Assembly: GCA_965203805.1 (NCBI GenBank)
Contig: OZ241917.1
Span: 2,496,001 to 2,560,000, forward strand
Length of the DNA: 64,000 nt
Reading direction: 5' to 3'
Origin: Candidatus Latescibacterota bacterium
Lineage (GTDB): Bacteria > Latescibacterota > UBA2968 > GCA-2709665
The position numbers were made by a program, and so were the translations under genes. Numbering within the stretch: the stretch's first letter is position 1; the number at the start of each line of letters is the position of its first letter. Positions 1 through 64,000 of the stretch are shown piece after piece. Below the pieces are notes generated by a model. It was not told where the DNA came from, did not search any database, and saw only the letters and a list, made by a program, of their open reading frames with translations.

Positions 1-359
1 TCGGTGAGATAGTACGTCCACTGGTGGTATTCAGGATAATAGTTGCGCTCCGACGTCAACTCCGACCAGGTCAGATTCACCCCGGGAAGGTGTTCGAAAT
101 TCCGCGCCCAGCAGGGAAATTTCTCACAAAGAGCCAGGTGCGTCTCGCCCATCACCGTGGACAGATGGCACCAGTCGTCCACCGTCATGCCGTCGTTCAC
201 GATAAACCGCGTGTCGAAATCGCTCATGCCCGGCAGCAGGTCCCGGAACATCCACTTGCCCGCGATCGCTTCGATCTTGTCGCACCGGTATCGACAGGCT
301 TCGTAGTACGTCCGGATATAATCCGCGAAATCATTCTCCGGCCTGGGTGCGAATTTCAT
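1..359 (-). CDS. Hypothetical protein, nucleotidyltransferase-like (partial, runs off the window)
   Basis: Not in the ORF track. Manual translation from ATG at 359 (AAGGAGG SD just upstream) gives MKFAPRPENDFADYIRTYYEAC...LLPGMSDFDTRFIV..., with a G-x-SDxD motif like pol-beta NTases. Frame is open to the window edge. Confidence 0.6.
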   Translation of the reverse strand, partial: MKFAPRPENDFADYIRTYYEACRYRCDKIEAIAGKWMFRDLLPGMSDFDTRFIVNDGMTVDDWCHLSTVMGETHLALCEKFPCWARNFEHLPGVNLTWSELTSERNYYPEYHQWTYYLT

Positions 360-394
360 CGCGCCTCCTTATCATCTGCTCTCGACATCAGACT

Positions 395-2209
395 TCAGGC
401 CAACATCGCCAGTTCGGCTTCCTGGTTCCGATCCAGGGACAACACGACGGCCGAACATCTTCGCCCTTCCACTTCCAGCGTAATGAGGGACTGCTCTCGG
501 CCGTCCAGGAGCACGCGCGTGACCGTCCGGGCACCTTCGGCGATGACCGTGAGGCCCTCGACCGGCTCAGAGGCAACGAGCTTTGTAATCGTCCGTTCCC
601 GATCAGAACTCAGCAGTTCAACCCGCAACGCGTCTCGCGCCTGGACGAAGCGGGACCAGTCCTGCAGGCTGCCCGTTTCGATGCCCATCGCCGCCAGCGA
701 CGCGTAGACGATATTGGCCGCCTCGAACGTGCGGCGCGGGTCGCCTTTGGGCCGGACCAGATAACAAGGGTGGAAGGTGCCGATATGCGGCACGTGCCAG
801 CGGTCGCGGGACTCCACGACCCATCGTACCGCCGCCTCCGCGTACTCCACCTGACCGAGCCCCAGCGTGCCGACGCCCGGCTCGGTGATGCTCTGCGAAT
901 CGTCGAACGTGCAGGGCTGGAGAAACAGGTCCAGCAGCCCCTCGTCCGGGTCGAAATAGCGCATGGGCATGGCCGATGGCAGCGAGAACGGCCCGAAGTC
1001 GTACCGGTTCATCCTCGGATCGTGCCCGCAGAAGTGGAACGGCATCCGCCATCCGTGGTCCATCAGGATCGAGGCCGTCCGGGCGCCCGTCCACTGGCAC
1101 CCGTGGATCACGATATCGGTCACCGCGAGCCCGGTTTCATCCCTGAACCGCCTCGCCTGGTCCACGATCTCCTCGCGGATGCGTTCGTGCACCCCGTCGT
1201 CCAGTTCTCTCAAAAGGCGGTTGTACGTGAGCGGGAAAATATCCGCTTCGATCGACATGAAATGGCCCCGCTCCTGCCACTCGCGGATCAATTTTCCCTC
1301 GTACCGGCTCACCGGCGCCCGGAAGAAATTGTGCTTGTGCCCGTATTGCTCCGCCAGTTCCATCCCCACCGGGGCGCCCTCCTCCCCGCACCCGTCCGAC
1401 TTGAAAAACACCGCCACCCGCCGCGCATCGGGCATGTGCCAGACGCGCGGCACGATACCGACGCCGTGCAGGTCCAGCAGCAACTCCCGAAACAGGTCCT
1501 GGTGAATGTCGGCCAGGGGGTGCTGCCTCGAATGCCGCTCGGCGATCCCGATCAGCCCGAAGATATGCCGCGGGCCTCGCAGCGGCAGCATCTGCGCCTG
1601 CTGTTCCAGCGCCCACGTGCCGTGCCTCAACCGCAGCACGGCCCCCACGACGTCATAGGCCAGCACGCTCGCCCTGCCCAGGCCGACGCGCTTCCGGACG
1701 ATTGCCGGACCGCTGCGCTTGCCAAGGCCGTCCTCCAGCACCGCCAGTTCCTCGCCATCGCACGCGATAGCGAGCCCTGTGTCCTGCGGGCAATACAACG
1801 GCTCCGGCGGCACTGTCAGCCCGGCGAATGGATGGACGACCACCCGTCCGTCTGCCACCAACTCCGGATCTTCCGCCGGGGGTCCCGCGGCGACCGCCTT
1901 GTTCGGGTCGACTTTCTGCGTCGATACCACCACCCGCCGCGCCACGCCCAGTTTCGCCGCCAGGTCGCCGCCCGGCATCACCGAAAGCACCCGACCGCCG
2001 CCGCGCAGGTAGTCGACAAGCATCCCGGTCGCTCGACGTCCGAACGCCCCCCGGAGCGTCAACACCACCGTCGCGTGCTTCAGGCGGGACGGCTCCACCT
2101 CGTTCTGAGATACGACCTCGAAATGAAACAGACCCTCGGCCTTGAGGATCTCCGGCGCAAAATCGTGTTCAAGGTTGTCGTCGGGCCTGATGACAAGAAT
2201 CGATTTCAT
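395..2209 (-). CDS. Hypothetical protein, possible polysaccharide deacetylase/GH57-like barrel with N-terminal GATase-like domain
   Basis: ORF 395..2635, likely start MKSILVIRPD at 2209 because upstream overlaps the preceding gene. Motifs LVDYLRGGGRVL, FKSDG, IHGCQW, GTFHP. Confidence 0.55.
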   Translation of the reverse strand: MKSILVIRPDDNLEHDFAPEILKAEGLFHFEVVSQNEVEPSRLKHATVVLTLRGAFGRRATGMLVDYLRGGGRVLSVMPGGDLAAKLGVARRVVVSTQKVDPNKAVAAGPPAEDPELVADGRVVVHPFAGLTVPPEPLYCPQDTGLAIACDGEELAVLEDGLGKRSGPAIVRKRVGLGRASVLAYDVVGAVLRLRHGTWALEQQAQMLPLRGPRHIFGLIGIAERHSRQHPLADIHQDLFRELLLDLHGVGIVPRVWHMPDARRVAVFFKSDGCGEEGAPVGMELAEQYGHKHNFFRAPVSRYEGKLIREWQERGHFMSIEADIFPLTYNRLLRELDDGVHERIREEIVDQARRFRDETGLAVTDIVIHGCQWTGARTASILMDHGWRMPFHFCGHDPRMNRYDFGPFSLPSAMPMRYFDPDEGLLDLFLQPCTFDDSQSITEPGVGTLGLGQVEYAEAAVRWVVESRDRWHVPHIGTFHPCYLVRPKGDPRRTFEAANIVYASLAAMGIETGSLQDWSRFVQARDALRVELLSSDRERTITKLVASEPVEGLTVIAEGARTVTRVLLDGREQSLITLEVEGRRCSAVVLSLDRNQEAELAMLA

Positions 2210-2252
2210 GGAAACATCCACCAATGCGGACCCGCAAGGAAACACCGCGTTA

Positions 2253-3248
2253 TCATCCCGGCCCGACTTCACGATGCTCCGACGCGGAACGGTAGATCGC
2301 GTCCAGCAGCACATTGGTCTTCGCGGCTTCGCCAAGCGGGCAGACCGGCTGGCGGCCATCGCGTACCGCGTCCACGAAATCCTGAACGACCGGCCCGTGT
2401 ACATTGTCGGCGGGTGAAAGATCCAGCGTATCGACCTGGCGGCCCACCGTTTTGACCACCTCGCCGGAATCGTATGGATGCCAGTAGACCTTGGCCTCGG
2501 TCCCCACGATCTCGAACTCGTGCCGCCAGGTTTTCGAACTCCAGCTGAAAGACGCCGTGGCCAATGCCCCGTTGCCCATTTGCATGACGATGCTCGCACA
2601 GTCCTCCACGTCCCACTCCTGCACCAGGTTTTCACACCGGGCGTACACCGACACAGGCATCCCCAGGAGCCCGATCATCACGTCGAACATATGCGTGCCC
2701 ATATCGCTGATGGGGCCGCCTCCGGACCGCTCCCGGAAGACACGCCAGCGTTTCGGATCGTCATCCGCCGGGCTGAACCAGGAAAAGTAGACGATGCGTA
2801 CGAGGACGACGTGGCCGAATTCACCGTTCCGAATCATCTCCTGCGCCTGCAGATACGCCGGGAAGAGACGTCGGAAATAGGAGCATCCGGCCAACTTCGC
2901 GCTTTTCTCGGCCGCGGCAGTGGCTCGCGAACACGCCTCGCCGGTGACGCCCAGGGGCTTTTCCACGAGCACGTGCTTATCGGCTTCCAGGGCCTGGACC
3001 GCGTGTGGCACGTGCAGCCACACGGGGGTTGCGACGTAGACCGCATCCGCCGAGGTTTTCTCCAGGGCTTCATCGAGGTCGGCGTATACCTCGGACAGGT
3101 CGTATTCGGACGCCAGCGCCCCGGCATTCTCCCGGACCATATCGCAGACCGCCACCAACTCCGACCCGGCGGCGCCCGCCAGGGCGGCGGCCACGCGTTT
3201 CCGGGCGATATCGCCGGCGCCGACCAGGAGCCATCTCACGTTATCCAT
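2253..3248 (-). CDS. Gfo/Idh/MocA family NAD(P)-dependent oxidoreductase
   Basis: MDNVRWLLVGAGDIA Rossmann start with GGAGG SD; HVLVEKP and GGGPISDMGTH motifs. Confidence 0.9.
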   Translation of the reverse strand: MDNVRWLLVGAGDIARKRVAAALAGAAGSELVAVCDMVRENAGALASEYDLSEVYADLDEALEKTSADAVYVATPVWLHVPHAVQALEADKHVLVEKPLGVTGEACSRATAAAEKSAKLAGCSYFRRLFPAYLQAQEMIRNGEFGHVVLVRIVYFSWFSPADDDPKRWRVFRERSGGGPISDMGTHMFDVMIGLLGMPVSVYARCENLVQEWDVEDCASIVMQMGNGALATASFSWSSKTWRHEFEIVGTEAKVYWHPYDSGEVVKTVGRQVDTLDLSPADNVHGPVVQDFVDAVRDGRQPVCPLGEAAKTNVLLDAIYRSASEHREVGPG

Positions 3249-3265
3249 TTTGCCTCCTGCATATC

Positions 3266-4417
3266 CTATCGCAGATCCGAAATCGTCTGCTTGACGGCCC
3301 ACGCAATATAGACCAGGTCCTCGTCGGTCGTCGCGGGAAATACCGGCGTACTTACGACCTGTTCGCAGACCCTGGCCGCGATCGGACATCCCCCGCCGTT
3401 GTACCCCAGTTCCTGAAGGGCGTCCCAGGACCAGAGCGGCGGGTAGTGCTTTGCCGTGGCCACCCGGTATCGATCCTTCAGGTGAGCGACGAACGCTTCC
3501 GTGGTGAACCGCACAGCATCGGTGTCCAGCCGGATCACGTGCAGATGGCTCCCGTGATCGGGGCCGTGTCCGGCAGGAAGAATGACCTCCTCCACGTCGG
3601 CCAGCAGCGCGTTGAGACGGACCATCCGTTGACGCCGGTCCTGAATCACGCGGTCTATTTTGGCCAACTGGGTAAGTCCGACCGCGTATTGGGGCTTGGT
3701 CATCCGGTAGTTGAATCCGACCCGCACCACCCGCGTGCCGCTTCCCCCGTAGACGTATCCGAACGTCTTCAGTTGCCGGACCTGCTCCGCGAATTCCTCG
3801 TCGTCCGTTGTCACCGCGCCCCCCTCGCCGAGGCACGTCATGTTCTTGTTGCTCTGGAAACTGTAGCACGAGGCCTTCCCTCGGCCGCCGACCGGGCTGC
3901 CCCGGTACCGGGTGCCCACCGCGTGCGCCGCATCGTAGATGACCGGCACGCCCGTCTCCTCCGAGATCCGGTCGAATGCATCCAGGTCGCACGCGAGACC
4001 CGCGAAGTGCACGGGAATGATCGCACGGGTGCGCGGCGAAAGTCTTTCTCTCACCCTGTCCGGATCCAGATTCAGGCTCACCGGATCGATATCGGCGAGA
4101 ACAACCCTGGCGCCCCTTGCAATCGCGGTACCGGCCGTGCAGACGAAGGTGAGCGGGGTCGTGATCACTTCGTCGCCCGCACCGATGTCCAGCGCCATCA
4201 TGCAACAGTCCAGGCCCGTACCGCACGAATTGACCGCAATCGCCTTCCGGGCGCCCTCGTGCGCGGCGAACGCGTTCTGAAAATCGTTCTCTTCCGGCAG
4301 GGGGAAGAACGTCCCCTCCTCGTCCGCGACGTCCGCCAGCATCCGGCTGACCGCCTCAACGTCGTCCTGCTCGTAAACCCCACCCATCGACCCGAACGGC
4401 ACCTCTCGTATTTCCAT
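3266..4417 (-). CDS. DegT/DnrJ/EryC1/StrS family PLP-dependent aminotransferase
   Basis: GDEVITTPLTF, IIPVHFAG, DAAHAVG, SFQSNKNMT (PLP lysine), GFNYRM motifs. Start could alternatively be 4447. Confidence 0.92.
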   Translation of the reverse strand: MEIREVPFGSMGGVYEQDDVEAVSRMLADVADEEGTFFPLPEENDFQNAFAAHEGARKAIAVNSCGTGLDCCMMALDIGAGDEVITTPLTFVCTAGTAIARGARVVLADIDPVSLNLDPDRVRERLSPRTRAIIPVHFAGLACDLDAFDRISEETGVPVIYDAAHAVGTRYRGSPVGGRGKASCYSFQSNKNMTCLGEGGAVTTDDEEFAEQVRQLKTFGYVYGGSGTRVVRVGFNYRMTKPQYAVGLTQLAKIDRVIQDRRQRMVRLNALLADVEEVILPAGHGPDHGSHLHVIRLDTDAVRFTTEAFVAHLKDRYRVATAKHYPPLWSWDALQELGYNGGGCPIAARVCEQVVSTPVFPATTDEDLVYIAWAVKQTISDLR

Positions 4418-4570
4418 AAAATCCGGCGCGCGGGACCCCCCGGTCAAGAAGGAGATGTTCGCGCCTTGCCTCCTCTCCGAAACGTCGGATTCGCACGGGT
4501 TTCCCCGTACCTCAGCGGCCTTTTTGCACGTTCTTCAAGTTAACCTCAATTCAAAAAAAGACAACCGTTT

Positions 4571-4602
4571 AATTGGCCACAAAAAGCACAGAAAACACAG
4601 AG
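4571..4602. repeat. GCCACAAAAAGCACA-type short intergenic repeat
   Basis: AATTGGCCACAAAAAGCACAGAAAACACAGAG. Reverse-complement copies at ~56156-56180 and ~56445-56475; interrupted copy at ~56215-56275. Confidence 0.65.
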
Positions 4603-4714
4603 GGTATCGGTGCGAAACGGCGTAATAAGGTCGCTCAAATGGTCTTCTTCTCCGTTCGCGTCCCCCTGCGTTAAACTCGCCGGAACGCCGACGCCGAATC
4701 GCCTATGCCGTGCA

Positions 4715-6742
4715 TCAATACCACTTGTGAACGACGTGCCCCCGTTCCGGGAACCAGATCGCGTCGACCGCCATTCCCGCCGTCACCGCGACGATGTAGC
4801 CGATCAGCATACCCAGGAAGAAGGGCATCGACCGCCGGTAGAAGGCCACCCCGCCTGTCTTCAGCATGATCAGCTTCGCCAGCCACGCCACCAGGAGCGT
4901 GGACCCCATGCGGCGCGCCGCCGGGATGCCGGACAACGCAAACCCGATCGGGTGTAGCGGCCACCTGGCGAACCGGTAGCGCATCAGATTTACGATGACC
5001 ATCGTCCCGGCGCCGACGAGGAGAAACCAGTAATCGATCGCCTGCATCTTCGCCGGGTTCAGTATCTCGTTCACGGTCATCCCGTACTGCCATTCGCCTT
5101 CGTGGATGATCAGCCAGTTGGGCCGGAAATTGTACGCCCCCACATTGTATCCCAGCCAGATCGTGTACAGAGTCGAGCTGACAACCCCCGCGACAAAGGC
5201 CGCGAACACGCCCCAGAAGAGCCGCCGTTTGTCGCTTCCGACAAAGTCCCCCAGGCGATTGATCTGCGCGACCAGCGGCATGATGAAGCTCCTGGGATGG
5301 CTGACCGTGAATGACAACAGGCCGAAGGTCGCGCGCGTGGAGGCAATCAGATTCCCCGTGCCGCCGACGAGCGCGCCCGACAGTTCCCAGGCGGACGCGG
5401 GCGGCTGGATATAGATGATTCCCGAATCGGCCACGACCCTGGCCACGAAGAGATAGGCGATGAACATCGTCGGAATCAGCAGGGCGATCATCCCGGCCTC
5501 CACTCCCAATCGACCGAGAAACGCCGCGATGTATGCGCAGCTGACCAGCAGGCCGATCAATGCGGCCCGGTAGGAGAGCAACTCTCGCCCGGCGCGGGGC
5601 GAAGACCCGGTCGGCTGAAGCGCGCTCCGGATGACTTCCCGCAGGTGGTACCGGGCGATCCAGACCCACCAGAAGACCAGCGACACGAACGCTCCGGCCG
5701 CCTGCCACTTGTATGTCGTGGTGGTATAGGGCCCGGCGCCGTAGTGCGGCGACGTGGCGACGATCCCCAACCGGTTCAACGCGCCCGCTTCGATCATGAA
5801 CACGAAGTCGAAGAACCAGATGCTGAATAGCACGTCAAGGCTGGCGAAATAGGAGAAGCAGATAACGGGCGTGCTCAGGAAGATGAAGAAGGGAGGGTAC
5901 TCTTCAGGCAGCAGGTCCCATATAAAGCGACCGGTCGCCGTGGGGAAACTGGGGACCATCGGGTAGAACCACGCGATCATGTTCCACCAGAACACGATTG
6001 ACGTCAGGGCGAATCCCGCCCAGAACGCCTTCCCCTTCATGAAATCGGGCAGCCAGCGCCTCCCGGACCCGGCGCGCGAGGTCATTTCGAGAACCGGAGC
6101 CAGCGCCGGATACACCAGCTTTTCATGGTCCGCCCACTGCCGGTGCACCAGAACCGAAATGCAGATGCACGCGAAGCCCAGCACAAAAACAAACAGGAGC
6201 CACCAGGCCAGGGGAAGACTCCAGACGTCCCACGGAACCGATGCCACGCCCGGCAGCCCCTCGTAGAACCAGGACATCGCCCCGCTGTCGTTCGCGGGTA
6301 TCAGCCAGCCCGGCAGTTGCGGATGGAGATACTCCGCCCACCGGTTCTCAGGCGTCGCGAAATAATACGGGGACGCCATCATGCCCACCAGGTACCCGCT
6401 GACGCCGTAATTGGGACCGATGGCGCTGATCATGCCCATGCTGAAGACAGTGATCCATTCCGACGGCGACAGCACGAAGGCGCGCCCGAACCGCCGGGCA
6501 AGCACGGCGCAGGCCAGAATCGACAGGAGGCACAGGATCAGCACGCCCATCGGAACCTGGGCGACCATCATGTACGACCCCTTCTGGATGTACCGGGCAG
6601 TACATGCCAGCAGGCTCATGGCCGTCGCGATGCAAAGACCGATCACGATCGACCGAAGCGTCACCCGCGCTTCCGGCTGTGTCCCGTCGTTCACGATTCG
6701 CCGTTCATTAACATCCTTCGCAGGTTGCCGTGTTCCCGTCAC
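4715..6742 (-). CDS. DUF6785/DUF6784-type polytopic membrane protein (putative transporter), copy 1
   Basis: 675 aa, many hydrophobic segments; PYYFATPENRW, QWADHEKLVYP, WPLHPIGF, PFFLGM motifs. Paralogue at 22355. Confidence 0.8.
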   Translation of the reverse strand: MTGTRQPAKDVNERRIVNDGTQPEARVTLRSIVIGLCIATAMSLLACTARYIQKGSYMMVAQVPMGVLILCLLSILACAVLARRFGRAFVLSPSEWITVFSMGMISAIGPNYGVSGYLVGMMASPYYFATPENRWAEYLHPQLPGWLIPANDSGAMSWFYEGLPGVASVPWDVWSLPLAWWLLFVFVLGFACICISVLVHRQWADHEKLVYPALAPVLEMTSRAGSGRRWLPDFMKGKAFWAGFALTSIVFWWNMIAWFYPMVPSFPTATGRFIWDLLPEEYPPFFIFLSTPVICFSYFASLDVLFSIWFFDFVFMIEAGALNRLGIVATSPHYGAGPYTTTTYKWQAAGAFVSLVFWWVWIARYHLREVIRSALQPTGSSPRAGRELLSYRAALIGLLVSCAYIAAFLGRLGVEAGMIALLIPTMFIAYLFVARVVADSGIIYIQPPASAWELSGALVGGTGNLIASTRATFGLLSFTVSHPRSFIMPLVAQINRLGDFVGSDKRRLFWGVFAAFVAGVVSSTLYTIWLGYNVGAYNFRPNWLIIHEGEWQYGMTVNEILNPAKMQAIDYWFLLVGAGTMVIVNLMRYRFARWPLHPIGFALSGIPAARRMGSTLLVAWLAKLIMLKTGGVAFYRRSMPFFLGMLIGYIVAVTAGMAVDAIWFPERGHVVHKWY

Positions 6743-8073
6743 TCACCGGTCGACGGCGCGAACGGATTGATCCAGACAACGGCCGTGGTCCCCCAGTCGG
6801 TGGACATGATATCCTCGTAGCCATCTCCGTCCAAATCCGCAAGACGGACGATATTGGGCCAGTTGAGCCCCGCGCCGTCGCCAAGTCGCGTGGCCTCCCA
6901 GAAGGATCCGTCGCCCCTTACATTCCTGAACACGTAGACCCCATCCCCGCCATCGGATGGCGCCACGATATCCAGGCGCCCGTCCCGGTCCACGTCCCCA
7001 ATGTCGAAGGAATAGGCGTGACCCAGACCGCCCGCGATCTCATGGAAACGCCATTCGCTCCCGGGACCCACGCGTTCCCGCCAAGCCAGGTACCCGTTTC
7101 GGAGACTGGTCTCCACACAGTCCAGATCGCCGTCCGCGTCGAGGTCCGCGAATCGCGCGTGGACCTGGGAAACGGGCTTGTCGGAAAAGCGGCCGACCCA
7201 TCGGCGCACCGAATCGGCGGATGCCACGTGGATGGAATCCCGCTTCCATTCCATCCCTTTTCCATCGGAATTGATCAGCAGAAACGGCCTGGACGCATGC
7301 TCGGAGGCGCAGACGAGATCCATATCGCCGTCCCGGTCCACGTCTCCGGCGTCCACGCCGATGATGGGAGGCAGATCCAAGGGAATCGCCACTTCCTCCC
7401 ACGGCGTCGACTGCCGTGGGTCCTGGCGATACCAGCCCACTTTGCTCCCTGAATCCGATATCGAGGTGACCACGATATCGTCGAGTTTGTCGCCATCGAC
7501 GTCTGCAACCACGGCCCGTACCGGTAGTTCGAGCACCTTCGACCGGAGGAGGGTCTTTTTCCAGTGTCCTCCGTCCGCAGTCTCGTAGATGACTGTCTCT
7601 CCAGACAGATAGCAGGGGATTACGACGGCGGATTTTCCGGCCGCGGTGCGACGGACAACAACGGCGTCCTTTGGCGTAACCTGCCGGTCGTCGAGCTGGT
7701 GAATTCGAAAAACCAGTCCTGAATCCGGCCGCACGGCGACGTTCTCGAGCCAGTAGACCATGCCGTATTCACGATCTTCTCCCGGGACCGTTTCTCCGCC
7801 TGACTGAAAGGCAACCACGAGGTCGAGGTCGCCGTCCCCGTCGAAGTCGGCGGCGTGGATGCCATAGGAATTGGTCCCGTCAAGCGATGTGCCACCCCCG
7901 TCACCCAGGGGGACAACCCGCCACTTCGCGGCCGCATCGGCGGCCAATCCCTTCACGTTGGGACTGAGGGCCAGAATCTCGGGAGGGACCTGGGCGGCGG
8001 CGGGAACGACGGCTGCGCAGACCACGGCCGCGACGATGCCCACGCAATACGTCCGCAGGGAGAAGCCCGACAT
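6739..8073 (-). CDS. Secreted FG-GAP/VCBS repeat protein
   Basis: Signal peptide MSGFSLRTYCVG...AAA; repeated DxDGDGDxD motifs. ATG at 8073 overlaps the upstream TGA. Confidence 0.85.
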   Translation of the reverse strand: MSGFSLRTYCVGIVAAVVCAAVVPAAAQVPPEILALSPNVKGLAADAAAKWRVVPLGDGGGTSLDGTNSYGIHAADFDGDGDLDLVVAFQSGGETVPGEDREYGMVYWLENVAVRPDSGLVFRIHQLDDRQVTPKDAVVVRRTAAGKSAVVIPCYLSGETVIYETADGGHWKKTLLRSKVLELPVRAVVADVDGDKLDDIVVTSISDSGSKVGWYRQDPRQSTPWEEVAIPLDLPPIIGVDAGDVDRDGDMDLVCASEHASRPFLLINSDGKGMEWKRDSIHVASADSVRRWVGRFSDKPVSQVHARFADLDADGDLDCVETSLRNGYLAWRERVGPGSEWRFHEIAGGLGHAYSFDIGDVDRDGRLDIVAPSDGGDGVYVFRNVRGDGSFWEATRLGDGAGLNWPNIVRLADLDGDGYEDIMSTDWGTTAVVWINPFAPSTGE

Positions 8074-9293
8074 CACGGCCTCCCGGGCATCTTCGTCACG
8101 TGGATGCGTCCCCCGATCCCGCCCAGGTCCGCCGGCATCTGTCCCGAAGGCCGGTCCGCGCCGGGCCGGAAGTCCGGAACGCTCACGAGCCTGCTGCCTT
8201 CCTCGATCGAATCCACGGCCAGCACCGCCGGCGCCATCGAATCCATCACCCGGTACACGTCGTAGGCCAGCTCCTCGCCCTTCAGGATCGCGTCGCGGAA
8301 ATACATATGCACATAGTAGTCCGCATCGCCGTGTCCGCTCCCCCGCGCCTCCGGCGGCGCGTCTGTCCGACTGTACTGCCAGTCGACCTCCGTCCAGTCG
8401 TTCATCTGCGTGTCCGCCAGCCACAATTTCGGCTTCTCCTTTCCGGACCGCCGCCACTCCACGCTTCCCTTCGTCCCGATCATCTGCCACCAATGGTGGT
8501 CTCCGTGCGGCCTGGGTTGATTGAATCCGTTGAGCATCCGAATCAGGGTATCCTTTTCCGTCTTCATCAGCGCCACCTGAATGTCGGCGTTGAGCATCTC
8601 CGGCGTCGTGTAACTCGGCGGTTTGGTGCTCATGCCCGTGACCTCGACGACGCGGTCGTCCAGAATCTTCAGCAGGATACTCAGGTCGTACGAGGCGGAG
8701 ATGATGTAGGGCAGATACTGCGGATTCGCGGGTTCGGCCTCCGGGTGGTCGGGAAGCGCTTCTACGGGGTACTGTTTGCCGGTCCTGAAATCCTGAAACC
8801 ACTGATGGGTGCCGTAATAGCCCAGATACTGACCCTCGGCGTAGGTGATCTTTCCCAGCATCCCGTCGTCGACCAGCTTCTTCCATCCGTCCACGAACCC
8901 CCAGAACCGCGTCTGCTCCGCAAGGCTGTAGACCAGTCCGGTCCGTTCCACGTTCGTGACGATGCGCCAGCACTCCTCCATCGTATGGGCCCCGGGCACC
9001 TCGCAGTTGACGTGCTTCCCGGCCTCCATGGCCTCTGCGGCCATGGTCCCCTGCTCCATCTGCCTCACCACAAGCCCCACCGCGTCCATCCCGTCGTACG
9101 ACAGGAAATCGTAGTAGTTGCCGAATACCTTCACGTCGCCGCGGTTCTCGATCTCCGCCAGGGCCCGCTCCTGCAGCGGCTCGATCCAGTCGTAGATCGC
9201 CGTTATCCGGTAGCCCGGCACCTTCTGCAGCAGCCGGATCCAGTGCAGCCCGCGGTGACCCAGCCCGGCAATGCCGATTCTGATTTCATCCAT
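8073..9293 (-). CDS. Gfo/Idh/MocA oxidoreductase, GH109-like branch, copy 1
   Basis: MDEIRIGIAGLGHRG with GGGAGG SD; GKHVNCEVP and GSGHGDADY motifs. Confidence 0.85.
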   Translation of the reverse strand: MDEIRIGIAGLGHRGLHWIRLLQKVPGYRITAIYDWIEPLQERALAEIENRGDVKVFGNYYDFLSYDGMDAVGLVVRQMEQGTMAAEAMEAGKHVNCEVPGAHTMEECWRIVTNVERTGLVYSLAEQTRFWGFVDGWKKLVDDGMLGKITYAEGQYLGYYGTHQWFQDFRTGKQYPVEALPDHPEAEPANPQYLPYIISASYDLSILLKILDDRVVEVTGMSTKPPSYTTPEMLNADIQVALMKTEKDTLIRMLNGFNQPRPHGDHHWWQMIGTKGSVEWRRSGKEKPKLWLADTQMNDWTEVDWQYSRTDAPPEARGSGHGDADYYVHMYFRDAILKGEELAYDVYRVMDSMAPAVLAVDSIEEGSRLVSVPDFRPGADRPSGQMPADLGGIGGRIHVTKMPGRP

Positions 9294-9578
9294 CGATGCC
9301 TCCCTTCGTGTTTTCGCTAACACCTTTTCACTACTCTCTCATCGGAGTAGGTACCACGTCACAGATCGTTCGGATGCGTCCTGTCCTCGTGCGCACCCAC
9401 GACCCCCCGAAAACGTAACGGGCATGCCTGATGCGGGCATCGCCTGTGTCGTTCCGTGCGTGAATTGAGCTTTTCGGGATGAGGCAATTGAAGCGAACGA
9501 ATCTAATTCTCAATCCGCTTTCCAACGCCTGCGGGGAACATCAGCCAACGTTTCTCCTCCTATGCCTACTCGCTCGAT

Positions 9579-12500
9579 TCATTTCCGCCTCTTTAGCCGC
9601 TTCTGTGCTTCTTGTAATAAGCGTTTCCGGTCAATTTCAGGAGTTACAGACCCTGAATTCTCTTGGAATTGATACTCTTGTTTGCTGAAATCGTCCGGTT
9701 TCGGCAATGGAGACCCCTGCAACAATAGATCCAGAATCCGGTGCGCTTGTTTGCGTTTCAACAAGCCCCTGCGTACGGCATTTTGTGCATCAATGCCCAA
9801 AATACAGTCCAGACAGGCAGTCTCACATCGGTCATGGTGGTCCGGATTTACATAAAGAACACGCAACGCTTCTTCAAGCCATAAACGACCTAACCCCAAT
9901 AGTTCTCGAACATGACCAGCACCGCCGGGAACATCGTCATAAAGCACGACACCCCATAAAGCACCATTCTCACCAGCCGGTACAGTCATCACACCGATTT
10001 CACGCGTATCCAGTTCAAGTACCTGAACCCCTGCACGTTGCAATGCATACCCCAAAGTCGTAATCAGAGCAAGGTCATGTGCCTGAGAATCTAGACAGCC
10101 GCAGAAATCAACCATCAACACATCCGTAATCTCACGTGCTGCTAACACCTGCCTTCGGATAATTTGGGGTTCCCCATCATGCCAGCAGCGCGTCCAAGGG
10201 TTTGAAGAATGCAAAGGCGCGTGGTTGACGAAATCAGTGGACAGCTTCTGGATTCCGTCGCCGTAATCTGTTTCGCTTTCGGCAAAACCACACTTGAGGC
10301 AAATGGCAAATCCTAGGTTATTTTCTCCTTTATTGTACACCATTATTTCGCCGTCTTCTTGATAGTGACAAACCAACCCTGGTATATCCCCCAAATTTTC
10401 GATGGGTGTCATTTCCTCATCCCGGTCCTGCAAAAATGTCATGGTAGCTGTCTCCGCAGAACCAATGCGTTCTATGTCGGTGCCAAATCTTGGGGATTCC
10501 CAAGCGGCACTACTAAAACCATGTTTGGGAAAAAGCATTGATTTGGGGGGAATGACAGGTTCTGCTCCACATATAGGACAAGCATGTTCCGTCTTGGATA
10601 CCCAATAATAAAAATGTCCCTTGACACATTCACAGCACTGACCTCGCAAGCCAAAAGATGTATCTCCATCCGTCCAGTGCTTCAACAAGCCACGCGACGA
10701 AACCATTTTTCCACCCACCAACAGTTGAGATCCAGGTACATATTCTCGCAAAGCCAACAGACTGCTGCGTTCTAGTCGGTATTGATCTTCTTCGCGGACC
10801 CTATTGTGATGTTCTTGATCTGGTGCAATAACCCGCAACTTTTGCACACCGATGGGAAAACCATAATGAGGTAGAAATTGTCGATCAGCCAAACCCTCAA
10901 TGACCGTAATCGCATATAGAGCTCTCAATTGGTAACCAATTGCATTGGCCTGAGCCTGCTGTTCTTCTTCGGTAGTTCGCCAGCTTGATAGCAGATTCTC
11001 ATATTCTTCTCGCCAACTGTGAATGGCCTCACGAAAATCATCAATGGAATGTTGTAAAAAGCTGTGCCAATCCTCTAATTCTCTCAACAACCGGGTTTCA
11101 CCCAACAATGTCTCGATCGTAGTATCAAGTATTTCTTGACCCTTGTCTCGTACCCAATTCAGATAGCTTAAGAACTGTGCTTCTAGACCAAGGGCCTGTA
11201 ACTCGGGATTCCACCATGGAAAATCGAGTTGAGGTCCCGACGAAATAGGTGTTTGAACGCTCGGCTTCGGGTCTCCCTTACCCCAATATGCCACTCTTGG
11301 CACACCGCAAAATTCACCCATGTTGCCAAATGCATTCATCGCTCCCACATGCTGATCTTCAGGATAAATGGCTCGAAAAAATTCCCCGATCAAAAAGGAA
11401 TGAAAGTGACGCTTTACGACCCGGTTACGATCGAGAAAAACCAGAGGCTTGCGCAATGGACGATTAAGATAGTCGCCAACGCGATTGAAAACTTCCCGAT
11501 CATAAGGCTGCGTCCGGGCAAACGTAATCACAGCGGAAGAGCCATCAGATCGACGGCCTGCACGGCCGGCACGCTGCGAATAGTTGGCTTTGCCTGGCGG
11601 TACATTGCTCATCAATACTGCGTTCAATCCGCCGATGTCAATACCCAATTCCAGGGTCGTTGTCGCACTCAAGATATTACGAATGCCATATTTGAAAAGA
11701 TCCTGCAAGCGCCTGTTTTCATGGGGTGATAACTGCGCGCTGTGTTCTTCTGCCCACAACCCCATCTGGAAAACTTTCGCATCGCGATACTCACGCCGTT
11801 GCCTCCCGAAGCGAGCATCGTTGTCCAGTTCGGCATCTAAGACGGGCCTCAAAGTGCGATTACAACCAAATACGGGCGCACAGCCCAAAATGCTGCGATA
11901 CCACAGGTGCCCAGTCTTTTCACAGCGGTAAATGTTGACGGGGCGCCGCAAGCCCAGATGGTCAAAGACCAACTGTATAGCATCCTGTGTTGGTCCAGTT
12001 CCAGACTGTCTTGCGTGGCATTGAATCCAGGGCAATTGCCCATCCGAGGGTTTTTTCCCTGCAGGATGCGCCGCTTCCATCAACTGTTCAAATGCCGTAT
12101 TGAGTACCCGGTTAGCCAAATCCTCAATGCCGTCTGACACACCACAGGCCCTCAATACTTGAGCGGCAAACCACGATCTACGCTGCCGCAAGGTTTGTCC
12201 CACGAAGCTAACCAATCGATTGCCAGATGCTTGTTCGGCACACCAATAGCCTATATACGGCACATCAAATTGGGTGTCTTTCACGGCATCCGAATCCTCA
12301 AGCGCAATAACCCCATCGGATCTAAGCGTATCACACAATGCTTTAAGGAAGTCCCCCCATATCTGAGTCAACAGGGTTCGTGCCTTTTCATGGGGTAGGA
12401 CACCAACTAAAGTACTAGGCACGATCAATTCATCAATCCCGGGATAGGTCACTTCAACCAGACCGAGATTTTCCAATAAGTTATCACCCCGAGAGGTGCG

Positions 12501-14918
12501 GGCAAATTCGTTTGCCAAATACAGTTTGGCATGCCGCTTCACCTGTTCATGATTCACTTCCCATTCGCGTTGTCCCCATACTTCCCCATCCTTTTCAGGC
12601 ACGTGACGAGATGCTGTCTCACGGTCGAGCAATTCTGATAGGAAGGGTTGACCAGACAGTTTTTTACACCAGTCATCAATAGAGCCACCTGCAGCTGCAC
12701 TCTTCGCCTGTAATCTCCAAATTTGTAGGGTATTTTCGATTACCTGTCTCAATCCATGAACAAGATCCGGTTTTGCAAGTTTCTTTTCTTGTTCTTTGAT
12801 CATCTCTTCAATGCCAGCAGCCGTTTCTTCTCCTCCCAGTGGTTCGTCAACAATCTGCTTTAATATGGCAGCACGAATAACTTGCAATTCGTGCTGCGCT
12901 GTCAAGCGAGGGCCTAATCGCGCCGCTTCCCGCCGGCTGTCACTAAAGACCAGCAACCGCCGGCCACGTGCAGGCAGGTAGTTTTTCGAAAGCGTCGGGA
13001 AATGCGGCATCTCTGACAATACTGTTTCGGTCAAAATTGATAGAATAAGCCGCGACCGGCGAGCAAACGAAACAAAAGCCTGTTGTCCTTCACCACACCG
13101 AGGGCACTCTGAAATCTCATATAGAGAAACGGCTTTGGCGTCTGGTCCCCCTAACGCAGCAGTAATAGGATCAATGAAATATTCCCGGCCGTTTAAGGAC
13201 GGCTGAAAATGAAAATACGAGGGTGTTTCTTCACCATCCGGAATAACGGGCTTGAGATACTGGCAGTCATGCTTTCCTGCCAATAGCCATTCCCCACAAT
13301 TCCGACATCGAAATAGGGAGAGCACCGCGCCTCCACAAGAAGAACAGGTTTCATGAAATCCTGAGAGAACACGCCCTGAAGATTTTAGCTTTAAGTGTTG
13401 ATCACCCGAACAGTCCGGATTAACACAAACGGATAACCCATCGTTGGATCGTGCCACCAAATGGATTCGGTGGGGAATTAAAGGATACTGATAGGGTAAT
13501 GCCCTTGCCGTTGCTGCAAGTTGGAGTAACACAATTGCCGCTTTCACTTCAACTTCCGTTTGGCCTCCCCAAAGTGTCTCAGCCAGTTCACCCAACGGCA
13601 GATGTTTCTTTTCCCACAGTTCTTTTTCCAATTCATGAATCAAAGGTGCGGCTCCCAACGTCTCCTTAAGTAGACGGGCTGGTACATTCCGTTCCTTAGC
13701 AGTGTCCACCAAAGCTGAATCGACCAAAACCGGCAGTTGTTGTCGCAACCGATTGCACATTTCTGGCTCATCAGCCAGTATAGGCTGCATATCGTCACCA
13801 TAGGTCATCAAAGGCCGGTCCAGCCAATCCTGTTGAATCAAATCGTCCGGCGCACAACCCCGCTCTGGCGGCGCGGGGATATCCAGATCAACACGTGTCG
13901 AGCGTCCTTGTATTATCTGAACGTGACCAATTGCCTTCGAAAAAATCGTCGCAGCAAACCTCTTGAGATCATTCAGGTTGTCCGACCCAAGAGTTGCAGA
14001 GGTCGCCATCTGTAGAAAATCTGAAGTTGAAACTCCGCAACGAATAGCAAGGCGTCTCAATAAGAGCGCGATTTCAGCGGCCAATGTTCCCGTGTATAAA
14101 TGCGCTTCATCCAGAACCACAGCACGAAGTCCTGGTCCAAAAAACACAGAATCCTGTGGCCTACAGAGCATGTATTCCAGCATAGAATAGTTCGTCACGA
14201 GAATGTCTGGCACTTGATCAGGATTAGGCTGGCTCTGTTTTCTACCTGTTTTCGGATTTTCCAGGCCTCTGGCCTCCTGTCTCGTGCGCACGCGGCAAGC
14301 ATCCCAGTCGGGAATACCTTGGCGATCAGCTGCTTTTTTATTTTCTGGTGTTTCACTGGTAAAGTGGAAAAGGCGGACACGTGTTTGGCCTTCTAGCCAA
14401 CTATAAAGACGGTCTACCTGATCATTGACGAGCGCGTTCATAGGATACAGGATGATACACTTCACGCCTTCTTGTTTCAGTGGAGAATCGTATAGCGCAT
14501 TTAGAATTGGTAACAGAAACGCCTCAGTTTTTCCTGTGCCGGTACCCGCGGTCACAACCACTGCTGGCTTTTCTGCCTGTTTTTCCAAATTTTCCGCACA
14601 ACACATGGCCTCGTATTGATGCGTATAAAGAGGCCGTTTAGAAGGTACAGCACCAGTTTTATCCAATTGATCGCGAAGCTGAGCGTCAAATCTTCCGGCA
14701 TCAACCAACTTGGCAAGCGTCCAATCAGACTGCTTCGCCGGGAAATTACCTTCAACCCACAAGTCGCTCAATAACCCGCCATTTTGCGGCGCAGAAGACC
14801 AAAATTCGCGACAAATGCCTGACAACTTCGGATCATTAACAAAGTTGTCGTCGACACAAAAATCCGTCAACCTTTGCCGGATTTTTGCAGACAATTGCAA
14901 TGCGTCAAGTTGTGCCAT
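9579..14918 (-). CDS. Large SF2 DEAH-box helicase with Zn ribbons and C-terminal DUF1998 (DruE-like)
   Basis: 1779 aa. Q motif LYTHQ, AGTGTGKT, YPMNALVNDQ, TNYSMLEYML, DEAH, SAT, FSDSRREAA, TTTLELGIDIG, QRAGRAGRR; many CxxC; terminal LYDDVPGGAGH...CETACLDC. Confidence 0.9.
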   Translation of the reverse strand: MAQLDALQLSAKIRQRLTDFCVDDNFVNDPKLSGICREFWSSAPQNGGLLSDLWVEGNFPAKQSDWTLAKLVDAGRFDAQLRDQLDKTGAVPSKRPLYTHQYEAMCCAENLEKQAEKPAVVVTAGTGTGKTEAFLLPILNALYDSPLKQEGVKCIILYPMNALVNDQVDRLYSWLEGQTRVRLFHFTSETPENKKAADRQGIPDWDACRVRTRQEARGLENPKTGRKQSQPNPDQVPDILVTNYSMLEYMLCRPQDSVFFGPGLRAVVLDEAHLYTGTLAAEIALLLRRLAIRCGVSTSDFLQMATSATLGSDNLNDLKRFAATIFSKAIGHVQIIQGRSTRVDLDIPAPPERGCAPDDLIQQDWLDRPLMTYGDDMQPILADEPEMCNRLRQQLPVLVDSALVDTAKERNVPARLLKETLGAAPLIHELEKELWEKKHLPLGELAETLWGGQTEVEVKAAIVLLQLAATARALPYQYPLIPHRIHLVARSNDGLSVCVNPDCSGDQHLKLKSSGRVLSGFHETCSSCGGAVLSLFRCRNCGEWLLAGKHDCQYLKPVIPDGEETPSYFHFQPSLNGREYFIDPITAALGGPDAKAVSLYEISECPRCGEGQQAFVSFARRSRLILSILTETVLSEMPHFPTLSKNYLPARGRRLLVFSDSRREAARLGPRLTAQHELQVIRAAILKQIVDEPLGGEETAAGIEEMIKEQEKKLAKPDLVHGLRQVIENTLQIWRLQAKSAAAGGSIDDWCKKLSGQPFLSELLDRETASRHVPEKDGEVWGQREWEVNHEQVKRHAKLYLANEFARTSRGDNLLENLGLVEVTYPGIDELIVPSTLVGVLPHEKARTLLTQIWGDFLKALCDTLRSDGVIALEDSDAVKDTQFDVPYIGYWCAEQASGNRLVSFVGQTLRQRRSWFAAQVLRACGVSDGIEDLANRVLNTAFEQLMEAAHPAGKKPSDGQLPWIQCHARQSGTGPTQDAIQLVFDHLGLRRPVNIYRCEKTGHLWYRSILGCAPVFGCNRTLRPVLDAELDNDARFGRQRREYRDAKVFQMGLWAEEHSAQLSPHENRRLQDLFKYGIRNILSATTTLELGIDIGGLNAVLMSNVPPGKANYSQRAGRAGRRSDGSSAVITFARTQPYDREVFNRVGDYLNRPLRKPLVFLDRNRVVKRHFHSFLIGEFFRAIYPEDQHVGAMNAFGNMGEFCGVPRVAYWGKGDPKPSVQTPISSGPQLDFPWWNPELQALGLEAQFLSYLNWVRDKGQEILDTTIETLLGETRLLRELEDWHSFLQHSIDDFREAIHSWREEYENLLSSWRTTEEEQQAQANAIGYQLRALYAITVIEGLADRQFLPHYGFPIGVQKLRVIAPDQEHHNRVREEDQYRLERSSLLALREYVPGSQLLVGGKMVSSRGLLKHWTDGDTSFGLRGQCCECVKGHFYYWVSKTEHACPICGAEPVIPPKSMLFPKHGFSSAAWESPRFGTDIERIGSAETATMTFLQDRDEEMTPIENLGDIPGLVCHYQEDGEIMVYNKGENNLGFAICLKCGFAESETDYGDGIQKLSTDFVNHAPLHSSNPWTRCWHDGEPQIIRRQVLAAREITDVLMVDFCGCLDSQAHDLALITTLGYALQRAGVQVLELDTREIGVMTVPAGENGALWGVVLYDDVPGGAGHVRELLGLGRLWLEEALRVLYVNPDHHDRCETACLDCILGIDAQNAVRRGLLKRKQAHRILDLLLQGSPLPKPDDFSKQEYQFQENSGSVTPEIDRKRLLQEAQKRLKRRK

Positions 14919-14927
14919 AAATTACCC

Positions 14928-17900
14928 TTATAGATTGAGGACAATATCGTTAAGGATATTGATACAAAGATAACGGTTAAAGGGTTGCACATTCATTATT
15001 ATTTCGAGGTTTTCTCGCTCAATTGTTGTCAGAGGTTGCTTGTGTCCAACTTTTACCAATTTCGCACCATTTTGAGCTGTATTTTTCACAAAGAATGGGT
15101 CCAGCATCATGCTTTGCGCAGCTTCATTAAGATACCTTTCTTCCTCAACTCTAACGTCTCGCTCAGAAGCTCGTGACGGTAAAAGCAGAAAGCGTCGCTT
15201 GACACTCTTCAGATGGTCAATCCACTCGGACTCGCTGAAATTTCCGTAATTCGAAACCACCAATCCTTGTAGGACGTTCCCCATGAAAATGGGGTTTATA
15301 TTTCCAAGACACTGAAGTACTTCCCCAAAGTTGACGCAAAATCCATCTCGAATCATCAAACCTACCAATTCGGATGCTTGTTTAGGATCAACCTGCACCT
15401 GAGAGAATAATTCTCCAATGGTGGCCAACCACGTATCGAAAGTCTCGTTAAAGCATAGTCCTTTCACAAGCCCCTGATCCTGCATCCACGCAGATAACAC
15501 GGCGACTAATTCTGTTTCGAGGAAGCGGATGATTTTCTCTTTCCATGTCAGCTTGAGGATCGGAAAATGCAGCCATCGCATCATTGCTGCCACATTTTGA
15601 ACGTCTTCAGTATCCAGGAAACCCGAAATATCTATGCTATCTTCCCACCAACTCCCTATACACTCTCCACGATATGCAATGCCACAGGCGATCAACGGGT
15701 GGCTGACTTCCGCAAGCCATTTCCGACCGTCATACGCACGGATCTTGAATTGAGACGCAAGTCCACTGTGTGATAAACCAATCAAGAGATGATCAGGCCC
15801 CGGATCTACATCTCTGTGCAAGAAAATCTCGACACATGTTCCATCCATCAGCACCCGGTCTATAGTCCCACGGTCAATTACTGCGGTCGATAGTGTTAAC
15901 AGCTTCTCCCCAGGTAAGCAGTTATACGGTTTCTGCACTTTCAATGGGGCGCCCAATCCCACCAGTCCGCCGAGTGTCCTCGGACGCTTCCACAGCCTGC
16001 GCAAAAACACAGTCCCCTCCATCAAAGCGAGGTCGTTGAAGTGTCCTCCTCGCCAAGGATTCGGAACGAAAACTTGCACACGATTAGATTCCAGTTCTTG
16101 AATAGTCACACCTCGCAAAACAGACATCGGCTCCCAATGGGTCTTTCGGTAGATAGCCGATCCTATAAAGTCTAAATCAACTGGCAATCGAAGGCGCTTT
16201 ATTTCGCCGTTGTGGACCAAATGAAGTTCAATTTTACTACCTTGCCAGACAGCGAATGCGATCTCTGGTGTCAATTCGATATTTTCAATTCTCTTCTCCC
16301 CTGTCAGAGTTGTAACCGTGAGGGGTTTTTTGCAGAAAATAGCGTGGGAAATTTCGACGTCAGGAATGGTACTCTTGATAATCAAATCAAATCTGTCCCC
16401 AAATTCCAATTGGGTGTTTGGCACAGCATTGATCTGGATTTTTCGCTCCCAATCCAAATGACTGGATTTGGATTGATCTGAAGGTTCGAACATAGGGGAC
16501 CAAAAATCCTCTCCTTCGAAGGTGATCTTTAAGTCAGGTGTCCACCCTTTTTCCAGTAAGATCAAACGCCATTTTCCTTCTCCAACAAGCCGCCACGGCT
16601 CAATAGATGGTTCAACCTCAAGGTCCTTCAAGGTGATCAGCACATATTGTGACTGAGTATCCATTTGTCCGTTCCATGCGTCGATTTTGCTCCCAGAAGG
16701 GTACCGAAAGATACTGACCATCAGATCATCTTCGTCATTCCAAAGTTGGAGATCTTGAGTATAACACGTTTTGCCTTCCGAATCACATAAACGGATAATT
16801 TGTAGAGGACTATCAAGATGGATACGAATTTCCTCTATACCTCCATAGTTTCCATTGTTATCTCTATAAAGCGAACCTTCATATCGTTCCCCCACAAAGA
16901 GATCGTAGCGATCATCAATGATATCGATTAAATCAAGCTGTTTCAGAGAGCATTCAAAAAATGGCACGGCAACACCAACCCATCGAAGCCTGGGTTTATC
17001 GATTAACAAAATGTGTTGCTCGTCATCCTCAGCTGCCACTTCTACGTTGTCCGTTGTGGACAGTTTGTCCTCGAGGTTCTCAACCGACATTGCCGCATCC
17101 AGCACATCCTCTGTTTTTTCAGGTAGAACCCAGGGATTGACGTCGAGAATTTTTGCCGCTATATCCCGTGAAATGTGATTGAACCGAAAATCTCTTAGTG
17201 TATGGAATAGGCAATGGAAACTCTCACTTGTCGGGTGCGTACCTAACAAAAAATCAATCGAGCGGAGATTTTTGTGCCCTGTCAACGTCAAAGGGAGTTG
17301 TTTAAGATGGGACAAAGCAAAACCATATTGTAGTGTCATAGTTATGTAATAACTTTGCGTGCCTTCATGACCCAAAACATGCCGCAGATTGAATTTTCGA
17401 CAAGTAGACTCTATAATGTCCTTAAACCTTTGATTGATGCTCTGTTCACCTTGGAAGATAACCCTTCTGGCGTCGTCACTAAACCGCCTACGTACAAAAG
17501 GCCAGAGCATGCTTGATACAGCTTCTCTGCGACCGACTTCCACAGCAAAAAGAAGCAGCAACAGACCAGTTCCCAGAGCAATGGGAGCCACTTCCCCCTC
17601 ACCCCATTCAATAGGTTCGTCATAATTGTCCAATATTGCCCGCAAAGTAGATGCATCAATGTGCTTTGCCCACAAAATCAGCCATTGATACCCTTCGTGA
17701 TTTATACGTAATTCACATAAAGAACAAGGCTTTGGTAAATTTCCAACGGCTTTGATTATTCGCAGAATAGCTTCTCGAATTGCGTCGGGATCTTTTGGAT
17801 CCAATCCAATAAAGATATTTCTGTAACAGTCTCCTCTTCTGTCAATCCCGGCTAAGATTGCGTCATAATCTAAAATGCTGCCACCTAAGAGGGTTTTAGT

Positions 17901-19400
17901 GCTTTCTTTGGGCGGAGGTTCGGGCAAGGGCCGTGAAATTTTCTCTTCTGCATATTCAGGCAGTGCATAAACAGCTTGATCTACTTTCTTTATTCTGCCT
18001 GTGCGTTCTAAATTTTGAAGCACGTAATTGACTCGCGTTGCCGACAATCCTCCGGGAAAGTCCAGGAATAACCTCTGAGCCGTTGCTGCTATATCTTTGA
18101 AGTGGGCGGGGCATTTCAGGGTATTCAGCGTGCGAATTATGCAAGATGGCAATCGTCTGGGGGACCGGTGACTTTCTTCTGCGCGATCAAATAAAATGTC
18201 CCCTTCTGTTTTGCTAAAGTCGCCAAGGCATTTTCGCGCAGCAGACAGATATCCTTCTTTGTCAATATTATATTCATCCTCCCAAGTTTCCAGTCCGGGC
18301 AAATTTGCAGAGTCCTCCGCCCAGTTTACCCACAGCCAGTCACTATCATAGACCTGGATTGGTGTTACCATTGCCATTGTTCTCAAAATTTGGCACAAAC
18401 CACGGCGGGTGATCCGTCTTCCAAAGTAACCTTCCATCTTTTCTGCAATCGTATCAGGATGCACAAGACGTATGGACGGCAAATCAAATAGGTTTTGACC
18501 TAAAGCATAACCAAACGACTTCCGATGTGTAGGGTGCTGAAGCCGGTCAACCGCCTTTTTCACTTTCTGCCGTACTCTTTCCTTTGTAATCCGTAACGAC
18601 AGACCCAATTCTTCAAGTGTGTGTCCATCGAGTATCCTTCTCTCAAACAATGTCCTTTCGTCGTCATCAAACTGAGATAACCAGTAATCGTTATGGGCAC
18701 CATCCAGTTGGACCGGCTTTGACATTTCACATTGAGCGCGCACCTCAAATCCATCCCAGAAAAGTACAAATTCAGTTTGCAGTCCCCAATATTGACAAAA
18801 TGAAAGGAATGTACGCATGTAGGCGGCAGATATGTTATCCACACCTGATTTTTCAATGACTCCTACCTGTTCCAATAGAGTCCACAGTTCGTCTGGCTCC
18901 AATTGATAGGGGCTGGCTATCAAACGGCAGATTCTCTCGCCAAGCGTTTCAGTGATGAGTTCTCTTGGTTCTGCCTGTGAGCACCAGGTCAGTAGGCATC
19001 TACAGGCCGATTCAATCAGCGTTTTTCGCGATATAAATCCCATCGGCGAACATCTGTCTTTGTGCTCAAGAACAACATAAACGGGATGATGAAGCAGAAC
19101 CTTTTCTAACTGCGATAGCGAGACAGCAGATTTGTCGTATACAGGTTCGATCCAATCGTGAATTTGCTCTGCTGTACGCGCAGGTGCAGGAATTTTCGCA
19201 TTCCAACCGAGCAACTCTTCGACGTATTTCAAGTCTTCGAAAGCGCAACTTTCAATTTCATTAGGTAGTCCTTCAGCCGGAGAATCAATCGATGCATACG
19301 GATAATTGGACATGTCCCATCGAACGCGACAATTGATGTGTTTATAATTCGAAAATGATGGTCCTGCATTAACCTTCCCCATAGACACATCCCTCAACAT
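14928..19400 (-). CDS. Large hypothetical protein: sigma-70 region-4-like HTH plus second HTH, fused to a DruH-like C-terminal region
   Basis: 1490 aa. TLEELGLSLRITKERVRQ (sigma4 HTH), PAHFKDIA...VYAL (winged HTH-like), LLFAVEVGRRE...LWP segment. Ends 9 bp before the helicase start. Start codon uncertain. Confidence 0.7.
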   Translation of the reverse strand: MLRDVSMGKVNAGPSFSNYKHINCRVRWDMSNYPYASIDSPAEGLPNEIESCAFEDLKYVEELLGWNAKIPAPARTAEQIHDWIEPVYDKSAVSLSQLEKVLLHHPVYVVLEHKDRCSPMGFISRKTLIESACRCLLTWCSQAEPRELITETLGERICRLIASPYQLEPDELWTLLEQVGVIEKSGVDNISAAYMRTFLSFCQYWGLQTEFVLFWDGFEVRAQCEMSKPVQLDGAHNDYWLSQFDDDERTLFERRILDGHTLEELGLSLRITKERVRQKVKKAVDRLQHPTHRKSFGYALGQNLFDLPSIRLVHPDTIAEKMEGYFGRRITRRGLCQILRTMAMVTPIQVYDSDWLWVNWAEDSANLPGLETWEDEYNIDKEGYLSAARKCLGDFSKTEGDILFDRAEESHRSPRRLPSCIIRTLNTLKCPAHFKDIAATAQRLFLDFPGGLSATRVNYVLQNLERTGRIKKVDQAVYALPEYAEEKISRPLPEPPPKESTKTLLGGSILDYDAILAGIDRRGDCYRNIFIGLDPKDPDAIREAILRIIKAVGNLPKPCSLCELRINHEGYQWLILWAKHIDASTLRAILDNYDEPIEWGEGEVAPIALGTGLLLLLFAVEVGRREAVSSMLWPFVRRRFSDDARRVIFQGEQSINQRFKDIIESTCRKFNLRHVLGHEGTQSYYITMTLQYGFALSHLKQLPLTLTGHKNLRSIDFLLGTHPTSESFHCLFHTLRDFRFNHISRDIAAKILDVNPWVLPEKTEDVLDAAMSVENLEDKLSTTDNVEVAAEDDEQHILLIDKPRLRWVGVAVPFFECSLKQLDLIDIIDDRYDLFVGERYEGSLYRDNNGNYGGIEEIRIHLDSPLQIIRLCDSEGKTCYTQDLQLWNDEDDLMVSIFRYPSGSKIDAWNGQMDTQSQYVLITLKDLEVEPSIEPWRLVGEGKWRLILLEKGWTPDLKITFEGEDFWSPMFEPSDQSKSSHLDWERKIQINAVPNTQLEFGDRFDLIIKSTIPDVEISHAIFCKKPLTVTTLTGEKRIENIELTPEIAFAVWQGSKIELHLVHNGEIKRLRLPVDLDFIGSAIYRKTHWEPMSVLRGVTIQELESNRVQVFVPNPWRGGHFNDLALMEGTVFLRRLWKRPRTLGGLVGLGAPLKVQKPYNCLPGEKLLTLSTAVIDRGTIDRVLMDGTCVEIFLHRDVDPGPDHLLIGLSHSGLASQFKIRAYDGRKWLAEVSHPLIACGIAYRGECIGSWWEDSIDISGFLDTEDVQNVAAMMRWLHFPILKLTWKEKIIRFLETELVAVLSAWMQDQGLVKGLCFNETFDTWLATIGELFSQVQVDPKQASELVGLMIRDGFCVNFGEVLQCLGNINPIFMGNVLQGLVVSNYGNFSESEWIDHLKSVKRRFLLLPSRASERDVRVEEERYLNEAAQSMMLDPFFVKNTAQNGAKLVKVGHKQPLTTIERENLEIIMNVQPFNRYLCINILNDIVLNL

Positions 19401-19555
19401 TGGGGCGGTGATTGGAATTAGCCTCGGTTCGTTCTCAAATATTGACGTACGTTGGTTCAGTCGTCACATCGCAACCTGTCTCACCCTTGGAAAACGGAAT
19501 TGACTCCGCCCGTCGTTCCATCGACCTCTGATCGCACCCACTTACGGCTTCTCTA

Positions 19556-20473
19556 TCACACCGGATGGCGCTCGCAGCCCAGGGCCTGCGCGATCGCCCG
19601 GATGTGAGACGGCCCCGCGCCGCAGCACGCGCCGATGAAGTTGATTCCCTCGGCTTTCGCCTTCAGCGCGTATTGGGCCATCTCGCTTCCCGATACGATC
19701 ATCGATTCGCGGATCACCGAATTGTTGGGACCGGCATTGCGATAGCCCTGCGGCTGGTAGGCGATGGGGATGTCCACGGCTTCCCGCATCGCCAGGACCC
19801 CCGGCCACATGGTCATCGAGTCGCCGGAGCAGACCAGACCCACGATATCCGCGCCTTCGTCCGCCAGGACCTTCGCGCACTCCGCGGGCGTGGCGCCGTC
19901 GTGCGTCCGGCTGCTCGAGCCCATCAGCACCATCGCGGGAACGTCGGTTTTCTTGCAGCGAGACAGGCACAGCCGGGCCTCGTCGAGGCGGGCGAACGTT
20001 TCCGGCACCAGAAGTCCGGCGCCCGCGTCCACCATCCAGGAAATGTGTTCGTCCCACTCCGCGCATGCCCGCTCCCGCGCACGTGCATTGCCGGGTTGAT
20101 AGATATACGGCCCCGTCCAGGAGCCCGCGGCCGTCTGGTTCAGGCAGCCGGCGACAAGGGCTTCATCGCCGGAAGCCTCCCGGGCCAAACGGATTGCCGT
20201 ACGGGAAATCTCCTCGAGCCGGGCCGCCTCCCCGTCGGCCCCCTCACCCGATATGTCGCGGCGTTCCAGTTGCGACCGGCTGGTCCACCAGGTCTGCGCC
20301 TGGAGCACGTGGGAACCGGCCCTGTAGAAATCCTGATGGATCTGACGCAGCGCGTCCGGATCTTCCAGAATCATCGCGGGCGTATCGTACCCCCGCCACC
20401 TGGCCTCGATAATCATCCCCCCATCGCTCAGAACAACGCCCTCTTCCAACATCTTCAACAGGTCCATTCCCAT
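19556..20473 (-). CDS. Homocysteine S-methyltransferase (BHMT-like) family protein
   Basis: VLSDGG, HQDFYRAG, PETF, VGLVC and FIGACCG Zn-ligand motifs; AGGAGG SD. Confidence 0.9.
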   Translation of the reverse strand: MGMDLLKMLEEGVVLSDGGMIIEARWRGYDTPAMILEDPDALRQIHQDFYRAGSHVLQAQTWWTSRSQLERRDISGEGADGEAARLEEISRTAIRLAREASGDEALVAGCLNQTAAGSWTGPYIYQPGNARARERACAEWDEHISWMVDAGAGLLVPETFARLDEARLCLSRCKKTDVPAMVLMGSSSRTHDGATPAECAKVLADEGADIVGLVCSGDSMTMWPGVLAMREAVDIPIAYQPQGYRNAGPNNSVIRESMIVSGSEMAQYALKAKAEGINFIGACCGAGPSHIRAIAQALGCERHPV

Positions 20474-20555
20474 TCCAGTCCTCCTTTGCAATATTCATCC
20501 CAAGCCCTGCTCATTGCTGCTGCGAATGCCGGCGGCGACGATCCCCCGTTGCCTC

Positions 20556-21491
20556 TCAACGCGGTCGGAGTTCGATGTGTTTTCGCTCGCAGTCCAATGC
20601 CTGGGCCATCGAACGGAGGAGTCGCACGACCGCCCCGCCGGACCCGCCCAGAAACCGGATATCGTGCGCAATCGCTTTCAACGCGTACTGTCCCAGCTCC
20701 ATCCCGTAGACGTGCATGGCCTCCCGCATGTGCTTCCAGTGCGCCCGGCACGTGCGGTAGCCATTCGGCAGAAAGGCGATCGGCGTGTCCACGGCCTCCC
20801 GCATTTCCAGCACCACCGGCCACAGGTCCTCCGGTTCCCGAATGCCGCCCCCGCCCACGACGTCGGCGCCGTCGCCTGCCAGAGCACGTGCGCACTCGGC
20901 CGGCCCGGCACCGTCGGCGGTGACTTCGTCGTCTCGTAGCAGGGGATTGTTCAGTCTCCCTTCCGGCAACACGACGTCCACGGAAACCACGACGGGAAGC
21001 GCGGTCTTCCTGCAGCACGCCAGCGCGAGGCGTGCTTCGTCCAGCCGACCGAACGACTCGCAGACGAGCATATCCACACCCTCGCCTGCCAATATCTCCA
21101 CCTGCTCGTCCCACTCCGCCCGGGCGCGGTCCGCCGATCCGGCGTCGCCGGCCTGAAAGGCCCCCGTGGGAGACAGCGTACCCGCCACCAGCGCTTCCGC
21201 TCCGGCCGCGCGTTTCGCCAGGGCCACGGCCCGCCGGTTCAATGCGTCGACCGGGTCGCCCCCACCCCCTGTTCCCCGTTCGCCAACGCCGGTTCGCGTA
21301 CACCGGCCCGTGAGGGCTCTGATCACACCGGCGCCGGCCCGGAAGTAATCCTGGTGAGCCAGCCGCACCGCGTCCGGGAAGTCCTCGAGCACCCACGGCG
21401 CAGCGTATCCCCGCAGTCTCAGTTCCTCCACGTTCCCGCCATCGGCCAGCACGAACCCTTCTTCAAGGGTACTCAGAACGGACTCAGGCAT
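20556..21491 (-). CDS. Homocysteine S-methyltransferase family paralogue lacking the Zn-binding cysteines
   Basis: VLADGG, HQDYFRAG and CESF are present, but VVGGGG replaces VGxxC and FLGGSGG replaces GxCCG. GGAGG SD. Confidence 0.8.
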   Translation of the reverse strand: MPESVLSTLEEGFVLADGGNVEELRLRGYAAPWVLEDFPDAVRLAHQDYFRAGAGVIRALTGRCTRTGVGERGTGGGGDPVDALNRRAVALAKRAAGAEALVAGTLSPTGAFQAGDAGSADRARAEWDEQVEILAGEGVDMLVCESFGRLDEARLALACCRKTALPVVVSVDVVLPEGRLNNPLLRDDEVTADGAGPAECARALAGDGADVVGGGGIREPEDLWPVVLEMREAVDTPIAFLPNGYRTCRAHWKHMREAMHVYGMELGQYALKAIAHDIRFLGGSGGAVVRLLRSMAQALDCERKHIELRPR

Positions 21492-21624
21492 AAATAGCCT
21501 CCTCTCCTTTATCCATCTCACAACAGTCTATACAAGTGGCCAATTTGAAGACCCCAAAAATGGTAAACCCACTCAAGAATTGCTTACCTGAAAGCGACGG
21601 GCTTTACGTCACAAATCAACTTCC

Positions 21625-21915
21625 TTCCTTGCCCTTTTTCTTGCTGCGCCCAAGAAAAAGGGCGAAAAAGAAGGGCGCCTGCCTGCCGAGCAGGCTTCGG
21701 CCTGTCTGCCGTTCCAACGGGACAGGCAGGCGCAGGCAGGCCGCTCGGCGCCTGTCTGCGTGCGTGAGACAGCACGCACAGGCAGGCGGGGCCGGTTTTT
21801 CCGTGAACCAACTCACTGCCGTAGTTGGAAATTGGCTGCCCTGTTACCGGATTAGGCCATCCCAAGCGATGGTGCTGGACGGAATAGCACGGAAAAACCC
21901 CCCACACCACAACCG
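21625..21915. repeat. Structured ~220-290 bp repeat element, copy A, with nested mini-elements
   Basis: Homologous to 57945-58170. Hairpin GCCCTTTTTCTTG/CAAGAAAAAGGGC at 21631-21663; stem GGTTTTTCCGTG/CACGGAAAAACC at 21794-21899. Confidence 0.85.
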
Positions 21916-22059
21916 TACGCTACAAACGTCCTCGCGAAGATTCGTTCGATTATGTTCTTACGCGATATCGCGCTTACAATCCCCCCACTCCGCCACCGGC
22001 TTACCCCCTATTCCGCTTCCTGAACGAAGGAGGAACTACCACCGCTTGGTGGACGCCTG

Positions 22060-22350
22060 TCTCTTCTCCCCCTCTCCTCACAGGAGAGGGGGCCTGCCTG
22101 CCGGTGGTTTTTCGGCAGGCAGGGGGGAGAGGTCTGCGGCCGCTATGGCCCTGCCACTTCACGGCGCTGACGCCGGTTTTGCCTTTCGCTTCTTGTCTTT
22201 GCTTCAAGCTGACTGCTTGTTGCTGGTTTGTCTTTCTTTGTGTCTTTGTGTCTTCGTGTGAGTTGAATGTCGTTTTGCTCTGCGCTGACCGGTTTATGTC
22301 TTATTGTTCTTGCTTCAAGCTGACTGCTGATGGCTGACCGCTGATCGCTG
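22060..22350. repeat. REP-like CCCCTCTCC/GGAGAGG hairpin with mini-element insert, plus GCTGA-heptad repeats
   Basis: Shares the GGAGAGG..CCTGCCTGCCGGTGGTTT..CAGGCAGG..GGAGAGGTCTGCG..CTTCACGGCGCTGACG block with 51710-51870. Confidence 0.75.
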
Positions 22351-22354
22351 CTCT

Positions 22355-24358
22355 TCAATGCCAGCTGTGAACCCTGTGCCCCGAATGCGGGAACCAGATG
22401 GCATCCACGACCGTACCCGCGATCACCGCGACGATGTATGCCGTGAGGATCCCGATGAAAAAGGGCAGCGATCGCCGGTAGAATGCCGTGCCGCCGATCC
22501 TGAGCATGAGGAATTTGATCAGCCACGCGACCAGCAACGTGAGGCTTTCCAGCCTGGCGAAAATCGTCCCCGACAAAGCGAACCCGATCGGATGCAGCCG
22601 CCACCGGGGCAGCCGGTACCGCATCAGGTTCAGGGCCGTCATCACAACCACGCCCGCCAGGAACAGCCAGTATTCCACGGCCAGGATGGGCCGGGGGTTG
22701 CGCAGGGCGTCGACGGCCAGGCCGTAGTGCCATTCACCCTCGTGAAGGATCAGCCAGTTCGGCTGGAAATTGTATCCCCCCATGGTGTAGGCCATCCAGA
22801 CCGTCTGGAGCGTGGAAACCACCGTACCGACCATGAACGCCCCGAACACCCCCCAGAAAAAGCGCCGCTTGCCTTCGGGGATGAAGTCCCCCAGCCGGTT
22901 CACCTGCGCGATCACCGGCAGCGCGAAACTCCTGGGGTGGTTGGCCGTGAACGACAGCAGGCTGGAGGCGGCGTTCGTGGACGGGTTCAGCCTGTGCGCT
23001 CCGCCCAGCCCGAACAGCGCGTAGTCCCAGGCCACCGCCGGCGGATCCACGTAGACCAGCCCCGAGTCGGCGACCACCTTCGCCACGCCGATGTAGACGA
23101 TGAACATGGCCGGCGTCAAGACCAGGATCATACCCGGCTCGATCCCAATCTGCGCGAGCCATGCCACAATGTACACGCAGCAGACGACCAGCCCGATCAC
23201 AGCCGTGCGATAGGATATCCATTCCCGGCTGTCGTCCAGGGCGGAACCGCCGGGGCGTACCGCCTTCCGGAAGACCTCCCGAAGGTGCCCCCTGGAAATC
23301 CAGAGCCACCAGATGACCAGCGCCGCGAAGGCGCCGGCCGTCTGGAACTTGTAGCTCGTCAGGTTGTACGGACCGGAACCGTAGTGCGGGGACGTCGCCA
23401 CCACGCCCAGCCGGTTCAGAATCCCGGCTTCGATCATGTACAGGATATCGAAGAACCAGATGCTGAAGAGGACTTCCAGGTTGGCGAAATAGGAAAAGCA
23501 AATGACGAATATGCTCAGATAGATACAAAACGGGGGATACTGTTTGGGCAGGAGGTCCCACACATAGTTCATGCGGGTGTTCATCACCTTCGGAAAGGCC
23601 GGATAGAACCAGTGCACCATATTCAGCCAGAAAACCCCCGACGTCAGCCCGAAGCCCGCCCAGAACGCCTTTCCTTTCATGAACTCCGGCAGGGCCCGCG
23701 CCCCGGACCCGCTCCGGTTCGCCATCTCCAGGACCGGTGTCAGCGCGGGGTACACCAGCTTTTCGTGGTCCGCCCACTGGCGGTGAAGAATCACCGACAC
23801 GCACACACAGGCGAACCCGAGAACGGCGATAAAGCCGAACCACCACAACAGCGGCCCCCACCAGTCGTGCCAGGGAACGGACATCCCGGAAGGAAGCCCT
23901 TCGAAAAACAAGGTGATGGACTGCCGTTCGTCCGTTGAGATCAACCAGCCGGGAAGGTGCGGGTGCAGAAACTCCGACCACCGGTTCTCCGGCGTGGCGA
24001 AGTAGTAGGGCGCCACCATCTGGCTGACCAGATATCCGCTGATACCGTAGGTGGGGCCCATGGCGCTGATGAGCGCCATACCGAAAATCGTGATCCACTC
24101 CGCGGGCGCCAACACGAAACGCCGGCCGAACCAGCGTGCGAGCGCGGCGCAGATGAGCAGCGACAACAGAAAGAGCAGCAGGTCGCCCATCGGAATCAGG
24201 CTGATGGCCATATACGACCCGTGCTGGACGTACCGCATCGTATTGGCGAGCAGATTGACGGCTACGGACAGCCCGAGCCCGAATACGACGGCGCGAGTCG
24301 TTACGCCCTGGCGCACCGGGCGCTGTCTCCGCGCTGCTGCCGTGCCGCCGTCCGCCAT
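22355..24358 (-). CDS. DUF6785/DUF6784-type polytopic membrane protein, copy 2
   Basis: 667 aa; same motifs as 4715..6742 (PYYFATPENRW, QWADHEKLVYP, LHPIGFALSG). Confidence 0.8.
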   Translation of the reverse strand: MADGGTAAARRQRPVRQGVTTRAVVFGLGLSVAVNLLANTMRYVQHGSYMAISLIPMGDLLLFLLSLLICAALARWFGRRFVLAPAEWITIFGMALISAMGPTYGISGYLVSQMVAPYYFATPENRWSEFLHPHLPGWLISTDERQSITLFFEGLPSGMSVPWHDWWGPLLWWFGFIAVLGFACVCVSVILHRQWADHEKLVYPALTPVLEMANRSGSGARALPEFMKGKAFWAGFGLTSGVFWLNMVHWFYPAFPKVMNTRMNYVWDLLPKQYPPFCIYLSIFVICFSYFANLEVLFSIWFFDILYMIEAGILNRLGVVATSPHYGSGPYNLTSYKFQTAGAFAALVIWWLWISRGHLREVFRKAVRPGGSALDDSREWISYRTAVIGLVVCCVYIVAWLAQIGIEPGMILVLTPAMFIVYIGVAKVVADSGLVYVDPPAVAWDYALFGLGGAHRLNPSTNAASSLLSFTANHPRSFALPVIAQVNRLGDFIPEGKRRFFWGVFGAFMVGTVVSTLQTVWMAYTMGGYNFQPNWLILHEGEWHYGLAVDALRNPRPILAVEYWLFLAGVVVMTALNLMRYRLPRWRLHPIGFALSGTIFARLESLTLLVAWLIKFLMLRIGGTAFYRRSLPFFIGILTAYIVAVIAGTVVDAIWFPHSGHRVHSWH

Positions 24359-24373
24359 GGATCCCCCGTTCGC

Positions 24374-25570
24374 CTACGGCGAGCGCAACCCCACGCCGCC
24401 CGGGTCCGCGGGAAACTCGCCCGCCGCCCGATCCCCGTTCGGGCGAAAATCGGGAACCCGCATCAACCGGCTCCCCTCCTGTATCGAGTCGATCGCCCGT
24501 ACGGCCGCGGCGACCGTATCCATGGCCCTGTACACGTCAAAGTCCAGCGCCCTCCCATTCAGGACCGCGTCGCGAAAGTGCATATGCACATAGGAATCCG
24601 CGTCGCCGTGGCCGCTGCCGCGCGCCTCGGGAGCCGCATCCGTGCGTTCGTAACGCCAGTCCACTTCCGACCAGTCGTTCATCTGTGCGTCCGCGAACCA
24701 GGCTTTCGGCATCTCGCTGCGGGACCGGCGCCACTCCAGACTCCCCTTCGTGCCGATCAGCTGCCACCAGTGGTGGTCACCGTGCGGCCGCGGCTGCGTG
24801 TGGCCGTCCAGCATGCGAATCAACGTATCCTTTTCGGTCTTCATCAGCGCCACCTGCACATCGGGCTTTCCAATCTGGGGATGCGCGTAGCTCGGTCTCT
24901 TCGTGCTCATCGCCGTCACTTCGGTCACCCGGTCGTCCAGGATCTTCAGCAGGATGCTCAGGTCGTAGGAGGAGGCGATGATGGGCGGCGTATCGTGGGG
25001 AAACGTCGGACGGGCTTCGGGATGCTCGGGCAGTTCCTCAATTGAATATTGCCTGCCGGTTGCGTAGTCCTGAAAAAACTGATGCGTACCGTAATACCCG
25101 ACGTACTGGCCTTCGGCATACGTAATCTTGCCCAGGCGTCCATCGTCAACCAGGCGCTTCCATCCGTCCACGAACCCCCAGAACCGGGTCTGCTCCGCCA
25201 GGCTGTAGACCAGCCCCGTACGCTCCACGTTGGTTACGATTCGCCAGCATTCCTCCATCCTGTACGCGCCCGGCACCTCGCTGTTCACGTGCTTGCCCGC
25301 TTCCAGCGCCTCCGCCGCCATCCGCCCCACCTCGCGCTGCCGCACCACAAGGCCCACCGCATCCATCGGTTCGTAAGCCAGAAACGCTTCGTAGCTGCCG
25401 AACGCCGGCACTTCGTCCCGATAGGAGATCTCGGCAAGGGCCCGAGCCTGAAGCGGCTCGATCCAGTCGTAGACGGCCGCGATCCGGTAGCCGGGAATGT
25501 TCTGAAGCAGCCTGATCCAGTGCAGCCCCCTGTTTCCCAGGCCCGCGATCCCGATGCGTATTTCATCCAT
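24374..25570 (-). CDS. Gfo/Idh/MocA oxidoreductase, GH109-like branch, copy 2
   Basis: Near-identical stretches to 8073..9293, e.g. MEECWRIVTNVERTGLVYSLAEQTRFWGFVDGWK. Confidence 0.85.
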   Translation of the reverse strand: MDEIRIGIAGLGNRGLHWIRLLQNIPGYRIAAVYDWIEPLQARALAEISYRDEVPAFGSYEAFLAYEPMDAVGLVVRQREVGRMAAEALEAGKHVNSEVPGAYRMEECWRIVTNVERTGLVYSLAEQTRFWGFVDGWKRLVDDGRLGKITYAEGQYVGYYGTHQFFQDYATGRQYSIEELPEHPEARPTFPHDTPPIIASSYDLSILLKILDDRVTEVTAMSTKRPSYAHPQIGKPDVQVALMKTEKDTLIRMLDGHTQPRPHGDHHWWQLIGTKGSLEWRRSRSEMPKAWFADAQMNDWSEVDWRYERTDAAPEARGSGHGDADSYVHMHFRDAVLNGRALDFDVYRAMDTVAAAVRAIDSIQEGSRLMRVPDFRPNGDRAAGEFPADPGGVGLRSP

Positions 25571-25600
25571 AGCCTTCACTCCCTAAACGGTTTACAACGC

Positions 25601-26311
25601 TCAGTCGAGCTGAAACCGGATGTAGATGTACATACGCACCTCAACCGCCTCGCGGTTCTGGTATCCGGGAAGATATCGGAATTTCGATAGGGCGTCCAGC
25701 GATGCTTCGTGAAACAGCTCGTGTCCCTTGAGCACCACGCTGTCTTTGACCCGGCCGTCCTTTCCCACCGTAAACTCCATCAGGACGACGCCCTCCAGGC
25801 CCTCCCGCCGCGCGACTTCCGGATACGCCGGATCCACCTGTTCGAGGAGTCTGGGTTTCCGTTCCACGAACCGGGCGGGATAGACCACGTCCCCGTCCAC
25901 CTCCTCGTCCTCATAGGGAGCCGGGACAAGCGTGTCCGGGGGCGCGGCGAGACGTGTGGGCACCGGGTCGAAGTCGAGTTCGGCCGTCGCGGAAACGGTG
26001 ATCTCTTCGGGCAGCACGTCGCGGCTTTCCGTTTCAAGGGGCACGGACGGCCGAACCAGAATCGGCAGTCTCACGCCCTGCCGGGTCTCCGGCACCTCAG
26101 TAACCTGGATGAGAATCGGATGTTTCTCGGAGGCTGGCGCGCGGAGCCTGAAGGCAGGGAAAGTAAAGGCAACGGCGGCGTGGAGGACGAGCGAAATCCC
26201 GACGCACAAGGGGAAGACCTTTCGATACTGCGCCTTCAAGTCCGCTTCGGGACGTCGGGTTCGGATGATGCTTCCGGTGATCCAGGGTCTGGGAGGCAGC
26301 TGCTGCCGCAT
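25601..26311 (-). CDS. tonB: Energy transducer TonB
   Basis: N-terminal TM with SLVLH, Pro/acidic linker, TonB C-terminal YPEVARREGLEGVVLMEFTVGKDGRV. Start chosen from GGAGG SD. Confidence 0.88.
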   Translation of the reverse strand: MRQQLPPRPWITGSIIRTRRPEADLKAQYRKVFPLCVGISLVLHAAVAFTFPAFRLRAPASEKHPILIQVTEVPETRQGVRLPILVRPSVPLETESRDVLPEEITVSATAELDFDPVPTRLAAPPDTLVPAPYEDEEVDGDVVYPARFVERKPRLLEQVDPAYPEVARREGLEGVVLMEFTVGKDGRVKDSVVLKGHELFHEASLDALSKFRYLPGYQNREAVEVRMYIYIRFQLD

Positions 26312-26421
26312 TGTACCCTCCACGTTGCCTGCACGGCCGGCCTGCATGCGTTCAACGCGCGTTTACAGGGTACAGCGATCCATCGGTAAACTCCAGGCGA
26401 CAACCTGAACCTCGCTCCCGA

Positions 26422-29196
26422 TCACTGTGCGGCTTCCCTCACCCAGAAGAGGCCCTCCTTGGTCGCCTGCTGCCCGCTGTTCATGTCCTTTACGGTCATC
26501 CGGACCCTGCGGCGCCCCGCGGCAGCCTCTCCGATGTCCAGCGCCACGTAATCCGCAACCGAGGCGTCGGTTCCTGTCTGAACGTAACGAACGGTCACGG
26601 CCGACTCGGACCGCCCCAGAACCCTCGTCCTCAGGCGTGAGAGGCTGGTGCCGCTTTCGTCCGTGCTGTAGACCTCGTAAGTCACCTCGTAGCGCGTCGC
26701 CCCGAATTCGTCCTGCTCGAGATTGTAGATTTCGAAAAAGACAAACACGTGCTGGCCCGCATTGAAAACATGCGAAGGCAGCGGCGTGATACTCCATTTC
26801 CCGCGGACGAACTTCGGGTCGGACCCGGGCATCGCAGCGGTCACCTGCCGCGCCACGAACAGATCGCTCAGCTTCAGCCCCTCTCCGGAGTAATCCTCCA
26901 CGGAAAGCTTCTGAGAATACGCCTGCAACCGTTTCGTGTTGTGGCGCTGCACCTGCACGGCCAGTTCGTAGTTTCCCGGAAGGACATCCAGGAGATCCAC
27001 GCGGTCCAGAAGGGCCCGGTCGCGGCGCCGGCCGGAGACCGGCACCTCGAGATCCTGCTGCAGGGCCAACACCTTCGTGTACCGGCCGTCCAGCAGTGCC
27101 ACGCGCCGGTTCACCATCACGTTGTCATCCGTATCCCCGGGAAGCGCAACGTGCTCTATGGGAATGCCCACGTTGACCTGGATTTCCGTACCGGCGTTGT
27201 TCCCCCGGAACGTGACCACGTCGTAGCTGAAGTCGAGCGATTCGAAACCCGCCACGCTGAAGTACTCGGGCTCTTCCCGCGACACGGACGCGACACGGGT
27301 TGATGGCGCCAGTTCCGTGAGCCGCTGCATGAGCCGCAAATAGGCCATCTCCCCCACGTGCGGGTCCTTATCCAGATTCTTGAGGTCCTGGCTGCTCACG
27401 CCCGGCACGGGCGCATAGTCGTAGACGCCGGAGTTCTGTTCATCCGTGAATGCCACCTCAAGTCCCTTTCCGACGCCTGCATAGACCCAGACCTCCCACG
27501 GTACCGACGCCCAGTTGTGCCCCGTTGTGACCGGCTTCCACCCGCTCAGGCCGATGGCGAATTCGGGATCCAGATCGATGCCGGCTTGTATGGGAGAATC
27601 TTCGAGGTCCACCAGTTCCCGCGGCGCCGCGGCCGGGTTGCCTCCGGCGCCCGGGTCGCCCTGGTCCGGCGCGAAAACAGCCAGGTCGAGTTCCTCGATG
27701 ACCGCCGTCTGGAGGTCGCGCCGGATGTCTTCGCTGGGTTCCAGAAAGGAGCCGAGATCCGTACGAATCGGAAATACGGGCCCCACGTAGCTGATGCCGG
27801 GCCCTTGAGATCCATAGAGCTGGTAGGCCATATTGTCCTGAACGCGCTCGACCGCGGGCGGCACGTTCGGATTCGGCTCCGTTGACGAGGAGCGGTAGTC
27901 CGGTTCGCCGTACCTGATGTACACCTCGCCGCGCCGGTCCCACGGCCACTTCAGCGTGCCGTACCTCGTGCGGGCGTACCACACCCGCCGGTGGTGTTCG
28001 GCGCGGCGCATCGCGCCCCGCGAGGCCTTGAACGGGTCGCGGCGGAGCCAGAACCGCTGGAGAAACGCGGCCCGCTTTTCGGGGGGGGTGTTGCGATAGG
28101 CTTCAATTTCATGCGGCAGCCCAACCAGCGACACGTCCCGGTAAAGCGCCTGCTCTTCCGGATCCAGGCTTTCGACGTAGATCTTGAACGCGCGGAGGGC
28201 GCCCTCGTAATTTCCCCGCGCCATCAGCGCCTGCGCGAGAAGCGGCAGCGCAAGGTCGTCGGTCATCAGAGACGTAAGGGTTTCGACATCCTCGAATCTC
28301 TCTTCTTCGAGCAACTCGTTTGCAAAGGCCAGCGCTTCCGTCTGATCCGCAGGCTTCAGTTCCAGGTACTTTTCAAAATATACCATGGCGCTCTGAAGGT
28401 CGCGATCCTCACGGTGGGCCCGGGCCAGCAGCAGGTGGGCCGGCCCATATCGTGGATCGAACTCAAGCGCGCGGTCCGCGGCCCGCCTCGCTCCGGAACG
28501 TCCGGTTTCCTGGTAGACACGGGCGAGCAGATAGTGCGTTTCGGCACGGGTCGAATCGACGCGCAGCGCGGCTTCCAGATGCGGCAGCGCCCGATCGGGA
28601 TCTCCCTCCAGTTCGAAGGTCAGCCTGCCCAGGCCGCGATGCGCAGCGGCCTGCTCCGGGTCGAATTCGAGGGCGCGTTCGTACGCCGAGCGCGCACTGT
28701 CCACGGCGCCTGCCCTCAGACGCCGGCTCCCGATCTGAGCAAGCGCCCGCGCAAGATACGTGTGCGTCCAGGTATACGTGGAATCGGCGCGCAGCGCGGC
28801 TTCCAGATGGGGCAGCGCCCCCCCGGGGTCTCCCTCCAGCTCGAGCGCCACCCTGCCCAGGCCGCAATGCGCCGTGGCCAGCTTCGGGTCGAATCCGACC
28901 GCACGTTCGAACGCCGAGCGCGCATTGCGGGCTCTTCCCACCCGCAGGTATAGCATGCCGGCGCGGTTCAGGATGAGTCCCGCGTGGTCCGGATGGTCGA
29001 CAAGCGCCCGCTCCAGCGCCCGGGCCGCCTTCACCACCGCCGGCACGTCGCGCGCCTTGAGTCCGCGCTCGTACGCGGCATCCAGTTCCGACAACGGCTT
29101 TCGGGCGGCATGCGCGTTATCCGGCCAGAGACCGGCGGAGACGATCAGCGCACAACCCAGCATTGCGCGCAAACGCAATCTCCGGAAAACCTCCAT
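26422..29196 (-). CDS. Secreted TPR-repeat protein with GWxTD-like domain
   Basis: Signal peptide, TPR repeats, FWLRRDP...EHHRRVWYA...WDRRGEVYIRYGEP, EVWVY, then beta-rich C-terminal domains. Confidence 0.85.
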   Translation of the reverse strand: MEVFRRLRLRAMLGCALIVSAGLWPDNAHAARKPLSELDAAYERGLKARDVPAVVKAARALERALVDHPDHAGLILNRAGMLYLRVGRARNARSAFERAVGFDPKLATAHCGLGRVALELEGDPGGALPHLEAALRADSTYTWTHTYLARALAQIGSRRLRAGAVDSARSAYERALEFDPEQAAAHRGLGRLTFELEGDPDRALPHLEAALRVDSTRAETHYLLARVYQETGRSGARRAADRALEFDPRYGPAHLLLARAHREDRDLQSAMVYFEKYLELKPADQTEALAFANELLEEERFEDVETLTSLMTDDLALPLLAQALMARGNYEGALRAFKIYVESLDPEEQALYRDVSLVGLPHEIEAYRNTPPEKRAAFLQRFWLRRDPFKASRGAMRRAEHHRRVWYARTRYGTLKWPWDRRGEVYIRYGEPDYRSSSTEPNPNVPPAVERVQDNMAYQLYGSQGPGISYVGPVFPIRTDLGSFLEPSEDIRRDLQTAVIEELDLAVFAPDQGDPGAGGNPAAAPRELVDLEDSPIQAGIDLDPEFAIGLSGWKPVTTGHNWASVPWEVWVYAGVGKGLEVAFTDEQNSGVYDYAPVPGVSSQDLKNLDKDPHVGEMAYLRLMQRLTELAPSTRVASVSREEPEYFSVAGFESLDFSYDVVTFRGNNAGTEIQVNVGIPIEHVALPGDTDDNVMVNRRVALLDGRYTKVLALQQDLEVPVSGRRRDRALLDRVDLLDVLPGNYELAVQVQRHNTKRLQAYSQKLSVEDYSGEGLKLSDLFVARQVTAAMPGSDPKFVRGKWSITPLPSHVFNAGQHVFVFFEIYNLEQDEFGATRYEVTYEVYSTDESGTSLSRLRTRVLGRSESAVTVRYVQTGTDASVADYVALDIGEAAAGRRRVRMTVKDMNSGQQATKEGLFWVREAAQ

Positions 29197-29286
29197 ATAC
29201 CGCTACCTCTTCGTAAACAGATAGGCGGCCCTGTCGCGTTAACCAAAGCCGCCTAGCGGGTCTATTCGAATTGCGTTACGTTACGA

Positions 29287-30261
29287 TCAGAACGATCCGG
29301 TCACCGAAAACCGCAGGGTCGCGCCGTTGTCGGGAAACTTGTCGAACTTCACGTAGGCAAAATCCGCCTGCACGTGGTGAATGCCGCGCTGAAGCCGGAC
29401 GCCCGCCCCGGCGGTAACGTCCTGCACGTCGTAGCCAAGCTTGTAGCCGGCCCTGAGCGCAACGATATTCCGCAGCCAGAGTTCGGCGCCCGCGTGCATC
29501 CGCCGCTCAACGCTCACGCTGTAGAGCGCCTCGATCGCGCCGGTCAGCGAGACGTCTTCTCCGCGCTCACCGTAGACCTCCGCCGCGGTCGCCATGCTGA
29601 AGAAAACGGGCATCTTTCCCTTGATGGCCTCATCGGTCAGGAGTACCAGGTCCTTCCCGAAGTTGCGCAACGACATGCCGATGCGCAGGCTCCGGAATCC
29701 CGTGTGGTAGAACGTGCCGACCGCCAGGTCGAAGACGCGGTAGTCGTAACCCCTGTCCAGTTTTTCTTCGATGACGCGCGCCTGGAATCCCACGGAGAAG
29801 CGCTCCGTAAACTGCTTGGCGTAGACCCCGCCCACCGCCCAGCTTCCGGTGTCCAGGATCCGGCCCGTCCCCTCCGGGTTGAATATGGTGGTTTCCTCGA
29901 TATCGCCGGTGTTGAACGCCACCAGACTCAGCGCGAGGGCGCCGTAGTCCGTATTGACGCCGACCGCCGCGGAATTCAACTGGGACTCAAGGAGCCACCT
30001 GGTGTTCGTAAACGCGAACTGCAGCCGGTTGCGCGTCATGGCCGTAAGTCCGGCGGGATTCCAGAACACGGAATTGATATCGTCCGCCACGGCCACGTAC
30101 GCGTCTCCCATCCCGGCAGCGCGCGCGCTCTGGGAAATTTCCAGGAAAGCTGCGTAGGTTTCGCCCACCGGCGTCTGGTTGGAGATTTCGGCCAACGCCG
30201 GGGCGCCCAGAACGAGGACGCCGACAAGCGCCGCAGAGCCGATCCGATAAATGCGCCTCAT
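29287..30261 (-). CDS. PorV/PorQ (UPF0164) family outer-membrane beta-barrel
   Basis: AAFLEISQSARAAGMGDAYVAVADDINSVFWNPAGL signature, ALRAGY, C-terminal Phe. Confidence 0.88.
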   Translation of the reverse strand: MRRIYRIGSAALVGVLVLGAPALAEISNQTPVGETYAAFLEISQSARAAGMGDAYVAVADDINSVFWNPAGLTAMTRNRLQFAFTNTRWLLESQLNSAAVGVNTDYGALALSLVAFNTGDIEETTIFNPEGTGRILDTGSWAVGGVYAKQFTERFSVGFQARVIEEKLDRGYDYRVFDLAVGTFYHTGFRSLRIGMSLRNFGKDLVLLTDEAIKGKMPVFFSMATAAEVYGERGEDVSLTGAIEALYSVSVERRMHAGAELWLRNIVALRAGYKLGYDVQDVTAGAGVRLQRGIHHVQADFAYVKFDKFPDNGATLRFSVTGSF

Positions 30262-30271
30262 GGCGACCTCC

Positions 30272-32800
30272 TTAGCGAATGATGACCAGCTTGGCGCCCT
30301 TCACCTGTCCCTGGGATTCCGCCACCAGGGACTCGACGGTGACGAAATAGACGCCGAAGGTCAACTGTGTGATGTGCGTTCTGTTGAACTGGAAGAAGGC
30401 GGCTTCACCCTCTGTCTGCGAATCGTGGTCGATCTCGCCCACCAGGTCGCCGGCTACGGAGAAGATCCTGATCTTGGCCTTCCTGGGTACGTTCAGGATC
30501 CGGATCTTGGTAGAGCCCTCGTAGGTGTGCGGCGCCTCGGGGATGTAGGGGTTCGGCACGATGAGGATATCCTTTTCCAGCCGGTCCGCGCTTGCGGTGG
30601 GCACCTGCACCGGACTGTCCGGCGATTGCCCGGTTGGAGGCAGATAGTAGGTGGAAACGTCTCCGATGCCCGACTCGTACGCGCGGACGCCGCCCTCCAC
30701 CGTGGCGCCCGTTACCCGGCTGGCGAATCCGGTGTTGGCGCTCCCCTGGTAGGAGCGTACGGCGTAGTAGTACTGGAATCCCGCGAGCGACTCCGTGTCT
30801 TCGTACGAGTACTCCGCCGAACCGTTCGCCGGTACGTCCTGAATCATCTTCCAGAGACCGGGCTGGGTCTCGGACTGGTATACGCGGTAGCCCGCCACGT
30901 CGGATTGCCCGGTATCCGGGTTGTTCGACGTTTCCGGGTCGCCCTTCCAGGTAATCAGGTTACGGGCGTTCTCGGAAGAGGACACCATCGCGTCCACGTC
31001 CGGAGGCTGGTTGGGCAGGTCGTAACCCAACGCGTAGGCCTCCTTGGCCTTATTGAGGTGGTTGAGGAGGTTGGCGAACGCGGCGCCGTTCTCTTCCTTC
31101 TTGAGTTCGCTGGTGTCTCCCGACTTCTGATAGGCCCGGAAGTTCTCTGTAACCGGCGCGGCCGCCACGTAGGCAAACACGAACTTCACCTTCTGGCCGG
31201 GCGCCAGGTCATAGGGGCCGTAGGTTTCCAGCGGGGTGTAGCCCGCGGCGATGCCGTGCCTCCCCTCCCACTCCCAACTGGGGATGGGCATATACGGCAT
31301 GGGGCCGACCGGGACGTCCGGAATCGGGAGCAACGGCACGCCCAGGTTAGGATTTCCCGAGCCCCTGCTGGGACGTTCCAGCAGCGGCTCGTTGAAGTAG
31401 GAGGGGTCCGGCGTGCTGACCAGCATGTTGTAGAGCGTTTCGTGGTTCATTTCGTTCGGGTTCGGTTCGTCCGTGAGCAACCCGACGGCGGCCGCCGCGC
31501 TGGACGGATATCGGTACAGAAAATGAAAGAAGTTGTACGCGAACGGCTGCTCATCCACCTTCGGCGCCTCGTAGGTCTCCGGATCGCCCACGAATCCGTC
31601 CGTGGGGTCCACGTCTATAGGGGCCTTGCCGATCCATGCCGGCGACGTGATGTCCCCGACGCCGGTCAGGCTGGGGAAGGTGCATTGCGCGCACCTGTGT
31701 TCGGAGCGATACGGGTCTCCAACGTCGTCGGACAGCGGACCGGTAAGGCAGAAGTTGTCCCAGTCGTACTGGTAGGTCAGCCGCAGGCCGCGGGCGGATT
31801 CCGGGCCATCGTAGTTCGGAGACTCCGTATACTTGATCTTGTCGTCCTGGGAATTGTCCAGGGGTCCGAAATTGCTGCTGCACCCGTCTCCCGTGCCGTA
31901 GTCGGAATAGTACGCCCTGTAACTGACCCGGGAGACGCCCGCGGATGACGGCAGGAACCGGTGATGGAAGGAAAAATAGACGTTCGTGAGATTGTGCCCG
32001 CCGCCGGCGAGGTCGGACGCGCGATCGCCGTCGGTATCCCCGGTGTTCTCGAACACCCACTCGGTGATCACGAAATCGTCGTATTCCGGGTGGTTCCACG
32101 CAAAGGCCGCCTTCTCACCCGTAATGCCCAGCCCGGTGGTCCACTTGCTCAGAACGATGTCTTCAGGAAAATTGTCGGTGGAAACGTCGTTGTACTGGCC
32201 GATGCGGTAATTCAGGATTTCCCTGGGTTCCAGCGCATCCAGCTCCACCCCGGTGCCGGGCCACCAGTTGGCCATCGATCGCCCCGAATTGGGGCTGACC
32301 ACGTCGCTGCCCAGCCCCGCGTACTTGCCCCTGAAGTCCACGCTGGGATCCACCGCCATCGCCACGACGTCTTCGCTTTCTTCCATCGCCGATATGAGGG
32401 GGTTGGCCCAGCTCACCGCGGCCTCGCCGTTCACTTTGGTGGCGATCCACCATCCGTGGCCGCGGCCGTTGTGCGACGTCAGATCCACGTGCATGCTCCC
32501 GGCGCTGCGCTGTTCCCCGTAGTAGGCGGAAAAATCGTTCGTTCCGCCGCCCCCCCAGCTGATCAGCGCAAACCCCGGATAGGCCAGATCCAGATAGAGG
32601 CCGGCATAGTTCCCTTCCACCGGCCGAGCCCCCTCGGCGCCCGTGCTGAGAAAGCTGTGCCAGAGGGTGCCGCGCGCGAGGTGCCGGGGCGTCAGGGATT
32701 CACCGGCCAGGTTGGAGATGGTCGCCCGCTGGGCCTCGGCCGGACGCCAGAACGCGCCTGCGATCAGGAGTGCGCCTGTAATGATGTATATGCGTCTCAT
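30272..32800 (-). CDS. Secreted protein with FN3-like and C-terminal T9SS-sorting-like domain
   Basis: Signal peptide; GPYDLAPGQ, DVAGYRVY; C-terminal ILIVPNPY...IRILNVP...IRIFSVAGDLV...GVYF...KLVIIR. Confidence 0.75.
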   Translation of the reverse strand: MRRIYIITGALLIAGAFWRPAEAQRATISNLAGESLTPRHLARGTLWHSFLSTGAEGARPVEGNYAGLYLDLAYPGFALISWGGGGTNDFSAYYGEQRSAGSMHVDLTSHNGRGHGWWIATKVNGEAAVSWANPLISAMEESEDVVAMAVDPSVDFRGKYAGLGSDVVSPNSGRSMANWWPGTGVELDALEPREILNYRIGQYNDVSTDNFPEDIVLSKWTTGLGITGEKAAFAWNHPEYDDFVITEWVFENTGDTDGDRASDLAGGGHNLTNVYFSFHHRFLPSSAGVSRVSYRAYYSDYGTGDGCSSNFGPLDNSQDDKIKYTESPNYDGPESARGLRLTYQYDWDNFCLTGPLSDDVGDPYRSEHRCAQCTFPSLTGVGDITSPAWIGKAPIDVDPTDGFVGDPETYEAPKVDEQPFAYNFFHFLYRYPSSAAAAVGLLTDEPNPNEMNHETLYNMLVSTPDPSYFNEPLLERPSRGSGNPNLGVPLLPIPDVPVGPMPYMPIPSWEWEGRHGIAAGYTPLETYGPYDLAPGQKVKFVFAYVAAAPVTENFRAYQKSGDTSELKKEENGAAFANLLNHLNKAKEAYALGYDLPNQPPDVDAMVSSSENARNLITWKGDPETSNNPDTGQSDVAGYRVYQSETQPGLWKMIQDVPANGSAEYSYEDTESLAGFQYYYAVRSYQGSANTGFASRVTGATVEGGVRAYESGIGDVSTYYLPPTGQSPDSPVQVPTASADRLEKDILIVPNPYIPEAPHTYEGSTKIRILNVPRKAKIRIFSVAGDLVGEIDHDSQTEGEAAFFQFNRTHITQLTFGVYFVTVESLVAESQGQVKGAKLVIIR

Positions 32801-32861
32801 TGATTTTCTCCCCGCCTGATTGCGCCGGGGCAACCGCGCCGCCCCGGCGTCAGATACATAC

Positions 32862-35800
32862 CTAGAAACCGATCCGCACGCCCATATTCACGTACCTCGG
32901 CGTTCCGCCGCGCCTGAAGTTGGAGTCGCCGTATTTCAGGTAATTCGTGTCGTTTGGTGTGGGCTTCTTCAGGCCCCAGCGGACGTAATTGGAGCCGGAG
33001 GATGGGTCGTAAAACGTGTTGAACAGGTTAAACACCTCGGCGTAGATCGTGGGAGTGGTTGCCCCGATACGGAACGACTTCTGGATATTGAAGTCCGTCC
33101 GCACGAAAACGGGCCGGTTGCGGGCGGTCTGCACACTCGTGCCCGGCAGGGTGATCTGGAACTGCCGCCCGTTGTCCAGCCGCCAGACGACGTTGGCCTG
33201 GATGCCGCCCAGGATCTTTGCGCCGCCAATGGGTTCTCCGGGGCCCCAGTCCATCGGCGTGGACCACAGGAACTGGAAGGAAGCGTTCGTGGTCGGGGGC
33301 TGCCCGCGGAAGGCATCGACCTGGCGCCAGACGTCCTCGAACCAGAGGTTCTGCATCTCCTGCTTCTCCGATTCGCTCAGGCCGGGATATTCATGCCAGG
33401 GGCGTATCGCATCGATTCGGTTTGTTCCCCACGACCCGACGAACGTGGTCCCGTCTGCATGCTTTTTCCGGATCACCTCGTTCGCCCTGTGGCCGATCGA
33501 CCGGATTTCTTCGTCGGTCAGCCGCACGATTTCGTCGTTTGCATCAACCATAAAGTACTTCGAACTGGCAATGTAATTGGAGTCCGGGTACGTATTGATG
33601 ACAAGCTGGGAGCCGCCCGACCAGTTGAACAGCGCCCAACTCACGTCGAGCCCCACCCTGAAGGAGAAATTGTGAGAAAAGGCCTTGGTGAAGCCCATCT
33701 CGATTCCCTTGGTCTCAAGGCGGGCGTTGGGACCCCTGTGGCCGACGTAGGTAAGGGTCTGCACCGGGTCCCGGAAATAATGTACGCCCCCGGAACCCAC
33801 ACGCTCGGTCCGGCGGTAGTAGGTGGAAAGCTCCATCACAAAGTCGCTGACGAAGTTCCACTCCCCGGTCACCTCGAACTCGGCGGTATTCGGCAGCCCG
33901 CCCGGATTCTGGTATCCGCCGTCCAGACGCCACTGCCCGCCCCCGATCCAGTTCAGATCGTACCAGACGTCATCCAGTTCGGGGTGGTTCTCCGCGTCGG
34001 ACGTGGTCCAGGGCTCCAGCCACAGCAGCGAAAACTGCGGGGGTTTGTAGTACACACCGTATGAGTACCGCACGGTGGACCGATCCGTGATCGGGTGGGA
34101 CAGGCCGATACGCGGCGACAGGCTCGTCATCGGCCGGGTCTTCGCCAGCGGCACCCGCCCCGTGCGCCAGGCCTTGTAGGTCCTCCAGCCCGGCAATGTC
34201 TTCATGAAACCGGACAACGTCCGCTCGGGCCCGCCCCAGAAGCTGTCGAAGCGCAGGCCGGCGTGCAGCACCAGTCCCTGGAATTCCAGCTTCTCGTCCA
34301 CGTAGGCCGCCAGCCGGTTTACCGTATACCGCTTGCCCGGCTCGCTGTTCCCTGCCATGATCTTTATCGTGGCGTTGGTCGCGCTGGACCGGTTGTAGTC
34401 CCAGTTGAGGTTGTTCATGTTCTGAAAAACGAAACCGGCCTTGAACAGGTTCCGCCGGGTCAGCTGCCCGGTGAAGTCATAGCGGAAGTTGTACCGTTGA
34501 TTGTCTTCCACCACGATGCGCCGGCGGTCCCGGTCTATATTGAACTGGCCAAGCTTGTCTCTTCGCCAGGACGTCGTCGTGGCGTCGACGTCTTCGCCCG
34601 GATCGGTCTTCGTACCGTAGTAACCCACCTGGAACTCGTGGAACATCCGGGGGTTGATGCTCTGCGTGCCCGTTACGTAGAAGATCCGGTTGACCCGGTT
34701 CTGCTGGTACCCCGTCGTTCCGTTGAGAAGGAAGAGGTTGCCCCCGACCGAACGGTTGGCGTCGCCGAAGAAGGTGGGTTCGTTGGACTGGTTGAAGCCC
34801 ACCTTGACCTTGAGGTTGGGCGACGGAGTAAAGCTGATTTTCCCGAAGATGCTGTGCTGGCGCAGCCCCGTCAGCGTGGGCGCGGGCAGGTTGATTTTGG
34901 CGCGGCTGGTCCTCCCGCTCACTACGAACGTGGCGTTATCGCCGAGCGGTCCGGTGACCCAGCCTTCCACGAGGTGCCCGACGGAACTCTCGTAGTCCTG
35001 CTTGACGTGGATCAGCTGTCCTGTGTCCGGATCTTTCTCGTTCACCCATTCGGAGTTGTTCCACTGCAGCCTGTCGCGCCAGTACCCGTTCGCCCCGCCC
35101 CGCTGCCCCGGCGTGGCGTCGTACACGTTGGGACCGCGGTGCCGCTTGCCGGGCAATTCCACCCGGAGGTCGAGGCCGCCGCGGTAGATCCGCGTGCCCT
35201 CCCTGCTGATGATGTTCACCACGCCCGCCGGCGACGAGGCCTGCGAGGCGTCCGCGCCGCCCCTGACCAGCCCCATTTCACCGACGGCGGTTACCGGCAG
35301 GTTCGTATACTGCCGGACACCCGTCTGCTGCGACGTGTCCAGATTCATCAACTCGATGCCGTCGAACGTCCAGGTCTGCGCGGCGCGCATCGAATAATAG
35401 CTCATATGCCGGATGCGGACGCCGTTGCCGGGACTGTCGTTCACGTTCGTGCCCACGGCGTACTGCAGGTGTTCTTTGACGCCCCTGATGATGGGTACCT
35501 GTTCGATTTCCTGCGAGGAGATCTTCGTCTCGCTGGAGGTCCGGTCCACCTCCACGAGGGGCCGCTCCGCCCTGACCACAATCTCCGCGGCTTCCAGCGC
35601 CGATTCCCGGAGCGTGAAATCGGACACGGTTGTCAAGCCGGCGGCCACCCTGACACGCTCCCGCACCACCGCTTCGTAACCGACCATCGATGCCTTCAGA
35701 GTATAGAACCCGGGCTCGACACCGATGATGGCGTAATACCCGTCGCTGTCGGACGTCGCTCCGAAACGCGTCCCGTCGACCACCACGTTGGCTCCCGGCA

Positions 35801-35924
35801 GGGCGCCGCCGTCGGCATCGGTCACCTGTCCGGCAATCTTGCCGTAGAAGGTCTGGGTCCGCGCCGGCCCGACAAGCAGGCATAACGCCGCAATTGTGCC
35901 CAAAACCATAAATCCACGCTTCAT
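32862..35924 (-). CDS. TonB-dependent receptor with carboxypeptidase-regulatory-like N-domain
   Basis: GKIAGQVTD...LPGANV, plug region GVVNII, LSPRIG, NLFN, terminal PRYVNMGVRIGF; AAGGAG SD. Confidence 0.9.
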   Translation of the reverse strand: MKRGFMVLGTIAALCLLVGPARTQTFYGKIAGQVTDADGGALPGANVVVDGTRFGATSDSDGYYAIIGVEPGFYTLKASMVGYEAVVRERVRVAAGLTTVSDFTLRESALEAAEIVVRAERPLVEVDRTSSETKISSQEIEQVPIIRGVKEHLQYAVGTNVNDSPGNGVRIRHMSYYSMRAAQTWTFDGIELMNLDTSQQTGVRQYTNLPVTAVGEMGLVRGGADASQASSPAGVVNIISREGTRIYRGGLDLRVELPGKRHRGPNVYDATPGQRGGANGYWRDRLQWNNSEWVNEKDPDTGQLIHVKQDYESSVGHLVEGWVTGPLGDNATFVVSGRTSRAKINLPAPTLTGLRQHSIFGKISFTPSPNLKVKVGFNQSNEPTFFGDANRSVGGNLFLLNGTTGYQQNRVNRIFYVTGTQSINPRMFHEFQVGYYGTKTDPGEDVDATTTSWRRDKLGQFNIDRDRRRIVVEDNQRYNFRYDFTGQLTRRNLFKAGFVFQNMNNLNWDYNRSSATNATIKIMAGNSEPGKRYTVNRLAAYVDEKLEFQGLVLHAGLRFDSFWGGPERTLSGFMKTLPGWRTYKAWRTGRVPLAKTRPMTSLSPRIGLSHPITDRSTVRYSYGVYYKPPQFSLLWLEPWTTSDAENHPELDDVWYDLNWIGGGQWRLDGGYQNPGGLPNTAEFEVTGEWNFVSDFVMELSTYYRRTERVGSGGVHYFRDPVQTLTYVGHRGPNARLETKGIEMGFTKAFSHNFSFRVGLDVSWALFNWSGGSQLVINTYPDSNYIASSKYFMVDANDEIVRLTDEEIRSIGHRANEVIRKKHADGTTFVGSWGTNRIDAIRPWHEYPGLSESEKQEMQNLWFEDVWRQVDAFRGQPPTTNASFQFLWSTPMDWGPGEPIGGAKILGGIQANVVWRLDNGRQFQITLPGTSVQTARNRPVFVRTDFNIQKSFRIGATTPTIYAEVFNLFNTFYDPSSGSNYVRWGLKKPTPNDTNYLKYGDSNFRRGGTPRYVNMGVRIGF

Positions 35925-36016
35925 ACGCCAACTCCTTGGCTGAAGTACCTTTCTACCATCCCGCCGGCCAACGCCCGTTCACCTGCGCTGACGGATCGGA
36001 AATGTGGATTGAAAAC

Positions 36017-36067
36017 TCAGTGTGCGCTTTCACCGCCGAAGTACTCTCGCTCTGTGATCCTTGCCAT
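36017..36067 (-). CDS. Putative small ORF, MARITEREYFGGESAH
   Basis: GGAGG 7 nt upstream of ATG at 36067, TGA at 36017-36019, lying in the leader of the TonB-dependent receptor gene. Confidence 0.3.
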   Translation of the reverse strand: MARITEREYFGGESAH

Positions 36068-36139
36068 AGGCAGGCCTCCACGTCGATGAACCGGTTAAAA
36101 TGGAATCAGGGAGTTTCGATAAGGCGTCCGGTGACGAAA

Positions 36140-36805
36140 TCATCCGGCGGCGCCGAAGTCTCCGGCGAACGCGATAAAGTCGTGAAAATCCACGGCGCCG
36201 TTTGCATTCAGGTCGAATATCGGATTGAATTCAACGTCACCCCGGCTCGCGCCGAATGCCGCGGCAAAGCTCGAGAAGTCCGCAAAGTCAACCTTGCCGT
36301 CCGCGTTGAAGTCCGACCTGAGGCGCGAAACCACCGGAACGCTGCCGAAGATGCCGGGGTTGCTGAGAGAAAGCAGCCGGCCGGGCGCCGGGTCCCCCGG
36401 ACGCCAGGCGCCCGCCGGATCCCCGAGTTCCATTCCGTTCGTGAATCCGTCCCGGTCCGAGTCCAACTGCGCGAGGCTCGGCCCCCACACCACGTTTCCG
36501 GAATAACCCGCCTCGGACAGGAACCCCTTGCGGACGGTCACGCCGAAGGCATTCAGCGGGCCGCCTCCGCCGGTATACGCGTGGCAACTGGCGCAGATCT
36601 CGTCGCCTTCGTTGGTCGCTTCATGCGTCGATTCCGAGAGGGGTATGTCCAGCCTGGTGGTCGTCCGACCCCGGTCGACGTGGCAGGTGCGGCAGCGGGC
36701 CGCGTTGGCGTTGGGGACCTGAAACACCCGTTTCGGCCGCGACTCCGCTCCCCAGCACACCGCGAGGACGACGATCAGAACAACCGCTGAGGTCCGGGTG
36801 TTCAT
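36140..36805 (-). CDS. Secreted c-type cytochrome-motif protein with temptin-like segment and dockerin/EF-hand tail
   Basis: Signal peptide; CRTCH and CASCH; GGGPLNAFG...DSDRDGFTNGMELGDP; paired DFNADGKVDFADF/DLNANGAVDFHDF. Confidence 0.75.
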   Translation of the reverse strand: MNTRTSAVVLIVVLAVCWGAESRPKRVFQVPNANAARCRTCHVDRGRTTTRLDIPLSESTHEATNEGDEICASCHAYTGGGGPLNAFGVTVRKGFLSEAGYSGNVVWGPSLAQLDSDRDGFTNGMELGDPAGAWRPGDPAPGRLLSLSNPGIFGSVPVVSRLRSDFNADGKVDFADFSSFAAAFGASRGDVEFNPIFDLNANGAVDFHDFIAFAGDFGAAG

Positions 36806-37549
36806 TTAACGCATGAAATACTTGATTCCGACCATCAGGTTGAAACTGAAAATCGGAAACGTCTTCTTCAGGTCCCAGTCTTCGTAGGGCCGCAATTCGC
36901 CCATCGATACGTTCCAGCGGACCCTGAAGTCCACGAGGAACTGATCGGAGGTGCGGCGGTAGAACCCCAGCCCCGTGTTGATCGACAGCGCCACGTCCTC
37001 GTCCACCGTGGTTTCCACCATGCCCTGCGCATCCGTCCGGATCTGTTCGCCCACCTGCCCCGGCCAGATCAGACCCGACACTTCGTGGGTATACCTCAGG
37101 AACCCGATGCCGGCGGCAATGTATGGAACGCTCTGCCCGGTCCGGTCGGGCTTGAATGAACGCAAACCGTTGACCACGATGCCGCCGATCCACATATTCG
37201 CCTGGGCGCCGGGACTCTTCACCAGGGAACCGCTCGCGGACCCCAGTCCGTTGTGCCAGGTGAACTGGCGGTCGGAGAGACCGGCGTCCGAAAGCGGCGA
37301 GTACGTGACTTCGACTTCCGTCATCGTTCGGTCGGACACCTGGTACGTGAGTTGTCCGATGAAAGCCGGCGAGATATTGTACCACCCCTTGAGCGGCCCG
37401 GCCGGGCGCAACATGGACCCGTGTACGCCGAGCGCATAGCGCAATTCCTGCGCCTCTGTCTTCGCCGTGGGCATCAGGCCGAATCCGAAAACCAGAGATA
37501 CGCCCAGGACCGCGCTGAGCGACATCCTGAATCTCCCGGTTGCTCTCAT
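36806..37549 (-). CDS. Outer-membrane beta-barrel protein
   Basis: Signal peptide, amphipathic strands, PYIAAGIG, C-terminal VGIKYF; AAGGAGG SD before ATG at 37549. Confidence 0.75.
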   Translation of the reverse strand: MRATGRFRMSLSAVLGVSLVFGFGLMPTAKTEAQELRYALGVHGSMLRPAGPLKGWYNISPAFIGQLTYQVSDRTMTEVEVTYSPLSDAGLSDRQFTWHNGLGSASGSLVKSPGAQANMWIGGIVVNGLRSFKPDRTGQSVPYIAAGIGFLRYTHEVSGLIWPGQVGEQIRTDAQGMVETTVDEDVALSINTGLGFYRRTSDQFLVDFRVRWNVSMGELRPYEDWDLKKTFPIFSFNLMVGIKYFMR

Positions 37550-37817
37550 AACAGCGAACCTCCTTTCCCACTGCGGCAATGAAAGTACCGTTCTGACTGC
37601 GCAATCGAGGGAAGCATCGGCCATTGCAGACCGGCCGGCGGAATTCGAAAATGCGCGAATTTATACCTCCCCGAATATTGAATATAACTCCGCCTAAACA
37701 CGAATCCAAGAGAAAAATTCGTTGCACGAAGTACGGTCCGTCACGTCTTTTTCGGTTGCGCGCGTCCCGTGCGCGAAAGTATCTTCTGCTTCCGCGAACG
37801 CGGGTCTACCCGACGGA

Positions 37818-39572
37818 ATGAACCCCCTCAACAGGATGGTCCCGATGGATCGGCCTGGAAGGCGCGCGAGGAAGGTCGCCTTCTTCCTGGCGCCCCTCTT
37901 CGCAGCCTGGCTGGCGACCGGCAGCTCAGACGCCGCGACCGGGATATCGCCTGAAGCGCGCGACGCGCTCGAGGCGGGTCTGGCCCACGCGGGCGCCGGG
38001 CGGATGGGAGAAGCTTCACGGGCATTGGCCCGGGCGGCGGAACTGGCGCCGGAATCGGCGGAGGTGTGGCACAACTTCGGCATCCTGAGCGCGCAGATGG
38101 GCCGGCTGGACGACGCCGCGGAAATGCTGCAGCGCGCGGCCCGTCTGGAGCCCGATTACCGGGACACCCACATTGTCCTGGGCGCCGTGTACCAGCGAAT
38201 GGGCCGATTGACAATGGCCGAACGCGCATATCGGCGCGCCGCGGAGCTGGCGCCAACCCTGCCGGACGCGCACCGCGCCCTGGGACTCCTCGCCGTGGCC
38301 CGGAACGACCTTCCGGCGGCCGCCGCGGCGTTCAGACGCGCCGCGGACCTGGTTCCACGTAACGCCGAGCTTCAATACAGGCTTGGCGCGGTCGAGTTGA
38401 AGCGGGGCAACGGCGGGATCGGGGAGGCAGCCCTGAAACGCGCGGTATCGCTGGACCCCAAACTCGTGCCGGCCTGGCTGGAACTGGCGGCTCACTACAA
38501 ACGCCTGCTCTACCTGGACAGGGCGCTGGAAGCGTTTCGCCGCGCGGTTGCCCTCGACCCCGCCTCTTCGACCGCATGGCAGGGGCTGGGCGACGTTGAA
38601 GCCGCCACGGGCAATGCCTCGCGCGCCGCCGACGCCTTCCGGAGAGCTGAAGCGGCAGACCCTTCGAACCAGGACGCGTCCTTTCTGCTGGGCAGGGCGC
38701 TGTTGCTTCTGGGAAAGACCCGGGAGGCCGTTCCGGCGCTTCAGCGGGCGATCCGTCTGGCGCCTGATTTCCCGGATGCGCGTTCGGCCCTTGCAGAGGC
38801 ATTCGCGGCTATGGGGGAGGATCGAAAGGCAGTCGAGGCGTACCGCGAGGCCCTGCGGTACGCGCCGGCGCACCCGAGCGCCAATTTCGGCCTTGGCGAC
38901 GTGTTGCTCAAGCTCGGCCGCCCGGCCGAATCCGAGGCGGCGTTCCGACGCGCCATTGCTCTCAACCCGGATCATGCCAGGGCCCGTTACGGCCTGGGGC
39001 GCGCCTGCATGCTTCAGGGGCGGACTGATGAAGGAAGACGGGAACTGGAGGAATTCGAGCGGCTGTCGAGAGAAGGGCAGAAACTGGACGTGCTGGAACG
39101 GGCGGCGATACGCAACCCTGAAGACCCCGGACTGCACGATCGCCTCGGGCGGATCTACGCCGCTCGTGGTCGCACGAGGGAAGCCGTCGCCGCATTCGGC
39201 CGGGCCGTGGATCGGGACAGCACGTTCATCGGCGCGCAGGTCGGGTTGGCCGCGGCTGCCGCGGAAACCGGCGACCTGGGTTCCGCCGAGCGGGCGCTGA
39301 AACGGGTCGTGCGGCTGTCCCCGTCGCCGCGCTACTTCCTCGCGCTGGGCGCGGTACACGAACGCCAGCGGCGCTGGCGGGAGGCGACGGCCGCGTTCGA
39401 GCAGGCGATTCGACGGGACGCAACCCTCGTCGCGGCGTACAGGTCGCTGGCCGCGCTCTACGAAAGATCCGGACGGACCGACGCGGCGAGGCGCGCGCTG
39501 AAGCGCGTCCTGGCGCTCGACGCGTCGGACGCGGACGCCATCGCGAACCTCTCCCGCCTCGAAAAGAAGTGA
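37818..39572 (+). CDS. Tetratricopeptide repeat protein
   Basis: Many consecutive TPR-type repeats (e.g. AFRRAIALNPDHARARYGLG) after a signal-like segment. Start uncertain (37722-37845). Confidence 0.85.
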   Translation: MNPLNRMVPMDRPGRRARKVAFFLAPLFAAWLATGSSDAATGISPEARDALEAGLAHAGAGRMGEASRALARAAELAPESAEVWHNFGILSAQMGRLDDAAEMLQRAARLEPDYRDTHIVLGAVYQRMGRLTMAERAYRRAAELAPTLPDAHRALGLLAVARNDLPAAAAAFRRAADLVPRNAELQYRLGAVELKRGNGGIGEAALKRAVSLDPKLVPAWLELAAHYKRLLYLDRALEAFRRAVALDPASSTAWQGLGDVEAATGNASRAADAFRRAEAADPSNQDASFLLGRALLLLGKTREAVPALQRAIRLAPDFPDARSALAEAFAAMGEDRKAVEAYREALRYAPAHPSANFGLGDVLLKLGRPAESEAAFRRAIALNPDHARARYGLGRACMLQGRTDEGRRELEEFERLSREGQKLDVLERAAIRNPEDPGLHDRLGRIYAARGRTREAVAAFGRAVDRDSTFIGAQVGLAAAAAETGDLGSAERALKRVVRLSPSPRYFLALGAVHERQRRWREATAAFEQAIRRDATLVAAYRSLAALYERSGRTDAARRALKRVLALDASDADAIANLSRLEKK

Positions 39573-39603
39573 TCGGCGCTGCCGGTTCCGGGATCGACCC
39601 CGG

Positions 39604-40881
39604 TCATCCCGCGGGCGGCGTTAGCCGGCCGTAGAAGACCTCGTTGCTGTTCTGCTCGGAAGGCCCCGTCCAGTAGCAGTCCACGAAGGGCGCATGGGTC
39701 CCGCCCGCGCGGGTCGTATTGGTAAAAAAGTGCCACAACCGCGAGGGCATTTCCAGCTGTACCGGCTTGCTGATCCGGTCCCACGAGCCGTCTTCGCCCG
39801 TCGCGTACCAGACCCCCTCCGCGTTGCTTCTGCCCCCGCGGGTCAGGAAATAGTGGAACCGGCCGTCCGGCGCCTGGTAGACCCGACCCCCGTTGAAGTT
39901 GCCCATACAGAAGTGTTCAAACGGCCCGCCCGGATCTCCCACCGCGTGGTAGAGCCGGCTGTTTCCCGGGTCCTGCCCCCGCCCCGCCCAGACGGTGGCG
40001 GCCGGCTGCCGGTTTTCGTAATACGTCAGGTGTACCCGTCCCTTCATATCCATCATCAGGTCCTGGTGATCGGTCGTGCCCCTGGCGCGCCCGTCGAACG
40101 TATCGGACACGTCGCTGATAACGGTCATTCGCCAGTCATCCGGCGCGCCGAACACGTCCGGACAATAGTAATAGTAGGCCTTCAGGACGGGGTAGATGCC
40201 GCGGGGCGTGTCGACCGTGTTCACCTTTCCGGTATCGGGGTCCCTGAGTTTAATCGTCTGGTTGGGAAACTGTTCGCCCGCGAGGAAATAATCGTCGCTG
40301 GAAATCGAGTGCGCCTTGGCGCCGTTGAGGATGACGAAGTTGTACCCGCGGTTCCGTTCATGTTCCACGCTGCCCGAGGCCATCGGGCGGTAGTCGTTTT
40401 CGGGGTCGAGTACATACCACGCCATCGTTGGAAGCCCGCCGGCCACGAAGATCCGGCCGGCGGCGTCGATCGACGCGCCGAAACGGCTGTCGGCCGTCGC
40501 GTATTCCTGTATGGTGAACCTGTCAACCTGCCCGGGCGGGTCGAAGATGGCGTGGTAACTGGCGTTCGCGCCCGCGATCACGTGCAGCCGCCCCGCGCCG
40601 TCCACGAGCAGGTTGCCGTTCTGCGGTACCGGAGGCAAGGGCTCGCTTGCCTCCCACCGCCCGTCGCCGGCGCGCCGGAAGACCACCAGAGTCATATCGT
40701 CCCGCCAGCTCAGCGCGTAGACGTCCTCGCCCGCGCGGACGATATTGGACTGGTTGTATCCCCAGCAACTCGCGCCGCTTCCTCCGGTCTGCAGGTGTCC
40801 CGCCGTGTCCGTAATCATCTCCACGTCGAAACGCGGCGACGCCGGTTGCGCATAGGTCACATCGACCCGTTCCGGTTTCAT
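39604..40881 (-). CDS. Hypothetical protein, probable beta-propeller (BNR-4-like)
   Basis: 425 aa, beta-rich, repeated D-x-x-GR-x-H/I segments. Overlaps the upstream ABC ATPase stop codon. Confidence 0.55.
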   Translation of the reverse strand: MKPERVDVTYAQPASPRFDVEMITDTAGHLQTGGSGASCWGYNQSNIVRAGEDVYALSWRDDMTLVVFRRAGDGRWEASEPLPPVPQNGNLLVDGAGRLHVIAGANASYHAIFDPPGQVDRFTIQEYATADSRFGASIDAAGRIFVAGGLPTMAWYVLDPENDYRPMASGSVEHERNRGYNFVILNGAKAHSISSDDYFLAGEQFPNQTIKLRDPDTGKVNTVDTPRGIYPVLKAYYYYCPDVFGAPDDWRMTVISDVSDTFDGRARGTTDHQDLMMDMKGRVHLTYYENRQPAATVWAGRGQDPGNSRLYHAVGDPGGPFEHFCMGNFNGGRVYQAPDGRFHYFLTRGGRSNAEGVWYATGEDGSWDRISKPVQLEMPSRLWHFFTNTTRAGGTHAPFVDCYWTGPSEQNSNEVFYGRLTPPAG

Positions 40882-41840
40882 CCGATTCCTCCTTCAGTGA
40901 GAAAACACGCGGCCCGATGGCCCGGCCCGACCCGCGTCAGTTGCGGCGTCTCCTGGCTGCACCGGTCCATGCGATAAGGGCACCGCGGATGGAAAGCACA
41001 GCCCGTCGGGGGATCGATGGGGCTCGGTACCTCCCCCTCCAGGATGATCCGCTCCGATTGTGCATCCGGGTCGAGACGCGGCGCCGACGACAGCAGAATC
41101 TGCGTGTACGGATGGCGCGGCCGCCCGTACAGCGCTTCGGTCGGCCCCACCTCCACCAGCTTCCCCAGGTACATGACGCCCACGATATCCGACAGGTGCT
41201 CGACGACTTTCAGATCGTGAGAAATGAACAGGTACGCCAGCCCGAAGCGTTCCTGCAGGGATTCCAGGAGGTTCAGAATCTGCGCCTGGATGGACAGATC
41301 CAGCGAGGAGACCGGCTCGTCGCAGATCACGAATTGCGGTCTCAGCGCCAGCGCGCGGGCGATCGCGACGCGCTGCTGCTGCCCGCCGGAGAACTCGTGC
41401 GGAAACGCGTCGGCGAACCGCCGCCCCACGCCGACCAGGTCCAGCAGCCGGCCCACCTCTTCCTCCCGTTCGCGCTTTGTGCCCACCCTGTGTATCTTCA
41501 GCGCGTCACCCACGATCGCGCCCACGCTCATCATCGGGTTCAGGGACGACAGCGGATCCTGAAAGACAATCTGCATCTTCCGCCGAAGCGCGCGCAGCTC
41601 CCGTCCGGAGAGCGAGCCCACGTCTCGTCCCTCGAAAACCACCCGACCCGCCGTGGGCTCGTACAGCCGGAGGACCGCACGTGCGAGGGTCGATTTGCCG
41701 CTGCCGCTTTCTCCAACCAGGCCGAAGGTCTGGTTCCGGTGGATCTGAAACGTCACGCCGTCCACGGCCTTCACCACGTCCCTGCCCTGGTCGAAATGCA
41801 TCTTCAGGTCCGCAACCCGCAATAGCGGTTCCGGCATCAT
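40878..41840 (-). CDS. oppF: Oligopeptide/dipeptide ABC transporter ATP-binding protein (OppF/DppF-like)
   Basis: GESGSGKS, FSGGQQQR, CDEPVSSLD, HPYT, C-terminal GCAFHPRCP. Confidence 0.9.
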   Translation of the reverse strand: MMPEPLLRVADLKMHFDQGRDVVKAVDGVTFQIHRNQTFGLVGESGSGKSTLARAVLRLYEPTAGRVVFEGRDVGSLSGRELRALRRKMQIVFQDPLSSLNPMMSVGAIVGDALKIHRVGTKREREEEVGRLLDLVGVGRRFADAFPHEFSGGQQQRVAIARALALRPQFVICDEPVSSLDLSIQAQILNLLESLQERFGLAYLFISHDLKVVEHLSDIVGVMYLGKLVEVGPTEALYGRPRHPYTQILLSSAPRLDPDAQSERIILEGEVPSPIDPPTGCAFHPRCPYRMDRCSQETPQLTRVGPGHRAACFLTEGGIG

Positions 41841-42113
41841 CCCGCCTCCGGATGCGTCGTCGTTCGGTTTTCTGGATCGCGAAAAGGGTTTGAAACCCAA
41901 GAACATGCAACATATATTGGATCGGCAATGTCGCATTCGTCCCGGCATTCCCGCCATTCGCAGACCGGCGAACCTGTGCGAAACCGCCGTCCCGTCGAAA
42001 AGTAGGCCAGGGTAACCCCGGATGCAAGCACAATCAGGGCATGCGAATCGTGGGGCGGCCCGGAGAGATGCGTCTGCGTACAAACAGTAGATCGATACTG
42101 AAAGGATCGTCCT

Positions 42114-44441
42114 ATGGCTGTAGATATCACGCTGGCGAATGAAATCCGGGTGCCGCGCCGCGGAGAATGGCTCTGCAGGGGACTTCCGTTCCCGGAGGGA
42201 TCTCTGACGGATTCCGCGAGGCTGACATTGAAGGACGAGACCGGCCGCGTCCTGCCGCTGGGATCGGAGGTCCTGGCCCGCTGGCCGGATGGGTCTTCGA
42301 AGTGGGTGCTGCTTCAATTCCCCGTGGACTTCGACCGCAACGGGAGGAAAGACTACTCGGTGACGTGGGCCGATGGCGCGCCGGAGACCGACGCGGGTCC
42401 GCGAATCGCATACTCGAAGACAGAGGCGGGAATCGAGATCGACAACGGCGTTCTGCGATTTGTCCTTCCTGCTTCCGGACAGGCGTTCCTGGTCGATTGC
42501 AGCAGGAGAGACAGGGCGTGTATCCGGACGGTCAGCGCGGAGATCGAAGACGAAGCGGGCGACGTTTTCACGAGCCGGCTCGAGGGGGAACCCCGCATTG
42601 AGAGATCCACCGGAAAAATGCTGGTGGTGAGCAGGCAGGGCACGCACCGGGACGAGGCCGGCCGCAAGCTGTTTTCACTCGTTTTCCGGGTAACGGTATT
42701 CGCCGGCGCCGAGGACCTGGAGGTGGAGTACCAGTTCATCCACGATGAGCCCTACCGGGATGTTCCGGAACGGCGGAAACTGGCCCAGGGTATCGGGACC
42801 CCGAGCGTGGACCTGGAGAGTCCCCGTCTGCGGCAGCTGCGGGCGGTGCGGCTTGTAGTGGAACACGCCATCGACGGCGCCGGCGAATTCGCAACCTGTC
42901 CCATTGCCACGGTCGGGATCCAGGGCCTGGTCACGTCGGATCGGCCGATTCGAGGCCTGTTGACCGACGCCCCGCGCACGGCCATGTACGACGCCATGAT
43001 CGACGCCGACGTGGACGACGGCGAGACAGCGGTCGGCCGCTCCCACGGATGGGTCTCCGCGGGGGACAGCGAAAGAGGGGTCGCGGCCTCGGTCCGGAAG
43101 TTCGTCCAGCAGTGGCCCAAGGGCTTCTCCGCAGACGCCGGCAGGATCGTTCTGGACCTCTGGCCGGAGGCGGCGGGACCGCTTGCGATTTTCCAGGGAC
43201 AGGCCAAGTCGCACCAGGTCAAGCTGCGGGCCTATGGCGGCAGTGCGGCCGAGGCGCGTCTTCCGGACTGGCATTTCGCGTATCAGTTTCCCGTCGTTTT
43301 CTCTTCTCCGGACTGGTTTATCGACTCCGGAGCGATCGGGCCCGTGTTCCGCTATCAGCCGGAGAAATACAAGGGCATCGAGCAGAAGTTCCGCCTGGAA
43401 TTCGAGCAGTTCCTGGGATACGACCGGCGCCTGGGGATGATGGACTACGGAGACTACGAGCAGCTGATGAGCGCCTCCTGGGGACGCGTGGATTTCATGG
43501 CCAACTGCGAGCACGACTTCGGCCAGACCGTGTACCTCCAGCTTGTACGCACCGGCAATTATCTCTATCTCGACGCCTTCGAATCCGCGATCCGGCACGT
43601 GATGGACCTGGACATCATCCACTTCGACGATCATTTCGACGAGCAGGGCGGATGGACTTCCCATGGCGCCTTTCACGTCGGGGCCGACGGGAAACCCAAC
43701 TGCCACCTCTCCCACATGTGGGCGGAGGGATTTCTATCCTATTATTATTATTCCGGATACGCGCCGGCGCTGGAAGCCGCGCGCGGCGTGGCGGATCTGA
43801 TCTGCAGGAAGGTGGCGGCGGGCGGCGGGCGGCGCGGCGCGCGGGACCGGGGCTGGCCGCTGATCGCACTGTGCAGCGTGTACCGGGCAACAGGAGAAGA
43901 GCGGTACGCCGAGGCCGCGGAGACGATTGCGGCTTCTTTCGCCGAGGGACCGGACCCGCTGGAACCCAACGGCGGCTGCAGCGGCGGCTGGGGCCCCATC
44001 CCCTACCAGCAGGCCGTGATGGGGAGCATCGCCGCTACCGGGCTGGCATACCACTACCAGACCTTCGGGAATCCTCTCAGCAGAGACTCGTTCCTGAGGG
44101 TATGCGACTTTCTGGCAAGCGAGGACGTCCGCACGCCGGAGGGGCTCTATCTGTCCATGCCCGGTAACGAGACGCCGATGAGCTATATCGGTTTCTCAGC
44201 CCTGCGGGAAAGTATCGGCTACGGGTGGGAAATCACGGGCGACGAGAAATACGTGTACGCCGGCCTGCGGGACATCGAAATGAATATGATTTCGACGTTT
44301 CCGTCCGTCGGTCATCTGGAAAAGACGAGATTCGGGTGCGAGGTCGTCCGCGCGACAGGCGACTCCATCAGCGTCATCTGGCGCGATCTGCTCCGATTCT
44401 TCGACTACGCGGACCGGGCGGGGCTGCTCAAGGACTTTTAA
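42114..44441 (+). CDS. PcRGLX/YetA-like protein (RIFT barrel plus helical domain; exo-rhamnogalacturonan lyase-like)
   Basis: GLPFPEG...ARWPDGSSKW N-terminus; GMMDYGD, NCEHD, HMWAEG, RDRGWPL in a helical C-terminal region. Confidence 0.65.
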   Translation: MAVDITLANEIRVPRRGEWLCRGLPFPEGSLTDSARLTLKDETGRVLPLGSEVLARWPDGSSKWVLLQFPVDFDRNGRKDYSVTWADGAPETDAGPRIAYSKTEAGIEIDNGVLRFVLPASGQAFLVDCSRRDRACIRTVSAEIEDEAGDVFTSRLEGEPRIERSTGKMLVVSRQGTHRDEAGRKLFSLVFRVTVFAGAEDLEVEYQFIHDEPYRDVPERRKLAQGIGTPSVDLESPRLRQLRAVRLVVEHAIDGAGEFATCPIATVGIQGLVTSDRPIRGLLTDAPRTAMYDAMIDADVDDGETAVGRSHGWVSAGDSERGVAASVRKFVQQWPKGFSADAGRIVLDLWPEAAGPLAIFQGQAKSHQVKLRAYGGSAAEARLPDWHFAYQFPVVFSSPDWFIDSGAIGPVFRYQPEKYKGIEQKFRLEFEQFLGYDRRLGMMDYGDYEQLMSASWGRVDFMANCEHDFGQTVYLQLVRTGNYLYLDAFESAIRHVMDLDIIHFDDHFDEQGGWTSHGAFHVGADGKPNCHLSHMWAEGFLSYYYYSGYAPALEAARGVADLICRKVAAGGGRRGARDRGWPLIALCSVYRATGEERYAEAAETIAASFAEGPDPLEPNGGCSGGWGPIPYQQAVMGSIAATGLAYHYQTFGNPLSRDSFLRVCDFLASEDVRTPEGLYLSMPGNETPMSYIGFSALRESIGYGWEITGDEKYVYAGLRDIEMNMISTFPSVGHLEKTRFGCEVVRATGDSISVIWRDLLRFFDYADRAGLLKDF

Positions 44442-44610
44442 AACAGTTGTCATACCCGTTGGGGCGACCATAAAGATGAAAATCGTTGCATTACCAGGCT
44501 GACGTGCAACATTGTGGTTCTGCGCCTCTTGTGGCAATTGATCTCAGTCATGGATTTTTCGTTTTTTTCGCGTGTTTCGTAGTTTCTGGTGTTATTTTCC
44601 AAGTAACTTT

Positions 44611-45567
44611 TTAAGCATCGTGGTGCCAGCAGAAGACGGAATGGTCGTCCGATAGTCGGGTCCTCTCGGGGTCCTCTTCCCGGCACAGGTCCGTGGCGCG
44701 GGGACAGCGGGGATGGAAGCGGCATCCCGTCGGCGGCCGCGTCATGTCGGGGGGTTGCCCGGGGATGGTATCCAGGCGCCCTCGGACCATCTTCGCGTTT
44801 TCCAGCAACCCGATGGAGTACGGGTGCCTAGGGGAACTCAGGAATACGCGGGTGGGCGCAATTTCGGCCACTCTTCCGGCGTACATCACGACGATCCTGT
44901 CGCTGAATTCCACGGCGAGCCCGAAATCGTGGGTGATCAGCACGGTCGACATCCCGTGCGCGGCCTTCATCCGGTTCATCAGGTCCATGATCTGCGCCTG
45001 TGTGGTGACGTCCAGCGCCGTCGTGGGTTCGTCCGCAATCATCAGCTTCGGCTCGCAGCTCAAGGCCATCGCGATCATCACGCGCTGTTTCATCCCTCCC
45101 GAGAGTTCGAACGGGTAGTTCCGGTAGCGCAGCGCCGGCGCGGGAATGCCCACCTCTTCCAGCAGCGAGACCGCCCGTTCGAAGGATTGCTTCCTGTCGG
45201 CGCGCCCGTGCCACAGAAGGGGTTCGGCGATCTGCGGCCCGCTGCGCATCGTGGGGTTGAGCGACGTCTGGGGATTCTGAAAGATGAATCCCACGTCGTT
45301 GCCGCGGATCTCCTGAAGGTCCCGTTCATCCAGTTCCAGCAGGTTGCGTCCGTCGAAGACCACCTTACCGGCCTCGATCTTCCCCCGCCCTCCAATCAGC
45401 CTGACGACGGACAGCATACTCACGCTCTTGCCGCTGCCGCTTTCCCCGACGATGCCCACGCTCTCCCGTTCGCGAACGACGTATGAGATCCCGTCCACCG
45501 CCCGCACCACGCCGTCGCGGCGATAGAAGTAGGTCTTCAGGTTTCGGATATCGAGCAGCGTGGACAC
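44611..45567 (-). CDS. oppD: Oligopeptide/dipeptide ABC transporter ATP-binding protein (OppD/DppD-like)
   Basis: GESGSGKSV, LSGGMKQRVMIA, ADEPTTALDV, GCRFHPRC. Confidence 0.92.
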   Translation of the reverse strand: MSTLLDIRNLKTYFYRRDGVVRAVDGISYVVRERESVGIVGESGSGKSVSMLSVVRLIGGRGKIEAGKVVFDGRNLLELDERDLQEIRGNDVGFIFQNPQTSLNPTMRSGPQIAEPLLWHGRADRKQSFERAVSLLEEVGIPAPALRYRNYPFELSGGMKQRVMIAMALSCEPKLMIADEPTTALDVTTQAQIMDLMNRMKAAHGMSTVLITHDFGLAVEFSDRIVVMYAGRVAEIAPTRVFLSSPRHPYSIGLLENAKMVRGRLDTIPGQPPDMTRPPTGCRFHPRCPRATDLCREEDPERTRLSDDHSVFCWHHDA

Positions 45568-45792
45568 GGTCGCGCCTCGCAGAATCCAACTCAGGACTTA
45601 TCCTTAATTCGACAAAAACTGCAATGGGTCGCTGCGACGAAACCCTCCGAAACGGGCCGAAAAGGTCATCCAAATTGACCTTTTTTCAGTTCACGTCCAG
45701 TGACCTGATGTATCCTGGAAATCAGAAGTTTAATCGCCTTTGTTCACCTGCACATATTCGAATTAACGTCACCGAAGAATGACGAATCAAGA

Positions 45793-46692
45793 TTACTCTT
45801 TGGGGTTGAATGCGTCGTTCAGCCCGTCGCCCAGATACGTGAAAGCCAGAAGCGCGAGCGCAAACATGGCGGCCGGCCAGGTAAGCTGGTAGGGGAAAGC
45901 CCTGAAATTCAGGCTTCCCACCTGGATCAGGACGCCCCAGCTCGGCCGGGGGGGCATCACCCCAAGACCGAGCAGACTCAGCGCCGACTCGGTCATCATC
46001 AGGGTGGGGACCATGAACGCGATGGCGACGATCAGCGGGCCGAAGGAATTCGGAAGAATGTAACGCCGGATCGCGTATCGATGCGTCGCCCCGAGCGCCC
46101 GCGCCGACTCCACGTATTCCAGGTTCTTGATCGACAGAACCTGGGCGCGCATCAGCCGGGCGAACCCCACCCATCCGGTGGCCGCGATGGCGATGAAAAT
46201 GGTGACGATGCCCCTGCCGAGGACCGACACCAGGATGATGCTGAACAGAAACCCGGGAAACGCGTACATCACGTCCGTAAACCGCATCAGCACGTTGTCC
46301 ACGACGCCGCCGGCGTACCCCGCGACCGCGCCGATCAGGCCGCCGATCGCCACCGAAATCACCGCGGCGCCGAATGCAACGGCCAGGGCCGTCTGAAGGC
46401 TGAAGATCAGGCGGCTGAAGATATCCCGCCCCACCTCGTCGGTCCCGGCGATGTGCCGCCAGGACGGGGACTGGTACGCGTTGTCCAGGTCGATCTGGTT
46501 ATACCCGTACGGCGCAATGAAATCCGCCAGGGCCGCGACCAGTATCATCACGATCACAAAGCCCAGGCTCAGCACGGCCAGACGGTTCGAGGAGAATCGC
46601 TGCCAGACGGCGCCCCAATACGAAATCCGCGGTGGAGGCGACGGCTCATCCGCATCGGACGGCGGACGTCCGGACCGATTCGGCACAGCCAC
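45793..46692 (-). CDS. oppC: Oligopeptide ABC transporter permease (OppC/DppC-like)
   Basis: GTDEVGRDIFSR, EYVESARALGA EAA loop, GDGLNDAFNP. Confidence 0.92.
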   Translation of the reverse strand: MAVPNRSGRPPSDADEPSPPPRISYWGAVWQRFSSNRLAVLSLGFVIVMILVAALADFIAPYGYNQIDLDNAYQSPSWRHIAGTDEVGRDIFSRLIFSLQTALAVAFGAAVISVAIGGLIGAVAGYAGGVVDNVLMRFTDVMYAFPGFLFSIILVSVLGRGIVTIFIAIAATGWVGFARLMRAQVLSIKNLEYVESARALGATHRYAIRRYILPNSFGPLIVAIAFMVPTLMMTESALSLLGLGVMPPRPSWGVLIQVGSLNFRAFPYQLTWPAAMFALALLAFTYLGDGLNDAFNPKE

Positions 46693-46695
46693 GCG

Positions 46696-47673
46696 TTATC
46701 CCCCTTTTCCTCTATAGCTTGCCCGTATGCGCGGATCGATCAGCGCGTACCCGATATCCACCATCAGGTTCATCAGCATGATCAGGAATCCGAAAAACAG
46801 GGTCGACGTGATAATCATCGGATAGTCCCGGGTCCCGGCGGCGGCTACGAACAGCTTGCCCAGGCCGGGGATATTGAAGATTTCCTCGATGAAGGCGGTG
46901 CTCACCATCAGATTGGCGAACTGCGGGCCGGTAATCGTCAGGAGCGGGATCAGCGAATTCCGCAGCGCGTGGCGAAAGACCGCCTTGTTGCGGTTTCCGC
47001 CCTTCGAGAAGACGGTACGCACGTAGTCTTCGCCCATTTCCTTGATCAGGCTCACCCTGACGTACCGGGCGATGCCTGCGACGGGCTGGAAGACCATCGC
47101 CATGACCGGAAGCACGGCGTACTCCCACGTCCCCCACCCGGACGTCGGAAACAACTGAAGCGTTACGGCGAAGAAGACGATCACCAGCAGGGCGATGACG
47201 TAAGACGGGATGCAGATGCCCAGCATGGAAACGAACATGGTCACGCGGTCGATCCAGGAATTCCGGAACAGCGCCGCCCCGATGCCCATGGGGATGCCGA
47301 TCAGGAGGGCCAGAAGCATCGGCGAGAAGGCCAGGACGAACGTCCGCGGGAAGGCCCGCGTCATCATCTCCTGGATGGTCGTATCCGGATAGCGGAACGA
47401 CGGTCCGAAGTCCAGGACGGCCGCGTGGCGCAGATAAATCAGGATCTGCTTCCAGACGGGCGTGTTTTCGCCGTAGCGCTCCTCCCAGAGCATGAGCGTC
47501 TGGCTCTTTTCCTCGAACTGACTCAGCCGGCTGCCCGTCACCTGCTGATTCATCAGCCGTTCGATGTTGAAGAAATCACCGGGAGCGGCGTGCATCAGGT
47601 AGAACGTGATGACCAGGATCGCGACCAGGCTCACGAAAATCTGACCCACGCGGCGGAAGAAGAACATCGCCAT
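46696..47673 (-). CDS. oppB: Oligopeptide ABC transporter permease (OppB/DppB-like)
   Basis: DFGPSF, DYVRT..SKG, HALRNSLIP, PGLG, DPRI. Confidence 0.92.
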   Translation of the reverse strand: MAMFFFRRVGQIFVSLVAILVITFYLMHAAPGDFFNIERLMNQQVTGSRLSQFEEKSQTLMLWEERYGENTPVWKQILIYLRHAAVLDFGPSFRYPDTTIQEMMTRAFPRTFVLAFSPMLLALLIGIPMGIGAALFRNSWIDRVTMFVSMLGICIPSYVIALLVIVFFAVTLQLFPTSGWGTWEYAVLPVMAMVFQPVAGIARYVRVSLIKEMGEDYVRTVFSKGGNRNKAVFRHALRNSLIPLLTITGPQFANLMVSTAFIEEIFNIPGLGKLFVAAAGTRDYPMIITSTLFFGFLIMLMNLMVDIGYALIDPRIRASYRGKGG

Positions 47674-47745
47674 TACGACGCTCCGTATCGGGACCGCACC
47701 GGATGACACCTGCTGTTTCCGGCGCCGATCGCAACACGCGGGGGC

Positions 47746-49728
47746 TTAGTCGGCGACCGTACGCCGTGCCGCCGTCGCCCCGTTGTCATCGATATTGATC
47801 CACTTCAGATACATGGGATTCGCCCACCAGTAGGCGCAGAACCTCAGCCCCTTCACGTAGGGCCTGACCAGTGCGGTGGCAATGGCGACGTGGAGCGGGA
47901 AATCCCAGGAGAAAGCCTGCACCAGGCGGTGCACGTCGCGGTTGATCCCGGCCTGGCGGGACGGTTCGCGCGCGTGGTGCGCTTCCTGGCGCATCTCCTC
48001 CAGGCGCCAGCGAAGGTCGCTGGTGTTCGCCCACTGGAAATAGTATTGCCTGGCCTGAAGGAGCGTGACGTTGAGCGCCTTCCAGCACCATTCCAGGTCC
48101 GCATCCGGCTCGCCGGCCGTCCTCAGGATCTCGTCCGCGGTCTGCCGCCAGCCGCTCATCGCCTCTTCCGCCTGCCGGCGCAGGTGCGGACCGTGCCTGC
48201 CGTTCGCAAAAAGCGCCATTACCGAGTCCGCGTACGTCCCGATTCGCCGGTGGACGGGCTTGAAATCGGAGAGATCCTCCCCCCCTTCGAGGTCGATCAT
48301 CCCCGATCGGACCTGCAGAATCCGGCGCTGTCCCTCCCACCAGGCGCCGTAGACCCCGGGATCTTCCGTCCACTGGACGTTTTCGATCCATTGCGTGCCG
48401 TAGATGGGATTCGGCCACGGCGCTCCCGATGCCGCAAAGCACATCCCCGTATACCCGGAAGGATTCAGGGAAACCCGTTTGTCGGCGTACACGCCCAGTT
48501 CCTGATTGTCGATCCGAAACCGGATGCCCAGGTTTTCTTCCAGCATCGCGGCGATCACCACGAATTGCGAGACCATCTCGGGCGCCAGGTACGACGGGAT
48601 CAGAATCACGGATTCGGGAATGCCCTCGCCGCCGGGGTATCCCGCCTCCGACAGCAGGCGCCGGGCTTCCTTCAGGTCGAATCTCATCCCCAGGTTGGGA
48701 TCCCAATCCGGCATCGCCGGCGTGGAGAGCATATGCATCGGCGTCTCCCGTCCGAGAAAGATCGACTCCACGATCCGGCGCTTGTCGAATCCCAGCGCAA
48801 TCGCCCGGCGCACCCGCGCGTCCCAGTAAACCGGATGCTCCGAGAACAGGAATCTTACATAGGAAAGTCCGCTCGTGGGCGTCAGGACCAGTTCATCGCG
48901 CAGATCGGGATGCTGTCTGGCGTAGTAGATATCGGCGATGGACGCCAGCAATGCGAAGTCGATCTCTCCGCTCTGGTACCCTTCCAGCGGTCTGCCCGCG
49001 AAACGGCTGTGAATCCGCTCCAGGTTGCCACGCGGCAGGTTGTACCGCGGATTCGCCTCCAGAATGATATGAGAATTGAGTTCCCATTCCACGATCCTGT
49101 ACGGCCCGTTCCCCTGGTAGTTGGGGAGTTTGTGCCACGCGTCGCCGTACTTTTCGAGCGATCCCCGGTGAATCGGGAACATGCTCCCCGTGACCATGGC
49201 GTTCAGGAACGCGGGATACGGCCTCGCCAGGCGAAAGCGCAGCGTGAAGTCGTCGAGCACGTCCACGCCCACCTCGTCCTCGCGGGCCGCGCCGTTCCTG
49301 AAATCCATGGCCTTGACGACGTACTGCAGCGGCGTGTCCCAGAGCCATTTGCTCTCCCGCCCGGGTTCCATCTGATAGATGAAGGCGGCCCTGTAGTCCC
49401 GCGCGGTTACCGTTGTGCCGTCGTACCATCGGTTGTCCCGCCGGAGAAAGAAGGTATACGACAGTCGGTCTTCGGAGACCTCCCAGCGCTCGGCCTGGGC
49501 GGGAATCAGCCCTTTCTCCGGGCCCAGCTGAACCAGCCCCTCCTTCGTGCCCAGGGTGATCTGCGCGTACATCCCCCCGGTATACAGATAGCTGTTCAAT
49601 GTGCTCACCGGCGGCCCGATGTACCGGATCTCTTTGGAACGGCCGGCATGCGCCGGCGTACTGAAAAGCGCGGCGGAAAGCATCCCGCACAGAACGCCCG
49701 TTCGCCACGGCATGCTCCCGAGCGTCAT
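47746..49728 (-). CDS. oppA: Peptide ABC transporter substrate-binding protein (family 5, OppA-like)
   Basis: PAQAERWEVSED..YTFFLR..WYDGTTVTARD, GNGPYRI, VRRAIA. ATG overlaps the upstream stop. Confidence 0.85.
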   Translation of the reverse strand: MTLGSMPWRTGVLCGMLSAALFSTPAHAGRSKEIRYIGPPVSTLNSYLYTGGMYAQITLGTKEGLVQLGPEKGLIPAQAERWEVSEDRLSYTFFLRRDNRWYDGTTVTARDYRAAFIYQMEPGRESKWLWDTPLQYVVKAMDFRNGAAREDEVGVDVLDDFTLRFRLARPYPAFLNAMVTGSMFPIHRGSLEKYGDAWHKLPNYQGNGPYRIVEWELNSHIILEANPRYNLPRGNLERIHSRFAGRPLEGYQSGEIDFALLASIADIYYARQHPDLRDELVLTPTSGLSYVRFLFSEHPVYWDARVRRAIALGFDKRRIVESIFLGRETPMHMLSTPAMPDWDPNLGMRFDLKEARRLLSEAGYPGGEGIPESVILIPSYLAPEMVSQFVVIAAMLEENLGIRFRIDNQELGVYADKRVSLNPSGYTGMCFAASGAPWPNPIYGTQWIENVQWTEDPGVYGAWWEGQRRILQVRSGMIDLEGGEDLSDFKPVHRRIGTYADSVMALFANGRHGPHLRRQAEEAMSGWRQTADEILRTAGEPDADLEWCWKALNVTLLQARQYYFQWANTSDLRWRLEEMRQEAHHAREPSRQAGINRDVHRLVQAFSWDFPLHVAIATALVRPYVKGLRFCAYWWANPMYLKWINIDDNGATAARRTVAD

Positions 49729-51446
49729 GGGCCTGTCTCTCCTTCCCTCACGACGATCTCCCTGTCCGCCGAAATGCTCCTGATCCAATCCACCGCGCCG
49801 CCGGGCCATCGCACCCTGAGCGAATCGACCGTTGGAGCCTGGCCGAGTCCGAAATGGAGACGGAAGTCGTTCTGCGACAGATAGCTTGATCCGCTCCGGA
49901 CCTCGCCGACCTGCGGCCGGCCGCCGGCCCAGACCGTCACCCGCGCGCCGATTCCGTTGCGGTTCGACAAACGCGGAGTGCCGGTTGAACCCACGGAATG
50001 CTCCCGCGCGGCGCCCACCAGCTTCACCCTCAGCCACCGGCTCCCGTTGCCGGCGTCGTTTCTCAGGAGGCGCCCGGCGCCGTTTACCGAAAGCACGAAC
50101 ACGTCCACGTCTCCGTCGTTGTCATAGTCTCCGAACGCGGCGCCGCGGCCCGGCTGAGGTATGGACAGGCCGTCTTCCACGTCGCGCGTCACGTCGACGA
50201 ACCGGCCGTCACCGGTGTTGCGGAACAGGATTGCCGGCTGCTTGTAGACGCTGCCAACCCGGTGGGCGTTGTCGAGCACGTGGCCGTGCACCATCAGGAG
50301 GTCGGGCCAGCCGTCATTGTCGTAGTCCAGAAAGCCGATTCCCCATCCCACGTGGGGGATCGTTGGGGGCCTGATGCCGGATATCGAAGAGATATCCGTA
50401 AATAGCCCGGCGCCTTCGTTGCGGTAGAGCCCGGCGCCCTCCAGCCGGAAATTGGTCACCGCCAGGTCCAGGCGGCCGTCGCGGTTGAAATCGCCGAAAT
50501 CCGCGCCCATGCTGGACTGCAGGTCGCCCGAGCCGCTGTAGCCCAGGCCCGAAAGAAGCCCTCTGTCCACAAAGCGCCCGTCGCCCCGGTTCAGGTAGAG
50601 GAAATTGGGCGTCATATCGTTGGCCACGAAGATATCCGGGGTCCCGTCGCCATCGACGTCGGCGCATGCCATGCCCATCCCCTTGCCGCCGGGATTGAGG
50701 ACACCCGCCCGCTCCGTCACGTCTGTAAACGTCCCGTTTCCGTTGTTGCGATACAGGCGGTCCGCGGCCCCCTTGAAGTTGTCGGGATGGGGGTAAAACC
50801 GCTCGCCGTCGGACGGGCTCGCGGAGCGGGAGGCGTAGGGCCTCAGCCTTCTCTCCGGGGAGTCAATCGCGTAGTCCACGTAGTTGGCCACGTAGAGGTC
50901 CAGCAATCCATCCGAGTCCACGTCCAGAAAGGAGCATCCCACGCTCCAGACGGCGTCCCCGGAGACGCCGGCGGGCGCGGCGACGTCCCTGAACGTGCCG
51001 TCTCCGTGATTCCGGAACAGGCTGTTCGGCCCGTAGCACGTCACGTAGAGGTCGTCGTACCCGTCGTTGTCGAAGTCTCCCGCGCAGACGCCCATGCCGT
51101 AGGCCGTTTCGCCCACGCCGGCGAACCGGGTCACGTCGGAGAAAACGCCCCCGCCGGCGTTCCGGTACAGCCGGTTCCGCGGGGGCGGGCCGGCGTAGCC
51201 GGGCAACGTCCCCCCGTTGACGGCGAATACGTCCAGCCAGCCGTCGTTGTTGTAGTCCAGAAACGCGACCCCCGATCCCATCGTTTCCACGAAGTACTTC
51301 TTGTCGGTCCCCCCGTGGACGTGCCGGAAGTCGATGCCCGACGACGCCGTCACGTCCACGAATCGCGGCGAATCCGCGCGCAACGCTTCGCTCCATAGGA
51401 TCATGAGCAGCAGGAATCCGCATACGACGCGAGCTGATTGGACCAT
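49725..51446 (-). CDS. CRTAC1-family protein (FG-GAP repeats plus ASPIC/UnbV)
   Basis: ETMGSGVAFLDYNNDGWLD, repeated DxDxDG, SYLSQNDFRLHFGLG, VRWPGG. Confidence 0.9.
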   Translation of the reverse strand: MVQSARVVCGFLLLMILWSEALRADSPRFVDVTASSGIDFRHVHGGTDKKYFVETMGSGVAFLDYNNDGWLDVFAVNGGTLPGYAGPPPRNRLYRNAGGGVFSDVTRFAGVGETAYGMGVCAGDFDNDGYDDLYVTCYGPNSLFRNHGDGTFRDVAAPAGVSGDAVWSVGCSFLDVDSDGLLDLYVANYVDYAIDSPERRLRPYASRSASPSDGERFYPHPDNFKGAADRLYRNNGNGTFTDVTERAGVLNPGGKGMGMACADVDGDGTPDIFVANDMTPNFLYLNRGDGRFVDRGLLSGLGYSGSGDLQSSMGADFGDFNRDGRLDLAVTNFRLEGAGLYRNEGAGLFTDISSISGIRPPTIPHVGWGIGFLDYDNDGWPDLLMVHGHVLDNAHRVGSVYKQPAILFRNTGDGRFVDVTRDVEDGLSIPQPGRGAAFGDYDNDGDVDVFVLSVNGAGRLLRNDAGNGSRWLRVKLVGAAREHSVGSTGTPRLSNRNGIGARVTVWAGGRPQVGEVRSGSSYLSQNDFRLHFGLGQAPTVDSLRVRWPGGAVDWIRSISADREIVVREGETGP

Positions 51447-51521
51447 ACAAAGGTATTTTTATTGTATGCTGTGAGGGGTAACAAGACGGCTGGTGGAGAC
51501 GTCTGCGCCGTCGTTGCTACC

Positions 51522-51549
51522 GTAGGGGCGACCGGCCGGTCGCCCCTAC
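51522..51549. repeat. GTAG-type REP palindrome
   Basis: GTAGGGGCGACCGGCCGGTCGCCCCTAC perfect palindrome. Related hairpins at ~58388-58412 and 60810-60838 (minus strand). Confidence 0.7.
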
Positions 51550-51639
51550 AAAAACCGGGCATCCGGGAACTGATATCACAAGTGCAAAACGACATTCGGC
51601 GGACGCGGTGTGACCGTCTACCGTCTGTCCGCCTTCGAG

Positions 51640-51870
51640 ACCTACCCCCTTTCCCCCTTCCTGAAGGAAGGGGGGAACTGTCATCGCTTGATGGACTTCC
51701 TGGTTTTCTCCCCCTTTCCTTTAGGAGAGGGTCCCTGCCTGCCGGTGGTTTCTCGGCAGGCAGGGGGGAGAGGTCTGCGCCCATTCCGGTCCTGCTACTT
51801 CACGGCGCTGACGTCGATGGGTTGATTTTGACTCAAGCTGATTGCCGACTGCTGACCGCTGACCGCTCTT
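51640..51870. repeat. REP-like hairpin cluster with mini-element insert (homologous to 22060-22350)
   Basis: CCCCTTCC/GGAAGGGG and GGAGAGG hairpins; CCTGCCTGCC...CAGGCAGG insert at 51734-51764; GCTGA heptads. Confidence 0.75.
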
Positions 51871-51876
51871 CCCCCC

Positions 51877-53007
51877 TCACCGATAATTCAGCAGGGTATG
51901 GACCGCCCGTTTGAACACGTGGATCGCGCGTCTGGCGGAACCGTGCGGACCCGCCGTGGCGACGTTTGTCTCGTAGAATACACTTGGAATGCCCAGCCTT
52001 CGGGCCATCTGATAGCACATCGTATTCTCGCGATGCACGTTGGCTCTGCCGTGCGTGGACATCCCGTGGGTCTCCAGGCGCATCGTATCGCAGAGGGCCT
52101 GGTACAGCCGGGCGCGATCGGGATTCTCAAAGACCGGATCGACCACCTCGTACCATCCGTCGTAAGGGTATTCGCCGTTCTCCCGCCAGCCCACGAAGGC
52201 ATGGATATTCATCCACAGCGCCGGCCGGTCCGAGAGAAGCTTGTCCCACAGCAGGCGGCTCTCGCGGGCTTCGGGCGCGGCCGCTTCCGGGTCCTCTCCG
52301 AAAGCCCGGTACATGTCCAGTCCCTCGGCGTTGAACGCGTTTTTGCCCATAACGTTTCCGTCGGGATTGACCACGGGCAGGACGTCCACCTGCAACTGCT
52401 CCCTCAGGGAAACAGCATCCGGCACGAGGGACGTGATGAAATCCGCAATGCCCAGCATTCCCCACGTCCCCGAGAATTCGACCGCGTGCTGGCCGGCGAC
52501 GCACAGAATCCGTGGCTTGCCGGGCGTGCCGGCCCGGATTCCGGTGATGTCCCGCCCCTGCACCGATTTGCCAATGGTAAATGCCTCGCAGCGGTCCCCG
52601 CGTTCCTCCGCCAGCTTTCGGATCGTATCCCGGGTATCGCTGTAGGGCGCGGACCACGCGTTCGTGACTCGAATCGTCTCGTCCGCCTTCAGATTCAGGC
52701 GGATCAGCAGGGGTTCCTCCGTATTCCGGACGCGGTCGCGGTCGAGCGGCTTGAATCGGCCCTCGCCCGGGGACCCGACCCACACCGTGGTCGGCAGACC
52801 GGCCACGAATCCCTCAGGTCCGAATCGCGAGTCCGGCCACACTTCAACGGTCACGACCGATACCGGGCCGTCGTTCCGGACGTCAAAGCAGAAGTAGTAA
52901 CAGTAGGTCGCCTTGTCTCCGCCGACCTCCAGCCGAAACCGGTCGATTGCGATCTGCCGGATCTGCTTCGCGTTACCGCATTCGAAATCAGCCGCGATTG
53001 ATATCAT
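51877..53007 (-). CDS. M14 family zinc carboxypeptidase
   Basis: ADFECGN N-domain, IGKSVQGRDI, GQHAVE (HxxE), VNPDG, NIH. Confidence 0.85.
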   Translation of the reverse strand: MISIAADFECGNAKQIRQIAIDRFRLEVGGDKATYCYYFCFDVRNDGPVSVVTVEVWPDSRFGPEGFVAGLPTTVWVGSPGEGRFKPLDRDRVRNTEEPLLIRLNLKADETIRVTNAWSAPYSDTRDTIRKLAEERGDRCEAFTIGKSVQGRDITGIRAGTPGKPRILCVAGQHAVEFSGTWGMLGIADFITSLVPDAVSLREQLQVDVLPVVNPDGNVMGKNAFNAEGLDMYRAFGEDPEAAAPEARESRLLWDKLLSDRPALWMNIHAFVGWRENGEYPYDGWYEVVDPVFENPDRARLYQALCDTMRLETHGMSTHGRANVHRENTMCYQMARRLGIPSVFYETNVATAGPHGSARRAIHVFKRAVHTLLNYR

Positions 53008-53061
53008 CCCGATTCCCCCGCGGAGGCGCATAAACGCCATGCCCGCGCGTCATCCATGTAA

Positions 53062-54189
53062 TCAGTAATATCCGGTTCCCACCGGCGGCCGGGCGTACGC
53101 CACCTCGATGCGGCTGGGAACTCCAGTTCGTTTCATCGAATTCACGCCCCTGCATGCCAGCGACTGAACCCCCTCCCGCATCGGCCAGTCGAAACGCTCG
53201 CCGCACGGCTTCCAGGCGCCGTCGTCGAAGCGGATTTCGTAGTGGTCGAAGAACGGCATACAGTGCGAGAGCGTAACCGCCAGCCTGGCGCCGTCCTCGT
53301 CCCAGGAAGGCTGCGTGGAGATGCGCACGAGATTCACCGTCCAGTACACATCCGGGAGATTGGAGGTCCATTGAATGCGGCCGAGCGGTCTGAAATTGCT
53401 CACGAACGTGGGCAGGCATTTGCGGTCCACCCATTCCCAGGTCTGGCGATCCGTCAGTACCCGGACCCGGGCGTAGTAATCCATCACCCGGTTTCGCAGA
53501 AACCTCGCGAACAAATGGCGGTTGACCTCCTCGTCATAGTCTTTCCGGCAGGTGGGGTCCCGGAGCGCGAGACGGACGTGCCTGGCGTCGGGAAAGACGA
53601 ATTCCGGCTGATCCTGCACCATTTCAACCTCATCCGCGGCCCCGTCCAGCCACGCCTCCCGGATCTCCAGCGCGTTCAGCGGCGACCCGTCCCGCTCGTA
53701 GTGGACGTTGATGTCCGGGTCCATCATCACCCACTTCCGGTATTCGTTGGACCAGACCTCCGCTACCGCGTGCCCCACGTTCCACATCGTATAGTCGCGC
53801 GGCGCCTCGCAATCCTCGATGGAGACCGCCGCTCGTCGCGCGGGCCAGCCCAGCGCGGTCGCGGAATCCACGAAGACCCGGGCGTAGGAACCGCAGAAGA
53901 AGCGTTCCCCCCTGCTCACGGCCTCCAGAATCCCGAGTCCATCGTCGACTTCAGGGCGGTTGTACCAGAGCCCGTGGTCCCACTGTTCGCGGACCCATCG
54001 CTTCAATGCCAGGAATCCCTCGAATTCCGTCTCGCAGCCCGCTACGACCTCTTCCAGGCCGTATTCGTCCCTGAGGCGCGTAATTCTGGGAGCATGCGGA
54101 TCACCGTAATCGTGGCAGGTATGATCCCCGCTGAAGTCCGGGACGTCATAGGAGACGACGCGGAACTCTCCAGGACACCTCTGGCTCAT
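53062..54189 (-). CDS. Transglutaminase-like domain protein
   Basis: Cys-His-Asp triad: FFCGSYA, GHAVAEVWS, KWVMMDP. Confidence 0.8.
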   Translation of the reverse strand: MSQRCPGEFRVVSYDVPDFSGDHTCHDYGDPHAPRITRLRDEYGLEEVVAGCETEFEGFLALKRWVREQWDHGLWYNRPEVDDGLGILEAVSRGERFFCGSYARVFVDSATALGWPARRAAVSIEDCEAPRDYTMWNVGHAVAEVWSNEYRKWVMMDPDINVHYERDGSPLNALEIREAWLDGAADEVEMVQDQPEFVFPDARHVRLALRDPTCRKDYDEEVNRHLFARFLRNRVMDYYARVRVLTDRQTWEWVDRKCLPTFVSNFRPLGRIQWTSNLPDVYWTVNLVRISTQPSWDEDGARLAVTLSHCMPFFDHYEIRFDDGAWKPCGERFDWPMREGVQSLACRGVNSMKRTGVPSRIEVAYARPPVGTGYY

Positions 54190-54205
54190 GAGATTCTCCC
54201 GCGAG

Positions 54206-55120
54206 TCACCCCGTTCGCACCGGCTTCCCGAGCGCCTCGGCCATCGCACGGACGTGGGATGGGCCGGCGCCGCAACAGCAACCCACGAAGTTGATCCCTT
54301 CCGCCCTGGCCCTCAGCGCGAACGCCGCCATATCGTCGGGGGGGACGCCATTGCTATGCCGGCGGACGGCATAGCCCACGTTTTCCGTATCGGCCGTTTG
54401 TCTGAATGCTTTCGGCTGGCAGGCGATCGGTACATCCACCGCTTCCCGCATCTCGAGCGCCGTCGGCAGCATCTGTTCCGGGTCCCCGATACAGACGGTC
54501 CCCACGATGTCCGCGCCGTCGTCCACGAGGGCGCGGGCACACTCCGCCGCGGTGGCGCCGTCCTTTGTCGCCTTTTTGCTGCCGAGGCCCACGAGCGCCA
54601 TCGTCGGCAGGCCGGTTTTCTTACAGCTTTCCACGCACAGCCGCATCTCGTCCAGACGGGAGAACGTCTCCGGGATCAGGAAGTCGGCGCCGGCGTCGAC
54701 GAGAATTGCGATCTGTTCTTCCCATTCGGCCTGCGCGCGTGCGCCCGACGAAGGATCCTCCGGATCGTAAACCTGTTCTCCCAGACGGGAACCGGTCCTC
54801 GTGGATACGAGACAGCCGCCTACCGGCGTCTCCCAGTCCGATCCCTCCTTGGCCGCCCGAATCCCGGTCCTGTTGATCTCGTCCACGCGGTCTCCCCATC
54901 CGTATTTCTCCTCCAGCTGAGCACTCGAGGTAAACCACGTCAGCGCCTGGAGCACCTCGGCACCCGAATTGTAGAAGTCCCGGTGGATCTGCTGAAGCAC
55001 ATCCGGGTGGGAGCCGATGATGCCGGGCACATCGTAACCTCTCCAGTTCGCCTCCAGGTACATCCCACCGTCACCCAGGACGATCCCCTCGTTCAACATC
55101 TCCATCAGATTCCGCGCCAT
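54206..55120 (-). CDS. Homocysteine S-methyltransferase (BHMT-like) family protein
   Basis: VLGDGG, HRDFYNSG, PETF, VGTVC, FVGCCCG. Confidence 0.9.
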   Translation of the reverse strand: MARNLMEMLNEGIVLGDGGMYLEANWRGYDVPGIIGSHPDVLQQIHRDFYNSGAEVLQALTWFTSSAQLEEKYGWGDRVDEINRTGIRAAKEGSDWETPVGGCLVSTRTGSRLGEQVYDPEDPSSGARAQAEWEEQIAILVDAGADFLIPETFSRLDEMRLCVESCKKTGLPTMALVGLGSKKATKDGATAAECARALVDDGADIVGTVCIGDPEQMLPTALEMREAVDVPIACQPKAFRQTADTENVGYAVRRHSNGVPPDDMAAFALRARAEGINFVGCCCGAGPSHVRAMAEALGKPVRTG

Positions 55121-55151
55121 AGGGCAAACCTCCTTGTCTAAGGTCGCACCG

Positions 55152-56087
55152 CTACCGTAACTGATAAGGACCCTGCCTGTCCGGCATTGCCGTCGGTTTC
55201 CCGATCGCCTCGGCCATCGCCCGGATATGGTAAGGCAGGGCCCCGCAGCAGGCGCCGATGAAACCGACGCCCATATCCCACGCGTCCCGTGCGTAGTCGG
55301 CCATCTCGCGCCGGGGCTGGTGGCGGAGCTCGAAGTGGACGCTGGAGCCCGAGGCGATCTCCCGGGTGTACTCCGCGCCGTTTTCCAGCACGTACGCCAG
55401 GGGTTGGGCGCAGATGGGCACGGACACGGCGCCCATCATCTTTCGAACGATATCCCGGTACATGTACCACGGCCGCCCGCAATTCACGCCCACCACGTCG
55501 GCGCCATGGTCCACGAGCCGTTTTGCGGCCTCGTCCGGCAGGTACCGGTCCGACGTATACTCCCCCGATTTGTACTCCAGCGTCACCACAACGGGCACCC
55601 CGGCGCTCTTGATGTACGGCATGCCCAGCGACGCTTCTTCCACGGAATAAAACGTCTCCACGATGAACAGGTCGACGCCCGCGTCGGTCTGCTGGCCCAC
55701 CCGCCGTTCGAAGAACGCCTGCGCCTCGCGCCTTTCGTTCGCGGTAATGGGCGACCGCCGCTGGTACGGTCCGACGCCGGCGGGGCTTAGTGTACCCGCC
55801 ACGAGACGATCCGGTCCGGCGGCCTCTCTTGCAAGCTCGACGGCGGTGCGGTGCAGTTCTTCATCCCGGTCCATCCGGCCCACGCCCCAGGTCATGGCCT
55901 GCAGCACCTCGGCGCCCGCCAGCGCGAACTCCCTGTGCAATTGGAGCAGACCCTCCGGGTGGTCCAGTACGGCCCAGGGCACCCCTTTTTCGAAATTGCC
56001 CAGGCATCTCCGTTCGAGCTCCAGATAGTAGCCGCCGTCGCCAAGTACCGGCCCGTCCTTCAGACGATCCAGAAAACCCGATGCCAT
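55152..56087 (-). CDS. Homocysteine S-methyltransferase (BHMT-like) family protein
   Basis: VLGDGGY..ELERR, HREFALAG, VETF, VGVNC, FIGACCG. Confidence 0.9.
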   Translation of the reverse strand: MASGFLDRLKDGPVLGDGGYYLELERRCLGNFEKGVPWAVLDHPEGLLQLHREFALAGAEVLQAMTWGVGRMDRDEELHRTAVELAREAAGPDRLVAGTLSPAGVGPYQRRSPITANERREAQAFFERRVGQQTDAGVDLFIVETFYSVEEASLGMPYIKSAGVPVVVTLEYKSGEYTSDRYLPDEAAKRLVDHGADVVGVNCGRPWYMYRDIVRKMMGAVSVPICAQPLAYVLENGAEYTREIASGSSVHFELRHQPRREMADYARDAWDMGVGFIGACCGALPYHIRAMAEAIGKPTAMPDRQGPYQLR

Positions 56088-56474
56088 GATAACGCCTCCT
56101 GCAGGGTCACGGGAGTATGAGACAACGATAACATGCTCTCCGCAATAGACCCCACGCCTTTTGTGCTTTTTGTGGCCAATGTCTCTTCAACCTGATTAAC
56201 GCGTAAAGGCAGTTGCCACAAAAGGCCTGCCTGCAGCGCAGGGCACTGCGCAGGCAGGCACAAAAACACAAAAGAAAAACTCAACCCCGGAACTGCTAAA
56301 TGGACACGCACGACGCCAGTATTCGGTCTGAGTGGCGTCGGTCCTGCAAGTGCCGTTTATTACCAGGAGTTGACATTGTGTTGGCTCCGCTTTTCGGGAG
56401 AATGTGGCAAACTATGACGTGCTCCCGTGACACGTTCTTCACCTTCTGTGCCTTTTGTGCTTTTTGTGGCCAAT

Positions 56475-57716
56475 TCAACGGTCTTCTTTTTTCGAGTTGA
56501 GGTCAATAGGAAAATCGCCGGCTTTTCGCGTTTCCGACGGCCTGAAATCCGGGACCTCCAGGCACGCGTTCCCCTGTTCCACGGACTGAACGGCCACAAT
56601 CGCCGGCGCCGTCAGTTCCGCCGACCGGTAGACGTTCAGCGGCGGGTCCGAGTCGTTCAGAATGGCGTCCAGGAAAGAAGAAAGCGCAAAGTAGTCCATA
56701 TTCCCGTGCCCGCTGCCCCTGGCCGCCTCGGGAAGGTCGTCCGGGGAGAACTCCCACGCCGCTTCCCGCATGGATTCCTCTCCGGAACGCTCCAGCCAGA
56801 TCTTCGGTGTGTCCACTCCCCGGGGACCGCCGTATATCTCCGCGGACCGGGCGGTCTCCACCTTTCCCTTCGTCCCTTCCAGGTGCCACCAGTGATGGTC
56901 CCGGGGCGTCGCGTACGTAAACCCGACCGCCATCCGGATGATCGTATCCTTTTCGGTGTGCATCAACGCCACCTCGATATCCGAGGCGGGAATCCCTTCA
57001 TAATAGTAGCTTTCAGGCCGCGTCCCCATGCACGTGACCCGCGTCACCCGGTCATCCAGAACCGTCAGGATGGGGCCCAGGTCGGTGGCCATGTACAGAA
57101 TCGGGTGCGGAAACCAGTTCCACATTCTGCTCTTCGCGGCCCTCGGATGATCCTCGGCGGCATCCAGATCGATCCGTTCGCCCGTTTCGGAATCGACCCA
57201 GAACCGGTCCGGCGTCATCCCGTGAAGATACTGCCCCTGGGCGAAGATGACATGGCCGAGTTCGCCCTCCCGGACCAGGCGGCGCCATGCCTTCACAAAC
57301 GGGTGGTACATCACCTGTTCCGCCATCTGAAACTTCAGGCCGCTGCGCTCCACCGCCACCACGACCCGCCATAGGTCGTCCATGTCGTACGTCAGCGACA
57401 CCTCGCACGCCGCGTGCTTCCCCGCTTCCATGGCCCGGCAGATCAGGTCCGGCTGATCGTGCGGCGCGGTCACGATCGCCACCGCGTCGATATCCGCCTT
57501 CGCCAGCATCTCCTCATAGTCGGTAAAGCACGCGATATCGGGATCGCCGGCCTCGCGGTACGCCTGCGCCACAAGCGCATCGACCCGGTCGCACAATGCC
57601 GTCACGCGGCACGTCTCGATCCGCAGCAGGTTCTTCATCCACGACAGCCTCCCCCGCGGGCCCAGACCTACGATTCCGATTCGAACCGGTTTCTTTTTGG
57701 GCATCAGATGCCTCAT
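56475..57716 (-). CDS. Gfo/Idh/MocA oxidoreductase, GH109-like branch, copy 3
   Basis: RIGIVGLGPRG, GKHAACEV, GQYLH, GSGHGNMDY; shares ALMxTEKDTxIRM and DHHWW with copies 1 and 2. Confidence 0.85.
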   Translation of the reverse strand: MRHLMPKKKPVRIGIVGLGPRGRLSWMKNLLRIETCRVTALCDRVDALVAQAYREAGDPDIACFTDYEEMLAKADIDAVAIVTAPHDQPDLICRAMEAGKHAACEVSLTYDMDDLWRVVVAVERSGLKFQMAEQVMYHPFVKAWRRLVREGELGHVIFAQGQYLHGMTPDRFWVDSETGERIDLDAAEDHPRAAKSRMWNWFPHPILYMATDLGPILTVLDDRVTRVTCMGTRPESYYYEGIPASDIEVALMHTEKDTIIRMAVGFTYATPRDHHWWHLEGTKGKVETARSAEIYGGPRGVDTPKIWLERSGEESMREAAWEFSPDDLPEAARGSGHGNMDYFALSSFLDAILNDSDPPLNVYRSAELTAPAIVAVQSVEQGNACLEVPDFRPSETRKAGDFPIDLNSKKEDR

Positions 57717-57944
57717 TTCCGTTTCATTGACCTTCTGGCTGACCTTTCCCGCCCTGCCGTCTCACGTCTTCCCGCCGTTCGAAGAACGACGCTGCTCAGA
57801 TACCGCAACCGGAACGGAAGGACAGGCTGGTCCCCCTACGTTTTGTCCGTAGTATACTGACAGGTTGCCTGCCTGCGAACAAACTTCCTTTGGAACTAAC
57901 CTCTGGTAGAACAAGAGCTTAATCTCGCCCACAAACTCTTATTT

Positions 57945-58170
57945 TCTCTTCGTCCTTTTTCTTGTACGCCCAAGAAAAAGGACCAAAAAGAACGGCGCCT
58001 GCCTGCCGAGCAGGCTTCGGCGCAGGCAGGCCGCTCGGCGCGGGGCCGGTTTTTCCGTGAACCTGCTCAGTGGCGGAAATGGCAATTGGTTGCCCTGTCA
58101 CCGGACCAGTCCGTATCGAACGAAGTTGCTGGACGGAATAGCACGGAAAAACCCCCCACACCTCAACCGG
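57945..58170. repeat. Structured repeat element, copy B
   Basis: Homologous to 21625-21915 but lacks two of the nested inserts. Confidence 0.85.
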
Positions 58171-58261
58171 GCGGCAAGTTGATACACCGGTAAGGACAAT
58201 CGCACGGATTCACGGTTCTGCCGCTGATCACTGTCTCTGACGTCCCCTGGGAGCGAGGGCA

Positions 58262-58357
58262 CCTGCCTGCGCAGTGCCCTGCCTGCCTGTGCGTGTACGC
58301 CTGCCTGCGCAGTGCCCTGCGCTGCAGGCAGGCACGCAGACAGGCGCTGCAGGCAGG
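58262..58357. mobile_element. Triple-nested CCTGCCTG...CAGG mini-elements
   Basis: Outer 33-mer (58262-58281 + 58345-58357) contains a 30-mer (58282-58299 + 58333-58344), which contains an intact 33-mer (58300-58332). Confidence 0.7.
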
Positions 58358-58547
58358 TCCTGCCCTCGACGCGCCGTCGCTGCATTCGTAGGGGCGACTT
58401 TCAAAGTCGCCCGGATTACGGCGCTGACGTCAATGGTTCGGTCCTGGTTCAAGCTGATGGCTGACCGCTGATAGCTGCCTTTTGCTGCTCTTCAAAGAGA
58501 AACGGCAGCCGGATATCAGGCTGCCATTTATTGATCGGAAAATGCGG

Positions 58548-59153
58548 TCAGCGAGTGCCATGGGGATCCTCCGAAACCAGGTAGTCATCGTGCCTGGAGG
58601 AGACATCCGGCTCAGGACCCTTACTTGCGCCAACGAACTGCATCAGCTTGCGCCTCTCTCTGACCTTTCGCGGATTAATACCTATGGATACGAGACGCCT
58701 GCTACTGTCGAGATCGAGATATACGCCTCGAATCACCGAAACGCGTTCGTGAACTTCGGCGTTGCTCTCAGTGACCTGTACGGTGGACTTCGACTTGTAC
58801 GATCCGGGGGACTTGCCGAGAATCATCCTGATCAGGCTCTTTAGTCTTTCGTAATCTGCTTCTTCAGGCAGGTTATCGTCCAAGATCAGGGCGGCACAAT
58901 GTTGTAGGCCCCTGGCTGCTTCGTCAGTTGTGACCAAACCCCTATTTAGCTTTTCGAACACTTCCGCCAGCCCTGCACGGTGGAAGGCGATTTCCTGTTC
59001 CGTAAGTCCGAAGAGCGACCTTCCCCTGCCACCTCCAGGAGGTTGCTCCGGAAGAAGGTCTACTGCCCCCGGCAAAAATTCACGAAAGCCCTTCGGGTCT
59101 TCCCTGTACCGAGCCTGGAGGAGTTCGATAAGGCGTCTTTCCTGTATCTTCAT
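58548..59153 (-). CDS. Hypothetical protein with antitoxin-like C-terminus
   Basis: MKIQERRLIELL start; ends FVGASKGPEPDVSSRHDDYL, a tail typical of antitoxins encoded before PIN toxins. Confidence 0.55.
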   Translation of the reverse strand: MKIQERRLIELLQARYREDPKGFREFLPGAVDLLPEQPPGGGRGRSLFGLTEQEIAFHRAGLAEVFEKLNRGLVTTDEAARGLQHCAALILDDNLPEEADYERLKSLIRMILGKSPGSYKSKSTVQVTESNAEVHERVSVIRGVYLDLDSSRRLVSIGINPRKVRERRKLMQFVGASKGPEPDVSSRHDDYLVSEDPHGTR

Positions 59154-59166
59154 TGGTCCCACCCAG

Positions 59167-59535
59167 TTACGATCGTGGACCGACCAACCAGACTGTTTCT
59201 TCCAATAGGACAATGGCGAAACGGCCTCCGCCTTCGCACAGCGTCTGCCATTCCTCAGCAGTGTAGACAAGTAGATCGGTGGGTACGACCAGGGTGTGTG
59301 TCGGCCAGGACCGCGCACGCTCGAAAAATGGAGCGGGACTGTTCTCCACCACCGCCACCAGGTCGAGATCACTGCCGAAACTCGCGTCCCCTCGAGCATA
59401 GGATCCGAAATATCCCAATGCCAACAGGTCCCCGCGCTCTTCAGACTGATCCGTGCACCAGCGGCGAAGCCCTTCAATTACAGTTTCACTCCCCGGCCAA
59501 CGCTTGACGGACGAAGTTGAGGATGTCACCGGCAT
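59167..59535 (-). CDS. Minimal nucleotidyltransferase (MNT) antitoxin
   Basis: FGSYARGD...SDLDL and DLLVYT motifs. Confidence 0.88.
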   Translation of the reverse strand: MPVTSSTSSVKRWPGSETVIEGLRRWCTDQSEERGDLLALGYFGSYARGDASFGSDLDLVAVVENSPAPFFERARSWPTHTLVVPTDLLVYTAEEWQTLCEGGGRFAIVLLEETVWLVGPRS

Positions 59536-59875
59536 ATCTCAATCCTTGATCGCTCTGCAACGGTCCGTAGTGTTCGTAGGGCGCCCCTTCAGGGTGCCCG
59601 TTCGGGTAGCGTGTCGATACGTAGTAGTTGTCGAGGGCCCGCCCTTGCTCGACAATCTGCTCCGGCGGCGCTTCAGGGAGTTCCGACAGGAGGCGGGCGA
59701 CAACGTGGCCCCATGCCTCCTGTCCCATTGAGAGATGGAGCGCTTTGACGGCTTTTTCAGCGGCCTGGTGAGCGGCGAAGCAGGCCCAGTCGTGACGGCC
59801 GTCATTGCGTGAAGCCGTTGCCTGTTCAAGATCGTGCTCCGCCTGGGCGAGCCAATCCCGCCATCGCTGCGCCAT
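59486..59875 (-). CDS. HEPN domain protein (toxin of a HEPN/MNT pair)
   Basis: WLAQAEHDL, ACFAAHQAAEKAVKA, WGH, YVSTRYPNGH. Confidence 0.9.
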   Translation of the reverse strand: MAQRWRDWLAQAEHDLEQATASRNDGRHDWACFAAHQAAEKAVKALHLSMGQEAWGHVVARLLSELPEAPPEQIVEQGRALDNYYVSTRYPNGHPEGAPYEHYGPLQSDQGLRYAGDILNFVRQALAGE

Positions 59876-60175
59876 CCTGCCTCTCCATCCCTGGTTGCAC
59901 ATTGTCCGGATGCGTCTGAATCCGGCGGCCCATGCCGCGCCGATTTCCGATCCTGCGATAGCCCCCTGGTGCATAAAAATGAAAATATCCCTAATCGAAG
60001 ACTTAAGCAAGGGGAAATGGTTACGCGGCCGCCGTCCGTCGGAAGATAAAGCATTGACGTCGGGTTTGCCGATATTTAACTTATCGACTACAATCAGGTA
60101 GCGCGCCACGCTCAGGGGATTCTGCGCGCCTCCGCCCTCGAAAGTGGAGAAATTGAACTCGGAAGGAGATTGTTT

Positions 60176-60406
60176 ATGAGATCATTCGAGAGGATCACCA
60201 TCGATCCAGCGGTCATGGGCGGAAAGGCATGCATTCGTGGTCTGCGCGTTACGGTTGGTACCGTCATCGGGCTTTTGGCAGCCGGACGCTCACGTGACGA
60301 AATCCTCAAAGCATATCCCTACCTTGAACGAGAGGATATCGACCAATCCCTGGCCTACGCCGCGTGGCGGCTCGAGGAGAGGGAGGTACCGCTCTCTACA
60401 TCATGA
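60176..60406 (+). CDS. DUF433 antitoxin
   Basis: RITIDPAVMGGKACIRGLRVTV...YPYLEREDI..LAYAA; AGGAG SD. Confidence 0.92.
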   Translation: MRSFERITIDPAVMGGKACIRGLRVTVGTVIGLLAAGRSRDEILKAYPYLEREDIDQSLAYAAWRLEEREVPLSTS

Positions 60407-60771
60407 GACCGTTGCTCCTACTTGACATGAACCTTTCGCCAGCGTGGGTGGAGGTGCTGAAAAAGCGCGGATGGCTTGCTGTCCACTGGAGTGCTGTAGG
60501 CGATCCACACGCGAGTGACCGGGAGATTATGGATTGGGCTGCGGAGCACGAATACGTCGTTTTTACCCACGATCTGGACTTCGGCACAATGCTTGCGTTG
60601 TCGCATGCAAACGGGCCCAGCGTGTTGCAAATCCGCGCCGAGGACATTTTGCCCGATCATCTGGAATCCTCAGTCATCGCTGCCCTGAACCAGCACGAAC
60701 GTGACCTGGCTTCGGGCGCTCTTGTGGTCGTCGACGAAAGCCGGAGTCGAGTCCGGGTGTTGCCAATTTGA
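60403..60771 (+). CDS. DUF5615 PIN-like toxin
   Basis: LLDMNLSP, DREIMDWA, THDLDFG, RVRVLPI; ATGA overlap with the DUF433 gene. Confidence 0.9.
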   Translation: MRPLLLLDMNLSPAWVEVLKKRGWLAVHWSAVGDPHASDREIMDWAAEHEYVVFTHDLDFGTMLALSHANGPSVLQIRAEDILPDHLESSVIAALNQHERDLASGALVVVDESRSRVRVLPI

Positions 60772-60968
60772 ATGTCGATCAGGGCATCGAACCAACTTGG
60801 GTGGTGGGCTCCAGGTTGAGTGAATCAGCCTGGACTACGTTGTAATTGTTATTTCGATGGCGAATACGAAAAGCCGAAACTTGCTTGCCTGAAAAGGTTC
60901 CTGTATCTTATGAATAAGCGGTAGTTTATCACTTTCCCCTCATTGGTTGAAAAACGTGGGAGAGGCGC

Positions 60969-61295
60969 ATGTCCGCCACAGTTTTTACTGTTTTGTGTGT
61001 TCAAAAATCTGGTTATTGGTTTGCTCAGTGTTTGGATCACAATATCGCAGCAGAAGGTTCAACCATTGAAGAAGCCAAACAAAACTGGGCTCAACTATTC
61101 GAGAGTCATTTGCGTGTTGCTGAGAAATTAAAAATAGAGCCGTTCACAAACATCGGGGAAGTGCCAGAAAGATATATTGAGTTGCATAGGGAAAAATGTG
61201 AAGTTGAAAAACAGGAACCTGTTCCCTTGCAAATGACTGTGAACGACCATAAGGATGTAATTTTAACTGATGCGGCACGAGCGGTATTTGTTTGA
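60969..61295 (+). CDS. HicB-like antitoxin
   Basis: WFAQCLDHNIAAEGSTIEEAKQN; GAGG SD. No intact HicA seen adjacent. Confidence 0.7.
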   Translation: MSATVFTVLCVQKSGYWFAQCLDHNIAAEGSTIEEAKQNWAQLFESHLRVAEKLKIEPFTNIGEVPERYIELHREKCEVEKQEPVPLQMTVNDHKDVILTDAARAVFV

Positions 61296-61521
61296 AAATA
61301 TAGAGCAGATTGAGCCGGTTTGTTTCGGTACTGTCAGACGAAAAACCTCGATGGACGTCTCATCGGGGTCTTTTCTTGTGCCGAACAGGATGCCGTAACC
61401 GTCGCAGAATGCTACACTCATTTGGACATCGTGAATCCCGGCGGCAGACCACGCGATTATCCTGCCGTTATTTCTTCCTTTTTCCTTCTTCCTTTTTCCT
61501 TCTGCCATCATACTTTTCCCT

Positions 61522-61941
61522 TTGCTCACGCTGGTGCATGAGCGGGCATTACTCGCCACGACCAACCAAGATACCGACCAAGTTACCGGACAAGATAAGT
61601 CATTGAAAAATAAGGGGATAGGTCAAGACACCCTACAAGACACCCAACAAGATACCCCACAAGATACCGACCAAGTCACTGACCAAGTCGAGCAACTGGT
61701 CGCTGTACTCACTGGAGAGATGAGCCGTGCCAGTATCCAGGCACGATTGGAACTCAAAGACCGACCCCATTTCATCGAGTCGTACCTGAAGCCTGCCCTG
61801 GAGGCCGGATTGATTGAAATGACGCTCCCGGACAAGCCAACGAGCCGCCACCAGCGCTACCGCCGCACTTCTAGAGGCGAGACATTCGTTGAACAGACCA
61901 AGGGAAAAACGAAGAATGAAGAATCGCGGGATGGAGAATAG
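61522..61941 (+). pseudogene. C-terminal fragment of a Fic-family protein (QDT repeat linker plus HTH)
   Basis: QDT/QVT repeats with 12-bp period, then MSRASIQARLELKDRPHF..YLKPALEAGLIEMTLPDKPTSRHQRY. No Fic catalytic motif upstream. Confidence 0.65.
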
Positions 61942-61999
61942 AGGTTATTTACATTGATCCTGCATTCTTCCTTCTTCCTTTTTTTCTTCGGAGAAGCTC

Positions 62000-62212
62000 G
62001 TGCCCAAAGTCAACACCAAGCGACAGATTACGTTACCGGCTGATCAGTGCCGTTTGGCCGGCATTGAGCCAGGCGACGAGTGCCTGAGTTTCGTGGATGA
62101 TGGCTGCATCACCATCGTCCGCCAACAGCCCGGCAGCGCCTGGGGATGCCTGGCGCATCTTGAAAGGGATCCGACGGTTTCAGACGTGGCGTCGCGCCAG
62201 GACGTCATTTAA
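62000..62212 (+). CDS. AbrB/MazE/SpoVT family antitoxin
   Basis: PKVNTKRQITLP....AGIEPGD; GTG start with GGAG SD. Confidence 0.85.
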   Translation: MPKVNTKRQITLPADQCRLAGIEPGDECLSFVDDGCITIVRQQPGSAWGCLAHLERDPTVSDVASRQDVI

Positions 62213-62232
62213 AGAGAGCGGGACCAAACGCC

Positions 62233-62358
62233 TTGATCGCACCCGCCACCCCTGTCCTGCAGCGCTATCTCTTGAGAGACGATGAAGCGCAGGTTGATGT
62301 CAATGATCGCCCATATGCGGCCACATTGCGGGATCGGCCTAATGCGGCCACCTGGTAA
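62233..62358 (+). pseudogene. Degenerate VapC/PIN toxin 5' remnant
   Basis: TTG-IAPATPVLQRYLLRDDEAQ resembles the VapC start IAxDTNVLxRYLLxDDxxQ but lacks the catalytic Asp. Similarity stops at the repeat beginning at 62298. Confidence 0.55.
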
Positions 62359-62371
62359 CAACTGGGCGTTC
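62298..62371. repeat. TGTYAATG-initiated repeat with tandem ATGCGGCCAC units (possible IS end remnant)
   Basis: Second copy at 63717-63813 has three units; both end in TGGTAACAAYTGGGCGTTCG. Confidence 0.6.
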
Positions 62372-62728
62372 GCTTTGGTGGTGGGCGTCTTCCAGCACGA
62401 CGACATCTGGTGACCCCACCTGGATGAATTAGTGGGAGGTTTTCGAATGTACGTATTTTGGCTTATATTTACATTAATGCTATATTTCCCGATTTTTGGT
62501 GAGCTCACAGCAAAGAAAAAGTCGCCTCCACCACCCGGTCTCTGGTCCCCCATCTCGACTGTTCCTCGGCTTCGGCCTACCGACCTCAGCATCGGCCCCA
62601 TAGGTTCCGCAGTCTCGATTCACCCAAAATCCGCAACTCCTGTAGAAACAAGAATATGAAGCTATCCGTACAAGGATAAGGGGTCAGGGATACGGGTGAT
62701 GGGCCTTTGTATCGGTCTATCAAATCGG

Positions 62729-62756
62729 TTGACATTTGGGATGTGGTCGTTATCTT
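62729..62756 (+). promoter_or_regulatory. Sigma70-type promoter of the downstream toxin-antitoxin pair
   Basis: TTGACA, 16 bp spacer, TATCTT; then AAGGA SD and ATG at 62779. Confidence 0.55.
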
Positions 62757-62778
62757 TGTATCAAGAAAGGATCTCTTT

Positions 62779-63228
62779 ATGCCTACGATAATTTCTCAAG
62801 CAGTGGCCTTTCAAGAGATATTTAACAAGATTGAATCGCCCTGCTTACGTATAAAACACACTCTTTCCGATAATTTTGAGACTGAGTTTAAAAAGGGCCT
62901 TGTCCAACGGACACAATGGCTCAATGAATGGATGAGTGCGTTTGAAATGACCAAGGGAGAAAACGTAGAGGCATTAAGAGACAGTAGTTTGTTGGAAACG
63001 ATTGAAGAGTGTGAAGAATTAACTAAACTCGCCGAACAGATATTTTTGTCTTTTTTGCAACAACACGATACCACTGATAATGAGTTTTTGAAAACACTCA
63101 GGACATTTATCGGACATTTGCAAGAACTTAGATGGGAAATACTAATTCAGCAAGGACGAGAGGACCAACCTGTGTCGGATAAAGTACATAAGACCGCAGA
63201 CTCATTTATGGAGTCTTTGAGAATTTGA
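62779..63228 (+). CDS. Hypothetical protein, putative antitoxin
   Basis: 149 aa, helical and acidic; ATGA-type overlap with the downstream RelE-like gene; tail HKTADSFMESL. Confidence 0.55.
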   Translation: MPTIISQAVAFQEIFNKIESPCLRIKHTLSDNFETEFKKGLVQRTQWLNEWMSAFEMTKGENVEALRDSSLLETIEECEELTKLAEQIFLSFLQQHDTTDNEFLKTLRTFIGHLQELRWEILIQQGREDQPVSDKVHKTADSFMESLRI

Positions 63229-63563
63229 AAATGAATAAACTTTATCAATTTACAGATCTGACATTCGAAGACTTTGGTAAGAATTTCAGAAAACAATTTG
63301 GTAAATTGCCCCAACGTGGACAAGAAGCTTTTGAAACTACGTTGGGGAAAATTTTGACTGGGACTCTTTCTGGCGGAAATCAACTTGAAACAATCGAAAG
63401 CATAGACAATTTGATACTATACAGTGTGAGATTGGACATTAGTCTAAGATTTTTATTTGAGGTCGATATTGCGACTAATTTGGCAAAACCCATCGCAGTT
63501 GGAACACATGACAAAGTGTATGAAAGAGCACTAAAAGCGTGGCGAGAACAGCATAAGCGTTAG
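63225..63563 (+). CDS. RelE/ParE superfamily toxin
   Basis: FRKQFGKLP, YSVRL...RFLF, AVGTHDKVY. Confidence 0.75.
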   Translation: MKMNKLYQFTDLTFEDFGKNFRKQFGKLPQRGQEAFETTLGKILTGTLSGGNQLETIESIDNLILYSVRLDISLRFLFEVDIATNLAKPIAVGTHDKVYERALKAWREQHKR

Positions 63564-63716
63564 TCACAATCGAAACTGGCAACCTATTAATTCACCTCTA
63601 TTTCAAGATTGGCATACGTATTACGGCCCGTGTAACTTAGTGTAATTTTGTTAGGGAAACATCTCCAGTTGTGGTGCCTGCTTGTATTCCTTCCTTCTGC
63701 ATTCTTCCTTCAGGTT

Positions 63717-63813
63717 TGTTAATGATCGACCATATGCGGCCACTGCGGGGTCGGCATAATCAGGCCACCTGAAGATCGGCCTAATGCGGCCACATGGTAA
63801 CAATTGGGCGTTC
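63717..63813. repeat. Second copy of the TGTYAATG/ATGCGGCCAC repeat
   Basis: Direct similarity to 62298-62371. Confidence 0.6.
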
Positions 63814-63919
63814 GGACGTCCCGTCAACGTTTCTACCAATCTGAACCCCCGCAGCAGGCCACGCGCATATCCTGCTTTTCCTTCTCCCTTCTGCATTCTT
63901 CCTTCTTCCTTTCTCATCC

Positions 63920-63990
63920 TGGGGATGCCTGGCGGGCCTTGAAGGGGATCCGACGGTTTCAGACGAGGCGTCGCGCCAGGACGCCATTGC
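63920..63990 (+). pseudogene. Duplicate 3' fragment of the AbrB antitoxin gene
   Basis: CTGGGGATGCCTGGCG...GATCCGACGGTTTCAGACG..GCGTCGCGCCAGGACG closely matches 62140-62209. Confidence 0.65.
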
Positions 63991-64000
63991 AAGAAAGCAG

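What the first reader, a model, noticed from the sequence alone, without database searches (positions are those of the whole stretch)
58262..58357. 30-36 bp CCTGYCTG...CAGRCAGG mini-elements that appear mobile and nest inside each other
Seen: the same 33-mer (CCTGCCTGCGCAGTGCCCTGCGCTGCAGGCAGG) occurs three times: intact at 58300-58332, split as the outer shell at 58262-58357, and as its exact reverse complement at 56226-56258. A related 30-mer sits between the two nested copies. Removing all three restores a clean host hairpin, GAGGGCA^TCCTGCCCTCG. At 56226 the element splits a GCCACAAAAGG^CACAAAA repeat whose uninterrupted relatives are at 4571 and 56445. Other family members are at 21678, 21701, 21751, 22093, 51734 and 57998. 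All share ~9-bp terminal inverted repeats around a variable core, show no target-site duplication, and most insert at G^C. Inference: an ultra-small non-autonomous mobile element that targets hairpin/REP DNA, including itself, moved in trans by an unknown enzyme (possibly an HUH/RAYT-like nuclease). No candidate transposase is in this window.
Basis: partly seen in the sequence, partly recalled or inferred. Interest (0 to 1): 0.8.

Follow-up and report, generated by a model that had tools for sequence, protein, structure and literature searches.

The report
Tiny nesting hairpin insertion elements
These 21-37 base hairpins are real miniature mobile DNA that drops precisely into other repeats, genes and each other, and they share their ends with a 282-base element that encodes a small GIY-YIG nuclease, which may be the enzyme that moves them.

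Summary
The window holds a three-layer nest (33-mer inside a 30-mer inside a 33-mer) sitting in a REP hairpin. The genome holds 233 such CCTGYCTG...CAGGCAGG hairpins of 23-40 nt.

They behave as insertions:
- The nearest relative genome has exact empty sites at orthologous places.
- 68 of 143 flank contexts have empty paralogues.
- There is no target duplication.
- The junction is G^C in about 80% of distinct contexts.
- The 96-nt nest recurs 100% identical in other flanks.

The family is not confined to this Latescibacterota lineage. Many lie in frame inside genes.

The main new result lies outside the window. An element of about 280 nt has the same termini, and its loop encodes a UPF0213/YhbQ-type GIY-YIG nuclease with no start or stop codon. 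It sits in frame in restriction-modification methylase genes, with exact empty sites in four relatives.

The minis look like its miniature derivatives. Whether the GIY-YIG nuclease moves them is inferred, not shown. A RAYT transposase is a weaker candidate.

The parts
58300..58332 (+). Innermost 33-nt mini-element (family B), intact
   Evidence: Exact match. After layer-by-layer excision there are 19 copies of this exact sequence in the genome. It folds as a hairpin, DNA dG -14.0, z -2.8.
58282..58344 (-). Middle 30-nt mini-element (family C, T-type end). It is split 18|12 by the inner 33-mer: 58282-58299 + 58333-58344.
   Evidence: Read. Seven unsplit copies of the same 30-mer exist in the genome. 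The same B-in-C insertion point is seen at 3 loci.
58262..58357 (+). Outer 33-nt mini-element (family B), split 20|13 (58262-81 + 58345-57). The whole 96-nt three-layer nest spans these coordinates.
   Evidence: The 96-mer is 100% identical at G000:1776640-1776735 in other flanks, 97% at 4982899-4982994, and 93% in G001. The nest folds with every foot paired, dG -39.9, z -4.0.
58255..58367 (+). Host REP hairpin GAGGGCA / TCC / TGCCCTC that carries the nest. The insertion lies between the 5' arm and the loop.
   Evidence: The same hairpin flanks the RAYT gene elsewhere in the genome. Genome-wide there are 29 exact empty copies and 4 exact filled ones, all filled at this same position.
56226..56258 (-). 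33-nt mini-element (family B) in GCCACAAAAGG^CACAAAAAC, in an intergenic region
   Evidence: The orthologous site in G001 lacks exactly these 33 nt, with conserved flanks (alignment A1).
57998..58030 (+). 33-nt mini-element (family D, inner stem CCGAG/TTCGG) inside a larger dispersed repeat of about 250 nt
   Evidence: This copy serves as the 'empty' paralogue for two further insertions seen at 21.7 kb (alignment A3).
21678..21740 (+). Family D 33-mer (21678-21700 + 21731-21740) split by a 30-nt family F element (21701-21730)
   Evidence: The 30-mer is absent from the window paralogue. In G001 the orthologous site holds a different 33-mer, family B' (A3).
21751..21786 (+). 36-nt mini-element (T-type end) at CCGCTCGGCG^CGGGGCCGG
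   Evidence: Exactly absent both from the G001 orthologue and from the window paralogue at 58041 (A3).
22093..22123 (+). 31-nt family A hairpin, a fixed part of a larger module (CCCCTCTCC..GGAGAGGGG-[A]-GGGGAGAGGTCT)
   Evidence: About 45 genome copies always have the same flanks and no empty site. G001 lacks the whole module here.
51734..51764 (+). 31-nt family A hairpin in the same kind of module

Best explanation
The CCTGYCTG...CAGGCAGG hairpins are miniature, non-autonomous insertion elements.

Each has three parts:
- an invariant 8-bp foot;
- a variable inner stem and loop;
- a 2-nt bulge (CG or CA) just before the 3' foot.

They enter DNA exactly at the foot of the hairpin, usually between G and C, without duplicating the target. 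They land in other repeats, REP hairpins, IS transposase genes, ordinary genes and each other. A nest still moves as one unit, so the outer foot is what matters.

They are the short, MITE-like relatives of an element of about 280 nt with the same foot, bulge and inner stem. The loop of that element encodes a 93-residue UPF0213/YhbQ-type GIY-YIG nuclease. It has no start or stop codon and is read in frame as part of the host protein (HsdM, HsdS or a DUF1156 methylase).

Inferred, not shown: this nuclease, a structure-specific cutter by family, nicks at the base of the extruded hairpin. Host ligation or repair then seals the donor and joins the released hairpin into a nick or break elsewhere. 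Spread among copies of a repeat may also go by homing-like gene conversion.

Lengths that are multiples of three, and termini free of stop codons in all six frames, let copies survive inside genes.

My odds:
- real insertion elements: about 0.9;
- kinship with the GIY-YIG element: about 0.85;
- GIY-YIG as the mobilising enzyme: about 0.5.
For: Census and family structure:
- There are 203 simple, 26 second-layer and 4 third-layer elements, 233 in all. An earlier count of 218 simple matches gave 74 distinct sequences.

Insertion behaviour:
- Exact orthologous empty sites exist in G001 for the 33-mer at 56226 and the 36-mer at 21751.
- One orthologous site holds a different family member in G001.
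- 68 of 143 flank contexts have at least one empty paralogue.
- Eight paralogous IS copies show stepwise gain: 4 have no element, 2 have a 21-mer, 2 have the 21-mer plus a 33-mer.
- There is no target duplication.
- The 96-nt nest is identical in other flanks.

Shared architecture:
- All 28 distinct oriented 33-mers fit 8+5+5+5+2+8.
- The inner stem is 82% paired, against 29-45% for shifted registers.
- Pair 10-22 covaries, CG 16 / AT 10.
- End types are (C,G) 170, (T,G) 32, (C,A) 31 and never (T,A), so the two ends are not equivalent.

Coding compatibility:
- 151 of 233 genome copies and 119 of 124 metagenome copies have lengths that are multiples of 3.
- 66 of 124 metagenome copies lie in open frames of at least 150 codons.
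- Copies sit in frame in DDE transposase genes.

The GIY-YIG element:
- In G000 it lies at 5397827-5398108 and reads CCTGCCTG-CG-CCGAG...CTCGG-CAGGCAGG, 282 nt. It hits PF01541 at 52.9 bits and is in frame in hsdM.
- Its first 18 nt plus its last 13 nt account for 31 of the 33 nt of a family D mini.
- The same unit is in G016 hsdM (84% aa), metagenome L337 hsdM (76%, stem CCGCG/CGCGG), L307 hsdS (59%) and L235 DUF1156 methylase (41-49%).
- 39 public protein clusters cover all 93 query residues or nearly all (95-100%), termini-encoded ends included. 37 are of HsdM type, 1 is DUF1156 and 1 is HsdS.
- Exact empty hsdM sites exist in G001, G011, G012 and G003.
- Of 168 genomes of the phylum, only G000 and G016 carry the full-length unit. 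Both are among the five genomes with at least 67 minis.
- The nearest solved structures are the UPF0213 proteins 1zg2 and 1ywl.
Against: - Three genomes rich in minis have no termini-bounded GIY-YIG element: G001 (118), G015 (129) and G011 (67). G001's hsdM site is empty.
- None of the seven G000 window elements checked is shared with G001, so G001 must have had its own activity.
- Only one GIY-YIG copy is seen per genome, and mostly at one hsdM site. This also fits a nuclease gene that rides with hsdM.
- GIY-YIG nucleases are not known to join DNA. The pasting step has no shown enzyme.
- No cleavage, excision or transcription data exist.
- The G000-G016 co-occurrence rests on two related genomes with the same insertion site.
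Confidence: 0.5

Rival explanations
1. The minis are moved by the REP-associated tyrosine transposase (RAYT, HUH Y1). It would bind the folded single strand, cut at a dinucleotide (here G|C) on both sides of the hairpin, and transfer the strand into another G|C.
For: - A RAYT is present: NF047646 at 104 bits against a cut-off of 80.
- Both Y1 domains of G000 have a mini-element nearby: 7 nt after the stop codon of one and about 320 nt from the other.
- RAYT above the cut-off is found in 4 of the 5 genomes with at least 67 minis, against 5 of the 17 other genomes of the family.
- Published TnpA-REP biochemistry fits the mini architecture: a single-stranded hairpin, a stem bulge required for activity, and cleavage at a dinucleotide 5' or 3' of the hairpin followed by strand transfer (passages read in PMC8266576).
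Against: - The RAYT's own flanking REPs are a different family, GTAG + GGGCA-loop-TGCCC.
- The minis near it sit inside those REPs, which are a favoured target in any case.
- None of 6 RAYT loci of related Latescibacterota genomes has a mini within 1.5 kb.
- G015 (129 minis) has no RAYT above the cut-off. G020, with RAYT, has only 2 minis; G017 and G018, with RAYT, have none.
- There is no clear replichore orientation bias: 34:30 and 26:14.
- The minis carry no GTAG or CGTC tag.
Confidence: 0.15
2. The GIY-YIG gene is not the driver. It is a homing-endonuclease-like parasite that once inserted into the loop of a mini-element lying in hsdM and now travels with restriction-modification genes. 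The minis are moved by something else, or by general host repair enzymes.
For: - There is one GIY-YIG copy per genome.
- 37 of 39 public clusters are at what looks like the same hsdM site.
- Mini-rich genomes exist without it.
- Nested insertion into loops is a habit of this family.
Against: - Termini and nuclease have stayed together over 41-84% amino-acid divergence and in at least four insertion sites in three gene families.
- The inner stem of the termini varies in step with mini families, CCGAG versus CCGCG.
- Only 2 of 168 genomes carry it, and both are mini-rich.
Confidence: 0.15
3. There is no transposition of the minis as such. They are passengers of larger mobile repeats and IS elements, and they spread between copies of a repeat by gene conversion. 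The nests reflect recombination between mosaic repeats.
For: - Many copies share identical flanks. Family A has about 45 copies always in the same module, with no empty site.
- IS copies carry them at fixed places.
- 68 of 143 contexts are themselves repeated.
Against: - The identical 33-mer lies in at least 7 unrelated flank contexts.
- One identical 30-mer lies in at least 23 metagenome contigs of GC 0.40-0.68 with different flanks.
- One host site is occupied by unrelated family members.
- There are exact indels at orthologous sites.
- The 96-nt nest is identical in two unrelated flanks.
Confidence: 0.07
4. The elements spread through an RNA copy that is reverse-transcribed or otherwise templated back into DNA. 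As I recall, this was proposed for the cyanobacterial SDR elements.
For: - Strand asymmetry: G.T (G.U) pairs occur on one strand only. Pair 5-29 is TG in 4 of the 28 sequences and pair 11-21 is GT in 9 of 28. That strand has no A.C at these two pairs.
- There is one reverse transcriptase gene in the genome.
Against: - The asymmetry is equally explained by a single-stranded DNA form.
- The single RT is not linked to the elements.
- No poly-A, priming site or RT association was seen.
- The orientation used was partly defined by the T-type end.
Confidence: 0.05

Closest known systems
SDR (small dispersed repeat) elements of Nostocaceae (Elhai et al. 2008, Genome Res 18:1484). The paper is not held in the library. 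Its features are recalled, plus one passage about it in PMC5861425.
   Same: - Very small dispersed hairpin repeats, recalled as 21-27 nt.
- They insert into other repeats and into copies of themselves.
- Families share a fold rather than a sequence.
- No enzyme is known.
   Different: - Unrelated sequence.
- SDRs were reported only in Nostocaceae. This family is in Latescibacterota and in many metagenome contigs of GC 0.37-0.70.
- Here the lengths are multiples of 3, copies lie in frame in genes, and a nuclease-encoding full-length partner is identified.
REP / REPIN elements with RAYT (TnpA-REP)
   Same: - Hairpins of 20-40 nt at high copy number.
- A bulge in the stem.
- A single-strand-specific architecture.
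- A RAYT gene is present in the genome.
   Different: - No GTAG or CGTC tag.
- Not confined to extragenic DNA.
- No doublet (REPIN) organisation is needed.
- Precise single-hairpin indels are seen.
- The genome's RAYT is flanked by a different REP family, which the minis use as a target.
Rickettsia palindromic elements (RPE). Recalled, and mentioned in a passage of PMC3733652.
   Same: Palindromic repeats found inserted in frame within protein-coding genes that stay open.
   Different: - RPEs are longer (recalled as about 100-150 nt) and restricted to Rickettsia.
- No nuclease-encoding partner and no nesting is known for them (recalled).
MITEs and their parent insertion sequences
   Same: Short non-coding derivatives that keep the termini of a longer, enzyme-encoding element and outnumber it.
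   Different: - No target duplication.
- 21-40 nt rather than 70-300 nt.
- The parent encodes a GIY-YIG nuclease domain with no start or stop codon, not a DDE transposase.
GIY-YIG homing endonuclease genes (free-standing or intron-borne)
   Same: - A GIY-YIG nuclease gene with presence/absence polymorphism at an exact site in conserved genes.
- Empty alleles in relatives.
   Different: - Not in an intron or intein.
- Read through as part of the host protein.
- Bounded by a 13-bp bulged hairpin foot.
- Accompanied by hundreds of miniature copies.
- The domain is of the UPF0213/YhbQ type, not the I-TevI type (only 17.8 bits to TIGR01453).

Membership tests
SDR elements (Elhai 2008) | Dispersed repeats of about 21-27 nt with a conserved hairpin fold, found nested in themselves (recalled) | tested here: met
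   Elements of 21-40 nt, 30 nested cases, and a common 8+5+5+5+2+8 template
SDR elements (Elhai 2008) | Sequence families SDR1-8, confined to Nostocaceae | tested here: not met
   The host is a Latescibacterota MAG. The passage says no SDR was found outside Nostocaceae.
REP/REPIN-RAYT | Conserved GTAG (or CGTC) tag at one end of the palindrome | tested here: not met
   The minis start CCTGYCTG and end CAGGCAGG with variable flanks. GTAG is found only on the GGGCA REPs next to the RAYT gene.
REP/REPIN-RAYT | The RAYT gene is flanked by its cognate repeats | tested here: inconclusive
   G000's RAYT has a mini 7 nt after its stop codon, but it lies inside a GGGCA REP. None of 6 related RAYT loci has a mini.
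REP/REPIN-RAYT | Extragenic location | tested here: not met
   Copies lie in frame in transposase, methylase and helicase genes. 66 of 124 metagenome copies lie in long open frames. They are still depleted from long ORFs in G000: 69 of 202 against 84% coverage.
MITE | Terminal inverted repeats shared with an autonomous, enzyme-encoding element | tested here: met
   The GIY-YIG element shares foot, bulge and inner stem with family D minis
MITE | Target-site duplication and a DDE-type parent transposase | tested here: not met
   No duplication. No long element with these ends encodes a transposase.
IS200/IS605 | Y1 transposase, subterminal hairpins at both ends, and insertion 3' of a fixed 4-5 nt target | tested here: not met
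   There is a single hairpin. The target is only about SSG^C. No TnpB is present. No clear replichore bias.
GIY-YIG homing endonuclease gene | GIY-YIG catalytic core (Tyr, Tyr, Arg, His, Glu) conserved | tested here: met
   PF01541 at 52.9-54.9 bits. Invariant Y12, Y22, R32, H36 and E69 in alignment A6. Assigning these to catalytic roles is from recalled knowledge of the family.
GIY-YIG homing endonuclease gene | Housed in a self-splicing intron or intein, or free-standing with its own start and stop codons | tested here: not met
   The host frame stays open across the unit, 623 aa in G000, with no start or stop codon. There is no Rfam intron hit in the window, but the hsdM locus itself was not scanned.
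GIY-YIG homing endonuclease gene | Cleaves the empty allele and spreads by repair | not testable with these tools
   Empty alleles exist. Cleavage is untested.

The most novel reading that the evidence does not exclude
This is a previously undescribed class of prokaryotic mobile DNA.

Its unit is a hairpin-bounded element whose only gene is a 93-residue UPF0213-type GIY-YIG nuclease. The nuclease is expressed as an in-frame insert of the host protein, mostly restriction-modification methylases.

It mobilises in trans swarms of 21-39-nt derivatives. These are the smallest mobile elements known. They are built to be harmless in any reading frame, they nest in one another, and they cross phyla on IS elements and phages.

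If true, it would give a first enzyme and a test system for the unexplained ultra-small palindromic repeats (SDR, RPE and the like). It would also assign a function to the widespread UPF0213/YhbQ family.
Probability: 0.4. Interest if true: 0.9.

Novelty: new variant of a known kind. Interest (0 to 1): 0.8.

Why it matters
- How repeats far too small to encode anything move has been open since the SDR and RPE elements were described. Here a family of this kind comes with a concrete, testable candidate enzyme and exact filled and empty sites.
- The elements alter proteins. They add 7-13 residues in frame to transposases, methylases and helicases. A whole nuclease domain is added to HsdM, HsdS and DUF1156 methylases.
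- They break short-read assemblies.
- They are widespread in metagenomes yet match no Rfam family. Nothing like them turned up in my literature searches.
- A nuclease that recognises a 13-bp bulged hairpin foot, together with a 30-nt cargo that inserts without a scar, could also be of practical use.

Tried and rejected
- **Reads.** Logan contigs of four runs (X1, X3, X4, X5) were laid on 50000-62000. Contigs end inside the elements, none bridges the nest, and the one 33-nt skip at 57996-58030 has sides of only 21-27 nt and may come from paralogues. This gives no verdict on population polymorphism.
- **Parent element scan.** A scan for a long parent with ungapped inverted ends found nothing convincing. 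It missed the GIY-YIG element because of the 2-nt bulge.
- **Hairpin-junction targeting.** As a general rule this fails: 5 of 110 contexts.
- **Replichore bias.** Not clear.
- **TnpB.** None. There is one reverse transcriptase, unlinked.
- **Rfam.** No family matched. The only hit was mir-346 at E 0.91, which is chance.
- **BLAST of a 33-mer against cultured phages and plasmids.** Only chance-level partial hits.
- **Viral contigs.** There are 92 stretches with hairpins that have these ends, some of them clear family members. No termini-bounded GIY-YIG was found there, either with one protein or with alignment A6.
- **Stand-alone UPF0213 genes of G001, G007 and G012.** They have no family termini.
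- **Pattern search for ~280-nt elements in G001, G011, G015 and G008.** None found. The G015 hit is two separate minis.
- **Orthologue comparison at 57.7-58.5 kb and at 22.09 kb.** The regions are too diverged, or the whole module is absent, so they are not informative for the mini itself.
- **ORF-based test for genic location in G000.** It is crude. Stop-to-stop frames of at least 250 aa cover 84% of this GC-rich genome.
- **Technical failures.** The Elhai 2008 paper is not held. Supplements of papers were not consulted.
Full report
**1. The observation**

The sequence is as described.
- At 58262-58357 a 33-mer is split 20|13 by a 30-mer.
- The 30-mer is itself split 18|12 by an intact copy of the same 33-mer (58300-58332).
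- The reverse complement of the 33-mer lies at 56226-56258.
- The pattern CCTGYCTG-N(8-30)-CAGRCAGG matches 7 times in the window, against 0 in 100 shuffles.

The window is G000:C1:2496001-2560000 of a single-contig genome of 5.87 Mb and 59% GC.

**2. Census in the genome**

I cut out minimal elements layer by layer. This gave 203 simple, 26 second-layer and 4 third-layer elements, 233 in all. An earlier count of 218 simple matches gave 74 distinct sequences.
- The excised outer layers are ordinary family members, mostly 33 nt.
- A 4-nt CCTG ambiguity made my script mis-parse a few outer shells as 29-mers, including the one in the window.
- Lengths cluster at 27, 30, 31, 33, 36 and 37 nt. 151 of 233 are multiples of 3.

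**3. Are they insertions?**

Orthologous sites:
- The closest genome held (G001, about 88-92% identical here) has the site GCCACAAAAGG^CACAAAAAC without the 33 nt, and the flanks are conserved (A1).
- At the 21.7-kb locus G001 lacks the 36-mer and the nested 30-mer exactly.
- At the place where G000 has a family D 33-mer, G001 carries a different 33-mer (A3).
- None of 13 genus orthologues of the 56-58 kb region carries any element.

Paralogous sites:
- The window's own copy of the same ~250-nt repeat at 57.95-58.17 kb lacks those two inserts.
- 68 of 143 flank contexts have at least one empty copy in the genome, allowing up to 2 mismatches in 24 nt.
- Eight copies of an IS4-like element show stepwise gain: none in 4 copies, a 21-mer in 2, and the 21-mer plus a 33-mer in 2.

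Further signs:
- One identical 33-mer lies in at least seven unrelated flank contexts.
- One host site can hold unrelated family members.
- There is no target duplication.
- In 104 distinct oriented contexts, position -1 is G in 83 and +1 is C in 81.
- The whole 96-nt nest recurs 100% identical at 1776640-1776735 in different flanks, at 97% at 4982899, and at 93% in G001. So a nest still moves, and the structure is not an assembly artefact.
- Short-read contigs could not bridge the nest.

Against a purely autonomous picture: many copies have fixed flanks.
- Family A has about 45 copies, mostly in 3.24-3.47 Mb. It is always in the same module, with no empty site.
- Some copies are passengers of IS elements.

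**4. Anatomy**

All 28 distinct oriented 33-mers (93 copies) fit one template: CCTG[C/T]CTG - 5 - 5 - 5 - CG/CA - CAGGCAGG.
- The inner stem is 82% paired, against 29-45% for shifted registers and 22-45% for the two alternative stem models.
- Pair 10-22 covaries, CG 16 / AT 10.
- The loop is hypervariable.
- The ends are not equivalent. The end types are (C,G) 170, (T,G) 32, (C,A) 31 and (T,A) 0.
- Single elements and the nest fold better than shuffles, z -2.6 to -5.8.
- The bulge and the one-strand G.T pairs point to recognition of a folded single strand.
- The orientation I used was partly defined by the T-type end. The GT pairs at 11-21 are independent of that definition.

**5. Targets**

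REP hairpins are favoured.
- The host hairpin of the nest, GAGGGCA-TCC-TGCCCTC, belongs to the repeat family that flanks a RAYT gene at 4533512-4534117.
- There are 29 exact empty REPs and 4 exact filled ones, always between arm and loop. Two more filled copies sit in degenerate REPs.

In general, though, only 5 of 110 host contexts lie at the stem-loop junction of a hairpin with a stem of 5 bp or more. Controls give 1.7-1.9%.

Elements are depleted from long open frames: 69 of 202, against 84% coverage by a crude measure. They are not excluded from genes.
- A 27-mer and a 36-mer lie in frame in an IS5-like transposase with five ~100% identical copies.
- A 21-mer and a 33-mer lie in frame in a DDE_Tnp_1_4 transposase.

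**6. Distribution**

Relatives with record titles are Candidatus Latescibacterota MAGs.
- Of 168 genomes of the phylum, 41 have at least one match.
- Only 11 have more than 10. Ten are in the window's family: 146, 129, 118, 100, 67, 31, 26, 19, 16 and 11. One is in the sister family, with 13.
- Within the genus the count runs from 0 to 146.

The family is much wider than this phylum.
- The 124 copies lie in contigs of GC 0.37-0.70.
- They measure 30, 33, 36 or 39 nt in 119 of 124 cases.
- One identical 30-mer occurs in at least 23 contigs with different flanks.
- 66 of 124 lie in open frames of at least 150 codons. All six frames are used, mostly the one reading LPA...QA.
- Viral contigs hold some clear members.
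- Cultured phages and plasmids do not.
- No Rfam family matches.

**7. The partner element**

One metagenome contig with eight minis (L235) has a DUF1156 methylase carrying a GIY-YIG domain whose coding stretch is bounded by the family termini.

G000 has the same thing.
- At 5397827-5398108 lies a 282-nt unit, CCTGCCTG-CG-CCGAG...CTCGG-CAGGCAGG.
- It encodes LPAPSPG...[GIY-YIG]...RARQAG in frame inside hsdM.
- Its first 18 nt and last 13 nt make up 31 of the 33 nt of a family D mini present in three copies.

The unit recurs in other hosts:
- G016, another genus, in hsdM, 84% aa identity.
- L337, hsdM, same site, 76%, with the stem switched to CCGCG/CGCGG.
- L307, hsdS, 59%.
- Among 212 environmental loci chosen only for holding a mini, four hold a homologue and three of these are termini-bounded.
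- 39 public protein clusters match with 95-100% of the query covered (100% in 35). 37 are of HsdM type, one is DUF1156 at a second site, and one is HsdS.

It also shows presence/absence polymorphism.
- G001, G011, G012 and G003 have the orthologous hsdM with the flanks abutting exactly where the 282 nt sit in G000.
- In the phylum only G000 and G016 carry the full-length unit. Both are among the five genomes with at least 67 minis. By my own arithmetic the chance of 2 of 5 against 0 of 163 is about 0.0007. The two share the insertion site and are kin, so this overstates the case.
- The nearest solved proteins are UPF0213 (YhbQ-like) GIY-YIG proteins.

**8. Mechanism**

Shown:
- precise, scar-free indels at the hairpin foot;
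- shared termini between the minis and a nuclease-encoding unit;
- the nuclease gene's own presence/absence polymorphism.

Inferred:
- The nuclease cuts at the hairpin foot. GIY-YIG enzymes of the Slx1/UvrC kind are structure-specific; this is recalled knowledge.
- Host ligation or repair completes excision and insertion.
- Homing-like conversion spreads copies among repeats.

Against:
- G001, G015 and G011 are rich in minis yet have no such unit.
- There is only one copy per genome.
- No joining activity is known for this enzyme family.

The RAYT is the main rival.
- For: published TnpA-REP biochemistry fits (hairpin, bulge, dinucleotide cleavage, strand transfer; passages of PMC8266576), and RAYT is present in 4 of the 5 richest genomes.
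- Against: its cognate REPs differ, six related RAYT loci carry no mini, and G015 lacks it.

**9. Comparison and novelty**

- The closest known phenomenon is the SDR family of Nostocaceae. I could not read that paper. A later paper states that no SDR was found outside Nostocaceae.
- RPEs share the in-frame habit.
- My literature searches found no prokaryotic GIY-YIG element with miniature derivatives, and no such insert described in hsdM. These were listings and abstracts only, and subscription journals are largely missing from the library.
- I rate it a new variant of a known kind: ultra-small nested palindromic mobile repeats. The new part is the identified nuclease-bearing partner and the coding-neutral design.

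Noticed in passing
G000:C1:4546470-4549700 (locus L002), outside the window: A second RAYT (Y1) domain lies in frame inside a 1252-codon open frame that looks like a DUF1156-type DNA methylase. It is flanked by GCGGGCG-TCC-CGCCCGC hairpins, one of which holds a 27-nt mini. Similar long frames with RAYT hits occur in G008, G011 (two) and G016. Methylase genes seem to collect in-frame selfish nuclease domains.
   Followed up: partly
G000:C1:3.24-3.47 Mb, outside the window; window examples at 22060-22140 and 51700-51775: About 45 copies of a larger module, CCCCTCTCC-loop-GGAGAGGGG + family A hairpin + GGGGAGAGGTCT, are crowded into about 230 kb. Their orientation flips near 3.33 Mb and again near 3.46 Mb, roughly following the direction of the long ORFs.
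   Followed up: partly
window 57950-58170 and 21640-21920: A dispersed repeat of about 250 nt has a CTTTTTCTTG...CAAGAAAAAG hairpin, a fixed slot for a 33-mer, and a conserved GGACGGAATAGCACGGAAAAACCCCCC tail. It has many copies in G000 and in genus relatives. Its nature is unknown.
   Followed up: no
G000:C1:1308656-1309965 (L127) and 433150-434620 (L128), outside the window: There is an IS5-like element in five ~100% identical copies and an IS4-like family (DDE_Tnp_1_4) in eight copies. Both carry mini-elements in frame in the transposase gene. One lies just before the conserved EHPFG motif, yet the IS still looks recently active.
   Followed up: partly
metagenome locus L235 (8845 nt): This is a defence-type cluster: DUF1156 methylase, SNF2-type helicase with a NOV_C domain, and a DarT/macro-domain (DarTG-like) pair. 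It carries eight mini-elements plus the GIY-YIG unit, all in frame.
   Followed up: partly
loci L022-L028: Close relatives (59-71% aa) of this genome's RAYT occur in MAGs labelled Thermodesulfobacteriota, Binatia, Entotheonella, Foliamicus and Pseudomonadales. This suggests transfer of the RAYT between phyla.
   Followed up: no
window 56156-56180, 56450-56474, 4576-4593: A short GCCTTTTGTGCTTTTTGTGGCCAAT / GCCACAAAAAGCACAAAA motif is repeated around the gene at 56475-57716. It is conserved in G001.
   Followed up: no
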